Shown here: positions 1 through 64,000 of the stretch, in pieces
How positions within the stretch are numbered: the stretch's first letter is position 1
Layout: the number at the start of each line of letters is the position of its first letter
Origin: Mobula hypostoma
Lineage: Eukaryota
DNA length: 64,000 bases
Direction: 5' to 3'
Assembly (NCBI RefSeq): GCF_963921235.1
Contig: NC_086108.1
Span: 33,854,001-33,918,000 of the forward strand
The notes under the pieces: model-generated
What the model was told of the DNA's origin: nothing
Database searches by the model: none
What the model saw: only the letters and a program-made list of their open reading frames with translations
Program-made: the position numbers and the translations under genes

Positions 1-108
1 GCAATGGTTAGTCCATGCAGCTGTAAATAAATCAGAGGGAATGTTGATCAAGCTATTCCGAATCTAGATTAGTTCGTGGTTATCTTTATCATGCATCTGC
101 TAGGCATA

Positions 109-182
109 AGAGGTACTTGCAGAATCTGGAAATCTAGAACAATACACACAATGTGCTGAAGCACACCTCCAGCACATTGTGT
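109..182. mobile_element. 74-bp Penelope-tail fold-back insertion
   Basis: Flanked by atctgcta(g/a)gcata (95-108, 183-196). Contains a perfect 13-bp inverted repeat (146-158/170-182). Resembles the PLE termini at 33247 and 56140. Confidence 0.7.
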
Positions 183-899
183 ATCTGCTAAGCATACCTA
201 GCACAATGATAATGAATTTTTCATTAGGACAATGACCCACATAATACAGCCAGTTAAAAAAAAGTGCTCAACGTGCACTAGACAAGCAAAGAAAGGCAGA
301 TGACAGGCACCAAAGAAGTTATACTACAACTACATCGACCAAAGAAGTTATACTGGTGATAAAGAACTTTGTTTACAAGGTGGTGTAGTTAGTATTTACA
401 AATGTGATATGGAATTTTTGTTATGTTTTTATTTTTGCACTGCAGTCAACTGCACACTGATAGGTGTAACAGATGTACACAGGTGTAACAAAGGCAAGAT
501 GTACAACTACTAGTGCATGAAATTGCAAGATTTTGGAATTCTCTAATAGGAATGTGGATACTCAGTCAAGGAATATATTCAAAGTTAAGAATCAGAGGAT
601 TTTGAGATCTGGCACAAAAGTAGAATTCAGATACAGTATCGGCTACTCTCTTAAATAGAACCAACATTTGAGATTCATACAGACTACTTCTATTTCTTCT
701 ACTGTGCACCACAACCAGTTATTAAGGTAATGGAATGGCATTGGGTTCTGGTATAAAGACAGTTACCAAGCTGTGCCCTCAAAGACAGCAGCCTGTACTA
801 AGAAGAAAGCAACAATCCTAGAGAAGTCGGGAGCTCTCTTCTGCAGCTACCCTTTAGCAGAAAGAATTTAAGTATTGTAAAATCTATTTTAATAAAGAA

Positions 900-1800
900 C
901 CTCAGTAACTATAATCTGGTTTATTATAACTAACTTATGTTGTAAAATGTATTGTGTTGTAGCAGCAGTACAGTGCAAGACATAAAAATCATAGCTACAA
1001 AATAAATAAATAGTCCAAAAGACAAATAACAAGGTATGGTTCATGGACCTTTCAGAAATCTGAAGGCAGAGGAAAAGACATTGTTCTTAAAACATTTGCG
1101 TGTGGGTCTTCATGCTCCTCTATTTCCTCTCAATGACAATAATGTAAAGAGGGCATGTCCTGAATAGTGAGGGTTTTTAGTGATGGATTCCACCTTCTTG
1201 AGGCACCACCTCTTGAAGATGTTCTGGATGTTGATGGTGGTTGTGGGGGAGGGCGTTCTTCCCATGTTGAAACTGGGTGAGTCTACAACCTTCTGCAGCT
1301 TTTTGCAGCCTTCTCTGCTTCGGAGGTTCCACACCAGACTGTGATGCAACCAGTCAGAATGCTGTACGTCTATAGAAATTTGTAAGTCTTTGGTGACATA
1401 CCAAAGCTCCTCAAACTCCCAATGACGTAAAGCCACTGGCATGCCTCCTTTATGATTGCATCAATGTGTTGGGTCAGGATAGATCCTCTGAGATGTTGAC
1501 ACCCAAGAACTTGAAGTTGCCCACCCTTTCCACTGCAGACTGTGGACTGCTGTGTGTTTTTCCGATTTCCCCTTCCTGAAGTCTACAATCAATCCCTGAG
1601 TCCAAGGTTGTTGTTGCAGCAACATCACTCAACCATTTGATCCGCCTCACTCCTATAGGCCTCCTCGTCACGATCTGAGATTCGGCCAACGGTAGTGGCA
1701 TCAACGAATTTATAGAAGGCATTTGAGCTGTGCCTAGCAACGTAGTCATACATGTAGATCACAGCAGTGGGCTAAGCACATATCCTTAAACTGCACCCTT
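900..1800 (-). mobile_element. Rex1/Babar LINE 3' fragment
   Basis: VERVGNFKFLGVNISEDLS, LQKVV..., HALFTLL motifs, plus an AT-rich 3' UTR. Confidence 0.8.
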
Positions 1801-3582
1801 ACACAAACTGCAGAAGTCTGCATATAACACCAGCTAAAAACTGTAAGAGCTAAGCACGTTGTTATGGTCACTTTGATGGCCACTAGCAATGAGGTCTTGC
1901 TCTGCTCTGAGATTGCAGCAGTTGCCAACTTTCAATGAACGCATCTTTACTGAAGCATAGATATTAAGGAACTTCAAATTATATAACTTCTTGGACAGAG
2001 GACACAAATGGCAAACTGAAAAGAACCCTTTTCACCTCCAACAACACATTCTGCATGAGTATTCTCTGTTCATTTTCCCAATCATACTATATTTCAAGGG
2101 AAATGCCTGTTAATGCACTCAGGAACAACCCAGGAAAAAAGATTTCCTGCATCTGTCACATCTCACTTCAATTCTTATAACTTAAAACAACATTAAAAAG
2201 TGCTAAACACTTGTGGAGTCAAAGCGTTAGCTAATTTAAAAAAAAAGCAATCTACAAGCGGCGGATGATGTGATCAATTAGAAATGGAGATGATAGGTTA
2301 TTTTACCCAATGTTGAACAAGTTCATGTTTGCAAATTTGGGAGAATTAGCTTACCTATACTCAAGGTGATATCACTTATATTAAAATATCACTCATGTCA
2401 AGTGCCGTCTGCTCTGCCAACTTCTGGTCAAATGGGATGATATAGTATTAGCAATTATGCTAACATCATATCAATCCAATTCATCTCACAAATGTGCATA
2501 TGCACAGTTGATGCCATTTTTCAGCTCCAAGGCCATGCACAGCAGCCTATGAGGTGTTTTAATCAGTTTACTCAGCCAGATCAGGTCCAAACAGGTCACC
2601 TTCAACTCTTTAACATAATAAATCAATTTTAATTTCTTGGACTACAGCAACAGATGAGTTAATAAATTCCAACTTATAACTTATCTGTTCACACATATAA
2701 ACATAAGTCATACATATAAATCAAGCTGTGTATTCCACACAAAAAAAGAAAACTAAAAAAATAAACGAAAAGGATAAGCTCTAAGTGAGAAATAAAATTC
2801 AGCTGGCAATTCGTGCTTTATAAATAACAATAACCAAAACAACACTTCAAAAATTGCTGAATATGAAGAACAGCGTTATTTTAACATAAACATGTTTTAT
2901 TTTCATCAGTGAGAGAAAATTATTGTCACCAGATGTTGATCTGTTTTCTTTGTAGACTATTTTGAGTTTTGAATGCCTTTTGGAACCTTTACATTTATTA
3001 ACTGTCCCATCAACTTATGTCACCTTCCAGTCACAGCCAATTTGAACGGCAGCTCTAGCTAACTCTTCATATATTCAATACTCAAGGTACATTTTAGAAT
3101 CAGTAGTAAAAGGAGGATTTCCCCCCTCATTCTGTCTGTGTAATTTAGCAATTTCCAATGAATACATTTAATGTATTTATTCTCTTTGTTCCTGCAATTA
3201 ACTACTTTTAAATAGAAAACTTTTCTTTGACAACTTATCACATCATCACATCGGGCATTGCATCCTATAATCATAATTTGCTATATTAAATAATGTTACA
3301 ATAGCTTTTCTTGGCATCCACTAGCAGAAAGAATTTCTCCTTAATCATTTCTGCCCAAGGAGAACAAACTGGTTCCAAGATCTCTCCTAACAGCTGAAGT
3401 CAGTCACTTATACAATGTTGGCAAATCTCATTTCCTCTAGTAGGTTTTAACATTCATCCGATGAAATTACAGTACAAACTATTTTATAAATTTATCCATG
3501 TGATATACCTCATGAATGGATGCAAAAGATGCTACAGTATCCAGAACAGGTGAGGGTAGCTGGTGTTTAAATGCTGGCTGCC

Positions 3583-3674
3583 ACTACTACTACGTCAACT
3601 CAGGCCTAGGAGGCCGGCGTCGGGCACGATGGACTTTCCACTTCTCCCTCTCCCTCAGTGCGTTCAGTTCATCT
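3583..3674 (-). mobile_element. RTEX-like LINE 3' end
   Basis: Reverse complement of 21530-21622, including the (TAG)n tail. Confidence 0.8.
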
Positions 3675-3714
3675 GGACAAAAACTGAGCTACTGTCTAGC
3701 CACTGATTTGAAAA

Positions 3715-6700
3715 GTTTCAAAGTTCAAACTAAATTTATTACCTAAGTACGTACATGTCACCATATACAACCCAGAGATTCATTTTCTTGCGGGCATACT
3801 CAATAAGCCCATAGTAGAATAATTATAACAGAATCAATGAAAGGCCACAGCAACTTGGGTGATCAACCAGTGTACAAAAGTGCACATACAAAAATAAAGA
3901 AATAATAATAATAGTAAATAAATAAGCAATAAATATCAAGAACATGAGATGAAATGTCCTTGAAAGTGAGTCCATAGGCTGTAGGGACAATCTAATGATG
4001 GAGCAAGTGATGGAGCTCCTGTATCTTCTTCCTGATGGCAGCAGTGAGAAGAGAGCATGACATGGTTGGTGGGAGTCCCTGGTGGTGGATGCCGCTTTCC
4101 TACGATAATACTCCAGGCAGATGTGCTCAATGGTGAGGAGGACTTTACCCATGACTGTTGACCCATATCCACTACTTTCAGTAGGATTTTCCATTCAAGG
4201 ACTTTGGTGTATCCATACCAGGTTGTGATGCAGCCAGTCAATATACTCCCTGCCAAACATACATAGAAGTTTAGCAGTTTTCTGATGTCATCCTGGCTCT
4301 TCGCAAACTCCTAAGGAAGTAGAGGTGCTACCGTGCTTTCTTTGTCATTTCATTTATGTGCTGTGCCAAGGACAGTTCATCTGAAATGATAACACCAAAG
4401 AATTTAAAGTTGCTGACCCTCTCCATCTCTGATCCTTTGATGAGGACTGGCCTATGGACCTCTAGTTTCCTGCTCCTGAATCCAATGATCAGCTCCACAG
4501 TCTTGCTGACACTGAGTGAGAGGTTGTTGCTGTAGCACCAGACTTTCAATCTCCCTCATATATGCTGATTCACCACGGGCTTTGATTCAGTCTATGACAG
4601 TGGTGTTGTTAGCACATCTTGAATATGGCATTGGTTGCTTCCGGTCAAGATGACACCAGTGTACGATGCTCCTTTGGTTGACATCTTCCAGACAGCTCAC
4701 AAAAATGTCTATTTTATTTCTTTTACGTCTACTTTTCACCTAACATGTGTTTCTGGGACTGTTAGAGCCTGTGATTTACAGTTTAGAGATTGTTAGAGTG
4801 ATTCAGCGCTTTGCTGTCTCCGAGAAGATTCCGGGAAGCGAGCACATACTTGAATGGCTTCGATGCAAAGAAACTTCGAGACAAGACATGAGCCAATGTT
4901 CGACTCCATTTTGCCGATTAAAGCGACCATTAATCGCTGATTAAAGCAACGAGGAAGATTGAGACATTGAGGCGAATGCCGAAGGTGAGCCAGAGTTCAT
5001 CGTTGATTGCCTTCCTTTTGATTGCTGCTGAGGAGTCTGTGCGCAGCCTATTGCTGTGTGGCTCACTGTGGCAGGTGGGTAGGCCTCTCTGCCTCGAGTG
5101 GTGATATCGAAGGATGGTGTTTATGTGTTCTGTGTTTATGGATTGTGTTTATGAACTGTGGACTTTTTCAAACTTATGGTTTTTAATATTCAGTGTTTCT
5201 TTTAAATTTCCTTTTCCTTTACCATTTTGTTGTATGAGGGGAGGATGCTTGAGGGTTAATGTTCTGTTATTTTTTTGTGGGAGGGGTTTGTTTTTTGGGG
5301 GGTTGATGTCCCTGCTCTGTTTTGTGTGAGGGGTAGGGGATTTTGGGGGTTGATGATCTGGAGAAGACAAAATTTCAGAGTGTATATAGATACATGGTTT
5401 GATAATATATGAATCTTTAAACCTGTGAACTGCGCTTAGCCACACAGTCATAAGTGTAAAGCAAGTAGAGCAGGGGGCAAAGCACACAGTTTTGTGAAGC
5501 ACCTGTGCCATTAGAGATCATGGAGGAGATGTTCTTACCAATCTGAACTGACTGGGAAATTAAGGATCCAATTGCACAAGCAGGTATAGAGGTCAAGGTC
5601 TTGGAGCTTACTGATTAGTTTTGAGGGGATTGAATGCTGAGCTGTAGTTACTAAAGAGCATCCTGATATATGAGTCTTTGCTGTCCAAATGTTCCAGGGT
5701 TGAGTGAAGAGCCAATGAGATGGCATCTGCCGTGAACCTGCTGTGCTGGTAGAGAAATTAAAGCAGATACTAGTTGCTTCTCAGACAGGAATTTATATGT
5801 TTCATCACCAAACTCTCAAAACACTTCATTACAGTGGATGTATGTGCTACTGGATGATAGTCATTGATGTAGGTTACCACGTTCTTCTTGGGCACCGGTA
5901 TTGACCTTTCAAAAAAGAACAATAAGTACACTGCATATGCTCCCCAGAACTATTCCCACACTCTGGAGGGGATACAAAGTTATCCTATAAAACTACGGAG
6001 GGTAATTTGCTGGACTGCTATGACAATATACAACATTCCTAGTTCCTTGTTTCCAAACAGGCAAATAATTGATCAGCACAGGTCTTTAGTACTTGGTGGT
6101 ACCCCGTCTAAGTCGGATGCTTTTCATGGGTTCACCATCCTGAAGGCTACTCAGACACTGGCCTCGAAGAGACTGAAATCACAGGATCATCAGCGGTTGT
6201 GGGGGTTTGTGGTGGTTGCTCTATGTTTTGACAATCAAAGTAAACATAGAATGGAAGTAAAGCCTGTAGTCATCTATGTTACTTGATTTTACTTTGTAAG
6301 AGGTGATAACATTCAAGCCTTGCCGCAACTGTCCAGTATCCTTTGTTGATTCAAGTTTAGTCTGGAATTGCAAATTCACCTGTGAGATTGCTTTCCAAAG
6401 ATTGTACATGGGGCTCTTGTAAGTTTTTTGGTCACCAGACTTGAATGCCTCTGATCTGGCCCTCAGGCTGCAGATCTCAGGGTTCACCAAGGCTTTTAGT
6501 TGGGGAAGACTCTGAATGGTTTTGTGGGACATGTTCATCTACAACTGTTTTTATAAAGTCCATGATAACCACTGTTCATATTCTTTCCGATCCACAGATG
6601 AATGCTTGAACATGGCCCAGTTTACTGACTCGAAGCAATCCCATAGCCACTCCTCTGCCACCCACGACCACCTCTTTGTTGTCTGAATCTCCGGAGGTTT

Positions 6701-7520
6701 GCTCTTTAGCTTCTGCCTGTATGTAGGTAGAACAGCCAAGTGATCAAATTTCCTGAAATGTGGTCTGGGCATGGAATGATAGGTATTCCTTATTTTAGTG
6801 TAACAGTGGTCTAGTGTGTTGGAAACTCTGGTGCTTCTGATTATACGCTGATGGTAACTGAGCAAGAACTTCGTCAAACAAACCTGGTTGAAGTTCCCCG
6901 ACAGTGATTTGAAATTCATCAGGATGGATTGTTTCTCACTTGGAGATGGCACTGTGCAGTATCTCAAACCTTGATTATAGTCAGGCACTGGTGGTATGTA
7001 AACTCTGATAAGGAACACAGATAAGAATTCCCTAGGTAAGTAGAACAGACAGCATTGGAACGTTAGGTGTTCAAGGTTGGGGGTACACAAGTTCGACAAA
7101 ATCGCCACATTGGAGCACCACTGAGAGCTTATCTTGAAACACACACCTCCACCTTTTGCTACTCCAAATCAGTAGTTTGGTTCAACCTGTGAATCAAGAA
7201 GCCTTCCATCTGATCACTGTATCTGACGTGCTGGGAGTAAGCCATGTAAACAGTTAAACATAGAACAGAACAATGTCTCATTTCCCTCTGATACAGCTCA
7301 ATTTTGTTCTCCAGTGACCGGATATTTGCTAGCAAGATGCTGTTTTTAGAGGGGGTTTCATTCCTCTGTGTTTCAGCCTGGCCTGGAATCACCTCCCCCC
7401 GACCCCCGCATCACTTCCAGCCATGGCAATGAATCTTTGATCACTTAAAACGTGGACCTACTTGCCTGAGAGTTAAGTCCACAGAGCTCTTCAGAAGATC
7501 ATGAAATCAGTAGTTCATTA
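3715..7520 (-). mobile_element. Decayed Rex1/Babar LINE pieces (endonuclease + RT), interrupted by a plus-strand non-coding repeat at ~4638-5425
   Basis: LLANIRSLENK, YLPREF, TLDHCY, FDHLAV (APE domain); PSKLISKLQDL and FKFFGVIISDELS (RT region). Rex1 sequence stops at ~4635 and resumes at ~5425. Confidence 0.8.
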
Positions 7521-8104
7521 AGTCAGTTTAAAAGTACATTGGTTAAAGAAAAATTACATGCTGCAAGTTGCAGTGCGAGTAATTCAAAAGAAGTATATTT
7601 AGCAGTATTATACGTAGCCCATGTGCTGTGCTTCACCGGTAAAATTTTGCTTTACTTACACTCGATATCTCTATTCCTAACACCAGGATCCTGTAATTTT
7701 AAATTTTCATGCTCGCAATGTGGTGGTAACTTGTACAATATAATCTGTAGGCAAATGGCAACCATATTGGGAAAAGAAATAAAAGTTCACGTCCTGGCGA
7801 CATCCCAAAGAACTCTATTCCCAACCAAGTTCTTCCTAAGTGCAGTTAGCCCCGCAGTATAGTTAAACGTCAATCTATTTTACCACAGTGAAGTTCTACA
7901 AATCCAATAGTGCAAATGACCAAATGGATAATTTTAGGTGTTTAAGGTACATTAAAAGATCACCACTGCAATTACTACAATGCAATGTTTCATATGGAAC
8001 CATTAGGAACTAGTCATCTGAATAAAACTATAACCTGGATTTTAGAGCAAGTTCTCAGTGACAAAAGCTATTGATGTTAACACATACAGTGAAAGAAAAC
8101 ATAC

Positions 8105-8277
8105 CTTAGCTCCACAGTCAGCTTGCTGTTTCACACAAAAGCCTATGAAGACTGGATCTGCAACTTTAACAAGAATATTGTCCACACAGTACACATGAAC
8201 ATAAGCAATGCCTCGACTTTCCATATCCTCCACAATCTTCTGATTTCCAAGGGCACGGTAAAGTCCTCCATTTCCAT
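8105..8277 (-). CDS. UAP1: UAP1 coding exon 4 (173 nt)
   Basis: tttgcAG acceptor and GTATGT donor. [10 protein letters not shown]...[21 protein letters not shown]...ADCGAK. The four exons sum to 852 nt, in frame. Confidence 0.97.
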
Positions 8278-8844
8278 CTGCAAAACCAGAATTTATGTAT
8301 ATCAACACTCTTGAAACATTTAAACTACGAACTTCAAATTCTGTTTAATTTTGAACCAATTTGTTTACATTTAAGAAGTGGGGCATTACAAATCAACCAA
8401 GGTAAAAAATGTTGTAAAATGTTTAATCAGCCATTCTATGATGCCATTAAATTAATGCTTGGAGTGTTGTTCAGCATTGCGGGCTTAACTGTAAATACCT
8501 AACTGCAGATCATCTAATCAGTACCTCTTTTTCTCACCTATAACAAAGTTCCCCAATGCGCTTCTAATCTAAACCCAAGCCTTTCGTTTAAATATCTTTT
8601 CCAACAAGCCCTCTACTAACTTGTTCTCAGTTTACCCCAGCGCTAATAAACTATCATCTATCAGCTTTTTAAATGGAAGGTAGTCTGCATTCCAAAAAAT
8701 AAATAATTGTGTTTTTTTTGTGCAAGGAGCATGGCAGATGAAATGAGGTATGCATTCATTATCTGATGATCAGCAACAGATAGCTAGCAATAATTCTGAT
8801 CCAAGTTAGCATGTATATCAGATATTTTTTGTTTTAAAACCAAC

Positions 8845-9020
8845 CTGGTGCCATTGAAATTTTACTTTTTCCTTCAAGGATCGCCTTCCCATCAAAAGTC
8901 ATAGCTGGCAACATTCCCTGTTGGAAAAAGATGATATTTTCCTTCTGTAGACCAAAGTAATTATATTTAACAAAAAACTCCATTGTAGAATCCATTGTCC
9001 GGCCACTAGTCATAATATAC
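8845..9020 (-). CDS. UAP1: UAP1 coding exon 3 (176 nt)
   Basis: tttAG acceptor and GTTGGT donor. [16 protein letters not shown]...[15 protein letters not shown]...SMAP fits UAP1 better than UAP1L1 (TSGRT, QQGMLP). Confidence 0.97.
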
Positions 9021-9482
9021 CTAAAGAAATTCAAAAAGATGATTTTAAAAAAGGCAAATAAAGCAAAAAAAAAATACAAGTTGTTGGGTCAATTTTAAAA
9101 AGATTTTAAAAGAAATGTACACCTGCACATTATACAGTAGTTATACTTGAGTGGAGGAAGAATAGCAGAAATACTACAAACACAAAATTGTTTTATAAAC
9201 AGAACAGCGTAGAAATCACACTCCCTCTCGAAAATTCTAGAATGTATTTCTATATACACAGTATAAAACTAGTTAATCCAACAAGAAAATGTTTTAAAAA
9301 CAAGGAACAGAGTGCCACATAGTGGAGAAATAATTTATTGCCAATAAACAGCCAATAGAAGCTGTTTGCCTTTTTGGATCAATGAATGCATACTATGTAT
9401 ATTAGTGGCTAGTTTGGTGACTCCCCCTCAACCCCCACCCTCCACCAAGGGAGAAAAGAAAAAGAAACAAAATTTGTGATAA

Positions 9483-9559
9483 CGCAAACAACAGGAATTC
9501 TGCAGATGCTGGAAATTCAAGCAACACACATCAAAGTTGCTGCGTTCACCGGCAACTTT
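9483..9559. mobile_element. 77-bp Penelope-tail fold-back insertion
   Basis: Exact 14-bp TSD aaaatttgtgataa (9469-9482, 9560-9573). Contains the tctgcagatgctggaaat motif and a terminal hairpin (9533-9559). Confidence 0.75.
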
Positions 9560-12233
9560 AAAATTTGTGATAAACTTGATTGATAGCCCATTAGATATTT
9601 TTCACCTTGAATCATTCACAAAAAATTTAACTACACATTTCTTGACTGAAACCATGTGAAGTTGAGTCATTGCTGTGCTGAATCCCAGGAAGCAAGTCAG
9701 TTTCGATGCAGCCCAAGTACACTAACACAAAATGAGTCAGAAGCAAGAGAAAAAGGACAGACGGCACATGTGCTTCCTTGTGAGTTCAGGTACATACAAG
9801 ATTAAGGACCTGATGTGATTGATTGCCCCAAACCACTACAATTATGGCTTCATCAAGGGGTTATGACTGCAGCACTTTCAATAGGTGCTTAATATAGAAA
9901 TGCTATGACTTTCTGGATACTTGTGAACAAAAGTAGAATGATAGAATGATGAGTCTGGCAGAAACTATGGAAAAAATATTGATGTTCCACTGGACATCCA
10001 TTAATTTCTTTGCTTTCTTTCTGCAGGATTTCCTCCTCCAAGAGCAAGTGGGAAAATGCAGATCATATAGCTTCAGATTCAGAGTTATATAGCAGAATTA
10101 CACACCTTTCAGCCCCAATTCATCCATGCAACCAAGATGTGTGTCTACACCAATCTCACTTGCCTATGTTTGGCCCTCTGAACAGTTCCTTATCCATGTA
10201 TCTGCCCAAATATATTTTACATGTTATACTGGTATCTACCTCTATCACATCGTTCCACCCTCTGTGCAGAAAAACTTGCCACTCAGATTCCCTTTAAATC
10301 CTCCCCCCTCTTTGGACTTTCCTACCCTGGAGAAGACTCACTATCCTCAGAATTTTATATTTTCCTTTGCTCCAGGAAAAAGAAGCCAGCCTATCCAATC
10401 TCTCTTTATACCACAAGCCCTCCAGTTCAGGAAACTTTCCTGTGAATCTTTTCTGCAATTTTTCGTAATCACAGCATTCTTGTAAGATGACAACCTGTAA
10501 TGTAACTTACTAATCAATCTGTCAGTAAATATTGAAATGGCTGCTGCACACTGAGTGATGTCATTAGATGCATGTCTGATGCCACACCAACATCTGATGT
10601 GCCCTAATAAATTGTGTCCGGAAATGCCTAGGCCAATTTCCTTATGGTCATTCCTGTCCCAAAATGAAGGCTACAGCTATCTTGCACACATGAATTCATA
10701 TCTAAACTCTGCTTTTATTTGTGCAAACTTGACTGATGAATATCAATTATATTACATTGGGTTAAGCACTGATAAACAAGTAAACACTGATAAACAATTT
10801 GCTACCAAAGTTTAACTTAAATAATTGCAAACCTGCAGCTTTAGTATTCAGACCACCTACTCAGTAGCCTATCTATAATAACAGTTATTCAACAGACTTC
10901 TATCCTAAACCCAAGCCCTTTTTTAAAATGTTCTTTTCCATCAAGACCTCTTCTAACTCATTCTCAGTTTACTCCAGCTCTAATAAACTGATAACTAGTT
11001 TTCCATTATAACTTCCCTAGGTAGTTCAATTACTTCAGATGTTGTCCAGCTTTATATTCCAAACCAGTGTTTCTCCCTCTCCTTACAATTGCCACCTGTA
11101 ACCTTACAAGATGAACTTCAACTCTATCTTCCTTTCTCTCCAAGCAAAAAAACTGTACTAATTAATGTCTTGTTGTCTCCAATATAAATGCTTAACTTCA
11201 CTACAGCCTTACTATTGAAATCTCTCCACTAGACTAATACAGTACATAAACAGACAATATAAGACCATCTCTACTACCATTGAACACCATCCATATTTCT
11301 GTAACACTAAACTATATAATTTTCCTCCAGAGTATGTTGTCCAGATCAGTGGAGCAGTCCTCATACTCCACCACCTCCCGCCCCAACATTCTGGACAATC
11401 CTAGCACAGCAACAGCAGACCAAGCAATGACTTCTCTTCCTGCACTGGAGATATCAATGATCCATCCTTTTCTCTCCATCTACATGCAGAATAAACCTCG
11501 TATGATGATTGTAGCCCTCATATTTTGATTATAACTGATTACACCTTGGGTCATTTTTCAATTCTACAATAATTGCTGCCACAGCACTTATCAAACATCT
11601 ATCTCTAGATGAGGCATTATTTTCTAATTTTCCTCCTCCTTCTTGAAGATACATAACTGCTCCACATACTGACAAAGTAAATCCTGAAATAATTATCAGA
11701 TAAAGTATCAACACAAACTCAAATTTGGCCCAGGGCAAATTCCACGTTTGACCATACAAGACAATCATACAAGCCTCACCACCTTAACTTTCCACCACAA
11801 TGGAGTGTGAAGATCAGGAGAGAAGGGAGCAGAAGAGCAGACGATAGAGGCCACTGAGTGGACCACCAGGGAAGGGTTTGATAACAGACTGAGATCTTAG
11901 GAAGGGGTGAGGTTTAAGGCCCCAGCAATATAGACAGTGAGTAAGAAAGACTAGCAGGGGAATGATAAGAGTTCAGTGAAAGTCAAAAGGTTTAAAAAAA
12001 AAATCACCCTTGAACTCTTTGGCTGTGACAATGCAAGATCAGGCTTTTTACACAATGCCAAGGCTGCCCTCAGACCTATGGTTAAGGCTTACTTCAATTG
12101 TGAAGTATAATTTTGCATTACATGTTGTCAAAAACTATTGCACACTGTAAAGCATTTACTGTATGCTCATGACCCCAACCTCCACGTACGCAGGGAAAAG
12201 TTCTAACCTGTTGTCTACCAAAAGAGCTTTGAA

Positions 12234-12466
12234 TGTTGTGTATTTAATATTTCAGTAATGTTTGAGTAATCTTGTAAGTAAATTGTTTGATTCAGCATTC
12301 TCATGGTGTTTATACAATTCATTATTATTATATGTAAAAATAAGTGAATTACATATGTCATGATGCGACCACGTGATATGTGCGTGCCTTGCTTAAACAG
12401 AAAGTTAAGCTCATATTTTGCACTCCCGTGTTTTCCTTTTAATTAATGTTTCGGAGTTACAAAACA
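12234..12466. mobile_element. Possible solo LTR
   Basis: TG...CA ends with an 8/9 terminal inverted repeat (TGTTGTGTA / TACAAAACA). No clear TSD. Confidence 0.4.
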
Positions 12467-12623
12467 TAATATCTACCTTGACAATAGTTCAGGCACCGTT
12501 GAAGTAAAGCAAATTTATACCAAAAAGCTGTGACTGCTTCAATTTTGTCCATAACAAACTGAATATAATATATATAGGTGTTCAACAGAAGGAATAAACT
12601 TTACTTATTTGGAATCTTATTCA

Positions 12624-12905
<282 letters not shown>

Positions 12906-12937
12906 TTAATAAATTAGTATGTTTTTGTTAGTATTTT

Positions 12938-15005
12938 AGACCATAAGACACAGGAGCAGAATTGGGCCATTTGGCCCGTCGAGTTTGCTCCGCCATTCAA
13001 TCATGGCTGATCCTTCTTTTCCCCTCCTCAGCCCCACTCCCCAGCCTTCTCCCCGTAATATTTGATGCCGTGTCCAATCAAGAACTTATCAAACTCTGCC
13101 TTAGATACACCCAATGATCTGGCCTCCACAGCTGCCTGTGGTAATAAGTTCCACCAATTCACCAGCCTCTGGCTGAAGGAATTTCTCTGCACCTCTGTTT
13201 TAATTGGACACCCCTCCATCCAGAGGCTGTGCCCTCTTGTCCTAGACTCCCCCACCATGGGAAATATCCTTTCCACATTTACTGATTCCAGGCCTTTCAA
13301 TATTCAGAAGTTTTCAATGAGATACCCCCGCACCCTTCTAAATTCCAGTGAGTGCAGTCCAAGGGCTATCAACTGTTCCTCGTATAATAACCCTTACATT
13401 CCCCTAATCATCCTTGTGAACCTCCTCTGAACCATCTCCAATGCCAGCACATCTTTTCTTAGATGAGGACCCCAAAACTGTTTGCAATACTCAAGGTGAA
13501 GCCTCACCAATGCCTTATAAAGCTTCAGCATCACATCCCTGCTCTTGTATTTTGGACCTCTTGAAATGAATGCTAACATGGCATTTGCCTTCCTCACAAC
13601 TGACTCAACCTGCAAATTAACCTTTAGGTTATTCTGCACAAGGACTCCCAAGTCCCTTTGCATCTCAGACTTTTGGATTTTCTGCCTATTCAGTAAATAG
13701 TCTTCATGAGTGGATGACCATACATTTTCCAACATTGTATTTCATTTGTCACTCACTTGCCCATTCTCCTAATCTGTCTAAGTCCTACTGCAGCCTACCT
13801 CTTTCTTCAACACTACCTGCCTTCATTCAAATCATTGATATACAGCATTAGAAGAAGCGGTCCCAACACCGACTCCAACAGAACACCACTAGTCAATGGC
13901 AGCCAACCGGAAAAGGATCATTTTATTCCCACTCGCTGAATCCTACCAATCAGCCAATGTTCTAACCATGCCAGTAACTTTCCTGTAATACCACAGGCTC
14001 TTAACTTGGTTAGCAGCCTCATGTGTGGCATCCACTGCATCCCATTTATCTATCCTACATGTAATCTCCTCAAAGAATTCCAACTGGCAAGACTTTCCCT
14101 TAAGAAAACCATGTTGACTTTGTCCTGTCTCGTCCTGTGTCACTAAGTACTCCATAACCTCATCCTTAACAATTGACTCCATCTTCCCAACCACTGAGGT
14201 CAGGCTAACTGGTCTATAATTTCCTTTCTGCTGCCTTCCTCCTTTCTTAATGAGTGGAATGACATTTGCAATTTTCCAGTCCTTTGGCACCATGCCAGAG
14301 TCCAATGATTTTTTGAGATATCATTACTAATGCCTCTTCAATCTTTTTCACTATCTCTTTCAGAATCCTAGGGTGCAGTCCATCTGGTCCAGGTGACTTA
14401 TGTACCCTTAGGTCTTTCAGCTTTTTGAGCACCTTCTCCCTTGTAATAGTAACTACACTCATTTCTCTTCCCTCACACCCTTCACATTGCTCGTGTCTTC
14501 CACAGTGAAGACTGATGCAAAATTCTCATTTAGTTCATTTGCCATCTCCTTGGTCCCCATTATTATTTCTCTGGCCTCATTTTCCAATGGTTCTATATCC
14601 ACTCTCATCTCTCTTTATTTTTTTACATACTTGAAAAAGCTTTTACTATCCACTTTGATAATGTTTGCTAACTTGCTTTAATATTTCATCTTTTCCCTCC
14701 TAATGATTCTTTTAGTTTCTCTCTGTAGGGTTTTAAATGTTTCCCAATCCTCTATCTTCCCACTAGTTTTTGCTTTGTTGTACGCGCTCTCTTTTACACG
14801 AGCTTTGACTTCCCTTATCAACCACGGTTATACTATTTTGCCATTTGGGTATGTCTTTTTATTTGGAATACATCTATCCTGCACTTTCCTTATTTTTCCC
14901 AGAAACTCAGGCCATTGCTGCTCAGCTGTCATCCCTGCCAGCAACTCTTTTGAGTCAAATTTGGCCAACCCCTCTCTCATACCACTGTAATTTCCTTTAC
15001 TTAAA
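12938..15005 (-). mobile_element. CR1 LINE ORF2 fragment with 3' end
   Basis: KSPGPDGLHPRILKE, NYRPVSLTSVVGK, QHGF, QRDLGVLV, QRRFTRMI, RTRGHSL motifs and a tcttatgg-type tail. Confidence 0.92.
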
Positions 15006-15009
15006 TGAT

Positions 15010-15655
15010 CCTCCTCGCTGACGATCAACAATGGTGCACCTCAGGGGTGTGTTCTTAGCCCACTGCTCGACTCTCTATATACACATGACTGTGTGGCTAG
15101 GCGTAGCTCAAATACCAACTATAAATTTGCTGATGACACAACCATTGTTGGTAGGATCTCAGGTGGTGACAAGAGGGCGTAAAGGAGTGAGATATGTCAA
15201 CTAGTGGAGTGGTGCCGCAGCAGTAACCTGGCACTCAATGTCAGTAAGACGAAAGAGCTGATTGTGGACTTCAGGAAGGGCAAGATGAAGGATCACATAC
15301 CAATCCTCATAGCGAGCTCAGAAGTGGACAGAGTGAGCAGTTTCAAGTTCCTGGGTGTCAAGATCTCTGAGGATCTAACCTGGTTCCAACGTATGTAGTT
15401 ATAAAGAAGGCAAGACAGTGGCTACAATTCATTAGGAGATTGAAGAGATTTGGCATGTCAACAAATACACTCAAAAACTTCTATAAATGTATCATGGAGA
15501 GCATTCAGACGGGCTGCATCACTGACTGGTATGGGTGGGGGGGGGCAGGGTGCGGGCTACTGCACAGGACCAAAAGAAGCTGCAGAGGGTTGTAAATCTA
15601 GTCAGATCCATCATGGGTACTAGCCTACAAAGTAGCCAGGACATCTTCAGGGACC
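15010..15655 (+). mobile_element. Rex1/Babar RT fragment
   Basis: [38 protein letters not shown]. Confidence 0.88.
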
Positions 15656-17795
15656 AGAGGTCTTGATTAAATTATGGAAATTAGGGGTGACAGGAAGATG
15701 ATATAATTTTTTGCTTTTTTTTTATTTGGACAGTCTATGCAGCTAAGGGTAGGTATATTTGGGTTTCTGAGGGGGGAGAGAGAGGGGGGGGGGGAGAGAG
15801 GGGGGGGAGAGAGGGGGGGGAGAGAGGGGGGAGAGGGGGGGAGAGAGGGGGGGGAGAGAGGGGGGAGAGAGGGGGGAGAGAGGGGGGAGAGAGGGGGGGA
15901 GAGAGGGGGGAGAGAGGGGGGAGAGAGGGGGGGGGAGAGAGGGAGAACCAGACCCTACAAAGTGGTATTTATGGTTTAATATCATGATTAATAACATTTT
16001 CTGAGATGGGTACTGGGGTGGATAAATCACTTTTTGCAGATGATGGAACTTTATGTATCAGAGGTAGGAATTTCAATTTAGCTGTATACAGGAGGCAATT
16101 AGTGATTAATAAGGTTGAACAGTGGGCAATTAGATGGAGTTTTAAGCTTTCAACAGCTAAAACACGTTATGTGTTTTACGAAGAGGATCAACAGACCTGC
16201 ACTTGATTTGAAACTACACAATCAAACTTTTGAAGAAATGTCAGTGGTAAGATTTGATTGCATGTGGCTGGATAATAAGCTGACATGGAAGCACTGTATC
16301 AGTAAAATAATTGATAAAGGGGCATTAAATATCCTTGGGTGTCTATGAAATTATTCTTGGGATGCTACACGAAAATCTCTAACCATTTATATTTGTTTAA
16401 TTAGATCTGTACTTGATTATGGCTGTGTGGCTTATGGATCAGTTTCATCTTCAAATTTAAGATGTTTGGATGTGATGCAAGCACAGGCTTTAAGACTGTG
16501 TTGTGGTGCAGTAAGGTTGTCTCCTATTTCGGCTTTACTGGTTGAAATGGGACAATTGTCCTTGCAGTTATAGAGGCTGAAGTTGATGTTAACATATCAG
16601 ATTAATTTGTGGGGACAGAGAAATGATCACCCAGTTAAAATGTGTTGGAAGACTGCTGGGAACATCGCAAGAATAGGGTTTTTAGTCTTGGGTGGTTGGG
16701 TTCTTATCACGCTAGGAATATGGGTTCGCTGGATTATGCAGTATGTCCCATTGTAGATTTAAGGAAGTCCAAGCATCCTGATATGCCTGAGTCTGTTGGT
16801 TCGTCAATATGTTAGGGAAAATTGCTGTGATATGTTAACCATTTTTTTTACTGATGGATCAAAAGATAATTTAACTGAGAATGTTGGTGTAGCTATGTTT
16901 GTGCCTGAATTACAGGTAATAATAAAGAAATGTCTTACTTCTGCTGTAAATGTCTTATATACAGCAGAATTGGTTACCATTTTTTTGGGCTTACAGAAGG
17001 TGGAGGAAATTTGTCCTTGAAAAGTTGTAAATTGTTCAGATTCTTTTTTTCTTAAATGGGTCATTCTAGCAGTAGGTCAGATTTACTTCTGGAAGCTCTT
17101 CAAAGTTCATTTCATATTCAAAGTATTGGTTTACATGTCCACTGCACATAGAGGGGTTGAGGGGAATGAGTAGTTTAGTTGTTGGGCCAAAAAAGCTGTT
17201 AAAAGTTCAACTGTGAATATAGACCTTCCACTTAGCAAATCAGAAGCTAAGGGATTGATGAGGCTAAGAATTAGGGGATTATACCAAGATATGGGATAAT
17301 GGGCAGGAAGGGAGATACCTTTATAGAATACATAAAACTTGCATTGATGGGAGAAGGGGGGTAAAACAAGAAGGGAAGGAATTGTATTGACTTGAATTAG
17401 TATTGGGCATACTGGGTTTAATTATTCCTTGTTTCTTGTTGGAAACCATCACTCTGGGGTGTGTAGGTTTCGTTTTCATTATGAAACATCTGAACATGTT
17501 CTTTTACAGTGTGAAGCATACAAGGTTGATAGAAAGCAAATGCAGGCTGTGCTATTATCTTTGGGGGTTGACAGTTTTCATTTTAAAAACTTAGTTATGG
17601 AAGTTAATTTAATTCAAAATATTATCTTTCATTATTTACAATCTATAGGGCTTTTGGGGTAACTTGGGTTTTCCTTTGATAAAGGAATAGTAGGGGTTTT
17701 ATTTCACAACTCTCTACACCACACTCCAGCCCAGGTGGTGGTGGTGGTAATGGACCAAGTTGGAAATGTCAACTGCCATTACAAGGCAGAAGAAG
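15656..17795 (+). mobile_element. Nimb/I-group LINE 3' half with RNase H
   Basis: SLFADDG (RT); FTDGSK, YTAEL and GNE (RNase H); C..C...ETSEHVLLQC zinc knuckle; ends in agaagaag. Many stops and frameshifts. Confidence 0.8.
15770..15946 (+). repeat. Pure purine (G5-9 AGAGA)n tract
   Basis: About 175 nt of only G and A, with repeated G-runs separated by AGAGA. Confidence 0.95.
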
Positions 17796-18914
17796 GTGCA
17801 ACTGTATAGTAGAATTTCAACAGACCAAACCAAAATGAAGACAAAATGGCGTTCAAGACAAGTCAAGGAAATTATGATAGAGAAGCACAAATCTGGGTAA
17901 GGGTACAAGACCATTTCAAAGGCACTGAACGCATCTTGGAGCCCAGTGCAGTCCATCATGAAGAAATGGAAAAAATGTGAAAGTACAGCCACACTGCCAC
18001 CCCTCTAAACCTAGTCACCGAAGAAGAGTGTCTCTTGTAAATGAGGCAATGGTGATACCAACAGTCACTCTGAGTGAGCTAAAGTCAGTGGCTGAACTGA
18101 AGATGAAGTTCATCGCTCTACAATCTCAAAGGACTTGCACAAGAGACATTTCTAGAAGAGTGCCAAGGAAGAAACCCTGACCTAAAAAGCAAAATATTGT
18201 CTGTAAAGACTTTGGAAAGTTTCATTAGAAGATGCTGTAAAGATGGGGAAGAAGGTCTTGTGGTCGGATGAGATGAAAGTAGAACTTTCTGGCCTCAACA
18301 CTAAGTGGTACTGCAGCAGGGAGTGGAAACCTGGTCAGGATTGATGGGAAGATGAATGCTGCTAAATACAGGAGATCCTGGATAAAAACCTGCTAGTCTC
18401 TGCCAGAAAGTTTAAACTGGGGAGGAAGTTTGACTTTCAGCAGGGCAACAACCCTAAGCAAACTGCCAGTGGAGTAGCTTCAAGAGAAGAAAATTGATGT
18501 CTTTGAGTGGCCCAGTCAGATTCCTGACCTTAATCTGATCAAACATTTCTGGAAAGACCTTATTACTGCTGTCCATCGCGGCTCCTCAACTAACCTGACA
18601 AAGTAATGGGGAAACCTTGCTCCACCACATTGTGCAAAGCTAACAGTCTTATCCAAACAGACTGCTGGCTGTAATAGCTGCGAGAGATGGTTGAACTAAG
18701 TGCTGAGCAAAGGGGGATGAATAATTTTCAACTGCAGACATTTCAGTTTTTGAACTTTTAGTTTTCACGCTTTACAATTTCTCCTTTTATGGCTCTACTG
18801 TGGGGGGAAAGGGGCATGTGATTCACAATAAAACTCTCAGTTTAATTTATCAATATCTCTGGTTGTAATACACATTTATGTGAACAAAGGGCTGCATACT
18901 TTTTCAAGGCACTA
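17796..18914 (+). mobile_element. Tc1-like DNA transposon remnant
   Basis: GYKTISKAL...VQSIMKKWK (HTH), KVLWSDE, FQQGNNPK, WPSQIPDLNLI motifs. Right end tgcatactttttcaaggcact resembles a Tc1 TIR. Confidence 0.85.
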
Positions 18915-18959
18915 CAAGCAATTTCTATTTTTAAAAGAGTAACTTCCAATCTGACAAGG

Positions 18960-20370
18960 TGTTCCCTCAGACCCTGTAGAAGGCCAGTGCTGAAATTGCA
19001 GGGGTCCTAGCAGAGATACTTAAAACATCCTTGGCCACGGTTGAGGTGCCAGAGGATTGGATAGCTAATGTCGTTCTGCCTTTTTCAGAAAGGCTCGAAG
19101 AATAAACCAAATAATTGTTGGCCAATGAGCCTAACATCAGTAGAGGGAAAGTTATTAGAAAGAAATCCAAGGGACCAGATATACAAGCATTTGGATAGAC
19201 AAGAGACTGATTAGGGATATTCAACATGGCTTCATGCGTGATAGGTCAGATCTAACCAGTCCTATGGAGTTTTTCAAGGACAAGGTAGTGAACTTTGTCT
19301 ACATGGATTTTAGCAAAGCCATGTGGGAGGTTGGTCAAGAAGGTTCAGTTGCTTAGTATTCAAGATGAGATAGTAAATTGGATTAGACATTGGCTTTACA
19401 GGAGAGAGTGGTAGTAGAAGGATGCCCTTGACTCGTGGTGTGCTGAAGGGATTGGTGCTGAGTCTGTTGTGGTTTGTCATCTATATCAATGATCTGAATG
19501 ATTGTGATAAACTGGATCAGCAAATTTTTTAGATGATCCCAAGACTGGTGGTATAGTAGGCAGCAAGGAAGACCATCAAAGCTTTCAGTGGGATCTGGAC
19601 CAACTGGAAAAAAAAAATCACAGATAAAATTTAATGCAGACAAGTGTGAGGTGTTGCACTTTGGGTAGGGCAGGGAGGAGTGCGGTAGAATGAAGGGATA
19701 AGGGAATACAGATCTATAATTCCTTGACAGTGTCATCACAGGTAGACAGGGTCATAAAGAAAGCACACTGGCCTTCATACATCAAAGTCTGACTATGGGA
19801 GTTGGGACATTATATTGAAGTTGTGCAAGATGTTGGTGAAGCCTAATCTGGAGTATTGTCTGCAGTTTTGGTCACCTACGTACAGGAAAGATATCAATAA
19901 GATAGGAAAAAGTACAGAGAAAATTTACAAGGATGTTACCAGGATTTGAGGACATGAGTTATAGGGAAAGGTTGAATAGGTTAACACTTTATTCCCTAAA
20001 ACATAAAAGATTGAGGCGAGATGTGATAGAGTTGTGCAAAATGAGGGATATAGATAGAGTAAATGTAAGCAGACTTTTTCCATTGAAGTTGGGTGAAACT
20101 AAAACTAGAGGTCAAGGGTTAGGGGTAAAAGGTGAAATGTTTAGCAGGTACACAAAGTTGAACTTCAGTTAGAAGGTGGGGAGAGTGTGGAACAAGTTGT
20201 CCAAAGAAGTAGAGGATACAGGTTTGATTTTAACATTTATGAGAAATTTGGACAGTACATCGAGGGCTCGTTTTCAGGTGCAGGTCAATGGAATTGGACA
20301 AATTAATAGTTTGGCACAGACTAGATGTACCAAAGTACCTGCTTCTGTGCTGTAGTGTTTTAAGACTCCT
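18960..20370 (+). mobile_element. Decayed CR1 LINE ORF2/3' end
   Basis: PEDW, QHGF, YMDFSKA, KCEVLHFG, SYRERLNRL motifs. Confidence 0.85.
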
Positions 20371-21172
20371 TACAAATCAAGTACAGAGTCATAAGTCAGG
20401 GCATATCAAAAGATACAATTAGTTAAACTCATAACATTGGCATTTGATTCAACCCATCAAATTCCTCTAGCTTCCAGCTGCTCCAGTCTCATCTCCAAGG
20501 TAATGATTAGGTTAGATCTATACTCACTGAAGTTTAGAGGAATGAAGAGAGATCTTGTGGAAATACATGATCCAAATGGAGACTGACAAATTGGATGTTA
20601 TGATGATATCCACAACAATGGGCAGAGTAGGGGGTCACCATTTACGAAAGATGAAGTGAAATGTCTTCTCTCCCCATGGAGCCGTTGTGGTAGTCACTGA
20701 ATATATACAACGCCAAGACTGAAGGGCATCTCAACTACAAGGGAGTCAAGGGTAAAATGACTTTTCTTTTCTTGAATTGTCAAAGATTATGACATTGTAT
20801 TAGTGGTTGAGGAAAATTTAAAAGTTGCATTTAGTGAGAAGTTAATTGTGGGATTTCTGCTTTCAATATCTGCAATTTCAGATCCAATTCAAACATATGA
20901 TTATGATGAAAACATTCAGCAAAAAATACACACCTTTTTGATGTCAATCATGGACTCTAATTACTATGCAATACCACCTGACATATCTATCGATGCACTT
21001 AATTACCACAGAAATAAGATACAAAAAGACAGAAAGAAATATTTCGTATGGCAACACATTGGCTCCTGAACCAAAGCTATTGGAAATATCCCCCCCCCCA
21101 TTAAAAAAATCCTCTTAGCCTCTTGTTGATAGTGTAAGAAACATTTAAAGTTAATGATAGAGTTGTAATATA

Positions 21173-21623
21173 GAGGATCCTCACAGCAGTCATAGAGTCC
21201 ATTCTCACGTATGGATGCGAGACATGGACACTCACCAAGACTATGTGAAAGTCTCTAGATGGTTGCTATACACGAATCCTCCAGATGGCTCTTGACGTGA
21301 GTTGGCAACAGCACATAATGAACGTTGAACTCTATGACGACCTACCGATATTCACCATTAAAATCGAGGCGAGAAGACTGCAACTAGCGGGGCACTGTCT
21401 ACGCCACCCCAAGCTACCTGCCAGCCTAGTCATCATATGGGAGCCCAAGCATGGGAGGATGAACCCTGGGCGCCCTCCCAAGACTATGGTCAACACGTTC
21501 CTAGAAGACAGCGGCGCGGCTACTGTAGACGAACTGAACACACTGATGAGGGAGAGGGCAAAGTGGAGAGTCGGTCATCGTGCCCGATGCCAGTCCCCTA
21601 GGCCTGAGTCGACGTAGTAGTAA
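21173..21623 (+). mobile_element. 5'-truncated RTEX/RTE-like LINE with TSD
   Basis: ESILTYGCETWTLT...RRLQLAGHCLRH; (TAG)n tail; 9-bp TSD tgtaatata (21164-21172, 21624-21632). Confidence 0.85.
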
Positions 21624-22199
21624 TGTAATATAAATCTTCTTCTTCTGGACCTCTGGAATGGTTAGTACAAGTGGAAAACTTACTTTCTTTACTTCTTGAC
21701 TGTATATTTAATTGTTTCCTTTTGCTCTTTCAGACTATTGAAGTCAATGAGACTAAAACACAAGCAATGGCCAGAAAAATATATAATGGGGAATGTTTGA
21801 CCACTGAGCAATAGGAGCCAGAACATAGAATATACAACAATTAAGTTGCGTTTCATTTTGAAAATGCAGTTGTGCATATCTAGTACTTTTCCGAATTACT
21901 ATAGAAAGGAACACTTCAACTGCTACACTATGCAACAGAACCACCACTCTTAATATATCTGGCAATGTTAACCTAACTTAAAACAAGAAATAAAACTTAT
22001 TCCAAACAAGGTTCATTTAGCTTTAGCTGGATTTCCCAGCAGAATTCTTCTGAGAACAATTCTGCTATTTAGTACAACTACCATGAACAATGAACCTATT
22101 CCTTAATGGAAAGGATAGCCAAGGCAATTAATCATACAAATGGATGCAGGATTTCAGCTTAGAGGGAGTGATTAAGTAATAGCTACAGTTTGTAATCGA

Positions 22200-22820
22200 G
22201 CTTTTTCACATGCAATTTATATTACTTTTATTGAAATAGGAAAGGATTCTTAATATTATAAGACTTGGGGCACAGGATCCATGGAAACTTCACTGCATAG
22301 ATTTTAAATTGGCTTGCCCACATAAGGCAGACAGTAGTAACTGATGGAATGTATTCTGCCTGGAGATCTGGAGATCAGTGACCAGCAGTGTTCCACAGGG
22401 ATCTATTTGGGACCCCAGTATTTTGTGATTTGTATAAATGAATGAAGAAGTAAAAAGGGTGGGTTAGAATGCTTTCAGGTGACATGAAGTTTGGAGGTGT
22501 TGCGAATAGTGTAAAAGGTTAACAAAGGTTTGAACAGACCCCCTTTAGAATAGACAGGATGCCAAGTTGAGTGGAGAAGTAACAACAGATGGCGTTCAAT
22601 CCAGAAAAAAATGTGAAGTGATGAAGTTTGAAAGCTCAAACTTGATGGTGGAGTTTCAAGGAACAGAGGGCTCTTGGGGTCTTAGTAATATTGCAGTTCT
22701 ATAAAACTTTATTAGACCATAGTTGGAGTACTGTGTTCAGTTCTGGTTGCCTCAATATAGGAAAGATGTGGAAACTTTAGAAAGGGTGCAGAGGAGATTT
22801 GGAGAACATGTGTTATGAGC
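22200..22820 (+). mobile_element. Decayed CR1 RT fragment
   Basis: SSVPQGSI, LEYCVQFW, LERVQRRF remnants. Confidence 0.75.
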
Positions 22821-24859
22821 TCACACCTAGAAAGTTGTTGTGCCTAGAAATATCAAATGTGGTAGAATTTATATCAATAGTCATCGAAGAAAATAGCCTA
22901 GATTTTGGAATCAGTAGCAAAATGACATCAGTTCTCCCAGAAATCTCCAGAAAGACCTAATCAATGATGTAAACTTCTCTTTCTGTGATATTGGTTGCTG
23001 TCAAGAATCAGTTCATGGGAACCCTTGGCACCCAGCAACAGTACGTCATCAAGATGAATGAGAACTCATTACAGACAGCAAAACACTAAATAAAAAGCAA
23101 ATTGGCTTATCTTAAATAATTCACAATCCACAAAATAATGATTTGGATACAAGGTGAAGAGGAATGGCCAAAGAAACATGTTAGAATCCACTACATCCTA
23201 CAAGTTTTGTAGGGTCAAAAGGCTTAAAATATCTTTTGCTTCTATTTAAAAACTTCAAAGCCTGTGGAACAAAAGTAATAATTTCATTTTACTTCACAGT
23301 GAGAATAGTTTCAGAAACTTACATTTTTCTCGGGCAGGGAGCTTCAAATGAATATGCCACAGGGAGAAACTTTTGGAACTTAAGGTCTTCTATATTTAAT
23401 TATCCAACTGCACATCCAAGGAGTTGATGCAAACATCAAGTTTTACCATTAATACAATTACAAAATAACACCCTCTGTATGAAAACCTTTCCTTTCAGAA
23501 CCTCTATACATCCTTCCTTTCTCACCATAAACCTATGCCATCTAGCTTTAGACTCGGCTACCCCGATAAGGCCATTGAGCTGAAACCATAACCATTTCTT
23601 TCCGTTATTACCTAATCTGCATAATGTTTTCCTAAGCCTGTGCTCATTGACTGCCTGTTCTCATTTATCAGCCAGGGATACGCCTACTCTCAATAATTCT
23701 GCAACAATAAGAGTGACGTATGAAGTGTGAATGTCGAAGGTAGCACAGAAGAAGTGAAATTAAGTGAAACCAGTGCTTATATATAATATGCTTAGGATGT
23801 TAATTTAAACAAGGTTGCCACAGTTGCCTTCCCTATCCCTTCTGCTCCCTCCCCAAAATAAAGTACATTACTTACAATTGGTGAAGTCCCACTTCCTCTT
23901 CAGGTACCTTCACATCACATTTCATTTGCTAACACTTGTCTGAAGCACTTTGGGATATTTCAAGTGTTATGGAGTCATGGATTCCAGGCAGAGACAGGCT
24001 CTTCAGCCAACCATGGTGCCCAACCAGCTAACCCTTGTTTCCTGCATTTAGTCCATATCCCTTTAAGCCCTGCTCCTCCATGTGTCTATACGAGAGCTTC
24101 TTAAATTATGCCTTTATACCAGCCTCAACTATTCACCCTGGCAGCTTCTTCCAAACACTCACCATCTACGCAAAAAAGTTGCCCCTCAGATCTTTTTTAA
24201 AATCTTCCCCTCTTAATGTAAATCTAGGGCTCTAGCTTTCGCCTCCCCTACCTTGGGGAAAACACAGTTACCATCCACTAAATCTATACCTCATAATATT
24301 AAACATTCCTGTAAAGTCACAGCTTGTTCTCTCATGTCGTTGATGGAGAAAATCAAAATTCTTTTGAATCTGCATAATTAATCAGGATTTCACTGCAGCA
24401 ATTTAATAATGCCTAGATCTATGTTTAAGACAGATTGAAAGTCAGGCAATAGGAACTCGAAACCTGGAACACGAAAGATTTGTACCAAGTCAGGAAGTGT
24501 CTACAGATAGAGAAACAGGCTTCATGTCACAATTTGATAATCTCCCATCTTAAAAATGATTTCTCCATAGACAATGCTTGACCTACTGAATATACTCAGT
24601 ACTTTCTAGCATCTGCATCTGTTTCTTTTAGAATTATATCAAATGTTTCTCTGGTCACTTTCCCACCCAAGTACAATAACTTTCTCCTCAATTTTCTTTT
24701 ACGAAGAATGAAAACTATTAGAACATTAACTCCCAATATTACATACAAGGTATGTCTATTGAAAGATCGCACCGAAAAGTTATGCAACACTATCCCAGGA
24801 TTTACAGTAACTGGTAAAGTGGTCACATTTTGAGTATGGCCTTAAAAGGTAAATTTATT

Positions 24860-25138
24860 TACTTATTGGGTTAGAGTGCGGAATAGGCCCTTCCAGCCAT
24901 TCAAGCCATGCCACCCTGATAATAACCCTAGCCTAATTAATCACAGGATAATACAATGACCAATTAACCTATCAACTGGTATGCCTTTGGACTGTGGGGG
25001 GAAGCCCGAGCACCCAGAGGAAACCCACGCAGTCACAGGGAGAACGTACAAACTCCTTATAGGCAGCAGTGGGAATTGAACCTGGGTCACTAGTAGTGTG
25101 AAGTATTGTGCTAACCACTATGCTACTGTGCTGCCCCA
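24860..25138 (-). mobile_element. HE1-type tRNA-derived SINE
   Basis: Minus-strand A box (TAGCATAGTGG) and B box (GGTTCAATTCC), central GTACGTTCTCCCTGTGACTGCGTGGGTTTCC. Homologous to copies at ~32490 and ~62062. Confidence 0.8.
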
Positions 25139-27419
25139 GTTTATCTCCCAATAGACCAAATTGCTGAATGCAGTTTGCTTTAAGCTCAGCAAAGTTGTGG
25201 GACAGAGGACAGTAGAGACAGAAAGAATGCCCAGAAAATGCTGAGAAAACTGACTGTCTGTTCACCCCATCATGACTTAACCAGCAGTCATTGGTCAAAA
25301 GCAGAATATTCCTGTACTTTCATTCAAGAACTAAAAATATTCAAATAATTAACATTTTTCTTAAATTCATATTCCCAAGTACACCGTAAAACAATTAAAA
25401 ACATCTAAAATAATTCAACATCTAAGCCCTTCCCACTACGTAATCATCTCCTTTCAAATAAATAATGTTCCTGTGCAGGTCTAATCTGCTGCAGATTATT
25501 TATATTTTTTATCACCATTATCCAGTAGGGAAATGTAGCAACTTCTCACTTCACCTCTAAACCAGAAAGTATTCTGTTGGAAAATGCCAGTGTAACTGTA
25601 ACCAGGAATTCTGACATATTGGCACCAATGCAGATTGCCTTAAAATAACAAATTAACTCTTCCACACAGATCATGTATAAAATACAAAGAATTCCTACTA
25701 CAGTATGACTTATGTTCAATTAAAGCATCTACCTGAACAGAATGGCCCAATAAACTATTGAATTATTAAATGATCAGCACACAAAAAAAAGGCTAGTCAG
25801 TAAAGCTCTTTATTGAATAACTTTGATTAAGGTAACTTAACACAACTTGACGATCAGGTAAAGATAACTGCTTTCCTTCTGAAAACAACATCAACGGATC
25901 TATAAACCAAATGGTCACTATATATTATTTGCTATTGCATACTTAAGTAACTGAAATTAAACATTCCCATTGTCATGGCTCATATCTCTAATAACCTTCT
26001 CCAGCAAACATAAAGCTCCATTTAACCCATGGACCTTTAGCAGCTGAGAACACAGCTCAAAGCTACTCCCAGAATGAAGCCTGGTCAGTTTCAATCACAC
26101 TATATTAGGCTTAGTGGATGCTGTGGTAATCAATTTCTCCATGGGTGATCAGGCTCAAGATCACTCCAGATAAAGCTTAAAAGGCCGGGAAATGAACCTA
26201 GGTGACTCATCAGTCAGGGGAAAATCCCTTCCTTTTCTTGCTTTCTCCTATCATGGCATTCTGAGTATATGATTTATCATTTTATTTATCTTCTTCATCA
26301 CTGCTCAAGGCTTTAAGCATTCCTTTGACAAATGGTACACAACTGGATGGCCATTTGAACAATCATTCCAAACTCATGTCCTTCTAGAGTAGTTGCTTCA
26401 ACAATTTTCCAGAACAGATTTTCTTCAAGCCATTTGCAATCTTTCAATGAAAACAATCACATTAGTATCTTGTTCAATCTTTTCAATTTCATCAGCCTTA
26501 CCATTTATCCAATAAGATACTCTTAGGTCCTATTCCTGTAATCATTTGGTTTCCAAGCATTAGAAGTCTGGACCCAAAACATTAGCTTGTATGTGTTTTC
26601 AATTAACAATGATTGGTCTAATCTGTTCCAGGGCATTATGTTTTTATTCTTGATCATGTATTTTGTTTTTACCTCACATCCTCTGTGACAGGTCCTCTCT
26701 TCACTCTCTCCAATATTTGTAAAACTTAGTAAAGAGTGAACACAGCATTTCCAGAGCAAGCTAAGCATTAAATGAAAGCTGTTACTTTGCTGTTCTTGAA
26801 AATTATTATTTGCTTACTTCTGGAAGTGCTTCTTCACAACAAAAATAATGAGCTTATCAATACATTAAGTCAGCTTCAAATCTTAAAGTCATTGTGTTTA
26901 ATATATACAATATTTTAGATTTACTATACAATTTAACTTATTTTATCAATAAAAAAGAGTGGGTTGGGAGAATATTGTATTGAGATGTAGATGATCCCAA
27001 AGTCTCAACGAACTGTGACACTGTAATGCAGTTGGATTGCTGGGGGATATCTTATAGACATGCTGAACTTTCCTGGAGAGACGGTTTGTTATGTATTGGA
27101 GCCCATTTGGTACACCTAGCTTTCATGAAGTGATCCCTAAAATACCAAGTTACTTTTCCTCTAGTGATCAAGTTTTTTTTTAAGCCTTGATCGATTATGC
27201 TTCTATCAGAAAGCAGGAAGTTTCTCATCGTCACAGTGCATTTTAAACATCTGCAACAGGTCACTCAGTTCATTCAGTTGATACCAATTCTCAGGAGTTT
27301 TCACGTTCTCTTACTCATTTTACTTTAACCGATTTTCTCACGTAGCTATCTACACCTGATCTTCCAGACTTCAGTGTGGCAAGCAGCAGCGGCCAGTTAA
27401 CCAGCCAGCACATCTGTGT

Positions 27420-28860
27420 GACCGGGGGTGGGGTGGGCGGGATGGGGGTAAAGCCGAAATCCCCGGGTCAGGATTGAACTGGGGGCTCGCTCGAGCAAGA
27501 AACCCCAACTTCTGCATGCATCTTTCTTTCATCCGCCCCGTCTTATCGCGTCGACTACTTTCCGCCGTGGAAATTTACCAAATGAATTCGCACTCCCGAG
27601 GGGGCGGGGCGGGAAGGGAAGCCCTCAGTCATTTGATGGCCGGAGGCACCAGTGTGGAGCGGATGTGTTTAAGGACACGTTTTACTACAGAAGGGCCATT
27701 CACGCGCTGCTCCCATCTTCCAGCTACAGAGGTTTTATTCCCCGCACCCATCCACCCAAAGCCTGGGCCGGTTCGCTCTCACCTTCCGCTTCCCACGTCG
27801 GCAGTTGCTCCCGATCCCGGGTGATGCTGCCTTGTACTTCCTTGGGCACCGGCTCCATGTGCTCGTCCACTTTCTGCTGCTCCTGCAGCGCTTCCGAGCC
27901 CTGCACGGCCTGGCGGAAGAAGCGCATGATTTCGGGGAAGTGGCAGGCGTCGAGATCGGCGAGCAGCTCGTCACGCTCGGCCTCCTTCAGCCCGTCCCAG
28001 AAGTGGAGCAAGTGAGCCTGGCCGTCCGCCGCCAGCCGCTCGCGGAGCCGGAGCCCGTTCCCGTCCCCGTCCCCGTCCATCGCGGGCGGGCGCCCGGGGA
28101 GACTCGAGCAACCGCTTGAAAAAGAGCGCGATCCGGCCCGGGCGCGTCCCAGTCGCTCGAGCGGGGAAAACGCTCGCGAGCCGGTGCAATACCTACCGGT
28201 GTAAGAAATGTATAGCAATTTTGGCTAGAATTGAACGAAATATCAATATAGGGGAGTGGGAAGAGTGCAAAATGAATGATCTTCCGCACTGCGGCCGCCT
28301 TTAAACGGTGAACAGGGCCCGGGTTTTTAAAGAGAGAATAATTTTACAAAATTGCCTTATTAGCAACAGACAGAAATAGTCAACCCACAGCGCTGATGGT
28401 ATTTCTGCCACTCCACGTCCGCTGCAGGATATTTAAAGTCAGTCATCAAAGGTGCCGGCAGCCAGTGAGAGCTGGTGAACTGGGATGATCGGGGCCGGGT
28501 CCGACCCGCCTCCCTGCCCTTGTTCGGTGTCAGGGCCGCCTCCTCCCACCCACAAACATACATACATACTGGCATATTCATTCCTGACGTGTGCCATTGC
28601 CTAGACACCGGATTGCCACTTTATATTTTAAAAAAGCACAATAGATTCTAGAATTCGAAAAGAAAAGCAATAGATTTTGCAAACAATCAGCAGAAAGAGA
28701 AAAAAAGAGTCCCTGCTTCAAGTAAGGGACCCCGGGTCGCGTTTGGTTCACATTCCTACTCGACACGTAGGATTACCTCTCTACAACATTACTTCTGTCG
28801 GGGATTCTGGGGGAAGAAGTGGTGTGCAAAATACTCTCAAAATGTCTGGTACTATCACGG
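27420..28860. promoter_or_regulatory. CpG island / probable UAP1 promoter region
   Basis: Dense CpG and high GC against an AT-rich, CpG-poor background. GC boxes (GGGGCGGGGCGG near 27601) and ACGT-core motifs at 28413, 28585 and 28762. Confidence 0.8.
27783..28080 (-). CDS. UAP1: UAP1 first coding exon (298 nt)
   Basis: ATG at 28080 in Kozak-like GCGATGG. Translates MDGDGDGNGLRLRERLAADGQAHLLHFW...MEPVPKEVQGSITRDREQLPTWEAEG, like the vertebrate UAP1 N-terminus. Phase-1 donor G|GTGAG at 27782. Confidence 0.95.
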
Positions 28861-29272
28861 GGAAATAAAACATTGTCTTGTCAATTACCTCCCAATACAA
28901 GCTAATGATTTATCAAGGGGAAATAAAAGGAGCCGATTGATGACGAATTCTTCCATCAATTTCCTGGTCATGAAAACGTATAGTATACGTGTCCTTTAGA
29001 CAAACGAATAGATGTGGGCACATGCAGGCTATTCCCTCAACTCATTTTTTTTTGGTCTGTAAGCTCATAACAGAGAGGATGATCAGGTCCACGCGAGTCC
29101 TCGGAGTTGTCAATACTCAAGGGTGAAAGCAATATTTTAAAAAAAACATGACTAGGGTTTGCGAGTAGCATTGGGAAGCATTTAAAATGTTTCGAAATTC
29201 TCAACAAGAACTGGAGTGTTCAATTCTCAACGAGAAAGTGGATGACCAACAAGGTCATCCACTTTATTTCTA

Positions 29273-30998
29273 ATGCTGCGTACATTTGTATCAGTCTTCA
29301 CAGTGGAAGACATTAGCAACATACCTGATAGCCAGAGATCTCAGGGAACAGAATTAGGTACAGTCAAGATTACCGGAGAGAAAGTGCTTGGGAAGCTAAA
29401 TGGACTAAGAATAGATAAGTCTCCCGGACCGGATGAGGTGCACCCACGGGTTCTGAAAGAGGTGGCTTTGGAGATTGTCGAGGCATTGGAAATGATCTTC
29501 CAGGAATCAATAGACTCTAGCATGGTTCCGGAGGACTGGAAGGTCGCAAATGTAGTTCCACTGTTTAAGAAAGGAGGGAGGCAGCAAAAAGAAAATCGCA
29601 GACCTCTCAGTCTGACATCGGTAGTTGGAAAGTTATTGGAGTCGATCCTCAAGGAAATGAAATACCTCGAGGTGCATGACAAGACAGGCCCTAGCCAGCA
29701 TGGTTTCATGAAGGGAAGATCCTGCCTCACCAACCTATTGGAATTTTTTTAGGTAATCTCAAATAATATTGACAAGGGAGAGGCTGTGAAGGTTGTGTAT
29801 TTGGATTTTCAAAAGGCCTTCGATAAGGTGCTGCATAAGAGGCTGCTTAATAAGATGGGAGCTCATGGAAATATAGGAAAGATATTGGAATGGGTGGAGC
29901 ATTGGCTGATAGGCAGAAAGCAAAGGATGGGAATAAAGGGATCCTATTCTGATTGGTTGCCGGTTACCAGTGGTGTTCCGCAGGGGTCGGTGTTGGGGCC
30001 GCTTCTTTTTGCAATGTATATCGATTATTTAGATTATGGATTAAATGGTTTTGTGACTAAATTTGCGGATGACACCAAGATAGCTGGAGGAGCAGGAAGT
30101 GTTGAAGAAACGGAAAGGTTGCAGAGAGACTTGGTCGGTTTAGGAGAGTGGGCAAAGAAATGGCAGATGAGATACAATGTTGAGAAATGTACGGTTGTGC
30201 ATTTTGGAAGAAGAAATAATCCGGCAGATTATTATTATTTGGATGGGGAGAAAATTCAAAAGTCGGAAGTGCAAAGGGACTTGGGGGTCCTCGTGCAGAA
30301 TACCCTAAACGTTAACTAGCAGGCTGTATCGGTAGTAAGGAAAGCGAGTGCTATGTTGGCCTTCATTTCAAGAGGAATAGTGTATAAGAGTAAGGAGGCG
30401 TTGATGAGGCTCTATGGGGCACTGGTGAGACCTCATTTGGAATACTGTGTGCAGTTTTGAGCCCCCTATTTTAGACGGGATGTACTGATGTTGGAGGGAG
30501 TTCAGAGAAGATTTACGAGGATGATTCCCGAAATGCAGGGGCTAACATATGAGGAGCGTTTGTCGGCTCTTGCACTGTATTCATTAGAGAATAGAAAAAT
30601 GAGAGGGGATCTCATAGAAACATTTCAAATGTTGAAAGGGTTAGACAGAGTAGATGTGGAAAAGCTGTTTCCCTTGGTGGGTGAATCCAGGGCAAGAGAC
30701 CACAGTCTTAGAATTAGAGGGTACCCATTTAAAACAGAGATGAGGAGATTTTTTTTTATTAGCCAGAGGATCGTGGATTTATGGATTTCGTTGCCACATT
30801 CAGCTGCGGAGGCCCGATCACTGAGGATGTTTAAGGAGGAGATTGATAGGTATCTAATTAGTCAGGGTATCAAGGGATATGGGGAAAAAGCCGGAAATTG
30901 GAACTAGATGGGAGAACAGTTTAGCTGATGGTGGAGTGGCGGAGCAGACTCGATGGGTCGAGTGTCCTACTTCTGCTCCTTTGTCTTGTGATCTTGTG
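29273..30998 (+). mobile_element. Relatively young 5'-truncated CR1 LINE (RT)
   Basis: Three collinear ORFs with KSPGPD, YLDFQKAFDKV, GVPQGSVLGP, KFADDTK. Tail cttgtgat repeated twice. Confidence 0.95.
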
Positions 30999-31249
30999 AA
31001 CTGTCTGCCCAGAAATAAAATAACTCCTCAGGAAAAGTAATTAATTCCTGTCTAACAATAATGAGTAGAAATGACATTGGATAAAGGACGCATAAAAGTT
31101 GCCAATATACGTAGGAACAGTCCCTTCGTTCCACAATGTTTTGCCGAATTATTTATTTATTTAAAGATGCAGCGCTCGGAAAACGGTAGTCCTTAAGGCC
31201 CTTCGAGCCGCTCCCCCAGCAACACACCAATTTAACCCTAGCCTAATCA

Positions 31250-32487
31250 AAGTTCAAAGTAAAATTTATTACCGGAGTACATACAAGACATCGCATACAA
31301 CCCTGAGATTCATTTTCTATTGTAAACACCAGTAACTATAATCTGTGCAAATGCAGATATAAATAAATAGCAACAAATAACGAGCATACAACAGAATCCT
31401 TAAGTGAGTGTAGCTATCCCCTTTTGTTCAAGAGCCTGAAGGTTGAAGGGTAGTAACTGTTCTCGAACCTGGTGGTGTGAATCTGATGTACCTGTGCCTT
31501 CTACCTGATGACAGCAACCAGAAAAGAGCATGGCCTGGGTGGTGAGGATCTTTCATGGTGGACGCTGCTTTTCTACGGCAACTTTTCATGTAGACGTACT
31601 CAATTGTTGGGAGGGTCTTACCCGTGATGTACTGGACCGAATCCGCTACATTTTGTAGGATTTTCCACTCAAAGGCTTTGGTGTTCCCATACCAGGCCAT
31701 AATGGTTAAGCATCACGCTTTCCACCACACATTTACAAAAGTTTACCACGGTTTTCGATGACATGCCGAACCTCCGAAGACTCCTTAGGAAGTAAAGGCG
31801 CTGTCGTGCTTTCTTCGCATTAATATTGATATGATGGGTCCAGGACAGATCCTCTGAAATAGTGACACCCAGGAATTTACTGACCCTCTCTACTTCTGAT
31901 CCTCCGAAGGTTATTCTGGACCTCCGGTATCCCTCTCCTGAAGTCTACAATCAGTTTCTTGATCTCATTGACACTGAGTGAGAGATTGTTATGACACCAC
32001 TCAGCCAAGTTTTCAGTCTCCCTCCTGTATGCCCCTGTGATGCAGCCCACAACATTTGTGTCATCAGCAAAGTTGTATATGGCGTTGGAGCCGCACAGTC
32101 ATGGGTGTAAAGGGAGTTGACAGGGGGCTAAATACACATCCATGTGGTGCTCCTGTGCTGATGGAGATTGTGGAGGAGATGGTTTTGCCAATCCGAACTA
32201 ACAGGTGTCTACAAGTAAGGAAAAACAGGATCCAGTTGTACAAGGGGATGTTGAGGCCCCGATCTTGGAGTTTTGAGGGGACGATGGTGTTAAATGTTGA
32301 GTTGTAATTGATAAAGAGCATTCTGATGCATGCATCTTTGCTGTCCAGATGTTCCAGAGCTGTGTGAAGAGCCAACGAAATGGCAGCTACTGTAGACCTG
32401 TTGCTTCGGTGGGCGAATTGGAGCGGATCCAAGTCGCCATTCAGACAGGAGCTGATATGATTCAACACCAGCCTCTCAAAACACTTC
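31250..32487 (-). mobile_element. Rex1/Babar LINE inserted into an HE1-type SINE
   Basis: [21 protein letters not shown]. The SINE halves (31150-31249 and 32488-32660) rejoin to match 24921-25138. Confidence 0.85.
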
Positions 32488-33246
32488 ACAGGATAATTTA
32501 CAATGACAAATTATCTACTGTCCGGTTCGTCTTTGGACTGTGGGATGAAACCCGCGTAGTCACAGTGAAAACGTACAAACTTCTTCACAAGTGACTTCAG
32601 AATAGAACTCCGAATCGGACACTCCGAGCTGTAATAACGTTGCGCTAACCTCTACGCTACTATTATTATTAGTAATCAAATGTCCTTTCTGCCCACACAA
32701 TGCCCATATCTTCCTATTTCCTGCACATTTATCTGCATGTCTAAGTGCCTCTTAAACACCTCTATCGTATTTGCCTTCACCACCGACCCCGGCCGCGAAT
32801 TCCAAGCACCAACCATTTGCCCCGCACATCTCTGAATTTACCGTTTCTCACTTTAAATGCACGTCCTCCAGCTTTAGGCATTCAGATGAGCAGTAACTCC
32901 GAGAGTTAAGATATTTTCAGGCCGGTGATGAATTGATAAGATAAAATATGAAAAACAAATTAGCAAACTAATACATAAAATTGTGTAGGAACTCATACAA
33001 CATTGAAAACTATAGCATAAATAATGAGCCCCAGAGATACCACAAAGAAAGTTTAACGTGTAACAGAAATTGTTGACTTAGAATTTACAATGAAATATGT
33101 TGCACCTCTGTTTTATTGCTGTACCTTCCAGATTTAACCACATCTCTATTGAAAAGGACGTCGCAGCCTCATTCACCAACATCCCAGTGCCTGTTCGCTG
33201 ATGAACCTCCGGGAGCCGGAATCTCTCGACCTCTGCCATCAGCAAC

Positions 33247-33455
33247 ACGAGAAAATCTGCAGCTGCCGGAAATTCTGTGCAACACACACAAAATGCCGGA
33301 GGAACTCCAGCAGGCCAGGCAGCATCTATGGAAAAGAGTAGACAGTCGACGTTTCGGGCCTGGTGAGCTCTGATGAAGGATCTCGGTTTGAAACCTCGAC
33401 TGTTTACTCTTTTCCATAGATGCTGCCTGTCCTGCCGAGTTCCTCCCGCACGTCG
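33247..33455. mobile_element. 209-bp Penelope fold-back element with hammerhead remnants
   Basis: Exact 15-bp TSD tctgccatcagcaac (33232-33246, 33456-33470). About 65-bp inverted arms. CTGATGA...GAAAC core at 33370-33394. Confidence 0.85.
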
Positions 33456-35899
33456 TCTGCCATCAGCAACCCTGGCTCTCAGGATTTTTTGAAGTAGCTA
33501 GGCCTTCGACAAATCAGTTCAGGGGATTAGATGGGAAACTATACTTTAGGGTCTGGTACTGTGAGTTGCAACAGCTCAGGGTTGTAAATTAGCGCTGAGT
33601 GAGTACAGGCTCCAACCTTACGTGAAGAACGGCAGGACTGATAGCGATAGTCTACCATCTCCCTCTGCTTTCCCTTTACAATCTATTTTTCGGCAGTGAA
33701 ATACACTGCGGATTTCTACTGCTGTTACTGGATAGTAATGTCAAAAAATACGACCATCTTACATTAGAACTAATTCAAAATGATTGGACTTGATAACCAA
33801 TGTTTGAAAGATTAAGCAACACAAATATTGGAAGATCTCAGTATTTTGTTTCTGTTTCTCAAGATTTCCAGCGTCAACAGATATCGTGTGTTTATGATTT
33901 GGAAGAGTAACTTAACCAAGCAAAGAATATCATATCTAAAATATAAATTGAATGCTGCCTTTTAAGCTTCTACGAACACTACTTTATTTGCACTGCGTAT
34001 TGCAATAAATCCTAGAGATAAGAATGATCTAATCAAAGATCAAATTAAAACGCCAAAATGCCTAAAAAATTATCTATCCAATTATCTACAGAATTAAACA
34101 TTCTAATTGAGATAGAATTATCTAGTTATGTACGCCGATTAGGTACTCGACATGTAAACAATTGTCCGTGCTATTGCCTTTCCAAGGGGAGTCCTGTGTT
34201 TGGCTCGATAAACCTGTTTGGTGTAAGGCTGCTTAAAATGTTGACATTGAGCGCCCACGTGCTCTGTTTTACTAATCAATGAGATCAGCGCGGCGTATGA
34301 TTCGCCAGCTGGAGGGTGTGTCAGAATCTGCGGGGAGATCATCTTGTTGAATGAGTTACTGAAAGATCTGTATGAGTGCCATTACTGCCTAGCAGGACGC
34401 CAGATGTACTGTAGTCAACTTGCTGATGCTACAAAGTCAAGAAGGAAAGTGAGCCGCAAAGAAAATGAAACAGTGTCACAAAGGATGGACATCAAAACTG
34501 CCAAAGTAGCCAAAAGTATTTCTGCAAGAGTGTTAATATATCTTAGATAAAAGTGCAAAAACTGCCTCTTTAATTCACATCGGATAATTTTAAACACAGC
34601 CATTGGGTAAAACTGCCATGCCGTCTTCGGATCGTCAATATGATCCTATCTCTTAAATTTCAAAGAATATGGAGCCAACTTGTTTAGCCTGTCTTGTTAG
34701 AACATTACAGCACGGCACAGGCCTTTCGGCCCATGATGTTGTACAATCTATAGTTTCTCAATGTGAAAGCTAAATGGTACAATGACTTATAACATCTCTG
34801 AAGTTTCTTGAGAACCTCCTCATCAACGAGTGAGTGTGAATTTCATTGCTTTGCCTTGCCATAGCTCCTCCATGCATCTTCCTACCCAATGCATGCCACT
34901 TATTATGATACGCAATACATGCAGCTGATTAGTTACCATGGTGAATGGCTACCATTAATTTTAAAGACTCCTGATTGCTGTTTAAGCTCTTGGCTACTTT
35001 TAACACCCGGAGAATGGAATTATTTAAAGGAAAGTACATTTATTGAAGAAATCAAAGTTCTTTAAACAAGGTATCAATACAAGAAGTAGCAATTGACACA
35101 AACCAAATGATTTTGTTGTAATAATGGAAATGTGCAGGAAGTTTCTTGGTTTCATCTTGGACTGTCATTTTGCAGGTTTCTTAGAAACAGTATCTCATTT
35201 AGGGTGTTCCCTATTGTCCAGGTGGATATTTCTTCCTTCCTTCAGCTGAGCCGGAACATGATTCTAGTAGCCTTTATCTAATCTTCTGTTCTTCTTGACC
35301 CCTGTAGCCCTCATCATCTGGGTCTCCTTGCTGTTGTTCCTGTAGCACCAATTTATGGTTTACAGACCTATGCATCAGGTAGCATAATTCAGTGAATGTT
35401 CCACACTTCTTTGCCCATGTACTCCTGGACTGACGTGGGCAATAGAATCTCATTTCATCAATGACGTTTCCCATTATTACCCAGAATTACCTAGATATTT
35501 TCATTGTTCTTGTATCTGCATTCAGCAGGCATGGTGAACTATGAAGTGGCATGGACAATTATAGAAACCAGCCGTTTTGGAATTCTCCTCATGATTCATC
35601 AACAGCTGATAATTTAGGGAGTGGAAACTGGTTCTATTCATAAAAAAGGTCTAAGTTATTAATCATAGACCTTACGGACATAAGTGTGAACTTATTCCAA
35701 TGGTCTGAGATTAACTTTCTGAATCACAGTGTAGATTCCATTTATCCAGATTCACAGTGGATATTGTCTTCATTGCATGACAATTCAATGAAAGATGAAC
35801 TGAATAATATCAACCACTGTATACAACCTTTTTTTACCACTCTTAATCATTCAAAAGGATGGGACTTGTACTGAACATCCACAAGTCAATGGTCCTCTC

Positions 35900-36640
35900 T
35901 GATCTGCTCCTGGGAAACCATTCTTCCTTCCAATAATAAGGTTCAGGGCAAGACCTTGGAAGATGTGGATTACTTCCTGTATTTTCGATGCCATCTCTTG
36001 ATGAAGGCAAACAACAATGATGAAATTCACCATTGTGATCAAGCTCTCAGATTTGGCAGAGAAAAACACCTTGTCTACTGAGCAGCAATGATCTCTGTCC
36101 TCTGAGAGCTGGACTAATTTCAGCAGGAACTGAAAAAAAAAATCTCACCAATGCTGTTTCTGAAAATTCCTCGAAATTCATTGGAAAAACAAGCAAATCA
36201 ACATCAATGCCCTCTCCCAGGCCAATATCCCTTGGAATAAAGTCCTCGTCTCTCATTCAGTGACACTCAGAAGGTCACATCATTTGTCTAACCTGCTGAA
36301 ACAATCTTGCTATTCTGAGCTCTCTCATGCAAAGAATTTACCTGACAGATTCAATTATATCCTCAAAGTCCCCTTGGAGAAGTGCAACATCTCCATTGAG
36401 TCCTGGGAATACCTGGGCCCTGACTCCTCAGATGTTGGAAGGAGAGTTTGGGATTATCTTGAGAAGTACATTAAGAGCACACAGAATCCCTGATTAGGAG
36501 GCAAAAGGAGCCACTGTTTTTCAATTAACTATTGACTCCTTCTCCATCACCCTCCTCACCCCCCCCCAACACACACATACCCTAGAGTCAGCTGCCACCT
36601 GCACCACCTGTGGACAAGTTTGCAGTCCCCACATTGAGCT
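35900..36640 (+). mobile_element. Decayed RTE-clade LINE 3' fragment
   Basis: YSELS...LK..LEKCNISIESWEYL, and a C-terminal C..C motif near 36600. Confidence 0.6.
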
Positions 36641-36747
36641 GCCAAAGGAAGTGGAGGATACAATTCAATTTCAACATTTAAGTGAAATTTGGATGTTTAT
36701 GGAGGGGAGAAGTGTGGAGGGCTATGGTCCAGGTGTGGGTTGACCAC

Positions 36748-37170
36748 GCTAGGAAGAATAATATGCTGGAGGAACACTGTAGGTCAGGCAGCATCTATGG
36801 AAATAAATCCATAGTTGATCTATCAGGCCAAGACCCTTCATTGGGACTGGATAGGAAATGGGAAGCAGCCAGAATAAGCAGGGAGGCGAGGGGATGAAGG
36901 ATAGCTGGAAGCCAGGTGGGTGAGAAAGGGTAAATGGCTGCAGAGGAAGGAATCTTATAGGAGAAAAGATGGCCTGAGGAGAAAGAGAAAGAGGAGGGGC
37001 AGCATGGGAAGGTGATAGCCAGGTGAGGAGAAGAGGCAAGAGGGGAGCCAGAGTGGGGAATGGAAGAAAGGGGATAAAATTACTGGAAGTAAGAGAAATC
37101 GATATTCATGCCATCAGGTTGGAAGCCACCCAGACAAAATATGAGGTGTTGCTCCTCTAACCTGAGAGTA
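36748..37170 (-). mobile_element. Penelope-like 3' end with degenerate hammerhead
   Basis: Minus strand encodes RLEEQHLI...QPDGMNIDFSYFQ, followed by a pyrimidine-rich UTR and CCAATGAAGGGTCTTGGCCTGATA. Confidence 0.8.
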
Positions 37171-38182
37171 GGCAGAATAACAGTTTGACATTGACTAGAT
37201 GGGTGGAAGGACCTGTTTTCTGTGCTGTATTGCTCTGTGACACTTTTGAGCTCATTCGTAGCAACTAACAGGGATTGTGTTTTCCCCAGCAGTTAGTTGT
37301 TAAGCACTCATCCAATGCATTCCTCAGAGATGACAGAGCTGGAAGCATAGCATTACTGCAGGCATCTGGATGGGTGTGTCGGGGACTTAAGGAAATTGGG
37401 ATAGATGTTGTTCTCTCACTTACGTAGTCCTTCTGGAGCAAGGATGATGGAAATTCACTTCTCGGCTTTTGCATTTCTTCAAGGCAGTTCTAGACATTTT
37501 CTTGTCAGCCTGGTAATCTCTTCACGTGACAGAGCTCAGAAGAACATCAGTTTCAGGACTTGGACATCAGACGTGCAATTAGCAAGCATTGACTTGTCCT
37601 TCTGGTGAAGTTAATGTGTTTATCTCATAATCCCACCTCAGAACCACAAATCCCAGTGTGAAAATGCTATAAATAACCCTTGATCTTCAGCAACTGCCTA
37701 AGAAAGAGGTGAAAAATATTTTTGTCATCTGCTCAGAGACTACCCAGCCCTCCCTAGTGGCATGTCACACCTCTCCCAAAGCCTCCAGTGATGCCATGCA
37801 GTCTGCAGCTTTTGCTCTGTGGAAAGCACTGAATAAACAGCTCAGCAGATAACTGCTGGAAAAAAACACTTCCTGTTAGTTGTTGCATGTGTTGCAGGCC
37901 TTGAATGTTGCTTAAGCAGTCTGTAGTCATTCAGAAACTGTCCACCAAGTCTCTTGATATCAGCAGGTTCTGACTTTAAACAGTAGGAGAAATAAAACAA
38001 ATGCATGTTATGCTTCTGATTCTGCAAAGGCTGTCCCAATGCAATTGTTGTGCAAAACCTTGAGCTCTTATCTATGCTTGAGCTCCAATTTATGTCACAG
38101 TGGAAACTTATATTGCATAATGAATGATCTCATTAGGTGTAGTCCTGACTTTGTGAGAATGGGTTGTGTGATAATATGTGTC

Positions 38183-39063
38183 ACACACAAAATGCTGGAG
38201 GAACTTGGCAAGTCAGGCACCATCTACGGAGAGAAATGATCGGTCAAAGTTTTGGATCAAGTTCCTTCATCAGGACTGGAAAGGAAGGAGACAGAAGCCA
38301 GAATAAGAAGGTAGAGGGAGGGATAGGAGTAAATACAAGCTGGCATGTGATGGGTGAGACCAGGGGAGAGGAAAAGACAAGGGCAATGAGAAGGTGAATA
38401 GGAAGTGAGGAAGTGGGATAGAGGATAACCAGATTGAGGAATGGAGAAAGAGAAGGGGAGGGAAGAGAAATTGCCAGAAGTTAGAGAAATTATATTCATG
38501 CTATCAGGTTAGAGGCTATCCAGATGGAATATAAGGCATTGCTCTTCCAACCTGAGTGTGGCCTCATTGTGATAGTAGAAGAGGCCATGGACTGACATGT
38601 CGGAATGGCAATGGGAAGTACAATTAAAATGGGTGGCCATTGGGAAATCCTGCCTTTCGTAGTGGACAGAGTGAATGAACTCGACAAAGTGGTCTCCCAA
38701 CTCGCATTAGGTCTCACCGATGTAGAAGAGGCTGCACCAGGAGCACCAGATAAGTAGATGACACAGATGAAGTGTCGCCTCACTTGTAAGGATTCTTTCG
38801 GGCCCTGAATGGTGGTGAGGGAGGAGGTGTAGCACTTGTCACACTTGCAGGAGTAAGGGAAATCTTTGGTTCTCCTCACATTTCTTCTCCTCTCCTATTG
38901 GATTCCTTCTTCTTCACCTCTTCACCTTTACCTCTTCTACCTATCCCCTTATATCATTTTATTTCAACCCTCTTCTTCCACCCACCCACCTTCCCACCTC
39001 ATCTGGCCTCACCTATCACCTACCAACTTAAACTCCTTCTCCTCCCCTTCACCTTCTTATTCT
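38183..39063 (-). mobile_element. Penelope-like element (GIY-YIG C-terminus) with inverted arm
   Basis: LFYIGET, MATHFN, LRLEEQCLIFHL. Plus-strand inverted copy of the 3' UTR from ~38870. Degenerate hammerhead at 38240-38278. Confidence 0.85.
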
Positions 39064-39179
39064 TGAATCACTTCTTCTTTACCTTCTAAACTTGAATCAC
39101 TGAAGGACACAACAGTTGTAGCAGGGCCTGAATGTTTTTTACCTCTTGAAAAGTGAAACCAAATGACACAGGTGACAAG

Positions 39180-40603
39180 GCTTTCCTTCCAGATGAACTC
39201 AATGCCTTCTTTACTTGCTTTGACTATTAAAACACAAACTCCCACAGCTCTCAGTGACCCTGTGATTTCAGTCTCTGAGGCTGACATAAGAGCATCCTTC
39301 ACGGTGAGTATCCAGCCCAAACCTAACTGGGTACTGTGCTGATGAACTGGCTGGAGTGTTCACCAAATATATTTAACCTCTTGCTTTAGCAGTCTGAGGT
39401 ACGCAACTGCTTCAAGTAGGCTTTATTTATACCAGTGCCTAAGAAGAACGTGGTAACCTGCCAGTAGCACTTACATCCACAGTGATGAAGTGCTTTGAGA
39501 GGTTGGTGATGACCCATATCAATTCCTGCCTGAAAACAACTCGGATCCACTCCAAATTGCCTACCCATACAACATGTCCACAGCAGATGCCATTTCATTG
39601 CCTCTTCACTCAACCCTGGAACATCTGGACAGCAAAAATGCATACATCAGGATGCTCTTTATCATTTACAGCTCTGTATTCAATACTATCATCCCTCACA
39701 TCTAATCAATAAGCTTCAAGACCTTGGCCTCAGTACCTCCTTGTGCAATTAGATCCTTTATTTCCTCCACAATCTCCATTAGCGCAGGTGCATCGCAAGG
39801 CTGCGTGCTTACCCCTGCTCTGCTCACTTTATACTAATAACCGTGAGGCTAAACACAGCTGCATTGCCTTAGTCACTGCAAGTTTGCTGACAGCACCACT
39901 GTTATCGGCTGACTCAGAAGTGACGACGAACCGGCAATAAGGACAGAGATTGAAAATCTGGCTGAGTGGTGCCACAAAACAACCTCTCACTCAATACTAG
40001 TAAAACCAAGGAGCTGATGATTGACCTCAGGAGGAGGAGCCTGGAGGTCCATGTAGAGGTCCTCATGGGGGGATCAGAGGTGGAGGGGGTCAGCAACTTT
40101 AAATTCCTCAGCGTTATCATTTCTGGGGATCTGTCCTGGGCTCCGCATGGCAGCGCTTCTACTTCCTTAGAAGTTTGCAAAGATTTGCTGTGACACCTAA
40201 AACGTTGACAACCTTCTGTAGATGTGTGGTGGAGCATACTGACTGGTTACATCAAGACCTGGTATGGAAGCACCAATGCCCTTGAACGGAAAATTCTACA
40301 AAAATTAGGGGAGACGACCCAGTCCGTCACGGGTAAAGCGCTCCTCACCATTGAGCACATCTATAAGGAGCACTGTTGCAGGAAAGCAGCATCGATCATC
40401 AGGGACCCCCACTACCCAGGCCATGCTCTCTTCTTTTTGCTGCCATCAGGAAGAAGGTACCAGCGTCTCAGGATCAACACCACCATGATCAGGCACAATC
40501 ATTACCCCTCAATCATCAGGCTCTTAAACTAAAGGGGATAACTTCACTAAACTTTACTGGCCCCATCACTGAATCATTCACACAATCTATAGACTCACTT
40601 TCA
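39180..40603 (+). mobile_element. Rex1/Babar LINE (3' UTR resumes at ~42528-42750)
   Basis: [36 protein letters not shown]-like and LLPSGRRY motifs. Confidence 0.88.
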
Positions 40604-42527
40604 ATTAGATTAGATTCAACTTTATTGTCATTGTTCCAAGTACAGATACAAAGCCAATGAAATGCAGTTAGCATCTGACCAGAAATGCAAAGAATAGTGT
40701 TATTTACAAAATAACTGTGAATAAAAAGTAGTGCTACAGCACACAAATATAAAAGTACTGAGACAGTACAATATGGGTGCAATACTGCTTAGCACTGTGA
40801 TGTGAGGTTCAGCAGGGTCACAGCCTCAGGGAAGAAGCTCTTCCTGTGCCTGCTGGTGCGGGAGCGGAAGCTCCTGTAGCACCTACCGGATGGGAGGAGA
40901 GTAAAAAGTCCATGGTTAGGGTGAGATGCATCCTTGATAATGCTTTTCGCCCTGCCCAGGCAGCGTTTATGGTAGATGTTCTCAATGGTGGGCAATTGGG
41001 TGCTGATAATCCGCTGGGCAGTTTTCACCACAAGCTGGAGTGCTTTGCGGTCTGATACGAGACAATTGCCATACCACACTGAGATGCAGTTGGTGAGTAT
41101 GCTCTCAATGGTACAGCAGTAGAAGTCCGTCAGTATCCTGGGACAGAGGTGAACTTTCTTGATGCTCCGCAGAAGATAAAGGTGCTGTTGCGCCTTTTTG
41201 ATCAGGATGGAGGAGATCAGAGACCAGGTGAGATTTGGAAATGTGGACACCAAGGAATTTGAAGCTTGATACACGCTCCACTACAGTTCCGTTGATGTAG
41301 ATGGGGACGTGAGTGTGGCTCCTAGCATGCCTGAAGTCCACAATGATCTCCTTGGTCTTCTGGGTGTTAAGGGCCAGATTGTTGTTGGCGCACCACGCGG
41401 CCAGGTGCAGGACCTTGTCCCTGTACGCCGTCTCGTCATCCCCTCTGATCAGGCCAACCACCGTGGTGTCGTCTGCGAACTTGATTATGGAGTTACAACC
41501 ATGTACAGGAACACAGTAATAGGTGAAAAGGGAGTACAGAAGAGGGCTCAGCACACAGCCTTGAGGCACGCTGGTGATCAGGGTGAGAGTGGAGGAGGAG
41601 AGGTTGTCTAACTTAACAGATTGGGGTCTGTTAGTCAGAAAGTCCAAGGTCCAATTGCAGCGGGATAAGCTGATACCAAGCTGGCGAAGTTTGGCGATCA
41701 GCTTGGAGGGGATCACAGTATTGAATGCCAAACTAAAGTCAAAGTCAATGAACAGTATTCTGAAGTAAGAGCTGGGGCTGTCCAGGTGGGCCAGGGCAGA
41801 GTGAAGTGCCGTGGAGATGGAGTCCTCTGTTGACCTGTTGGTGCGATAGGCAAATTGATGGGGGTCTAGGGTAGTGGGCAGACAGGTTTTCAGATGTGAT
41901 AGAACCAGTCTCTCAAAGCATTTTGCAATGATGGGGGTGAGTGCAACTAGGCGGAAGTCATTCAGGCCAGTGGCAGTGGAATGCTTCGGCAATGGCACGA
42001 TGGTGACAATCTTGAAGTTTGTGGGAATAACTGCCTGAGCTCGGGACAGATTAAAAATGTCCGTGAAGACCCTGGCCAACTGCCCTGCACAGACTCTGAG
42101 CACACGGCCAGGTATTCCATCCGGACCAGCTGCCTTCCGTACATTCACCCTGCTCAGGGTGGCGCAAACATCAGAGGTGGAAAGTGAGGGAGGCAGTTCA
42201 CCAGGTGGGAAATCCGCTTTGAGGGTGACCTCCTTGTTCTCTCAGTCAAAGTGAGCGTAGAAGTAATTGAGCTCATCAGGGAGGGAAGCAGAGCTGGAAG
42301 GGGACACAGTACTAGGTGGTCTGAAGTCTGTAATGACCTGTATATCATGCCACATGTGCCGGGGGTCCAAGGAGTTGAAATGCTCCTCGATTCTCTGTTT
42401 GTTTAGCCTGAGAGATTCCCCCCTCAGGTTGGCCCTGGCTGAGCTGTAAGCCTCCCGGTCTCCAGACCTGAAGGCTGAATCTCTGGTTTTAAGCAGGAGG
42501 TGAACTTCTCTGTTCATCCATGGTTTC
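40604..42527 (-). mobile_element. Young Rex1/Babar LINE with 347-aa RT ORF (41105-42148)
   Basis: [46 protein letters not shown]. (AATCT)n tail at ~40604-40617. Confidence 0.95.
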
Positions 42528-42752
42528 TGACTCTTCTGCTCATGTTCTCGATATTATTTATTTCTTTATTTCTCTTTTGTACTTTGCTTAGTTTGTTGTC
42601 CTTTGCACATTGGTTGTTTGTCCATCCTGTTGGATGTGGTCTTCCACTCATTCTATTCTGTATCTTAGAATTACTGTGTCTGCCTGCAAAAATGAATCAC
42701 AGATTGTATATGGTGACATATATGTACTTCGATAATAAATTTACTTAAAACT

Positions 42753-42865
42753 TTATTCTAGCTTCTGCCCCTTTCCTTTCTAGTCCTAATGAAAGGTCTG
42801 AGCGCGAAGCGTTGACTGTTTATTCCCTCCATATCTGCTGCCCGACTTGCTGAGTTCGTCCAGTC
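42753..42865 (+). mobile_element. Displaced end of the Penelope inverted arm with degenerate hammerhead
   Basis: Matches the reverse complement of ~38195-38306. Hammerhead remnant AGTC-CTAATGA...GAAGC-GTT-GACT. Confidence 0.75.
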
Positions 42866-44574
42866 ACACAGACAGCTCTGGAGGTCAAGATCAAACTGGG
42901 CTTATGGAGACACTGAGGCAGGAGCACTATTTGCTGTGCCACTGTTCAGCCACTGCTATTAAGTGACATTTAACAGATGGCAAGCGTGTTCTCTCAGGAT
43001 CCTAACCCTAACCTGAATCCCCTTCAGGTTAAGATGTTTGCAGATAGATATAAACATGCTCTTCACTGGGAAGAAAGATGGAAGATATGGTATATTGTAA
43101 GAATGTGAAATTATGCACTTTAATTTGAAAAATAAAAAAAATGTCTTTTAAACAATGAGATTCAATAAGAAACAATCAAACAATTCAAATTCTGGTTCTT
43201 GGAATTTTTCAGGTTTGTGGTAATGAGATGGGAGATATAGAAAATATTAGGAAAACAGAACGCAAATGTTGGCCTTTATTCAAAGGGGTCAGGGTACAAA
43301 TGCAAAGAATTCTTTGGTGAATTCTCATTTGGTGCTATGTAAGAGTATGGCCCAAACACTGGATTTTTGAAGAATGATATGATGAGCACACTTCTGAGGG
43401 TGGCTGAGAGATTATTTTCTGTAGTTGAAAGTTCTAGAGCCAGCAACTAAAATCAGTATAAGGGAAGAGTCACTTAGAACTGAAATAAAGGAAAATCTCA
43501 TTTGCAGAGTGTTGTAGGTCTTCAGAATTATTTACCTTGCAGATTGTGAATGCTTATATGTAAATATATGTGATTATGATTTCTTACATATGAGAATAAT
43601 GTAAATATTCTCCATTGAGTAATGTTTTAACAGTTAACAGTCTCATAGCTTTTTAACAGCCTTTTTTATTTTGAGGTACAGGATCCATCATGATTATATA
43701 GAGAGACAGATCAGGTTTAAGAACTACTGTATGTGGCCAACTCCTGTTTCTATTAACATACTTATGAATTCAAGGTGTTTCTGGGAGTAATTCAGTGTAC
43801 CTTTTCAGGTTGTGTTACCCAAGGCTTCTGCACTTCAATGAGCTGCAATAAATTGACTAAGTCACGCACCCTTCCGTAAAAAAATGATGCCTAGTTACAT
43901 AAAGTTCAACTAAATTTTTAATGGTTTACTTAGCCATAATGCTCAAACAAACTGCTTCTACAAAGCTAACATAATGTACTTACATTTCATTATTTGCTAG
44001 CAGCTTTCTTGCTTGGATATTTCAAAATACTAGAAGTTTAAAATGTTCACTTCATTTCAATGTTTTCAAAATGTTTGTTTATGATAACAACTGATTTTTT
44101 TGTTTAGCTTTGTTACATATAAAAAGTTAAATAAAATAGATTGCTGATTTGTTGTAGAGGGTGGTAGGTCTCTAAAATCCTCTGCCTTGCAGGATTGTGA
44201 ATGCTTACATAGTCCTAATAATATAAATATTCTCCATTGAGTAATGTTTTAACAGTTAACAGTCTTTTTAACAGCCTCTTTGATTTTGAGGTACATATAG
44301 AGAAGCAGATCAAGTTTATGAGCTGATTTTCTCCCAGCTTAGCTGCTGCCTGTGACACTCACTACACAGGAGCAACCTGACAAGCAGAAGCTATGAGGGA
44401 AAGGTGAATAGCAACTCATTTTAAAATCACAAACGAAAGAAAATCTGCATTTAAAAAAAATCTCTCTGTTGCAATTACCAACTTGAAAATCGGTGTAGAG
44501 GTAAAATGTACCATCTTAATGACAGCATTGTTATTGCTACCACTGGGAAGAAGAAATAGCAGAGAAATATTGCC

Positions 44575-47500
44575 ACAAGACCACAAGACCTAGGAGCAAA
44601 ATGAGACCATTTGTCCCATCGAGCCTGCTCGGTCAATCATCATGGCTGATTTATTATCCCTCTTGACCCAATTTTCCTGCCTTCTCCCTATAACCTTTGG
44701 TAGAAGAGTACGGCACAGGAGCAGGCCATTCAGCCCACAAGGTTGTGCCGAACCAGCTAAAAAGCAAATCAAAAACACCCAGACACTAATCCCTCCTTCT
44801 GACAGCATGACATACCAACCCCCCCATCTTCCTTACATCCATGTGCCTGTCCAAAAGTCTCTTAAAAGCCTCTAATATGTTTGCCTCCACCACCATATCA
44901 GGCAGCCCACTCCAGACATTCACGACTCTAAAAAACTTAACCCTCACATCCCCCTTGAACCCCGCCCCCTTCCCCCACCTTCAATGCATGCCCTCAGGTA
45001 TTAGACATTTCAACCCTGGGAAACAGATACTCTCTATCCATGCCTCTGATAATCTTATAAAGCTCTATCAGCTCTCCCCTCAGCCTTCAACACACCAGAG
45101 AAAACAACCTACATTTAACCAGCCTATCATGATAGCACGTGCTCTCTAATTCAAGCAGCATCCTGGTGAGCATCTTTTGCACCTTCTCCAAAGCCTCAAC
45201 ATCCGTCCTACAGTAGGGTGACCAAAGCTGTACATAATACTCCATATGTGGCTTAACCAGAGTTTTATTAGGGTACAACATAACCACTTGGCTTTTGAAA
45301 TCAACGCCTCAAGTAATGAAAGCAAGCATTCCATAGCCTTCTTAACCACTTTACTGACCTGTGTAGCCACTTTCAAGGAGCTACAAACGTGGATTCCAAG
45401 ATCTCTCTGCTCAGCAACACTGTTAAGGATCTTGGCCTTAATAGTGCACTGTCTCCTTGAATTTGCCCTACCGAGGTGCAACACCTCACATTTATCTGGG
45501 TTAAACTCCATCTGCCATCTTCCAGCCCATTATCTGCAACTGGTCTATATCTCTAAATACATACATACATACTACCAGCCCTGGCAGCATGTTCTATGCA
45601 CATACCGCTCTCAGTGTAAAAAAAAACTACCTCTGACATTCACCAGATTGATTCCTGGGATGGCAGGACTTTCATATGATGAAAGATTGGATCAGCTAGG
45701 CCTATACTCTCTGGAATTTAGAAGATTGAGGGGGGATCTCATTGAAATGTATAAAATTCTAAAGGGATTGGACAGGCTAGTTGTAGGAAGATTGTTCCCA
45801 ATGTTGGGGCAGTCCAGAACGAGGGGTCACCGTTTGAGGATAAAGGGGAAGCCTTTTAGGACCGAGATGAGGAAAAACTTCTTCACACAGAGAGTGGTGA
45901 ATCTGTGGAATTCTCTGCCACAGGAAACAGTTGAGGCCAGTTCATTGGCTATATTTAAGAGGGAGTTAGATAAGGCCCTTGTGGCTAAAGGGATCAGGGG
46001 CTATGGGGAGAAGGCAGGTATAGGGTTCTGAGTTGGATGATCAGCCATGATCGTACTGAATGGCGGTGCTGGCTCGGAGGGCCGAATGGCCTACTCCTGC
46101 ACCTATTTTCTATGTTTCTATGTTTCTATGCTGTATTCTTTGCCAGTCACTATTCAGAACTCCACCAATCTTGGTATCATCTGCAAATTTATTAATTTAC
46201 CCATCTACATTTTCATCCAGGTCATTTATATATATTACAAACAGCAGTGGTCCCAGCTCAGATCCCTGCGGAACTTCACTCCACAGACCTCTAGCTTGAG
46301 TAAGTCCCTTCAACCACTACCCCTTGTCTTCTACATGCAAGCTAGTTCTGAATCCAAACAGCCAATTTGCCGTGGATTTCATGCATTTTAATCTTCTGGA
46401 TTAGCCTCCCCTGAGGGACTTTGGCAAATGCCTTACTAAAATCCTTGAATGCAACATCCACTGCCCTACCCTCATCAAGCTCTCACTGGTTTGTCAAAAA
46501 ACTCAATCAAGTTGGTAAGGCATGACTTGCCACACACAAATCATACTTGTTCTCCCTAATTAGGCCGTGGGTTTCCAAATGCTCATATATCCTGCCCCTA
46601 AGAATTTTCTCAGCAATTTCCCTCCAACTGATGTGAGACTTGCTGGTGAATAGTTTCCGAGATTTTCCCTTGTTCCCTTCTTAAACAGAGGTGGAACATT
46701 AGCCCCTCATCAGTCCTCCAGGACCTTACCTGTGGCTAGAGAAGAAACAAAGATACTAGTCAAGGGCCTAGCAATCTCGTCTCTTACATCCTTCAATAAT
46801 CTGGGGTAAGTCCCATCAGGCCCGAGGGACTTATCCACCTTAATACTCATTAGGAGGCCCAACACTTCCTCGTCCTTGACCTCTAAATGCTTTAACATAT
46901 TTATACAGTTAGCACTGATTTCCTGGTCCTCCATATCCTATTTACTGATAAGTACTGAACCAAAGTACTCATTAACTACGTCACTCACATTCTCTGCATC
47001 CAAGCAAATGTTCACCACTTTATTGTAGATTGGTCCCACCCTCTCCCAGATATCCTTTTACTCTTGATGTATGTATAGAATGCCTTGAGATTCACCTTAA
47101 TCCTACTTGCCAAGGACTTTTCATGCCCCCTCCTGGTTTTCCTAATTCCCTTCTTTAGTTCTTTTCCGGCTTCTTTATACTCCTCACATGCTTCATTTGA
47201 TCCTGACTTCTGAAGCTTTACATACTTTTCCTTTTTCTCCTTGACTAAATTTGTCACCTCTCTGGACGTTCAACGTTCTCTTATCCTTCCATCTGTCCTT
47301 CCTTCTAACAGGAACATAACTTTCCTGTACACTGTGCAATTGATCTTTAAACACCCTCCACATGTTTGATGCAGACTTAACAGAGAAAAGGTGTTCCCAA
47401 TTAACACTTCTTAGTTCCTGCTTTACTCCAATTTAAAACTCTCTCCCACAAGGACCCAACACCAGGTCCAGTTCGGCCCTTCCTCTTGTTGTACCATCCA

Positions 47501-47900
47501 CAAAATGATTTCAGAAACCTTCCTGGGTACACTTAACAAATTTTGCATCATCCATACCCCTTACACAAAGAATGTCCTGGTTTCTACCAGGATGGTTGAA
47601 ATGCCCCATGACAACAACCCTATTATTTTTATTCCTTAATCTGATTATGTATCTGTTCCTCAATGTCCTGGTGGCTATTAGGGGGCCTGTAGTACTATCA
47701 CATCAGTGTGATTGCACCCTTCCTATTCCTAAATTCTACCCAAATAGACTCAGTGTATGACCCCTCCATTATGTCTCCTCTGAGGGCAGATGTGATATTG
47801 TCCCCAATTAGTAGTGCAACTCCACTCACTTTTACCTCCTCTATCTTTTCTAAAACTTTGAAAACCTGGTACATTAATCACCCATCCCTTCCCCTCTCTC
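44575..47900 (-). mobile_element. CR1 cluster: minus-strand elements with a plus-strand CR1 3' end at ~45637-46130
   Basis: FNPDKCEVLHLGR, KSLGPDG, NLKAFYTYIKSKR on minus. FTRLIPGM...RVVNLWNSLP with (tttctatg)n tail on plus. Confidence 0.88.
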
Positions 47901-47944
47901 TACTAATTTTCAGTAAAGACTGCAACATTGGAGTAGAGTAGGCG

Positions 47945-48400
47945 GCTGCAGTTGTAACCTTGTGAGAAACTGACGTTGAGGATAATCTTTAAGCCCCAGG
48001 TCAAGGAGTCTGGAGATGCATTTTCTTGAAATTACAGTATTGAAGGCAGAGCTGTAGTCAATAAAAAACAGTCTATCATAGGTGCCTTTACTGTCCAAAT
48101 GTTTGAGAGCTGAGCATCGGGACAGGGAGATGATGTCCACCGTGGAGCTGATTTGGCAGTAGACAAATTGCAGTGGATTGAGGTTGTCTGGGAGACTGGA
48201 ATTAATGTTTGCCGTGACCAGCTTCTTGAACACTTCATGATGGTGGATGTCAGGTGGTAGTCATTAAGGCATATGACCTTATTTTTCTTGGTATCGGGAA
48301 GACGGTAGTCTTCTTAAAGCAGGCGGGGACCTCAGGGTGAAGCAGGGAGAGGATAAAAATGCCTGCAATTACCTCTGCTAGCTGAACAGCACAGGATCTG
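47945..48400 (-). mobile_element. Rex1/Babar RT fragment
   Basis: NPLQFVY, FIDYSSAFNTV. Confidence 0.8.
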
Positions 48401-48614
48401 CAGACACTTGAAAAGGCTTTCTTGTGAGTTTCACAAATTAAGAAGTGGCAAGTTTTAAGTTGTTAATTGTAAGTTGATTGGCTAATTAGGTAATTAGCAG
48501 CAGCAAAGCAAATGAAAGCTGGCTCAAGCAGAGTGTCTAATTTGTCAGTGGTCATTGTGACAGTGGCCAAATGGAGGAGTGGGGAGCTGAGTAAGTGGCC
48601 GAGGAGTTGGGTGT

Positions 48615-48843
48615 TGTCGTAAACCATGTATATATGTTGTAACTCGGTTACCTGCCTGGACACACCCCTCTGCTGACTGCCCCTGTGGCTCCTCCCACAG
48701 AGTCCTGTATAAAGGTGTTCGCCTTGCCCCTCCCCTTCAGTCCGGGGGCAGACACTCACTGTGGAGGTCGTATTGTACAGTGAATAAAAGCCTTTCAGTA
48801 TTTTACCAAACCTCAGTCTTTTGGAGTAATTGAAGGTGCTTCA
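48615..48843 (+). mobile_element. Solo LTR (229 bp)
   Basis: TG...CA termini, 5-bp TSD GGTGT (48610-48614, 48844-48848), TATAAA at 48708, AATAAA at 48783. Confidence 0.85.
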
Positions 48844-48937
48844 GGTGTGTGGCACAAGTAAAGTTTTATATTGCTATTGATCCTTGGTACTTGTTGATGG
48901 GATGGTAATTAGGTGGAGGAATGCTCCTCCTGCAATT

Positions 48938-49390
48938 TAGACCATAAATAAAGAAGCAGAATTAAACCATTTGGCCTATCAAGTCTGTTCTACCATTCCA
49001 TCATGGCTGATTTATTATACTTCTCAATTCTTCTCCTTCCTTCTCCCCATAACCATTGACACTTATTAACCAAGGATCTATCAACCTACACTTTAAATAT
49101 ACCCAATGACTTGTCCCCCACAGCCTTCTGTGGCAAAGTATTCCACAGATTCACCAGACTGTGGCTAAAGAAAGTCTTCCTTGTCTTGGTTCTAAAAGGA
49201 TGTCCTATTCTGAGGCTGTGCCCTCTGGTCTTAAGCTCCTCCGCTATTGGAAAACGTCCTCTCCAAAGCCATTTCAGCTAGGCCTTCCAATATTGGATAT
49301 TGAGGTGGCCTCATTCTAAACTCCAGTGAGACCAGGCCCAGAGCCAGCAAGTACTCTCTTTATGTTAACCCGTCATTCTCATGAACCTCC
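48938..49390 (-). mobile_element. CR1 3' end
   Basis: Similar to 12938-13430. Confidence 0.8.
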
Positions 49391-52300
49391 TTTAGACCCA
49401 TTCTAGGTATGAGAAGTTGGGGAACCTTACAGTCTTCCTGATGACTTCATCTACGAGTGAACCAGGTCCACAGCCAGAGTAGTAAAGGCAGCAGTGAGTC
49501 ACTATAGTGAAAAAGAGCTTTAACCAGCAACCAATCTGGACATTGGAAATTTTGAAAGGAGGGGATTTAAATCGGGTACTCTGCTTGAGTAGAAAAGGCA
49601 GCAGCGGGTCGCTACAATGAGGAAGAGTTTTGACCAGTGACAATCGGCATTTGGGATTGATTAGCAAGAGCAAATTAAAGGAAGTCAGGGCAAGTGCATG
49701 GCCATTGTCATAGTAGCCATCGTCAAAGTGGACAGAGTTAGAGTGGTGATCATAATGCTTTAGCTCTTTCGAGATTTCAGTCAGAGAAAGAAAAGAAAAG
49801 CTCAAGGTTAAGTTTTTTTCCTTCTGTTCTTTATATCTTCTTGGCTAGGACAGTAGAGATGTCAGGCAGGATAGCTGAATGCTCCTCTTGTGGGATGTAG
49901 GAAGGCAGAGAGACATCCAGTGTCAGTGATGTCTACAACTGCGAGAAGCTGCAGTTTCTAACAATCCGCATTAAGGAGTTGGAGCTGGAAATGGATGAAC
50001 TCTGGATCATTCAGGAGGCTGAGGGGGTGATAGACAGGGTGTATAGAGAGGTAGTTACACCCAGGTACAGGATGCAGGAAACTGGGTGACAGTCAGGAGG
50101 AGAAAGGGGTTGACAAGCCAGTGCAGAGTTTCCCTGTGGCCATCCCCTCAACAGCAGATATATCACTTTGAACACTGGTAGGGGGTGGGGGGAAGGGGTT
50201 GACATCACAGAGGAAGGTCACAGTGTCGGGTCTCTGGCACTGAATCTGCCTCTGACTCATAAGGGAAGGGGAGGGAGAAAAGGCACACTGTTGTGAGAGG
50301 GGATTCATTAGTTAGGGGAATGAACAGGAGGTTCTGTGGGCGAGAATGATTTTCGTGGATGGTATGTTGTCTCCTGGGTGCCAGGGTCCAGGACATTTCG
50401 GATCGAGTCCTCGGCATTCTTAAGTGGGAGGGTGAACAGCCAAATCTCGTGGTCCATGTAAGTACCAATGATATGGGTAGGACGAGTCCTGAGGTTCTGC
50501 ATAGGGAGTTCAGAGAGTTAGGTGCAAAGTTAAAGGGCAAGACCTCCAGAGTTATTATCTCAGGATAGCTGTGTGAGACACATGCTGCTGAGGCCAAAAC
50601 TAGGAAGATTATACAGTCTAATACATGGCTAAGCAGTTGGTGTAGGAGGGAGGGCATAAGATTTTTGGATGATATGGCTATCTTCCAGGGAATGTAGAAC
50701 CTGTACAGAAGGGATGGTTTGCACATGAAGTAATATACTAGCAGGAGGATTTGTTAATGCTCCACAGTGGGTTTAAACTAGAGTTGCAGGGGGATGGGAA
50801 CCAGAATGCCAGAACAGATAGTGGAGAAGTTGTGGATGCAGATGTTGGTAAGACCTCAGACAAAGTTAGGAATCAAAGAGTTGAGCATGGTGTGACTAGT
50901 GATCTGAGCTGTGTATATTTCAATGCAAGAAGTATCGTAGGAAAGGCAGATAATAGTGCTGAAGATGAGGTAGCTGGTTTACAAAAAGAGGCGTGTAGCG
51001 AGGAGAGGCTATTGATAGGGCAAAATTGCAGTCAACAGGACGAGTTGCAACACAAAAGGTGGACAGTCAAAGGATGCTTACAGGACTGGAGGTGTTATAT
51101 TTAGATGAGGGCAGTATAAGGAATAAGGTAGATGAACTTGTAGCGCAGTTGCAGATTGGCAGGTATGATGTAGGCATCACTGAATCATATCTAAAGAAAG
51201 ATTATAGCTGTGACCTTAATGTCTAAGGATATATTTTATGCTGAAAGGACAGGCAGGAAAGCAGAGGGGGCCGCGTTGCTCTATAGGTAAAAAATTAAAA
51301 TCAAATAATTAGAAAGAGGTGACATAAGGTCAGAAGGTGTTGAATCATTGTGGCTAGAGCTAAGGAACTGCAAGGGTAACTGATGGGAGTTGTATACAGA
51401 CCACCAAGCAGAAGCAAGGATGTTGCCTACGAATTACAATGGGAGATAGAAAATGCATGCCAAAAGGGCAATGTTACAATAGTCATGGGGATTTCAATAT
51501 GCAGGTAGATTGGGAAAATCAGGTTGGCGGTGGATTCGAGGAGGGGGAATTTCTAGAGCGCCTACAAGATAACTTTTTAGTGCACCTCATGGTTGAGCCC
51601 ACTAGGGATCAGCTATTCTGGATTGGGTGTTGTGCAATGAAGCAGATTTGATTAGAGAAATTACGGTAAAAGAACCCTTGGGTGAGGTGACATAATATGA
51701 TTGAATTCACCCTGAAAGTTTAGAAGGAGAAGCTGAAGTCCGATCTCTCAGTATTATAGTGGAGTAAAAGGAATTACAGAGGCATGAGAGAGGAGATGAT
51801 CAGAATTGATTGGATAAGAACACTGGCAGGGATGACAGCAGAGCAGCAATGGCTGGAATTTCTGGAAGCAATTTGGAAAGCATAGGATATATCCACCTCA
51901 AAGAAGAAATATACTAAAGGAAAGATGACACAGCTGTGCCTAACAAGAGAAGTCAAAGCCAACACAAAAGCCAAAGCAAGGGCATAAAGTAGAGCAAAAA
52001 TTAGTGGGAAGTTAAAGGATTGGGCAGCTTTTAAAAACAACAGAAGGCAACTAAAAAAAATTCATTAAGAAGGTAAAAATGGAATACAAAAATAGGCTAG
52101 CCAATAATATTAAAGAGGATACCAAAAGTTTCTTCAGAGACATAAATTGTAAGTGAGAGGTTAGCATGGATATTGGACCATTGGAAAATGATGCTGGAGA
52201 GGTGGTAATGGGGACAAGGAAATGGCGCATAAACTGAATAAGTATATGCATCAGTCTTCACTGTGGACACACTAACAACATAGTGAAAGTTCCAGCTGTC

Positions 52301-53271
52301 GTGAAGTGAGTGACGATACCATTATTAGAGAGAAAGTTCTTGGGGAAACATCTGCTCTCACTCCATCCTCCGGCCACCCCACTAGGAATAGGGTTCCCCT
52401 TGTCCTCACCTACCACCCCACCAGCCTCCGGGTCCAACATATAATTCTCCGTAACTTCCGCCACCTCCAACGGGATCCCACCACTAAGCACATCTTTCCC
52501 TCCCCCGTCTCTCTGCTTTCCGCAGGAATCACTCCCTACTCGACTCCCTTGTCCATTCGTCCACCCCATCCCTCCCCACCGATCTCTGTCCTGGCACTTA
52601 TCCTTGTAAGTAGAACAAGTGCTACACATGCCCTTACACTTCCTCCCTCACTACCACTCAGGGCCCCAGACAGTCCTTCCAGGTGAGGTGACACTTCACC
52701 TGTGAGTCGGCTGGGGTGATATACTGCATCCGGTGCTCCCGATGCAGCCTCCTATATATTGGCGAGACCCAACGCTGAACACCTACGCTCCGTGCGCCAG
52801 AGAAAGCAGGATCTCCCAGCGGCCATACATTTTAATTCCACGTCCCATTCCCATTCTGATATGTCTATCCATGGCCTCCTCTACTGTCAAGATGAAGCCA
52901 CACTCAGGTTGGAGGAACAACACCTTATATTCCGTCTGGGTAGCCTCCAACCTGATGGCATGAACATTGACTTCTCAAACTTCCGCTAATGCCCCACCTC
53001 CCCCTCGTACCCCATCCATTATTTATTTATTTATATACATACATTCTTTTTCTCTCTCTCCTTTTTCTCCCTCTGTCCCTCTCACTATACCCCTTGCCTA
53101 TCCTCTAGGCTTCCCTCCTCCCCCTTTTCTTTCTCCCTAGGCCTCCTGTCCCATGATCCTCTCATATCCTTTTGTCAATCAACTGTCCAGCTCTTGGCCC
53201 CATCCCTCCCCCTCCTGTCTTCTCCCATCATTTCGGATCTCCCCCTCCCCCTCCTACTTTCAAATCTCTTA

Positions 53272-53583
53272 AAGGCATCTGTTAGTCTTGCTAGACCATG
53301 GATCTGCGCCTGGAAAGTCTTCACTCTCCAGGGCGCAGGGCTGGGCAAGGTTGTATGGAAGACCAGCAGTTGTCCATGCTGCAAGTCTCCCCTCTCCACG
53401 ACACCAATGTTGTCCAAGGGAAGGGCATTAGGACCCATACAGCTTGACACCAGTGTCATCGCAGAGCAATGCGTGATTAAGTGCCTTGCTCAAGGACACA
53501 ACACATTCCCTCGGCTGGGCCTTGAACTCACGACCTTCAGGTAGCTAGTCCAATGCCTTAACCACTTGGCCACGTGCCCACCA
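53272..53583 (-). mobile_element. tRNA-derived SINE with TSD
   Basis: A box TGGCCAAGTGG, B box GAGTTCAAGGC, CORE-like TGTGTCCTTGAGCAAGGCACTTAA. 10-bp TSD aaatctctta (53262-53271, 53584-53593). Confidence 0.88.
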
Positions 53584-53610
53584 AAATCTCTTACTAGCTC
53601 TTCTTTCAGT

Positions 53611-53648
53611 TAGTCCTGATGAAGGGTCTTGGCCTGAAACGTTGACTG
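53611..53648 (+). ncRNA. Minimal type I hammerhead ribozyme (Penelope-associated)
   Basis: UAGUC-CUGAUGA-A-GGGUC-UU-GGCCU-GAAAC-GUU-GACUG: stem I, core, stem II, GAAA, palindromic ACGU, NUH site. Confidence 0.8.
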
Positions 53649-56139
53649 TACCTCTTCCTAGAGATGCTGCCTGGCCTGCTTTTATGTGTGTTTCTTGGGA
53701 AACTGAAAGGTTTGAAGGTAGATAAGTCACCTGAACCTGATGGTGTACATCCAGGAGTTCTGAAGGAGGTGGCTGAAGAGATAATGAAGGTATAGCTAAT
53801 GATCTTTCAAGAATCACTAATTCTGGAATGGTTCTGGAAGACTGGAAAAATGAAAATGTCACTTCACTCTTCAAGAAGGGAGAGAGGCAGAAGAAAGGAA
53901 ACTATAGGGCAGTTAGTCTGACCTCAGTGGTTGGGAAGATGTTGGAGTCGATAATTAAGGATGAGGTCTCGGGTACTTCATAGCACAAGATAAGAGGCTG
54001 TGGTCATCATGGTTTCCTCAAGGAAAAATGTGATGTTAGCATTCACTTCAAGAGGACTAGAATATTAAAGCAAGTTTGTAATGTTGAGACTTTATAAAGC
54101 ACTGGTGAGGCCTCACTAGGAGTATTGTGAACACTTTTGAGCCCCTAATCTTAGAAAGGTTGTGCTAAAAATGGAGAGGGTTCAAAGGAGGTCCATGAAA
54201 ATGATTCCAGGATTGAATGGCTTGTCATATGAAGAGCGTTTGATAGCTCTGTGCCTGTATTCACTGGAATTCAGAAGAATGAGGGGTGACCTCATTGAAA
54301 CCCACTAAATGGTGAAAAGGCCATGATAGAAATGGATATGGAAAGGATGTTTCCTCTGGTGGGAGAGTCTAAGACCAGAGGACACAGCCTCAGAATAGAG
54401 GAGTGTTCTTTTAGAACGGAGATGACGAGCAATTTCTTTATCCAGAGAGTGGTGAATCTGTGGAATTCTTTGCCACAGGCAGTTGTGGAGGCCAAGTCTT
54501 AGTGTATATTTAAGGCAGTATTTGGTAGATTCTTGATTGGTCAGGGCATAAAGGAATATGGGGAGAAGGCAGGAGATTGTGTCTGAGGGGGAAATTGGAT
54601 CAGCTACGATGAAATGGTGGTGCACTTGACAGGCCAAAAGGCCTAATTCTGCTTCTCTATTTCATGGTCTTGCAACTTGGAGGCCATGTGTTGAAACAGG
54701 ATCTGCGGACACTGGCCACGGACAGATGAGTGGATGAAATGTGAAGGAGCATGAAAGAATATGGCAGCAAATTGGCAATCATACTTACTCAGTGGCAAGT
54801 CAATTGTTTCTGGTCAACCAACTCAGTTTACATGTTGGAATGTGAATTCCTTTGGTTGATTCTCATTTATTTCCCACACTTCTCACCACCTCTTCCCAAA
54901 CAAATCAAAGATGAAATTCCACTGGTTCACTTTTTCTACCCCACCAGCCTTTGTATTCCCCATTTCATCTTTCACTCTTCCCCTAACTCCCTAACTTCAA
55001 TGGAATTCATCTTCCCTAACTACGAATGGGCTGTTCACATTTTGCCTTGTATTAATTTTGTCATATTGCACCCTTTCTGACTTTCTATAGAATTGACTAA
55101 CTTCAGATAATTTGTTTTCTTAATATGTATCAGGTCTACTATAGGTAATCCTTCAGCATTAAAACTTAGTTTTTCTATCTCCGCTAGAACAGCTTAACCT
55201 CCATTTTCTTCAGCTGTGCCTCTGTACTCCTGTGAACTACTTCCAACTTTTCCTGTTTCTATTTATACCTCTGTGGTGTCATCTATGGTGCTATATCTGA
55301 TGGCTGGCGTTGCAGAATTCTTTGCAGATGCAACCATTTGTGGGATTCAGCAGTCCAATAGTCTTACCCCAATAGTTATTAGTATTGTTAAAGAAAGATT
55401 CTGCTGGGGAGAGTTTCAACAGCTTAATGAAGAACATATCTGCTATCCTTCCTTGGTTGCCCATAAATTTGGCTCCTTTGTGATGTCTTTTAGTTTTGCC
55501 CTTTGGCTAAATTGATATTTTACATGTTTCCTCTTGGGCGTGGATTGAACTCATTTGTGGCAATACATGGGTTTGGAGGGTTCCAAAGTGAAAGGAGTTA
55601 TTCTTGGTTAAATTGACACTATATAAATTCAATACACATGCTAAGTGCCTCCCAAGTTTTGAAGCAAGGTCTTCTGTACATTTGGCAGCTTAACATATTG
55701 CATACAAAACAGCTTTAATGGAATTTTAAAAATTGTGAAGTTCTACCAACACCCCCAATATATTCTTCATGTGCAACATTTGCAAATGGAAACAATGAAC
55801 AGACTGTGGCTGGAATAGCAGTCACAGTGACTGATTTTGACTCCTTTGCTTATTTTCTTCAATGCTCAGCAAGTTGAGCAGAATCAGAAAGTGATAAATA
55901 GTTAACATTTTTATCAGAAACAGAAAGTGCTACAGATAAAGCACATTTTAGTTTGCAGAAAAAGTTAAAATTTAAAAAAATCGAAAGCAAGGTTTATTAT
56001 AGAATGGAAGACAAAAGATTAAGTTGTAATATAGACAATTGTTTTGGCAAAAGATGGTGTTAATGGATAAATAATCCATCAAATGGACATAATCTTTAAT
56101 ATGTGTTAATACCAGACAAAATGTAGGGAGCAAGATTAA

Positions 56140-56625
56140 AAACAGGACAAAATCTGCAGATGCTGGAAATCCATGCAAAACACACAAAATGCTGGAGGAA
56201 CACAGCAGGCCAGGCAGCATCAATGGAAAAGAGTATAGTTGACCTTTCAGGCTGAGATTCTTTCATCAAAACGTAAGAAAAACAATGAGATGTCAGAGTT
56301 AGGAGGTGGAGGGAAGGGAGGAAAAACACAGGGTGATAGGTGAAACCAGGTGAGGGGGGGAGGCAAAGTAAAGAGCTGGGAAGTTGATTGGTGAAAGAGA
56401 TACAATCTGGAGAGGAGGGAATCTGATAGGAGAGGACAGAAGGCCGAGGAAGAAAGAAAGAGGGAAAGAGCACCAGTGGGAGGCGACGGGCAGGCAAGGA
56501 GACAAGGTGAGAGGGAAAAGGGAGTGGTGAAGCGGGGTCATCACTGGAAGTTAGAGAAATTGATGTTCATACTATCAGGTTGGAGGCTACCCAGACGGAA
56601 TACTAGATGTCATTCCTCCAACCCT
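56140..56625 (-). mobile_element. Penelope-like 3' end with degenerate hammerhead
   Basis: RLEE..LVFRLGSLQPDSMNINFSNFQ on minus. TTGATGA...GAAAGGTC remnant. Confidence 0.82.
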
Positions 56626-58037
56626 TAATTCTATTTTGACCAGACAACTTAAAGAGATTTTGGTAAATTCTTCTTGTCTTTAACAGCCTGAAGAACTTTG
56701 TTTTCATTCTGCATCTGTTAGCGTTATGAAAGCTGTGATACTAATTTGTGGCTGGCCTCCTAATACAGACTGGGATTGAGGCTGCACCAACAGATTGGCA
56801 GGCACTGTGGAGACCAGTGATCCCCAGGTCACCGAACCTTGAGTTGGAGTTCCCTACTGTTGAGTGTCATAAAGGCCAGTGACCCTTCCCCAACCTCCAG
56901 TGACCGAATGGAGGTCAGTGTGAGGCTTGAGGCACTCCACGGTGGAAGGTCAATGATCTCAGAGGTCAGGGTCGAGGCCCAAAGGTCAAACCATAACTGG
57001 TGAGTCCCGGGATTGATGCATAAAGGTCAGTGAAGTCTGGAGAGCAAAATTGAAGGTTGAAGTCCAGAGCTCAGTGAGTTTGGACATAGAAAACTCGGAA
57101 GGTTGAAGACTGAAGTCCGTGAGTCTGAGCCCGAGAATGGAGGTTGGAAGTCAGATGTCTGAGTCTGAGAGTCTGGGGCTAAGGATTGGAGGCCCAGAGG
57201 CAGCCTGTCCTGTAGTTAGAGGCCTGTGTGTGAGGGTGGGAAAGGGGCTTGCTTTGTTTTGTTGTTGTTGCTGCTTGTGTTGTCGTGTTGGACATTGTTG
57301 GCATAGTATGTTGGAACCATAATGTTTGACAACTCTTGGTTGTCCCCCAGCACATCATTGTGATCCTCAGCGGCTGTGCAAGGGCACTTGGTGAGGGACG
57401 GTACAGGTGGAGGCATGATCAGGTCCTGAAGACCATCGCTGAAGCCGTCAGCGCAGGAGTTGAGTGGGCGAAGCAGTCCCGACCCTCCAAGCAGACCATT
57501 GCCTTTGTCAGAGCTGGGGAGCAGCCAATACCTGCCAAAAGAACATCTGCAGGCATTCTGACCTCTGCAAGGGACTGGCAGCTGTTGGTGGACCTCGAAG
57601 GGCAGCTGAAGTTCCCCAACCATATCGCAGCCATCACCCTGCGACCAGACATTGTCCTAGTGTCTGAGTCTACTAAGCAAGTGGTGCTGCTGGAGCTGAC
57701 AGTCCCATGGGAAGATAGCTTGGAAGAGGCCTTTGAAAGAAAGCTCTCCAAGTACGCAGGACTGGTCAGCAACTGTCAGCAGGATGGATGGAGAGTGAGG
57801 TGTCTCCCAGTGGAGGTTGGTTGTAGGGGATTTGTAGCCCATTCTTTAGTTAGAGCCTTCAGCATTTTGGGCATTGAGGGAGAGAGGAAGAGGAGAGCCA
57901 TCCGCAGTACCACCGATGTGGCAGAGAGGGCCTCAAGATGGCTGTGGCTCAAAGGAGGGGAGCCATAGAGTCACAAGTAGCTAGCCATCTGGACACAAGC
58001 TGGGGTCTGATCAGCCCCGGCTGGATCACCTGGAGGA

Positions 58038-58101
58038 GGTTGTATGATGTTGAAAGACCCGAAACACCCAATGATTCCAGGAACATCACTGAAGACGTGT
58101 C
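58038..58101 (+). ncRNA. Candidate non-canonically permuted hammerhead-like RNA (copy 1)
   Basis: GUA at 58042-44, stem I 58045-51/58082-88 (7/7), CUGAAGA 58089-95, GAAA 58061-64, stem III 5/6 pairs. Confidence 0.55.
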
Positions 58102-58299
58102 CAGAAGCATCAATAGATGTTTGTACACAGCTTACACCCTGAGTTCATCAGTGACAACCAGGAAAGACTGGGTGACAACCGCGAAAAGAGTGGTGACGAC
58201 TGGAGAGTCAGTGACAGCCCGGAGAGACGGCAACTGGGGCAGAACGGGCTGGCAACCCAATCTGTGTCCTCTGAGACGAGGACCCCCACAAAAGCTACA

Positions 58300-60438
58300 A
58301 TGAATCTAAGGGAAAGATACCCCCAGGGGTGCCCGAGAGGTGGGGAGGATGAGCACCTCAGTCAGATGGACACAATGACATCAGACCCAGGCAATGAACA
58401 AACGACAATGAGGAAGCAGTGTGCATGTGGCATAATCTGCAAGAACAATCGCGGCTTGAAGATCCACCAAGTGAGGATGAAGTGCTTGGTGGGAGCAGGA
58501 GCAGCACAACGCGCAGGTGTCCAACCTGGTGAGACGAAGGAAGGGCCAGGCCTGGAGTCACCCCATAGTGTCCGGAACCTCCAAGTGTTGCAAACTAATC
58601 CCTCGAACATGAAGTCTAACAGGAGGCGGATCAAATGGCCTGCAGCTAACATGACTTCACTGTGAAAGCAGCTTAATGAAGATGTTAACCAAATTCTGGA
58701 GGCAATGGCAAAGGGAGGGGTTGATAGGAAGCTGCAAACCATGACAACAATTATTGTTAGTATCGCAGCTGAACGGTTCGGAGAAGAGGTGAAGGAAGGC
58801 TCCAAAACATCTTACTCGAAGAACCAAAGAGCATTGAGGATCCACAACATCAGGCAGGAGATGAAAGCGCTGGAGTCCCAATACAAGGAGGCAGGAGAAG
58901 AGGAGCGCATTGGCTTGGCCCAGCTGATGTGCATACTACAAAAGAAGATCAGGGTCCTCTGCCGGGCAGAGTGGCATCGGAGGCGTCGTCGTGAAAGGGC
59001 CCGAAAACGTGCTGCCTTTATCGCCAACCCCTTCAAGTTCACCAAGGAGTTGCTGGGGGAGAAGCGCAGTGGGAAACTGACCTGTTCACATGAAAACATA
59101 GACCAACAGCTGAAGAAGATATACAATGATTCTGAAAGAGAGCAGGAGTTGGGAGAGTGCGACATCCTAATAGACCCACCTGAATCGGATGTGCAGTTCG
59201 ACGTGTCAGAGCTGCAACTAAAGGAAGTCAGAGAGATCGTCTGCAAAGCAAGGGCAAGCTCGGCTCCCGGACCAAGCAACACCTCGTACAAAGTGGACAA
59301 GAACTGCCCCAAACTCCTGCTGCGTCTGTGGAAGTTCCTGAGAATCTTCTGGAGAAGGAGGAAGATCCCAGAACAGTGAAGAGTAGCTGAAGGGGTGTGG
59401 ATCCCGAAGGAGGAAAATGCCACCCAGATAGATCAGTTCCACATCATCTCCCTGCTGTGTGTCGAGGTGAAGATCTTCTTCAGTGCAGTTTCCAACTGGT
59501 TGTGCACCTACCTGGCAAAGAACACCTATATTGATACATCAGTCCAGAAGGGTGGCATTTCAGGGATGCCGGGCTGTCTGGAGCACATTGGTGTGGTGAC
59601 ACAGCTCATCAGGGAGGCCAGAGAGAACAAGGGCAACCTGTCAGTGTTGCGGCTCGACCTGGCAAATGCATATGGCTCCATTCCGCACAAGCTGGTGCAG
59701 CTCACACTGACCAAATATCACGTCCCCAGCAGAATCAGAGACCTTATCGCTGATTATTACAGCAACTTCAGGATGAGCGTCTCTTCAGGAGCAATTACAT
59801 CAACCTGGCACAAGGTGGAGGTCAGCATCATCACAGGGTGCACTATCTCAGTGACACTGTTCTCCCTAGCCATGAACATGCTCACTAAGTCTGCTGAACC
59901 AGAGTGCAGAGGGCCCAGAATGAATTCCGCTCAATGGCAGCCACCTATCAGGGCATTCATGGATGACCTCACAGTCACCACAGAATCAGTCCCAGGCTGC
60001 CGGAGGATTCTGCAGGGGCTCAAAAAGCTGGTGGAGTGGGCCCAGATGCATTTCAAACCTGCTAAATCAAGATCGATGGTGCTGAGGAAAGGGAAGGTGG
60101 AGAACAAGTTCTGGTTCAGCATCGCAGGCACAGCCATCCCAACCATCACAGAAAAGCCAGTCAAGACCTTAGGCAAAGTTTTTGACAGATCTTTAAGGGA
60201 CACAACATCCATTCAGGCAACCTGCACCAAGTTGGATGGCTGGCTGAAATCTGTGGATAAGTCTGACCTACTTGGGAAGTTTAAAGCCTGGGTGTATCAG
60301 CATGGCATTCTTCCCAGAATCCTGTGGCCCCTCCTCGTCTATGCAGTTCCGATCTCGACAGTCGAAACCTTAGAGAGGAGGGTTAGTAACCACCTCAGGA
60401 GATGGCTGGGGCTGCCAAAGAGCCTGAGCAGCATCGCA
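58300..60438 (+). pseudogene. Hero-like ORF (ZF + RT) with two in-frame TGA stops and a 3' internal deletion
   Basis: ORFs 58117-58665, 58705-59379 and 59395-60468 share one frame. Stops at 58663 and 59377. The sequence jumps to the element's last codons at 60439. Confidence 0.85.
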
Positions 60439-60668
60439 CAGTGGAGGTTGGTTGTAGGGGATTCGTAGCCCATTCTTTAGTTAGAGCCTTCAGCATTTTG
60501 GGCATCGAGGGAGAGAGGAAGAGGAGAGCCATCCGCAGTACCACCGATACGGCAGAGAGGGCCTCAAGATGGCTGTGGCTCAAAAGAGGGGAGCCATAGA
60601 GTCACAAGTAGCTAGCCATCTGGACACAAGCTGGGGTCTGATCAGCCCCGGCTGGGTCACATGGAGGA

Positions 60669-60732
60669 GGTTGTATGATGTTGAAAGACCCGAAACACCC
60701 GATGATTCCAGGAACATCACTGAAGATGTGTC
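60669..60732 (+). ncRNA. Candidate non-canonically permuted hammerhead-like RNA (copy 2)
   Basis: Same core elements at offset +2631: GUA 60673-75, GAAA 60692-95, CUGAAGA 60720-26. Confidence 0.55.
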
Positions 60733-61069
60733 CAGAAGCATCAATAGATGTATGTACACGGTGTATTGGTTGTTAATGCAAATGACACATTTCACTGTGC
60801 ATTTTGATGTATGTGTGATAAATGATTCTGAATCATTATTTCAATCCTAATCTTCATCTTCCACAATATGGAAAATGTTGGATCCCTTTCCATGTATCAA
60901 AAGCAACCACTATTGAAGGCAGCTATCAATGTCAAATATATTACTGACTCCAGTGATCCACCAGTCTTTGGTCATCGAAGGAGAACAGATCTGAGTCTAG
61001 GATTGTCTGGTATTTGTTAAGCAGCAGTAATACCAGATTTCCTGTATGCTTTGGACATGAGATGACCCA

Positions 61070-61720
61070 CAGAGATAGGAGTTAAGTGGAGGCAAGTTCC
61101 AGGTTAACTTGCAGGTTGAGTCGGTGGTAAGAAAGAGGACTAGAATATAAGAGAGGATGTAATACTGAGGCTTTATAAGACATTGGTCAGACTGCACTTG
61201 GAGTATTGTGAGCAGTTTTAGGCCATTGATCTAAGAGACAATGTTTTGGGATTGGAAAGGTTCCAGAGGGGAGTCACAAGAATGATTCTGGGAATGAAAG
61301 GGTTATCGTATGAGAAAAGTTTGATGGCTCTGGCCCTGAACTCACTGGAATTTAGAAGAATGAATGAGGAATCTCATTGAAGCCTATCGAATGTTGAAAG
61401 GTGAAGATAGAGTGGATGTGGAGAGGTTGTTCACTACGGTGCGAGAGTCTAGGACCAGAGAGCACAGCCTCAGAATAGAGAGGTGTCCATTTAGAAAAGT
61501 AATGAGGAGGAATTTCTTGAGCCAGAGGTTGGTAAATCTGTGGAATTTGTTGTCACAAGTGGCTGTGGAGGCCAGGTCATTGGGTATACTTAAGGCCGAG
61601 GTTGGTCAGTTCTTGATTAGGGCGTTAAGGCTACGGGGAGTAGGCAGGAGAATAGGTATACAAGGGAAAATGGATTAGCCATGATCTAATTCTCCTACTA
61701 TCTCTTATGGTATCTTGTAT
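61070..61720 (+). mobile_element. CR1 3' fragment
   Basis: HLEYCEQF, SRTREHSLRI, RLVNLWNLL. Confidence 0.85.
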
Positions 61721-61729
61721 GGATTCTAC

Positions 61730-63020
61730 AAATTCCTTCTCTTGGGATTCAGCACCAACCTAATTTTTCCATTTTACTTGCATATTGAAATCCTTCATAA
61801 TGATTGTAACATTGTCCTTTTTACATGCTTTTTCTATCTCCATTTGTAATTTGTGCCCCACACCCTGCCTAATATATAGGCCTCTGAATAGCACTCCGGT
61901 CTGGGTCTTTTTGTCCTTCCAGTTTCTTAACTCTACCCACAAGGATTCTACACCTTCTGATCCTGTGTCACTATTTTCAAAGAATTCAATTTCTTATTTT
62001 TAAAAAAACTAATCAAACCACCTTGTCCACCTGTCTGTCCTTTTGATGTGGTCTATATCCGCACAGAAGCGTAATGGTTAGCTGTAAAGTGTTAACTTTA
62101 CAGCACTGGCGACCCAGGTTTGATTTCCTCCACTGTCTATAAGGAATTTGTACGTTCTCTCTGTGACTGCATGGGTTTCCCCGGGCACTCCAAAGACGTA
62201 TAGCTTCATAGCTGAATTGGACTGCGTGGGCTTGTTGGGCCAGAAGGGCCAATTACCGTGCTGTATCTTGAAATAAATAAATCTTTGGGTATTACTCTCT
62301 GAACTGTGATCTTCCTTTAACCACCACTCAGTGATGCCCACAGTTACTAATTTAACTGTGCTTCAAAATTATTTATTAACATGTACTGCACATTTTCGTA
62401 TATAGCACAAAGTCCAGTATTCATCACTCTTTTCAATTTTGTCTCCACGTTGTCTGAAATTAAACTCTCATCTCTTTCTGAACTTTGTCTTATTCTTTAT
62501 TTTAGAGAGTTCTGTTACCTCTCCTGCACTCTCCTACCCTTTTACTTTATTGATACTTTTCCAGGTTATTTAACCAACCCCTCCAACTATTAGGTTCAAA
62601 GCCCTATGGACAGCTCTAGGTAGGCAATTCATCAGGATCCCGTTCCCAGCATGGTCCATCCACCAGAACAGCAACTTCGTTCCAGAATACTGGTGCCAAT
62701 CTCCCATGAATTCAAACCCACCTCTCCCACACCAATGTTTGAGCCATGTATCTAGCCCTGAACTTCTTCACCCTGTGCCACTTTCCATATGGCTCAGGTG
62801 ATCATCTAGAGATTTCCTTTTTGATTCGCCATTTTAATTTACTCCCTAGCTGCTCAAATTCCCTTGGCAGAGCCTCAGTCCTTGTTCTTCCTCTGTTGAT
62901 GGGACCCACATGTTCCATTACAACTGGATCTTTCCTCTCCCACTCCAAATTCTTCTGTAGGTGAGATGAGATGTCCCAAGCACCAGGCAAGCAACCCAGC
63001 CTTTGGGACTGTCGATCCTT
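61730..63020 (-). mobile_element. CR1 5' fragment (ORF1 + endonuclease), with an HE1-type SINE on plus at ~62062-62282
   Basis: CLPGA, EHVGPIN, GITEWWL, WVELRN, KDFN. SINE has B box GGTTTGATTTCC and an (AAAT)n tail. Confidence 0.8.
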
Positions 63021-63081
63021 GCAACAGAGAAGTGTGTCTCTAACTGACTATAGTATCCCGAAATAAACCACATTTTCTTTC

Positions 63082-63856
63082 TGTTACGTAACCGGCAACA
63101 ATGAATATCAATCGAGACAGGTTATATAAAAACAGCCAAACATTTATTTAACCTGGATAAACGATAAGGAAAAAAACGAACGAAAACTTTAACCGGAAGT
63201 TAACCACTATGCGGCCGTTCAACACCTCGTCACTCAGCACTAGTTCTTAAAGTGTTAAATACGAAAACAGTTCTTAAATCGATACAGTCAGATATAGTTC
63301 TTAAAGTGATAAATTCGAAAGTCCAACAGATTTATACGTTCAATTGGGGAGAGACTTCACTGGAGAAGGATTTCTTCATAGACGTGACTTTCCTACTGGT
63401 TCTGTCCAAAGGATTCATGATGCTGAAAATAAACAGTTTAAAACAACTGACCTTAAATTCTTTTAGAGAGACAGAGCAAACATTTGTATGAACTCTTTTC
63501 TCTTTTTGGCAAGAGTTATCCCCGATGCAGGTCGCTACTCCTCCAACGAAAACTCAACAAGGTCGATCCTTTATTAAACTGCCAAATGATGCCGACTCCT
63601 CTCGATCCTTTGGTTCTGTACTTTGACAAATTCTTCACTCTTCCTTCTACGGTTGGAATTGAGTAAATCAGCACATCTAGCTAACAATTCCCAGTCCAAT
63701 AATATGGTATCTTGCAACTGAGCGCAACGCACTGTTTTAAAAATGAAACTGCATCACAAAAACAAACATGCAACAGAAATGGAGACACAGCACATTCTAC
63801 CCAGAAATCTATAAACTAAAAAACCAACTGCGTCATCCGAGGTCGACCCTTGTATA
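63082..63856 (-). mobile_element. Probable LTR (incomplete in window)
   Basis: Starts with TGTTACG. AATAAA on the minus strand near 63143. CpG-rich and non-coding. Confidence 0.45.
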
Positions 63857-64000
63857 CAGGTGTCCCCCGCTTTTCGAACGTTCGCTTTACGAAACCTCAC
63901 TGTTATGAAAGACCTACATTAGTACCCTGTTTTCACTTTCAGAAGGTGTTTTCACTGTTACAAAGAAAGGCAGCGCACGATAAAAGGCAGCGCGCACCCC
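63857..64000. mobile_element. Tigger/pogo-like DNA transposon end
   Basis: TA target followed by CAGGTGTCCCCCGCTTTTCGAACGTTCGCTTTACG, a pogo-type TIR. Runs off the window. Confidence 0.6.

What the first reader, a model, noticed from the sequence alone, without database searches (positions are those of the whole stretch)
57988..58105. Hammerhead core in a non-canonical (pseudoknotted) strand order in the Hero-like terminal repeat
Seen: GGUUG-UA|UGAUGUU (58038-58051), a 4-nt linker, GACCC-GAAA-CACCC (58056-58069), then AACAUCA-CUGAAGA-CGUGUC (58082-58101). UGAUGUU pairs 7/7 with AACAUCA and leads directly into CUGANGA. GAAA-CACCC pairs in register with the strand 5' of the GUA triplet (5/6). 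Stem II could be GACCC/GUGUC (4/5, with one extra nt after A9). Alternatively GACCC pairs with upstream GG(A/G)UC (58023-27) next to a 9-bp helix 57988-96/58097-105. Known: hammerhead types I/II/III are circular permutations of the order core strand > GAAA strand > cleavage strand. Here the order is reversed (cleavage > GAAA > core), which requires a pseudoknot or an intermolecular fold. R2-type elements are known for 5' HDV-like ribozymes; I know of no hammerhead like this in Hero elements, but could not search. Inference: a self-cleaving RNA cutting after 58044 that processes tandem or read-through transcripts.
Basis: partly seen in the sequence, partly recalled or inferred. Interest (0 to 1): 0.88.

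Follow-up and report, generated by a model that had tools for sequence, protein, structure and literature searches.

The report
Hammerhead-like core in retrotransposon tail
The tail of a fish-type jumping gene holds a conserved, knotted RNA fold whose central junction carries every letter of the hammerhead ribozyme core but wired in an order never described, so it may be a new form of self-cutting RNA, though no cutting has been shown.

Summary

**Chance.** The bare motif is weak. A matching descriptor hit 15 of 200 shuffled windows.

**Context.** The stretch is the 3' UTR of a non-LTR retrotransposon with a reverse transcriptase and an apparent C-terminal restriction-like endonuclease. The element propagates as partial tandems: tail, head, body, tail.

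**Conservation.** The ~120-nt domain at 57988-58105 recurs in several diverged lineages of the genome.
- Helices P1, P2 and P3 show repeated compensatory changes.
- Stem I and a stem II formed by GGGUC (58023-27) with GACCC (58056-60) each show one compensatory event.
- Older lineages read the textbook GUC and CUGAUGA.
- Between lineages the core differs only at N7 and H17.

**Against.**
- The strand order is non-canonical.
- Rfam finds nothing.
- Stem sequences are frozen.
- No genomic copy begins at the predicted cut: 0 of 29 heads, 0 of 50 tails.
- No raw RNA reads were available.

**Verdict.** This is a real structured RNA. I put about 0.5 on a hammerhead variant that cuts after 58044. About 0.35 goes to a non-catalytic fold that the reverse transcriptase binds.

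The parts
57330..57968 (+). C-terminal ORF of a 5'-truncated upstream copy. By eye it carries PD...E.K restriction-like endonuclease motifs. Stop codon TAG at 57966-68.
   Evidence: ORF; no Pfam hit for this piece; motif reading is by eye
57969..58130 (+). 3' UTR, the 'terminal repeat', copy 1. The element's 3' end is at about 58130.
   Evidence: 30 tail loci end at query position 799-807, i.e. window 58128-58136
57988..57997 (+). P1, 5' strand. Pairs with 58096-58105 and closes the domain.
   Evidence: minimum-energy fold; 7 of 10 pairs have both-side changes
57998..58022 (+). P2 hairpin (57998-58006 with 58014-58022) with a conserved loop
   Evidence: (7 of 8 pairs with both-side changes)
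58023..58027 (+). Stem II, 5' strand. GGAUC here, GGGUC in most copies. Pairs with 58056-58060.
   Evidence: about 90% of cells paired; G-C to A-U in 8 rows, Fisher p = 6e-4; RNAalifold picks it
58029..58034 (+). P3, 5' strand. Pairs with 58076-58081.
   Evidence: four covarying versions; 4 of 6 pairs with both-side changes
58035..58037 (+). Non-bulged side of a k-turn-like internal loop, with a conserved GA just before stem III. Its partner is 58070-58075.
   Evidence: sequence pattern only
58038..58043 (+). Stem III, 3' strand, ending in U16.1. Pairs with 58064-58069.
   Evidence: 83% of cells paired; no clean compensatory event
58044..58044 (+). H17. A in this lineage, C in the older lineages. 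The predicted cut lies 3' of this base.
   Evidence: never G in 51 rows not fixed by the search anchor
58045..58051 (+). Stem I, 3' strand. Pairs with 58082-58088 and is a pseudoknot relative to P3 and stem III.
   Evidence: G-C to A-U at the second pair in lineage K, 16 of 17 copies
58052..58055 (+). 4-nt linker GAAA from stem I to stem II
   Evidence: first base is U in 10 of 17 lineage K copies, so it behaves as a linker
58056..58063 (+). Stem II 3' strand GACCC followed by G12 A13 A14
58064..58069 (+). A15.1 and stem III, 5' strand
58070..58075 (+). Bulged side of the k-turn-like loop: three variable bases, then a conserved GA, then one variable base
58076..58081 (+). P3, 3' strand
58082..58088 (+). 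Stem I, 5' strand
58089..58095 (+). CUGAAGA box, C3 to A9. Reads CUGAUGA in all other lineages.
58096..58105 (+). P1, 3' strand, directly after A9
58107..58120 (+). Small hairpin P5. It holds TAG at 58114-16 and ATG at 58117-19, which opens the long ORF.
58131..60433 (+). Head and body of the next copy: a single frame holding a zinc-finger-like region and the reverse transcriptase. It has two in-frame stops and an internal deletion.
   Evidence: (RVT_1, E = 1.7e-18)
60434..60759 (+). Second tail copy. The same domain lies at 60619-60736, with the predicted cut after 60675.

Best explanation
The stretch is the centre of a ~120-nt pseudoknotted RNA domain (57988-58105) in the terminal repeat of a non-LTR retrotransposon of the restriction-like-endonuclease type. 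The element copies itself as partial tandems.

Three helices meet at one junction:
- stem I: 58045-51 with 58082-88
- stem II: 58023-27 with 58056-60
- stem III: 58038-43 with 58064-69

The joining strands of that junction are exactly the hammerhead core: CUGANGA, GAA, and U-H.

My best reading is that this is a hammerhead-type self-cleaving RNA, probably also self-ligating, with a wiring not described before.
- The three core strands run in the reverse cyclic order.
- Hairpin loops are replaced by cross-links: a GAAA linker from stem I to stem II, and helix P3 with a k-turn-like loop running from stem III back to stems I and II.
- Helices P1 and P2 are inserted between A9 and the first base of stem II.

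The RNA would cut after 58044, which is 72 nt upstream of the AUG at 58117. That AUG lies in the tail and opens the long ORF. In a tail-head-body-tail transcript the upstream copy would therefore free a translatable unit. The downstream copy of the same fold would serve as the site that the reverse transcriptase recognises. Such a double duty would explain why even the stems are frozen.

Shown: the sequence, the helices, the conservation, and the tandem anatomy. Inferred: catalysis, the cut site, the double duty, and whether the fold acts within one molecule or between two.
For: 1. **Full core.** All 11 fixed core letters, the A15.1-U16.1 pair and a non-G H17 are present in this copy and in every lineage sampled.

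2. **Textbook letters in relatives.** Older lineages read GUC and CUGAUGA.
   - 405 exact hits of the CUGAUGA-plus-P1 anchor against 1 control hit.
   - 318 hits of the GUC-strand anchor against 0 control hits.

3. **Pattern of variation.** Between lineages the core differs only at N7 (U, A here) and H17 (C, A here and in lineages D and E). These are the two positions a hammerhead leaves free. If two changes fell at random among the 11 unpaired core positions, the chance of this is 1 in 55 (my arithmetic). H17 is G in 0 of 51 rows not fixed by an anchor.

4. **Stem I in register.** The second pair is G-C in most lineages and A-U in lineage K. Starting from the 5' strand only, 16 of 17 K copies have the matching A and 1 has G, a wobble. 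In alignment A1 there are 4 A-U rows against 0 A-only rows, Fisher p = 1.3e-5.

5. **Stem II.** GGGUC with GACCC is about 90% paired. Its first pair is G-C in 68 rows and A-U in 8. Four rows have A only and 16 have U only, p = 6.4e-4. RNAalifold picks this helix on its own.

6. **Whole structure.** 85.4% of cells are paired, against 30-40% when partners are slid. The covariation score is 0.179, against 0.141 in shuffles (0 of 500 reach it) and about 0.05 when slid.

G at 58040 is the majority letter in 3 of the 4 runs laid and the commonest variant letter in the fourth, and in the older lineages.

8. **Context.**
   - 28 of 30 heads are preceded by tail sequence.
   - 25 of 30 carry the tail ATG 14 nt before the junction, in frame with the ORF.
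   - This is the architecture of Penelope-like elements, whose repeats carry hammerheads next to the start codon (PMC11167929, passages read).
Against: 1. **Connectivity.** The strand order is not a circular permutation of any known hammerhead. A9 is not joined to stem II. No activity of such a form is known. The 2017 review lists only types I to III (PMC6155905, passages).

2. **Rfam.** No match at gathering score in the window, and none to any ribozyme family at E up to 10 in 57500-58700.

3. **Chance.** The bare motif arises by chance in 15 of 200 shuffled windows.

4. **Thin covariation for the hammerhead stems.** Stems I and II rest on one compensatory event each, and the p-values are not corrected for shared descent. 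Stem III has none. The youngest and most numerous lineage has a U-C mismatch in stem III.

5. **Frozen stems.** The 32 nt from 58038 to 58069 are nearly invariant in paired and unpaired positions alike. That is unlike ordinary hammerhead stems and fits protein recognition.

6. **No extra conservation of the core.** Across decayed copies the core columns are no better conserved than their neighbours.

7. **No ends at the cut.**
   - 0 of 29 upstream tail pieces start within 15 nt of 58045.
   - 0 of 20 and 0 of 30 sampled tails start there (read by eye).

8. **RNAalifold.**
   - It gave no structure on the 112-row alignment.
   - On 18 representatives it gave a local hairpin, ACAUC with GAUGU, that competes with stem I. 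It did not return P1, P3 or stem III.

9. **Sterics.** My rough geometry leaves it open whether P3 with its 0-2-nt and 1-nt linkers can coexist with the usual coaxial stack of stems II and III. This is inference only.

10. **Cost.** An efficient cut would sever the last 86 nt from the coding RNA.
Confidence: 0.5

Rival explanations
1. The domain is only the RNA signal that the element's reverse transcriptase binds to start target-primed reverse transcription. It is a compact pseudoknot with a k-turn-like bend, and it does not cut. Its likeness to the hammerhead core is a coincidence, or a remnant put to structural use, for example as tandem G-A pairs stacking on stem II.
For: - It sits in the last ~145 nt of the element.
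- R2 proteins bind a small pseudoknotted 3' UTR element to start reverse transcription (PMC12222951, abstract and passages).
- Paired and unpaired letters of 58038-58069 are equally frozen.
- No copy starts at the predicted cut.
- The most successful lineage tolerates a stem III mismatch.
- A previous scan note on a moss Penelope-like element reached this kind of verdict (unchecked).
Against: - A junction of three register-exact helices carrying all 11 fixed hammerhead letters is very unlikely by chance. My rough estimate is about 1e-5 per structured RNA; this is inference.
- The only core positions that differ between lineages are the two a hammerhead leaves free.
- This reading does not explain why Penelope-like elements, with the same partial-tandem habit, also carry hammerheads.
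Confidence: 0.35
2. The hammerhead core is catalytic only between two molecules or two units. The CUGANGA strand of one RNA docks on the hairpin loop of another, as the minimal hammerheads of Penelope-like elements act as dimers.
For: - The very short linkers, 0-2 nt and 1 nt, strain a one-molecule fold (geometry inferred).
- Lineage K lies in arrays with spacings of about 860 and 1400 nt.
- Dimeric action of Penelope-element hammerheads is recalled from Lunse et al. 2017, which I did not read here.
Against: - Nothing here tests it.
- The helices found can all form within one molecule.
- P1 closes the domain locally (z = -3.0).
Confidence: 0.1
3. The motif is a chance match carried along in a repeat, with no function of its own.
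For: 15 of 200 shuffled windows hold a motif of the same strictness. Old copies decay evenly across all columns.
Against: - The domain is kept in at least seven lineages whose flanks differ.
- Compensatory changes occur in P1, P2, P3, stem I and stem II.
- The domain also occurs in contigs of four runs and in one metagenome assembly.
Confidence: 0.03

Closest known systems
Hammerhead ribozyme, types I, II and III (Rfam clan of hammerhead families)
   Same: The CUGANGA, GAAA and U-H core letters; three helices abutting them in exact register; the A15.1-U16.1 pair; a G-C first pair of stem II; free variation at N7 and H17.
   Different: - The strand order is cleavage strand, GAAA strand, then CUGANGA strand. 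No circular permutation gives this order.
- Two extra helices lie between A9 and stem II.
- No helix ends in its own hairpin loop.
- Rfam models do not match.
- Activity is untested.
Minimal hammerheads in the pseudo-LTRs of Penelope-like elements (Cervera and de la Pena 2014, cited within PMC11167929 and PMC8557442; passages read)
   Same: A ribozyme-like motif in a terminal repeat created by partial tandem insertion, close to the start codon. Its function is unclear even there.
   Different: Here the host element has no GIY-YIG nuclease and instead a restriction-like one. The Penelope motifs are canonical type I and tiny.
'HHR_core' and 'HHR_half_core' annotations in Naiad Penelope-like elements (Craig et al. 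2021, PMC8557442, Methods passage)
   Same: Hammerhead core words in a retroelement tail that do not fit the canonical stem-loop descriptors.
   Different: Those are plain word matches, with no helices, covariation or strand order worked out. The element class is also different.
Pseudoknotted 3' UTR element bound by the R2 protein (R2Tg, PMC12222951)
   Same: A small conserved pseudoknot at the very 3' end of a retrotransposon of the restriction-like-endonuclease type.
   Different: No sequence or fold likeness was tested. No hammerhead-like core is reported there.
HDV-like ribozyme at the 5' end of R2 (PMC3774820, search listing only)
   Same: A self-cleaving RNA that frees the element's RNA from a longer transcript just upstream of the ORF, in the same superfamily of elements.
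   Different: A different ribozyme class. No HDV-like match was found here.
Zebulon, the fish non-LTR element 'with tandem structure' (Bouneau et al. 2003; title seen in a reference list; paper not held; content recalled)
   Same: A restriction-like-endonuclease retrotransposon of fishes that inserts as partial tandems. A Tetraodon 'polyprotein' is 69% identical to the reverse transcriptase here.
   Different: Whether that protein is Zebulon's was not checked. I know of no ribozyme-like motif reported for it, and could not read the paper.

Membership tests
Hammerhead ribozyme | Core letters C3 U4 G5 A6 N7 G8 A9, G12 A13 A14, A15.1-U16.1, and H17 not G | tested here: met
   Present in the window copy and in all lineages; H17 is G in 0 of 51 unanchored rows.
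Hammerhead ribozyme | Helices I, II and III abut the core in register | tested here: met
   Stems I and II each have one compensatory event. Stem III is 83% paired without one, so support for it is thin.
Hammerhead ribozyme | Strand connectivity is a circular permutation of CUGANGA strand, GAAA strand, cleavage strand | tested here: not met
   The order is cleavage strand (58038-51), GAAA strand (58056-69), CUGANGA strand (58082-95). The 5' strand of stem II lies upstream at 58023-27.
Hammerhead ribozyme | Scores against the curated hammerhead covariance models | tested here: not met
   No hammerhead hit, even at E up to 10.
Hammerhead ribozyme | Site-specific self-cleavage giving 2',3'-cyclic phosphate and 5'-OH ends | not testable with these tools
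   Only contigs could be laid. Genomic copies show no ends at the site.
Reverse-transcriptase-binding 3' UTR element of R2-type retrotransposons | Conserved structured RNA at the extreme 3' end of the element | tested here: met
Reverse-transcriptase-binding 3' UTR element of R2-type retrotransposons | Bound by the element's protein and required for target-primed reverse transcription | not testable with these tools
   none
Penelope-like element with pseudo-LTR hammerhead | Partial tandem structure that gives terminal direct repeats | tested here: met
   28 of 30 heads are preceded by tail sequence.
Penelope-like element with pseudo-LTR hammerhead | GIY-YIG endonuclease and a Penelope-type reverse transcriptase | tested here: not met
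   one search gives only RVT_1. The C-terminal ORF shows PD...E.K-type motifs by eye. Named relatives include an 'R2' label.
Hero clade of non-LTR retrotransposons | Placement of the reverse transcriptase within the Hero clade in a phylogeny | not tested
   No reference set was at hand. One search gives mostly unnamed fish proteins.
Kink-turn | Canonical helix, 3-nt bulge, tandem G-A and A-G pairs, then a second helix | tested here: inconclusive
   The sequence pattern fits in all lineages: CACCC, three variable bases, GA, against GA followed by GGGUG. No structural test was made.

The most novel reading that the evidence does not exclude
This is a fourth wiring of the hammerhead ribozyme. The three core strands run in reverse order. 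The fold is closed by covalent cross-links instead of loops: a stem I to stem II linker, and a k-turn helix that returns from stem III. The RNA ends leave through an extra helix inserted next to A9. It lives in a fish retrotransposon of the restriction-like-endonuclease type, serving as a 5'-processing ribozyme in the upstream repeat and as the reverse-transcriptase docking site in the downstream repeat. Because the cut ends stay clamped by four helices, it might also re-ligate and give unit-length circular templates. That would explain the partial tandems.
Probability: 0.35. Interest if true: 0.9.

Novelty: new variant of a known kind. Interest (0 to 1): 0.72.

Why it matters
Hammerheads are held to exist in three circularly permuted forms, and all search descriptors assume this. 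An active form with the strands in reverse order would mean that genome scans miss a whole class.

It would also be, as far as my searches show, the first hammerhead tied to a retrotransposon of the restriction-like-endonuclease (R2-type) group. Searches returned only an R2 engineering paper that used a hammerhead as a tool. R2-type elements are known for HDV-like ribozymes.

It would link two unrelated retroelement classes that both insert as partial tandems, this one and the Penelope-like elements, to the same catalytic motif. That makes the open question of what those ribozymes do more testable.

Even if the domain does not cut, it is a well-supported double-pseudoknot RNA with a likely k-turn, and a good target for structural work on how these reverse transcriptases choose their template.

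Tried and rejected
- **Rfam.** The whole window at gathering score and 57500-58700 at E up to 10 gave no ribozyme family.
- **Minus strand.** It folds no better than shuffles, z = -0.9.
- **Stem II as GACCC with GUGUC.** Rejected: 68.6% paired, with a fixed C-U mismatch.
- **RNAalifold.** The 112-row alignment gave 0 pairs. On 18 representatives it returned P2, stem II and a local hairpin, but not P1, P3 or stem III. The program cannot draw pseudoknots.
- **RNA evidence.** No RNA holder was listed. All 16 runs are contigs whose kind is only guessed. Contigs cannot show ends, and the table of starts and ends was empty.
- **Cross-species DNA.**
  - The metagenome scan gave 119 stretches, of which 80 were held. 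Only 5 of the 80 carry the domain, all from one assembly.
  - The viral scan gave 0 of 11.
- **Earlier scan notes.** By place and by sequence: nothing.
- **The Zebulon paper.** Not held. Searches for Zebulon found one unrelated mention.
- **Per-column conservation of the core in decayed copies.** No excess over neighbouring columns, so this gives no evidence either way.
- **A box C/D-like pairing** of CUGAUGA with the CUGA that spans the cut site. Set aside, because the lineage K change supports the Watson-Crick register of stem I.
Full report
**1. What is at the coordinates**

- the cleavage-type strand GGUUG-UA-UGAUGUU at 58038-51
- a GAAA linker at 58052-55
- GACCC-GAAA-CACCC at 58056-69
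- AACAUCA-CUGAAGA-CGUGUC at 58082-58101

The pairings quoted hold:
- stem I is 7/7
- stem III is 5/6, with U58040 opposite C58067
- the outer helix 57988-96 with 58097-105 is 9/9

The same motif recurs 2631 nt downstream in a second copy of the repeat, which is 96% identical over 300 nt.

Taken alone the motif is not remarkable. A descriptor of the same strictness hit 15 of 200 dinucleotide shuffles of the window, with 17 hits in all, 7 of them in a reversed strand order.

Rfam finds no family at gathering score in the window. It finds no ribozyme family even at E up to 10 around the site.

**2. The element around it**

- An ORF ending at 57968 is the C-terminal part of a 5'-truncated copy. 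By eye it has the PD...E.K signature of a restriction-like endonuclease. Pfam gives nothing for it.
- The 3' UTR runs to about 58130, where 30 sampled tails end.
- It is followed without a gap by the head of a second copy. The single frame of that copy holds a zinc-finger-like part and a reverse transcriptase (RVT_1, E = 1.7e-18).
- That copy has an internal deletion and ends in the second tail at 60434-60759.
- The reverse transcriptase is 60-88% identical to many unnamed teleost proteins and 69% identical to a Tetraodon 'polyprotein'. One relative is labelled R2, and there are amphioxus relatives.
- 'Hero' membership was not tested.

The genome is 3.48 Gb. It holds at least 814 tail and 358 head candidates of this young lineage, at 93-98% identity.

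**3. The tandem habit**

- In 28 of 30 head loci the head is preceded, in perfect continuity, by a piece of tail.
- Among the 29 loci other than the window, the piece starts anywhere from more than 770 nt to 0 nt upstream.
- 14 of the 29 include the whole RNA domain.
- 25 of 30 carry an ATG 14 nt before the junction. In 23 of 30 a TAG lies just before that position. The ATG opens the long ORF.

The 'tail' therefore also serves as the leader of the next unit. Penelope-like elements are described in the same way: partial tandems, pseudo-LTRs, and a hammerhead beside the start codon (PMC11167929, passages read).

From memory, partial tandems were also reported for the fish element Zebulon. I saw only the title, and the paper is not held.

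**4. Relatives of the RNA domain**

Contigs of four runs laid on the stretch gave the following:

| Position | Change | Depth showing it, out of total depth, in the four runs |
|---|---|---|
| 58096 | C to T | nearly all |
| 58044 | A to C | 15-51% |

More distant contigs read CUGAUGA where the window has CUGAAGA.

Exact-word searches of the genome gave:
- 405 copies with the CUGAUGA-plus-P1 word, against 1 control hit
- 2190 with the GAAA-strand word, against 2 control hits
- 318 with the GUC-strand word, against 0 control hits

I aligned 112 sequences. They were:
- the 2 window copies
- 30 loci found by the first word
- 20 of the first 100 places listed for the second word
- 60 of the first 100 places listed for the third word

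No rows were dropped.

The old copies are about 15% decayed, evenly along the domain. Raw column conservation therefore says nothing about the core.

The informative comparison is between lineages:
- the young lineage of the window
- a large old lineage
- a sub-lineage of the old lineage
- lineages I call K, B, C, D and E
- a further variant in one metagenome assembly

**5. The fold**

Covariation between lineages is plain for three helices.
- P1 has four different paired versions. 7 of 10 pairs show both-side changes.
- P2 has 7 of 8 pairs with both-side changes.
- P3 has four versions, with 4 of 6 pairs changed on both sides.

Stem I is a pseudoknot relative to P3. Its second pair is G-C in most lineages and A-U in lineage K.
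- Starting only from K's 5' strand (67 genomic hits, 20 fetched, 17 with the partner strand present), 16 of 17 have the matching A and one has G.

GACCC pairs with the upstream GGGUC, not with GUGUC.
- With GGGUC about 90% of cells are paired, and the first pair switches from G-C to A-U in 8 rows. Four rows have A only and 16 have U only, Fisher p = 6.4e-4.
- With GUGUC a C-U mismatch is kept in 104 of 107 rows with letters.
- GUGUC is instead part of P1.

Over all 48 pairs:
- 85.4% of cells are paired, against 30-40% when partners are slid.
- The covariation score is 0.179. Shuffles give 0.141, and 0 of 500 reach the observed value. Slid partners give about 0.05.

These p-values ignore shared descent. 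Stems I and II each rest on one evolutionary event, and stem III on none.

Between stem III and P3 lies an internal loop with the sequence pattern of a k-turn. It reads: helix, three variable bases, GA, against GA, then helix. The pattern is conserved in all lineages. This is a pattern match only.

The single-sequence fold of 57985-58108 returns P1, P2 and P3, with z = -3.0.

RNAalifold cannot draw pseudoknots.
- It gave nothing on the noisy 112-row alignment.
- On 18 representatives it returned P2, the GGGUC-GACCC helix and a local hairpin that competes with stem I.

**6. The junction**

Stems I, II and III meet at one junction. Its three joining strands are:
- C-U-G-A-N-G-A
- G-A-A, with the next A paired to U16.1
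- a single H

Every lineage keeps these letters. The only differences between lineages are:
- N7, which is U in most lineages and A in the window's lineage
- H17, which is C in most and A in the window's lineage and in D and E

Two array copies of K have U at H17. H17 is never G in 51 unanchored rows.

These are the two positions a hammerhead leaves free. By my arithmetic, two random hits among 11 unpaired core positions would land there 1 time in 55.

The wiring, however, is not that of any hammerhead.
- The order is cleavage strand, then GAAA strand, then CUGANGA strand.
- A9 runs into P1.
- The 5' strand of stem II is reached only through P1 and P2.
- None of the three stems has its own loop.
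- Stem I is tied to stem II by a 4-nt linker, whose first base varies in K (U in 10 of 17 copies).
- Stem III is tied back to stems I and II through P3, with linkers of 0-2 nt and 1 nt.

The 2017 review lists only the three circular permutations (PMC6155905, passages).

The nearest thing in print that I found is a Methods remark that some Naiad Penelope-like elements have core words that fit no descriptor (PMC8557442).

These searches found no report of such a motif in this kind of element:
- hammerhead with Hero and non-LTR
- hammerhead with restriction-like endonuclease
- hammerhead with LINE, retrotransposon and new topology
- Zebulon

**7. Does it cut?**

Nothing here shows that it does.
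- Only contigs could be laid.
- If the cut defined the RNA's 5' end, new copies should begin at 58045. None of 29 upstream tail pieces starts within 15 nt of it.
- None of 20 and 30 sampled tails starts there either (by eye).

The same blank is reported for a Penelope-like element whose hammerhead does cleave in vitro. In that case no reads were found at the site, and cleavage was not needed for insertion (PMC11167929).

An efficient, irreversible cut in the downstream repeat would sever the last 86 nt from the coding RNA.

After a cut, the two pieces would still be held together by P1, stem II, P3 and stem III. Re-ligation, or masking by the bound reverse transcriptase, is therefore conceivable. 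This is inference.

Whether P3 and its short linkers fit the usual coaxial stack of stems II and III is open. My rough geometry allows it only with stretched linkers or a bent junction. A two-molecule arrangement would relieve the strain.

**8. Weighing**

That this is a real, selected, pseudoknotted RNA domain is well supported.

Its junction carries the complete hammerhead core in register, and the variation falls only where a hammerhead allows it. I find this hard to credit to chance, even allowing that the scan looked for such words in very many windows.

Against catalysis stand:
- the unprecedented wiring
- the frozen stems, which fit protein recognition
- the lack of ends at the site

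| Reading | Confidence |
|---|---|
| A hammerhead-type self-cleaving RNA, acting in one molecule or between two | about 0.5 |
| A non-catalytic docking fold for the reverse transcriptase. R2 proteins bind a pseudoknotted 3' UTR element (PMC12222951). | about 0.35 |
| Acts only between molecules | about 0.1 |
| Chance | about 0.03 |

The two leading readings are compatible. One domain could be a ribozyme in the upstream repeat and a docking site in the downstream one. That would explain the frozen stems.

Noticed in passing
window 58114-58135; loci L031-L060: The long ORF of the element opens with an ATG at 58117, which lies in the last 14 nt of the 'tail', directly after an in-frame TAG. 25 of 30 head copies keep the ATG and 23 of 30 keep the TAG. 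The coding unit therefore needs a tail piece upstream, as in the pseudo-LTRs of Penelope-like elements.
   Followed up: partly
window 60433|60434 (equivalent to 57803); loci L002, L005, L007, L011, L017, L022, L025, L027, L036, L042, L044, L051, L060: Many copies are internal-deletion derivatives whose tail side restarts within a few bases of the same point (query 475-479, window about 57804-57808). The head-side breakpoint differs between copies. The window's own second copy uses the same tail-side point. This could be a propagated non-autonomous derivative, a template-switch hot spot, or a splice-like acceptor, since the sequence there reads ...CCCAG|TGG.
   Followed up: no
G000 places listed; loci L290-L309: Lineage K, with 67 exact hits, has a different 3' tail. 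It lies partly in arrays with spacings of about 860 and 1400 nt. Several copies lie within a few kb of contig starts. One 5'-truncated copy (L306) abuts (CCCTAA)n telomere-type repeats. This is reminiscent of telomere-attached retroelements that carry hammerheads.
   Followed up: partly
window 58150-58225: The head begins with four imperfect repeats of a GTGACAACC-like word spaced about 20-25 nt apart. Two of the three reading frames stay open across the tail-head junction (ORFs 57878-58303 and 58117-58665).
   Followed up: no
loci L172, L203, L228, L235, L248 (metagenome contigs): Five contigs of one metagenome assembly carry the same RNA domain. L203 has a further covarying version of P3. 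This is presumably host DNA in that sample.
   Followed up: partly
window 58066-58075 and alignment A1: CpG decay of CACCCGAUGA to CACCUGAUGA creates a second, spurious CUGAUGA word in many old copies. This can mislead motif scans; it misled my own script.
   Followed up: yes
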